From IMG/VR virus record IMGVR_UViG_2603880147_000001: a stretch of 5,099 nt of DNA; one strand, 5' to 3'. Positions 1-5,099 of the stretch are shown here, one piece after another; within the stretch, counting starts at the first letter, position 1, and every line of letters starts with the position of its first letter. The position numbers were made by a program, and so were the translations under genes. The notes beneath the pieces are model-generated. The model ran no database searches, had not been told where the DNA came from, and worked only from the letters and a program-made list of their open reading frames with translations. The stretch is from a virus. Its lineage: Duplodnaviria > Heunggongvirae > Uroviricota > Caudoviricetes.

Positions 1-220
1 TGATTCTGGCCTGCGGATTTTTGACCGTGGCCCTTTTCAGCCTGGCCCTTTCCTTTACCAGTTTCCGGCGTACCTTTGTCTCACGGGCAACCTGTGACGC
101 CGACTGCGATATCGCGGATGACGCAACGCGGTTAATGGCCATTGCGGCGGCACCAGGCACCGCCGTTCTGCTGATACGGCTGAGGTTTTCAATGGCATGC
201 TCAAGACCTTTTATGGCCAT
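1..220 (-). CDS. Z: Tail protein Z (gpZ), N-terminal 73 codons only; gene runs off the window start
   Basis: Minus-strand translation from ATG (plus 218..220 = cat) reads MAIKGLEHAIENLSRISRTAVPGAAAMAINRVASSAISQSASQVARETKVRRKLVKERARLKRATVKNPQARI and stays open to position 1. This matches the lambda gpZ N-terminus as I recall it. SD-like AAGGGGGA lies just upstream, and the start is 11 nt after the FII stop. Absent from the ORF track because there is no stop in the window. Confidence 0.9.
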   Translation of the reverse strand, partial: MAIKGLEHAIENLSRISRTAVPGAAAMAINRVASSAISQSASQVARETKVRRKLVKERARLKRATVKNPQARI

Positions 221-231
221 ACATCCCCCTT

Positions 232-585
232 TCAGCGGCGACGGTTAACGGCAGGCGGTACGCCCCGCCCAAGCCAGAGATGACAGCTTCCACCATCATC
301 CGGCGAAACCCGGTCTATCCAGAAGTTTTCCTCACCGATGGTCAGCGTGTCTCCACGCCGCAGCTGCCGCACATCATCAGTCCGGACAAACAGGGACGGG
401 CTGGAGCCTTCAACGCGCACGCCCTGTCCGGCATAGCTGATATTTTCAGGGTCATCAAAAACACCACGTATTACTGCGCCGGACTGCTCACCGGATGTCA
501 TGGTGGCTGACGTTCCCATGTACCCGCGTATCGTTTCATCGGCGCGGGCAATGGCAGCATCGAACAGGTTATCGAAATCAGCCAC
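232..585 (-). CDS. FII: Head completion / head-tail joining protein FII (gpFII), 117 aa
   Basis: ORF-track protein MADFDNLFDAAIARADETIRGYMGTSA...HLWLGRGVPPAVNRRR is recognisably lambda gpFII at full length. The start codon on the sequence is GTG (plus 583..585 = cac), preceded by GGGAGG (minus-strand sense) about 4 nt upstream. TGA stop at 232..234. The start is 11 nt after the FI stop. Confidence 0.93.
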   Translation of the reverse strand: MADFDNLFDAAIARADETIRGYMGTSATMTSGEQSGAVIRGVFDDPENISYAGQGVRVEGSSPSLFVRTDDVRQLRRGDTLTIGEENFWIDRVSPDDGGSCHLWLGRGVPPAVNRRR

Positions 586-596
586 AGCGCCTCCCG

Positions 597-995
597 TTAT
601 TGCATTCTGGCCAGGCCGCGCTCTGTCATTTCGGCTGCCACACCGGCAGAGACACGAAACGCCGTTCCCGGCAGCACAAATGCCACAGGTTCATCCCGCG
701 TGGCGTGAAGTGCATCAGTATGCAGCTTCACCAGTGCCACGACCGTGACCAGTTCAGACGTATCCAGAATCACGGTATCCGGCTGCGCTGATCCCACCTC
801 ATTTTCATGTCCGGTCAGCGCATTTTCCCGGCTGAGAGGGGTGTCCTGACCGGCAGTTTCATCCGTGTCATCAAGCTCCTCTTCCAGCTCTGCCACACGG
901 AGCGCCAGTTCTTCTTTCGTCCCCGTCAGGCTGACATCACGGTTCAGTTGCTCACCCAGCACCTGAAGACGGGCAATCAGTTCATCTTTCGTCAT
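597..995 (-). CDS. FI: Head assembly / DNA packaging accessory protein FI (gpFI), 132 aa
   Basis: ORF 597..1034 contains MTKDELIARLQVLGEQLNRDVSLTGTKEELALRVAELEEELDDTDETAGQ...MTERGLARMQ, matching lambda gpFI. I place the start at ATG 993..995 (cat on plus) because GGAGGAG sits 3-5 nt upstream and the length is then 132 aa as in lambda. The ORF-track extension to ATG 1034 falls inside the E-FI hairpin and adds 13 residues (MALRGHFLSVEES) that are not part of gpFI as I recall it. Confidence 0.93.
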   Translation of the reverse strand: MTKDELIARLQVLGEQLNRDVSLTGTKEELALRVAELEEELDDTDETAGQDTPLSRENALTGHENEVGSAQPDTVILDTSELVTVVALVKLHTDALHATRDEPVAFVLPGTAFRVSAGVAAEMTERGLARMQ

Positions 996-1005
996 GGACT
1001 CCTCC

Positions 1006-1034
1006 ACAGAGAGAAAATGGCCCCGAAGGGCCAT
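1006..1034 (-). terminator. Stable stem-loop in the E-FI spacer (7-bp stem, UUCG tetraloop) followed by a U-rich tract; terminator-like or mRNA-stabilising, function uncertain
   Basis: Plus 1017..1023 (atggccc) pairs perfectly with 1028..1034 (gggccat); loop 1024..1027 is cgaa, i.e. UUCG on the minus-strand RNA. It begins 2 nt after the E stop and is followed on the RNA by UUUUCUCUCU, then the FI SD GGAGGAG. Confidence 0.45.
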
Positions 1035-1036
1035 GA

Positions 1037-2062
1037 TTACGCCAGTTGAACGGACACGAACTCATCAGGATCAGCCAGCAGCATCAGCGGTGCTGACTGA
1101 ATCATGGTGAACTCTCGCGCCGGATCGCCGGATGTCTTCCAGTTTTTCGGATAACGGGGAGACGCATTAATACCCTCACTCAATGCATCCGCATCCTGAA
1201 TACAGCCATAGGTGCGCAGACCGCGTGCATGAGTGTTACCCAGCACCATCGTGTTGTCCGGCAGGAAGTTCTTTTTGACGCCGTTTTCCACGTACTGTCC
1301 GGAATACACGACGATGGCCACATCGCCATACATCCCCTTATAGGACACCGCTTTACCCAGGTCTTTCACCGCTGTCTCCAGCTCGGAATGAGAGCCGCGA
1401 CGGGTATCCAGCTTCTCCCTGACGGCTTTGAAGGAACGGAACAGCGCCCAGCCTTTCGGATCGAACACGATGATATTCACCACACCGCTGGCGTTCAGCG
1501 CGTAGGCTTCGATATCGTCGGTCGGGTCATACGTGGACTTGTCACGCTTGCTCCACTCCGTGCCGCCGGACTGCGTGATGTTATTCTCCTCACTGCGGCC
1601 CATATCCACCTCAACCGGATCGAAGGCTTCACCGGTCATGGTGTATTTGCCCTTAAGCACGGCAGAAACTGCCTGCATCTCTTCGACCTGGGCAATGGCC
1701 AGCTCCTCGTCACGCATGTTCTGCATAATGATGCGACGGCGGCGGTAAGCCGGGTCCGTCAGATTCTGCGGATCTTCATCCGGCAGGCGACGCAGGGTCA
1801 TCTGCGGATTCACCTCATGCTTGGGTTTGACATATCCCGGCGTAAATTCAGAGGTGGAACCGCCACGGGAGCGGATAACCTCACCGGAAACAATCGGCGA
1901 AACGTACAGCGCCATGTTTACCAGCCCCGGAATTTGTGAGAGATAGACTTTCTCCGTAGTGAAGGGATAGCTCTCACGGAAAAAGAGACGCAGAAACAGC
2001 GGATCAAACTTAAATTTCTGCTCATTTGCCGCCAGCAGCTGGGCGGTTGTGTACATCGACAT
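1037..2062 (-). CDS. E: Major capsid protein E (gpE), 341 aa
   Basis: ORF 1037..2089 contains MSMYTTAQLLAANEQKFKFDPLFLRLFFRESYPFTTEKVYLSQIPGLVNMALYVSPIVSGEVIRSRGG...ADPDEFVSVQLA, matching lambda gpE end to end. True start is ATG at 2060..2062; the track's upstream start at 2089 is a GTG inside the D-E hairpin. Length 1026 nt including TAA at 1037..1039. Confidence 0.96.
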   Translation of the reverse strand: MSMYTTAQLLAANEQKFKFDPLFLRLFFRESYPFTTEKVYLSQIPGLVNMALYVSPIVSGEVIRSRGGSTSEFTPGYVKPKHEVNPQMTLRRLPDEDPQNLTDPAYRRRRIIMQNMRDEELAIAQVEEMQAVSAVLKGKYTMTGEAFDPVEVDMGRSEENNITQSGGTEWSKRDKSTYDPTDDIEAYALNASGVVNIIVFDPKGWALFRSFKAVREKLDTRRGSHSELETAVKDLGKAVSYKGMYGDVAIVVYSGQYVENGVKKNFLPDNTMVLGNTHARGLRTYGCIQDADALSEGINASPRYPKNWKTSGDPAREFTMIQSAPLMLLADPDEFVSVQLA

Positions 2063-2075
2063 AAAAAAATCCCGT

Positions 2076-2097
2076 AAAAAAAGCCGCACAGGCGGCC
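2076..2097 (-). terminator. Terminator-like hairpin in the D-E spacer (GCCGC-CUGU-GCGGC stem-loop followed by U7); function uncertain
   Basis: Minus-strand RNA after the D stop reads ...CUAAAGGCCGCCUGUGCGGCUUUUUUUACGGGAUUUUUUUAUG(E). A 5-bp GC stem (6 with a flanking G-U pair; plus 2083..2096) is followed directly by seven U (plus 2076..2082). This is intrinsic-terminator architecture sitting between two highly expressed genes. Confidence 0.45.
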
Positions 2098-2117
2098 TTT
2101 AGTGATGAAGGGTAAAG

Positions 2118-2450
2118 TTAAACGATGCTGATTGCCGTTCCGGCAAACGCGGTCCGTTTTTTCGTCTCGTCGCTGGCAGCCTCCGGCCAGAGCACATCCT
2201 CATAACGGAACGTGCCGGACTTGTAGAACGTCAGTGTGGTGCTGGTCTGGTCAGCAGCAACTGCAAGAATGCCAACGGCAGCACCGTCGGTGGTGCCATC
2301 CCACGCAACCAGCTTACGGGTGGAGGTGTCCAGCATCAGCGGGGTCATTGCAGGCGCTTTCGCACTCAATCCGCCGGGCGCGGTTGCGGTATGAGCCGGG
2401 TCACTGTTGCCCAGCGGCTGGTAATGGGTAAAGGTTTCTTTGCTCGTCAT
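2118..2450 (-). CDS. D: Capsid decoration protein D (gpD), 110 aa
   Basis: ORF-track protein [45 protein letters not shown]...[14 protein letters not shown] matches lambda gpD. Start assigned to the second ATG (2448..2450), giving MTSKE... and 110 aa, with AAGGGA 5 nt upstream. The first ATG at 2456 would leave almost no spacer after that SD. TAA stop at 2118..2120. Confidence 0.94.
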
Positions 2451-2459
2451 AAACATCCC

Positions 2460-3065
2460 TTACACTGGTGTGTTCAGCAAATCGTTAACGGCATCAGATG
2501 CCGGGTTACCTGCAGCCAGCGGTGCCGGTGCCCCCTGCATCAGACGATCCAGCGCAGTGTCACTGCGCGCCTGTGCACTCTGTGGTGCTGCGGCCAGAAT
2601 GCGGCGGGCCGTTTCCACGGTCATACCGGGGGTTTCTGCCAGCACGCGGGCCTGTTCTTCGCGTCCGTGAGCCTCCTCACAGTTGAGGATCCCCATAATG
2701 CGACTGTTTTCTGCCGCAACCGCTGCGGTGATCTGCGCGTTCACGTCCGGCTGCGCAGCGCTGGCGTTCTCGCCCTCCGTCGCTTGCACCACGCCAGTAA
2801 CGTCAGCCTGCGAAGCAGTGGCTGAAACAGTTGTTGATTGAGTCTCTTTGGTCATTCGCCCTCCTGAGAGACGGGATTTACGTGCATCCAGTGCATCACG
2901 CATGACGGTGATCGCATCGGTGCTGTTGACAAGTTCATCAGCCAGTCCGGCATCAATGGCCTCCTGACCGCTGTACACTGCAGCCTCGGTATCCAGCACA
3001 GCCTGCACGGACAGGCCGGTATATGCCGACACCTTCTGTGCAAACATCCGGCGGGTTGCATCCAT
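2460..3065 (-). CDS. Nu3: Scaffolding protein Nu3 (gpNu3), about 201 aa, from an internal in-frame start within C and sharing C's C-terminus and stop
   Basis: An in-frame ATG at 3063..3065 (cat on plus) begins MDATRRMFAQKVSAYTGLSVQAVLDTEAAVYSGQEAIDAGLADELVNS... and runs to the C stop at 2460. The 606-nt length equals the lambda Nu3 gene as I remember it. The nested C/Nu3 arrangement is established lambda biology; the sequence supplies only the in-frame ATG. Confidence 0.8.
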   Translation of the reverse strand: MDATRRMFAQKVSAYTGLSVQAVLDTEAAVYSGQEAIDAGLADELVNSTDAITVMRDALDARKSRLSGGRMTKETQSTTVSATASQADVTGVVQATEGENASAAQPDVNAQITAAVAAENSRIMGILNCEEAHGREEQARVLAETPGMTVETARRILAAAPQSAQARSDTALDRLMQGAPAPLAAGNPASDAVNDLLNTPV

Positions 3066-3779
3066 CCGGGACTGCAGTGTTTCCCGGACGTCATCCGGAA
3101 GATGGCTGTAGGGGTTGCCATCCACCTTATGGCTGCCGCTGTAAATCAGCGTGATTTCCACGCCCTGTTTCTCCAGCGCAGCGCCGTAATTACTGTGAGC
3201 CATCATGACGCCGATGGAGCCTGTCCGGGCGGTCTGCGTGACCAGACGCCGGGAGGAGGCACTGGCAAGCAGCTGACCTGCGCTGCAGTTCATGTCATTG
3301 GCCAGCGCCCATACCGGCTTTATGTCACGCACACGGGCGATGATGTCAGCACAGTCAAATGCTCCCGCCACCATCCCGCCTGGCGTGTCCATATCCAGCA
3401 GAATGCCGTCCACCATCGGGTCGCTGGCAGCCTGTTGCAGACGGGCGATAATGCCGTTGTAACCGGTCATTCCCGAATACGGCTGCAGCGCCCGCGTCCG
3501 GCTGACCAGCGTACCGGACACCGGCAGCACGGCGATGCCGTTCATGACCTGATAACTGCGGGCCTGTCGTGGCCCGTCATCATTACCGGATAACGCCAGC
3601 GTCTCGGGTGCCTCTCCGGCAGTCAGGCTGTCACCGGATACTGCATCCGTCAGGCGGCTGATCCCAAGCTGGCCTGCAAGCGCACAAAAGAAAACCCGCG
3701 CGTAGGCGGGTTCAAGCATCAGCGGCTCATTAAAAGCCATACTGGCAATATGCGGGAGATTACGCAGCTCTGCTGTCAC
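2460..3779 (-). CDS. C: Capsid assembly/maturation protease C (gpC), S49-family (SppA/ClpP-like) serine peptidase, 439 aa
   Basis: ORF 2460..3893 contains VTAELRNLPHIASMAFNEPLMLEPAYARVFFCALAGQLG...DMDTPGGMVAGAFDCADIIARV...MNCSAGQLL...NDLLNTPV, matching lambda gpC. Start assigned to GTG (plus 3777..3779 = cac), with GGAGGAG (plus 3784..3790) 4 nt upstream. The track's TTG at 3893 adds 38 Arg/Pro-rich residues with no lambda counterpart. The start overlaps the end of B by 20 nt. TAA stop at 2460..2462. Confidence 0.92.
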   Translation of the reverse strand: MTAELRNLPHIASMAFNEPLMLEPAYARVFFCALAGQLGISRLTDAVSGDSLTAGEAPETLALSGNDDGPRQARSYQVMNGIAVLPVSGTLVSRTRALQPYSGMTGYNGIIARLQQAASDPMVDGILLDMDTPGGMVAGAFDCADIIARVRDIKPVWALANDMNCSAGQLLASASSRRLVTQTARTGSIGVMMAHSNYGAALEKQGVEITLIYSGSHKVDGNPYSHLPDDVRETLQSRMDATRRMFAQKVSAYTGLSVQAVLDTEAAVYSGQEAIDAGLADELVNSTDAITVMRDALDARKSRLSGGRMTKETQSTTVSATASQADVTGVVQATEGENASAAQPDVNAQITAAVAAENSRIMGILNCEEAHGREEQARVLAETPGMTVETARRILAAAPQSAQARSDTALDRLMQGAPAPLAAGNPASDAVNDLLNTPV

Positions 3780-5099
3780 TCTTCTCCTCCTCTGTTGATT
3801 GTCGCAGCCCGGATTCAAATGCCGCTGCCGCCCAGGCGGGCGGTTTAAGACCGGCTTCGCGGCGCTCCATCGTTTCACGGACCTGCTGGGCAAAAATTTC
3901 CTGATAGTCGTCGCCGCGTTTTGCGCACTCTTTCTCGTAGGTGCTCAGTCCGGCTTCTATCAGCATCACCGCTTCCTGTACTTCTTTCAGACCATCGATA
4001 GCCATACGACCGGAGCCTATCCAGTCACAGTTCCCCCAGGCGCTGCGGGCTTCCTGAAAGCTGAAGCGCGCTTTTGAAGGTAACGTCACCACGCGGCGAA
4101 CGATGGCCTCTTCCAGCCAGCACAGAAACATCTGGCTCGCCTGACGGGATGCGACGAATTTTCGCCGCCCCATAAAGTGCGCCCACGACTCGTTCGCGCT
4201 GGCCCGTGCCGTGGAGTAGCTCATCTGGGCGTAATTCCGGGAAAGCTGCTCATACGAGACACCCAGCCCGGCAGCGATATACCGCAACAGTGACTGCTCA
4301 AACACGGAGTAGCCGTTATCCGTGTCCTGAGCCGTCTGCAGGTTCAGTGAGTCCCCCGGCATCAGGTGCGGCACTTTTGCGCCTCCCAGACGGACCGGTG
4401 CTGCGGCGTAATACGCGGCAATTTCACCAATCCAGCCCGTCAGCCTTTCCCGCTGCTCCTGACTGTTCGCGCCCAGAATAAAATCCATCGCTGACTGCGT
4501 ATCCAGCTCACTTTCAATGGTGGCGGCATACATCGCCTTCACAATGGCGCTCTGCAGCTGCGTGTTCTGCAGCGTGTCGAGCATCTTCATCTGCTCCATT
4601 ACGCTGTAAAACACATTTGCACCGCGGGTCTGCCCGTCCTCCACGGGTTCAAAAACGTGAATGAACGAGGCGCGCCCGCCGGGTAATTCACGGGGTATCC
4701 ATGTCCATTTCTGCGGCATCCAGCCAGGATAGCCGTCCTCGCTGACGTAATATCCCAGCGCCGCACCGCTGTCATTAATCTGCACACCGGCACGGCAGTT
4801 CCGGCTGTCGCCGGTATTGTTCGGGTTGCTGATACGCTTCGGACTGACCATCCGGAACTGTGTCCGGAACAGTCGCGACGGGCTGGTATCCCAGGTGGCC
4901 TGAACGAACAGTTCACCGTTAAAGGCATGCATGGCCACACCTTCCCGAATCATCATGGTGAACGTGCGTTTTCGCTCAACGTCAATGCAGCAACAGTCGT
5001 CCTCGGCAAACTCTTTCCATGCCGCTTCAACCTCGCGGGAAAAGGCACGGGCTTCTTCCTCCCCGATGCCCAGATAGCGCCAGCTTGGGCGATGACTGA
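3760..5099 (-). CDS. B: Portal protein B (gpB), C-terminal ~446 codons; N-terminus lies beyond the window end
   Basis: ORF 3760..4956 (MMIREGVAMHAFNGELFVQATWDT...EEEKSDSRAA) matches lambda gpB. The same frame stays open upstream to the window edge: minus-strand translation of 5097..4957 gives SHRPSWRYLGIGEEEARAFSREVEAAWKEFAEDDCCCIDVERKRTFT, which precedes MMIREG in lambda gpB. The ATG at 4956 is therefore internal. TAA stop at 3760..3762. Confidence 0.94.
   Translation of the reverse strand, partial: SHRPSWRYLGIGEEEARAFSREVEAAWKEFAEDDCCCIDVERKRTFTMMIREGVAMHAFNGELFVQATWDTSPSRLFRTQFRMVSPKRISNPNNTGDSRNCRAGVQINDSGAALGYYVSEDGYPGWMPQKWTWIPRELPGGRASFIHVFEPVEDGQTRGANVFYSVMEQMKMLDTLQNTQLQSAIVKAMYAATIESELDTQSAMDFILGANSQEQRERLTGWIGEIAAYYAAAPVRLGGAKVPHLMPGDSLNLQTAQDTDNGYSVFEQSLLRYIAAGLGVSYEQLSRNYAQMSYSTARASANESWAHFMGRRKFVASRQASQMFLCWLEEAIVRRVVTLPSKARFSFQEARSAWGNCDWIGSGRMAIDGLKEVQEAVMLIEAGLSTYEKECAKRGDDYQEIFAQQVRETMERREAGLKPPAWAAAAFESGLRQSTEEEKSDSRAA

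Follow-up and report, generated by a model that had tools for sequence, protein, structure and literature searches.

A short RNA hairpin located immediately downstream of the major capsid gene E in a lambda-like coliphage is, as judged by sequence comparison, a real structure that selection has kept in all the relatives examined, and this conservation marks it as functional. Its fold on the sense strand, the selection acting on its structure and its position clear of the Shine–Dalgarno (SD) sequence of the following gene, FI, come directly from the data. Building on them, we infer, at a probability of roughly 40%, that the E–FI hairpin is an intrinsic-terminator-type hairpin which is read through by Q-loaded RNA polymerase (Q-RNAP) and would then serve as a barrier to 3′ decay of the E segment of the late mRNA.

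The E–FI hairpin and its gene context

The window analysed here, that is, the whole stretch of 5099 nt, is a minus-strand head-morphogenesis block of a lambda-like coliphage. Lambda 3098-8196 matches it over its entire length at 97.2% identity (lambda position = 8197 - w, where w is the window coordinate), while phages 2G7b and PhiR42_1 are 97.7% identical to it. The genes that it carries, B (partial), C/Nu3, D (2450-2118), E, FI and FII, all lie on the minus strand. According to the ORF list, gene E, which encodes the 341-aa major capsid protein and shares 97% DNA identity with lambda, occupies positions 1037..2062 and ends with the UAA stop codon at 1039-1037 (lambda E is annotated at 6135-7160). 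Gene FI, encoding the DNA-packaging chaperone, spans 597..995, with its AUG at 995-993, and lies within an open reading frame of 597..1034 that has MTKDELIARL at codon 14 (lambda Fi is annotated at 7202-7600). The lambda annotation and the ORF list thus agree with the identities that the original prediction had assigned to E and FI. Among the head proteins, none is as abundant as D and E.

On the minus strand, the junction between the two genes reads GCG-UAA-UC-AUGGCCC-UUCG-GGGCCAU-UUUCUCUCUG-U-GGAGG-AGUCC-AUG. The hairpin (1017..1034, minus strand), delimited by sequence, fold, a scan for terminator-like elements and pairing across 29 distinct spacers, consists of the 5′ arm AUGGCCC (1034-1028), the loop UUCG (1027-1024) and the 3′ arm GGGCCAU (1023-1017), which together form a sense-strand stem of 7 bp (five G-C and two A-U pairs) with a 4-nt loop. 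The UUCG loop is closed by a C-G pair, and the corresponding CUUCGG (1028-1023, minus strand) is the sole sense-strand copy in the window. The stem is followed by the pyrimidine-rich tail UUUCUCUCUG, a weak U-tract (1007..1016, minus strand; its lambda counterpart is UGUUUCUCUG), and by the FI SD sequence GGAGG (1001..1005, minus strand), located 11 nt past the stem and 5 nt ahead of the AUG, where a phage 434 record also annotates the ribosome-binding site.

The original prediction of a perfect 7-bp stem with a UUCG loop, placed 2 nt past the E stop codon, is borne out by the sequence in every respect, as is the description of a 41-nt spacer holding little besides the hairpin and the FI SD, the other content being the pyrimidine-rich tail. 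The UUUUCUCUCU said to come after the stem does follow the hairpin, but its first U is the last base of the stem, which leaves only three uninterrupted U. RNA folding, which had been proposed as a check, predicts a stable structure: with RNAfold, the hairpin segment reaches -12.9 kcal/mol, accounts for 80% of the ensemble and has z = -3.2 against its own shuffles. The hairpin also survives in a 121-nt context fold and appears in every minimum free energy (MFE) fold of the relatives.

It is the location and conservation of the hairpin, not its energy, that exceed chance. Sense-strand 31-nt sliding windows have a mean of -6.4 +/- 3.0 kcal/mol, which puts the hairpin ~2 SD lower, and energies of -14 to -17 kcal/mol are reached at more than 10 separate coding sites; to call the hairpin very stable, as was done initially, is therefore an overstatement. 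The window has 3 perfect stems of 7 bp or longer with 3-8-nt loops, compared to 2.4 +/- 1.9 in dinucleotide shuffles, and CTTCGG occurs once per strand against ~1.2 expected. The terminator-like scan detects the E–FI hairpin, with a window total of 7 against 4.5 +/- 2.3, that is, with no enrichment. A reading of the hairpin as a thermodynamic outlier was rejected in view of its distance of ~2 SD from the mean, the better coding folds and the chance frequency of both 7-bp stems and CTTCGG. The chance of finding such a hairpin inside the 41-nt spacer is, by comparison, ~2.4 x 41/5099 = 0.02. A search of Rfam returned no family, and the sole overlapping match (PhotoRC-I) stayed at 14.2 bits (E = 4.7), below its gathering score of 45.

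Conservation of the stem and variability of its surroundings

For the comparative analysis, relatives of the E C-terminus were collected as loci from GTDB genomes, IMG/VR and annotated phages, and the sequence 3′ of the capsid stop codon was extracted. The hairpin is present in all 44 distinct E–FI spacers of these relatives, and in 43 of them it beats 95% of its own shuffles (worst case 0.07). The lambda/N15/phi80 group, with E proteins 82-100% identical, contributed 29 distinct spacers that were aligned in register. They share the same inner five pairs (GGCCC/GGGCC) without exception and covary at the outer two (AU 13, GU 10 and GC 4; UA 21, CG 4 and UG 1), with standard pairs in 97.5% of the pair cells, as opposed to 32-57% when the 3′ partner is slid by 1-3 columns. 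Cells changed on both sides number 8, compared to 1.7 in shuffles, none of which reaches 8 (0/500). All 10 inner stem positions are invariant, whereas this holds for only 16% of the third-codon positions in the last 50 E codons of the same sequences, and the spacer columns flanking the stem are variable; the stem is therefore under purifying selection. Moreover, 11 sequences carry G.U pairs, which are possible on the sense strand only, and the structure hence belongs to the sense RNA strand. A DNA-level palindrome or an antisense RNA was rejected on the basis of these pairs and of the antisense side having no T-run.

Selection at this site extends beyond a single stem sequence. In distant E-family modules (a second subfamily with E 56-79% identical), this position is taken by no fewer than seven unrelated stems, namely GCGGGGGC-GAAAU-GCCCCCGU, GAGCGGGAGC-UAAAU-GCUCCCGUUU, AAAGGCCUG-AUU-CAGGCCUUU, GGCCC-GUAA-GGGCC plus U6, GAGGGCGGGA-UAU-UCCCGCCUUU, GCACCACGGUC-UGUAAU-GGCCGUGGUGC and UUCAGGGC-UUCG-GCCCUGAA.

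Two side observations concern the collected loci themselves. The spacer of L048 (Erwinia endophytica) starts with CCCCUGGCGUAAUCCGUUCAACUGG, which resembles a scrambled copy of the final E codons and the stop codon, before the hairpin begins, a junction that suggests a past rearrangement. Short, low-coverage contigs at least 96% identical to lambda E occur in dozens of non-enteric assemblies (Kitasatospora, Bradyrhizobium, Neobacillus, Chromatium, an Akkermansia MAG and others); these contigs almost certainly represent contamination of sequencing libraries with lambda DNA.

The special UUCG loop, on which the original prediction had laid stress, turns out to be dispensable in nature. It caps the stem in 18 of the 29 distinct spacers, and the remaining 11 use UUAG, UUCU, UUCA, AUUC, UGUC, UGUU, UCCG, UGCG or UUUC, the single-base variants UUAG, UUCU and UUCA occurring in near-identical lambda-like phages. 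Going by this distribution, UUCG is a preferred but dispensable stem cap.

The sequence past the stem is equally variable. The window tail UUUCUCUCU contains 6 U in 9 positions, three of them contiguous (four with the stem U), and its U-run AUUUUCUCU is better than that of lambda (AUUGUUUCU; the lambda tail is UGUUUCUCU). Among relatives, the first 8 nt past the stem contain 1 to 7 U, with at least 5 in 23 of the 37, and the U-tract ranges from absent (N15-type spacers, L051 and L058) to U8, with canonical U6-U8 runs in L061, L177 and L004. The terminator d-score, an approximation of that of d'Aubenton-Carafa computed with modern energies, amounts to +7.6 in the window, -3.5 in lambda, ~ -12 in N15 and +40 in L061, the relatives spanning -36 to +40; the clear terminator after lom, used for comparison, reaches an approximate +31.6.

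The distances to the neighbouring signals vary as well: the hairpin begins 1-22 nt past the stop codon and ends 2-13 nt ahead of the SD, and in none of the spacers does the hairpin overlap the FI SD. Predicted SD pairing is 0.62, compared to 0.57 in shuffles of the non-hairpin, non-SD segments, and is significant in 1 of 35 spacers. On these values, we rejected occlusion of the SD, or an anti-SD clamp formed by the pre-hairpin UCC or the CU-rich tail that takes part in some MFE folds; the brake on FI translation considered in the original prediction is, as far as it relies on such occlusion, likewise unsupported.

The 5′ arm of the hairpin contains an AUG (1032-1034, minus strand), 2 nt past the E stop codon, which lies in the FI frame, and this frame is open (ORF 597..1034). 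The AUG is in frame with FI in the window, lambda and N15. In the GenBank record of phi80 (L003, 906), the FI homologue starts at the equivalent GUG inside the hairpin, a start that is probably mis-called. An N-terminally extended FI was rejected as the selected function, as the spacer varies from 38 to 57 nt, L047, L118 and L028 are out of frame, and many arms are devoid of a start codon.

Companion hairpins and known counterparts

An equally conserved hairpin upstream of E had been overlooked in the original prediction. The D–E spacer (2063..2117) contains, by sequence and fold, the companion hairpin AAAGGCCGC-CUGU-GCGGCUUUU (2100-2079, minus strand), canonically terminator-like in form, which folds at -14.5 kcal/mol (z = -2.8) and is followed by UUU-ACGGGA-UUUUUUU and then directly by the AUG of gene E, which has no obvious SD. 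This hairpin, with compensatory stem changes and a U6-U8 run, is kept in 28 of the 32 distinct upstream regions. D and E are thus each followed by a conserved hairpin and, on this pattern of conservation, gene E is bracketed by such elements. In lambda, the D–E, E–FI, I–J (15445-15504), J–lom (18904-18964) and lom–orf401 (19586-19649) spacers all have a GC-rich hairpin with a tetraloop and U-rich sequence behind it, so that no sizeable spacer in the late morphogenetic operon lacks such an element.

Gene C itself harbours a further terminator-like hairpin, GAACCCGC-CUACGC-GCGGGUUU with UCUUUUG behind it, at 3692-3713 on the minus strand (lambda 4484-4505). It lies 48 nt past the stop codon of the portal gene B, and its stem is one of only three in the window that are perfect over 7 bp or more. 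Yin et al. reportedly proposed a hypothetical 'Q-dependent terminator' composed of a hairpin, a spacer and a U-tract, and the lambda-type D–E layout of hairpin-U7-ACGGGA-U7 (window 2063-2082, minus strand) resembles it. Such a non-standard terminator was rejected as an account of these hairpins, since the E–FI spacer has no second U-tract and the second U-run of the D–E spacer is A-rich in most relatives.

The closest annotated counterpart is found in N15, where the stem-loop between gene 8 (major capsid) and gene 9 (the FI homologue) is labelled 'putative rho-indep. transcription terminator' (NC_001901). It occupies the homologous position and has the same invariant GGCCC...GGGCC core, a 7-bp stem and a 4-nt loop, and the N15, phi80 and lambda-type spacers align in register. 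It differs in its closing pair (G-C instead of the A-U found here), its loop (AUUC instead of UUCG), its distance from the stop codon (9 nt instead of 2 nt) and its shorter and weaker tail, CUUUCUGG. In the records of lambda and 434 and in the RefSeq lambda-like records the hairpin is unannotated, and text searches of the literature found nothing specific to the lambda E–FI hairpin. In stem, loop and strand it conforms to intrinsic terminators (a G+C-rich stem of ~5-14 bp and a loop of 3-8 nt on the transcribed strand); of the ~7-9-nt U-tract expected right after the stem, the window has 6 U in 9, and the relatives range from none to U8. The E–FI hairpin is an ordinary terminator-like intergenic hairpin of a familiar phage type that was previously unannotated in lambda.

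Elements of similar placement are known from other phages. In the antiterminated, single-promoter late operon of phages L and P22, a rho-independent terminator is predicted right after the procapsid gene module, and the authors of the phage L genome (Casjens and co-authors), while calling its role unknown, suggested partial termination or a block to un-antiterminated transcription (PMC8022706). The likeness lies in a terminator-like element directly following the capsid-assembly genes of an antiterminated late operon; the capsid families are, however, unrelated (P22 gp5 versus lambda E), with no sequence homology, and the P22/L element is known in silico only. T-phi of T7 is similar in being a hairpin that immediately follows the major capsid gene (gene 10), with the same proposed logic of more capsid than downstream mRNA. 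It acts on T7 RNA polymerase without antitermination, whereas the E–FI hairpin is met by Q-modified host RNA polymerase; the T-phi stem is longer and has a proper U-run, and the termination efficiency of T-phi has been measured. C(UUCG)G hairpins, regarded as extra-stable, are said by Tuerk et al. 1988 to be frequent in the intercistronic regions of phage T4; they share with the E–FI hairpin the motif and the intercistronic site in phage late mRNA but differ in that the E–FI loop is not conserved. Finally, the E–FI hairpin resembles known mRNA stabilisers (REP in malE-malF, puf, and cip-cel, PMC10311766) in being a stable stem-loop 3′ of a cistron that is needed in excess within an equimolar unit. 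In those systems, processing sites and half-life effects have been demonstrated, and the structures are usually larger or more stable than the 7-bp E–FI stem with its five G-C pairs.

Possible roles in late transcription and mRNA decay

Late lambdoid transcription is carried out by Q-loaded RNA polymerase, whose nozzle prevents terminator hairpins from forming and which is processive across the operon. Given this nozzle and the weak, variable U-tract, substantial termination at the E–FI hairpin in late growth is unlikely, and the partial terminator of the original prediction is accordingly disfavoured even though the architecture itself is terminator-like. The hairpin is a universal feature located after the gene needed in the greatest amount, and a post-transcriptional role is therefore favoured. 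In late growth, Q-RNAP would pass the hairpin, as the Q nozzle would block terminator hairpins at the exit channel, and the hairpin would form in its wake within the completed polycistronic mRNA. Following an endonucleolytic cut further downstream, possibly in the U/C-rich tail, it would stall 3′-to-5′ exonucleases, and the segment ending in E would outlive the segment with FI and the tail genes, making a modest addition to the large translational advantage of E. Polymerase without Q, present through read-through or spurious initiation in a lysogen or in early infection, would be stopped there to an extent set by the local U-tract.

A barrier to 3′ exonucleases, which had been among the roles predicted for the hairpin, is plausible. 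Such barriers are stem-loops at the 3′ end of the more needed cistron, which is where this hairpin universally lies after E-family capsid genes. In the cip-cel operon, intergenic stem-loops were shown experimentally to set subunit stoichiometry through selective RNA processing and stabilisation (PMC10311766). As regards strength, stem-loops with five G/C pairs are, according to literature cited in PMC2811032 (Spickler & Mackie), not effective PNPase barriers in vitro, and a 7-bp terminator with four G/C pairs was degraded in vivo (PMC2811032). The E–FI stem, with five G-C pairs, would be a borderline case at the lower edge of PNPase-blocking strength. Three further points count against a barrier, namely that most relatives keep a U-rich tail, which would be superfluous for pure protection from decay, that the lambda I–J and J–lom hairpins do not follow abundant proteins, and that every ribosome terminating at the E stop codon has to open the 5′ arm, which lies 2 nt from it. 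In addition, Sampson et al. 1988 (PNAS 85:5439) reportedly found, from classical hybridisation data, that late mRNA is near-equimolar and that translation initiation, not the amount of mRNA, sets relative lambda late-gene expression, a conclusion that would limit any effect of the hairpin to a modest size.

A more elaborate version, which we consider improbable, holds that the hairpin-bracketed E cassette gives rise to a long-lived capsid mRNA, that the 3′ hairpin is a ribosome-gated terminator, or both. Guided by the D–E and E–FI hairpins, the 22-kb late transcript may be selectively processed to yield a discrete mRNA, with the 5′ stem-loop protecting against RNase E and the 3′ stem-loop against exonucleases. 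As the hairpin starts only 2 nt past the stop codon, it may also stop only those transcripts that are untranslated or uncoupled and made without Q.

Among the readings that do without a decay barrier, an insulating intrinsic terminator is possible, though rather unlikely. It would act against polymerase without Q, originating from read-through of tR′ or from spurious starts in the prophage or in early infection, and would be invisible to Q-RNAP. The terminator-like, sense-strand-specific architecture, the U-rich tails of most relatives with the canonical runs of L061, L177 and L004, and the annotation of the N15 homologue are all in line with this role, which the phage L authors also propose for intra-operon terminators (PMC8022706). 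Moreover, the D–E hairpin keeps its U6-U8 run almost universally at a site where partial termination in late growth would lower E. However, the window and lambda have poor U-tracts (3-4 contiguous U; d-scores of about +8 and -3.5 against +32 after lom), the N15-type, L051 and L058 spacers keep the hairpin with no U-tract at all, stopping after E instead of before the lysis genes brings no obvious benefit, and on translated transcripts a ribosome at the E stop codon, 2 nt upstream, would mask the 5′ arm. The same D–E hairpin argues against a leaky terminator that would stop some Q-modified polymerases in late growth and reduce transcription of FI and the tail genes below that of E, as T-phi does: its much better U-tract sits upstream of E, where stops by Q-RNAP would cut E itself. 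The position right after the product needed most abundantly would fit the logic of T7, there are documented cases of phages balancing gene expression by inefficient terminators (PMC9163698), and the U-run of the window is better than that of lambda. Even so, with the Q nozzle suppressing terminator hairpins across the operon, downstream tail genes that are essential and in some cases (V) needed in high amounts, and the near-equimolar late mRNA mentioned above, we regard a leaky terminator as distinctly unlikely.

We give still less weight to a translational insulator, which would block post-E ribosomes from sliding or scanning to FI or would tune FI initiation. The hairpin does always lie between the stop codon and the SD in a spacer that holds little else; nevertheless, the SD is never part of it, predicted SD pairing resembles that of shuffled controls, and the distance from the stop codon is variable. 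The D–E hairpin, furthermore, precedes the most highly translated gene, and a hairpin before a ribosome-binding site is not inherently inhibitory. Hardly credible is a chance palindrome or a neutral relic without function. The chance frequency of perfect 7-bp hairpins (3 against 2.4), the many coding sites that fold more stably and the absence of enrichment in terminator-like matches (7 against 4.5 +/- 2.3) would all be compatible with it, but it is effectively refuted by the comparative data, that is, by the hairpin in all 44 distinct spacers, the compensatory changes, the unrelated stems at the same position and a stem that stays invariant while the neighbouring synonymous sites are 84% variable.

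The stoichiometry of lambda late-gene products is a textbook case in which translation initiation is credited with nearly the whole effect. Hairpins resembling terminators have been noted before within antiterminated late operons, with their roles explicitly called unknown (PMC8022706), and the hairpins after and before the capsid gene described here are under strong structural selection across Enterobacteriaceae prophages. If the E cassette or the ribosome-gated terminator were true, a post-transcriptional layer would be added to lambda late-gene stoichiometry. Should the hairpin have no effect in lytic growth, attention would move to a role in the prophage state. A real but small effect would refine the picture of how lambda sets its protein ratios, and the hairpin would also lend itself as a small natural module for adjusting the stability of mRNA segments in synthetic operons.

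Follow-up and report, generated by a model that had tools for sequence, protein, structure and literature searches.

In a lambda-like phage, the spacer separating gene D, for the decoration protein, from gene E, for the major capsid protein, carries a compact hairpin that runs directly into a tract of seven U residues. We propose, with a probability of about 0.55, that this D-E element is a Rho-independent terminator embedded in the Q-antiterminated late operon, where it lies just 5' of the ribosome-binding site (RBS) of E and would make expression of E conditional on Q. The analysed DNA, hereafter the window, is the whole stretch of 5,099 nucleotides, which over its full length is 97.2% identical to positions 3098-8196 of lambda (J02459). 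All real genes of the window lie on the minus strand and are collinear with the lambda late operon, in the order B (portal), C/Nu3 (protease/scaffold), D, E, FI, FII and Z as given by the lambda annotation. Gene D (2118..2450, minus strand) encodes the head decoration protein of 110 residues, an assignment based on its open reading frame and translation, on 97% DNA identity to lambda and on the annotation of D at the matching place. Its stop codon (2120-2118) forms the 5' boundary of the spacer. Gene E (1037..2062, minus strand), recognized by its open reading frame, the lambda annotation and tblastn, encodes the major capsid protein of 341 residues and starts with the AUG at 2062-2060, and the AUG of FI is located at 995-993. 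A mechanical list of open reading frames had E begin at a GUG at 2089, inside the D-E hairpin, and placed the start of FI within the E-FI hairpin (AUG at 1034); both starts were dismissed as artefacts in view of the lambda annotation.

Composition and predicted fold of the D-E spacer

The spacer comprises 55 nt (2063-2117), every base of which is the same as in lambda J02459 (6080-6134). Read on the minus strand from 2097 to 2060, it gives GGCCGCCUGUGCGGC-UUUUUUU-ACGGGA-UUUUUUU-AUG, which is exactly the layout of hairpin, U7, ACGGGA, U7 and start codon described in an earlier, sequence-only reading of this DNA. The complete order from the D stop to the E start, again on the minus strand, is UAA-CUUUACCCUUCAUCACU-AAAGGCCGC-CUGU-GCGGC-UUUUUUU-ACGGGA-UUUUUUU-AUG. 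Following the stop codon, a linker of variable sequence, CUUUACCCUUCAUCACU (2101..2117), leads up to the terminator and collects most of the substitutions seen among lambda-type loci; it is succeeded by the A tract AAA (2098..2100). The putative terminator hairpin, delimited by folding and comparison, starts with a G and occupies 2083..2097, with a 5' arm GCCGC (2096-2092), a loop CUGU (2091-2088) and a 3' arm GCGGC (2087-2083). The first U7 (2076..2082), the candidate terminator U tract, touches the stem. Between it and the start codon lie ACGGGA (2070..2075), the weak Shine-Dalgarno (SD) element of E with GGGA at 2073-2070, and the second U7 (2063..2069), which is predicted to be mostly unpaired.

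The sequence-only reading had called the hairpin terminator-like, and folding bears this out. In a 36-nt context, the minimum free energy (MFE) structure of the element is a 9-pair hairpin, AAAGGCCGC/GCGGCUUUU, with an energy of -12.2 kcal/mol that was equalled by 5 of 200 shuffles. Five G-C, one G-U and three A-U pairs make up this stem, the A tract contributing through AAAG, the partner of the four U residues at the 5' end of the U tract. Without the A-U extension, a G+C core of five G-C pairs is left, with an energy of -7.7 kcal/mol. The element combines the features by which intrinsic terminators are recognized, namely a G+C stem closed by a short loop (here a tetraloop), a U tract abutting the stem, preceded in this case by the A tract, an orientation matching the direction of transcription, and a pairing that is kept while the loop is free to vary. 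Read on the opposite strand, the hairpin is followed only by the tail CUUUAGUG.

When the larger segment 2040-2130 (minus strand) was folded, the MFE structure contained two outer helices enclosing the terminator hairpin, one formed by the last codons of D (CAUCG) with codons 2-3 of E (CGAUG), and the other by CCC (2113-2111) with the GGG of the SD element. The long-range helix between the end of D and the beginning of E was rejected as a functional feature, as it is not conserved in N15. We likewise discarded a second, tandem terminator composed of the CCC/GGG helix and the second U7, given that its closing helix has 3 bp only and that in relatives the CCC is either deleted or lacks conservation.

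The frequency of such elements was determined with our own scans, which replaced a built-in promoter and terminator scan. The built-in program missed the D-E site because its extension of the stem consumes four U residues and leaves a U-poor tail, an artefact of the scanner. Our strict motif was defined as a perfect stem of 5 bp or more that includes no fewer than four G-C pairs, a loop of 3-8 nt and at least six U in the next seven positions. It is found at two sites on the coding strand of the window, in the D-E spacer and inside gene C, and nowhere on the non-coding strand of the window. Dinucleotide shuffling yielded an expectation of 0.005 strict motifs per window, with any occurrence at all in 5 of 1000 shuffles. 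Moreover, the coding strand of the window has only two T runs of six or more, both of them in the D-E spacer. A d'Aubenton-Carafa-type score, used as a relative yardstick only, amounted to 31 for the D-E site and 32 for lambda tR2. A first scan of the whole lambda genome was too permissive (72 hits) and served solely to locate intergenic candidates, and covariance models of Rfam 15 returned no match overlapping 2063-2117 at E <= 1. Hairpins on their own are a different matter: at -7 kcal/mol or better they occur in 41% of coding-sequence tiles, a frequency that makes hairpin-only cases weak evidence, and they were not used as evidence here. The combination of the D-E hairpin with its U7, in contrast, is more than chance.

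Comparison of decoration-to-capsid spacers

For a comparative analysis, we gathered about 270 loci around homologues of the capsid gene from viral contigs, genomes and phage records; a capsid alignment of ten lineages had proved too diverse as a seed for the locus search. From these loci, 69 distinct decoration-to-capsid spacers and 78 distinct spacers between the capsid gene and the next gene were extracted. The collection also brought up short contigs of low coverage, 94-100% identical to the lambda capsid gene, in dozens of assemblies from unrelated organisms (loci L094-L112, L128, L132-L133 and L143-L166), including those of Chromatium, Kitasatospora, Neobacillus, Bradyrhizobium, Akkermansia and others. 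These contigs almost certainly represent lambda DNA contaminating the sequencing libraries.

The GCCGC/GCGGC stem of the window defines a family of 28 distinct spacers from 118 loci, which comprises lambda, N15-type phages, an Erwinia genome and an Aeromonadaceae metagenome bin. Throughout this family the five inner pairs never vary and a tail of T6-T8 is present in all 28 spacers, whereas 13 different loop sequences occur. The linker between the D stop and the hairpin is deleted in one relative (L069) and measures from 0 to about 45 nt in others. Other lineages carry unrelated stems at the same place, namely GGCCAC/GUGGCC, CCGCC/GGCGG, GGCUGCC/GGCGGCC, GAGCC/GGCUC (Vibrio phage K242) and GGGCGCC/GGCGCCC (alphaproteobacterial genomes). 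In nearly all of these families the U tract follows directly on the stem, and A residues precede many of the stems. Overall, a hairpin followed by at least five U in eight positions is present in 51 of the 69 distinct decoration-to-capsid spacers, and the stricter class with six U in eight in 49 of them, as compared to 2 of 239 coding-strand tiles that reached the latter class in the control.

Aligning the mixed stem families with MAFFT and RNAalifold put the stems out of register, and the resulting consensus of -1.9 kcal/mol was meaningless. This approach was replaced by per-sequence folding, an arm-swap control and an anchored count of pairs. Among 11 variants of the inner stem, each arm formed on average 6.1 contiguous pairs with its own partner, but only 1.4 when arms were swapped. 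In a structure-anchored alignment, 98.4% of the cells were paired versus 66% in shuffles (a level reached in 0 of 500) and all seven positions changed on both sides; since the predicted hairpin of each sequence itself serves as the anchor, these figures show that a hairpin is present in every lineage, and not strict column-wise covariation.

The terminator form is not universal. Modules of the phage 21 type have a stronger hairpin at the same place, followed by CUGAUUUC and lacking an abutting U tract, and a Providencia prophage has no hairpin between its decoration and capsid genes. The head module can evidently dispense with the terminator form. The element is also absent from five distant phages with short or unstructured spacers (Chi-like ST-101, phiAxp-2, Suzuki, RcMaeve and Cr-LKS3), three of which are classed as Casjensviridae in their records. 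Such absences would be expected if the element were without function, be it a neutral relic or something left behind when modules recombined at their junction, and the variable, sometimes deleted upstream linker is likewise what one expects near a mosaic junction. We nonetheless consider this explanation very improbable, as the 118 loci of the GCCGC/GCGGC family combine free loops with a fixed stem and tail, distant lineages have arrived at the same architecture with unrelated stems, and chance would supply the strict motif at the low rate per window given above. Instead, the comparison of sequences indicates that the D-E terminator architecture is maintained by selection in many lambda-type head modules.

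The Vibrio phage K242 (OZ195722) has its own canonical terminator, AAAAGAGCC-UUUAU-GGCUC-U6, at 5394-5455, between a putative decoration gene, annotated as 'hypothetical protein', and the capsid gene. The capsid proteins of K242 and the window share only 33% identity. K242, the one distant lineage examined among those that evolved a canonical terminator of their own at this position, is an N15-like plasmid prophage, and its genes include ParAB, a CII-like gene and a repressor as well as a gene annotated as a Q-like antiterminator.

Translation start of E and companion hairpins

Concerning the start of E, the sequence-only reading had pointed to a weak SD element, and the calculated strength agrees: the duplex with the 3' end of 16S rRNA has an energy of -4.1 kcal/mol, which ranks E 21st among 23 lambda late genes. 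Within the same set of 23 genes, E has the highest A/U content in the 25 nt upstream of the start codon (64%) and the lowest energy for opening the region from -18 to +12 (5.3 kcal/mol). The SD element is kept as ACGGGA, AUGGGA or ACAGGA in lambda- and N15-type relatives. Given the weak SD in the most A/U-rich and most easily opened leader, it is plausible that initiation relies on the open leader of E, where a predicted single-stranded, A/U-rich tract lies beside the SD element. The further suggestion of an A/U-rich, enhancer-type start holds to this extent, but not for the second U7 as such, the position of which is taken by AAAAAUCU in N15-type relatives; what is conserved there is the richness in A and U, not the U run. 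Across the lambda late genes, we observed that SD/anti-SD pairing is weak for each of the three most abundant virion proteins, D, E and V (-4.1 to -5.9 kcal/mol), and strongest for the low-copy proteins C, Z, M, FII and H (-10 to -12 kcal/mol), which is opposite to what one would naively expect.

These properties of the leader could be taken to explain the entire element. U-rich single strands around the weak SD would then act as a translational enhancer or ribosome standby site that recruits the 30S subunit via S1, and the likeness to a terminator would be a by-product. The rank of E in SD pairing, A/U content and ease of opening is in line with this explanation, as is the position of the hairpin and U tract, which stay within 2-9 nt of the E SD while their distance from the D stop ranges from 0 to about 45 nt. 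Furthermore, U-rich regions that bind 30S subunits and enhance translation are described for the E. coli rnd gene (PMC5934652, citing Zhang and Deutscher 1992). Nevertheless, we give the enhancer explanation little weight. About four of the seven residues of the first U tract are predicted to pair with the A tract, an A-rich spacer stands in for the second U7 in N15-type relatives, and the stem is conserved and compensated although an enhancer has no need of it. In addition, the distance from the U tract to the SD varies between 2 and 9 nt, whereas its contact with the stem is constant, which argues against a tract kept only as a translational enhancer. Opening of the RBS was calculated to cost 6.95 kcal/mol in the wild type, 3.96 kcal/mol with the hairpin disrupted and 5.03 kcal/mol with the hairpin deleted, and hence neither change reduces accessibility in silico. 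For the same reason, we rejected the idea that the hairpin insulates the RBS of E from upstream pairing.

The D-E element is accompanied by two further hairpins in the window. The first, AUGGCCC-UUCG-GGGCCAU (1034-1017, minus strand; -12.9 kcal/mol), was picked up by the built-in scan between E and FI, and its U-rich tail UUUUCUCUCU (1016-1007) lies before the SD and AUG of FI. Its counterpart after gene 8 of N15 is annotated as a putative terminator. A GC hairpin after the capsid gene is present in 75 of the 78 distinct spacers, six distant phages included, and 25 of these 75 lack a U-rich tail. The second, CCCGC-CUACGC-GCGGG (3710-3695, minus strand; -12.5 kcal/mol) with the tail UUUUCUUU (3694-3687), is the strict-motif site inside gene C. 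The segment 3687-3710 corresponds to lambda 4486-4509 and lies about 49 nt past the stop codon of the portal gene. It belongs to an island of about 35 nt with near-complete nucleotide identity, four-fold degenerate codon positions included, that is kept across lineages in which the flanks are only 50-70% conserved and the capsid proteins 56-63% identical. In one locus (L142), the stem has undergone a compensatory change from CCCGC/GCGGG to CCUGC/GCAGG, which is synonymous for Pro and replaces Arg by Gln, and retains a U8 tail and an energy of -11.5 kcal/mol. Together with the nucleotide island, this change points to selection on the structure itself. This suggests that the D-E terminator is one of a few signals of this kind within the head operon. 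Farther downstream in the lambda late operon, compact hairpin-plus-U signals are located at 15464-15489 (I-J), 18920-18943 (J-lom) and 19612-19641 (lom-orf401), and the V-G spacer of lambda (9696-9710) gave no hairpin-plus-U match in the scan.

The sequence-only reading had preferred a role in RNA stability or processing over termination. In its pure form, such a role would involve no useful termination; the D-E hairpin would be a barrier to 3' exonucleases or a processing boundary that stabilizes the D segment and, jointly with the hairpin after E, would bracket a stable E message. Several observations are compatible with this idea. In the 75 spacers mentioned above, the GC hairpin after the capsid gene has an energy of about -12 to -22 kcal/mol, a third of these hairpins lacking a U-rich tail, and the phage 21-type modules keep a strong decoration-capsid hairpin in the absence of an abutting U tract. 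The three hairpins of the window (inside C, D-E and E-FI) are of near-equal stability (-12.2 to -12.9 kcal/mol), and protective 3' hairpins are documented as shaping operon stoichiometry in E. coli (PMC5927463). We still regard a pure stability or processing element as unlikely. Whatever the stem of a lineage, the U tract in contact with it is invariant, an A tract comes ahead of many of the stems, and protection from exonucleases needs neither, whereas hairpins of -7 kcal/mol or better are so common in coding tiles that the hairpin-only cases carry little weight. Because the U tract strictly touches the stem, whereas the protective hairpins mapped in E. coli by Dar and Sorek are typically not followed by such a tract (PMC5927463), termination competence looks like the selected property of the D-E element. 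The preference for stability over termination is thus not supported, the conserved contact between U tract and stem pointing the other way, and the hairpin may in addition stabilize the read-through RNA. We hold to be rather doubtful a combined model in which the three co-conserved hairpins in C, between D and E and after E would stop polymerase lacking Q and, once read through, would mark the ends of stable mRNA segments after B, D and E, with the D-E hairpin doubling as a U-rich landing pad for ribosomes.

Proposed conditional termination and known systems

Late transcription of lambda starts at pR', from where it is carried out by polymerase modified by Q. Q-modified polymerase ignores terminators across the lambda late operon (PMC7547250), and where an operon couples internal terminators to processive antitermination, only polymerase carrying the proper modification supports expression (PMC8955417). 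In the light of this behaviour of the Q-modified enzyme, the conserved terminator features of the D-E element make a conditional terminator the most economical reading. Q-modified RNA polymerase coming from pR' would read through the element, such that D and E are co-transcribed in lytic growth. Polymerase without the Q modification, engaged in leaky, spurious or read-in transcription, would stop at 2076-2082, and expression of E and the genes beyond would in this way be conditional on Q. Two secondary effects may be added. In the read-through mRNA the hairpin should still form and could present a barrier to 3'-to-5' exonucleases for the upstream segment ending in Nu3-D, and those U residues of the tract that stay unpaired could, jointly with the A/U-rich spacer between SD and AUG, provide an exceptionally open initiation region that offsets the weak SD of E.

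The element is present in lambda, in N15-type phages and in K242, which has an unrelated stem and the annotated Q-like antiterminator. This link to Q antitermination is correlative and involves few independent lineages, and is suggestive at this level. Some features speak against a conditional terminator. The G+C core is short, and efficiency on unmodified polymerase could be modest. Nor is it obvious what use a terminator would be directly ahead of the gene whose product is in greatest demand. As the lysis genes lie upstream of the D-E element in the operon, it could not protect the lysogen from the most harmful leak.

To our knowledge, it has never been fully explained how the lambda late proteins are made from one long transcript in amounts that differ by orders of magnitude. 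A conserved conditional terminator ahead of the late gene with the highest expression would, along with its companion hairpins, offer an easily mutated handle on late-protein stoichiometry. Lambda D and E are, moreover, used in display and packaging vectors, and a cloned D-E fragment placed under an ordinary promoter would carry a terminator between both genes.

As an annotation, the D-E terminator is already known in relatives, where independent annotators have marked it. The N15 record (GenBank AF064539) lists a 'putative rho-indep. transcription terminator' twice, once in the gap from gene 7 (decoration) to gene 8 (major head) and once right after gene 8, and the mEp237 record (NC_019704, RefSeq) lists a 'rho-independent terminator' between the decoration and capsid genes. 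Nothing is annotated in the D-E spacer of the lambda GenBank record J02459. A full-text search of the accessible literature retrieved no paper on the D-E terminator and no experimental 3'-end, termination or decay data for the site. With the element annotated in close relatives and belonging to a familiar class, its novelty is low. The stem-loops of N15 and mEp237 share with the window the homologous position, the GCCGC/GCGGC stem, the U7 and an ACGGGA or AUGGGA element, the capsid protein being 88% identical. They differ in the loop (CUGC or UUGC as compared to CUGU in the window), in a longer linker between the D stop and the hairpin, and in the spacer between SD and AUG, which is AAAAUCU instead of U7. 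Their terminator features are sequence-based annotation, not experiment.

With regard to translation, the leader of E resembles that of E. coli rnd. In the rnd leader studied by Zhang and Deutscher in 1992, a G+C hairpin reportedly likewise precedes a U run. The U-rich stretch of rnd is located just upstream of a poor initiation signal (PMC5934652), as it is in E. Unlike rnd and the S1-dependent A/U-rich enhancers, however, the first U tract of the E leader is predicted to be partly paired, and the second is not conserved as U.

Similarly, the D-E hairpin can be likened to 3'-protective hairpins such as that of malE-malF and those described by Dar and Sorek (2018), in that it is stable, conserved and situated at the 3' boundary of a high-demand gene in a polycistronic RNA. 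Of the latter hairpins, several may occur per operon, and many lie inside the downstream open reading frame (PMC5927463). The D-E element departs from this pattern by its strict U7 and its intergenic position, and the gene-C element fits the description better.

A further comparison is with the known terminators of lambda. tR2 and tR' have mapped RNA ends and known regulatory roles, and are overridden by phage antiterminators. The D-E element shares with them the combination of hairpin and U tract and the location on the transcribed strand of a lambda operon under antitermination; unlike them, it is located about 10 kb into the late operon (lambda coordinates) and has a shorter G+C core. A comparable arrangement is found in the conAn system of pLS20, where only polymerase that was modified at the beginning of the long operon gets past the internal terminators. 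The proposed role of these terminators is to suppress spurious transcription and to permit differential expression (PMC8955417). Whereas pLS20 has more than 20 internal terminators, our scan of the lambda late operon revealed a handful of compact intergenic ones, located at D-E, E-FI, I-J, J-lom and lom-orf401.
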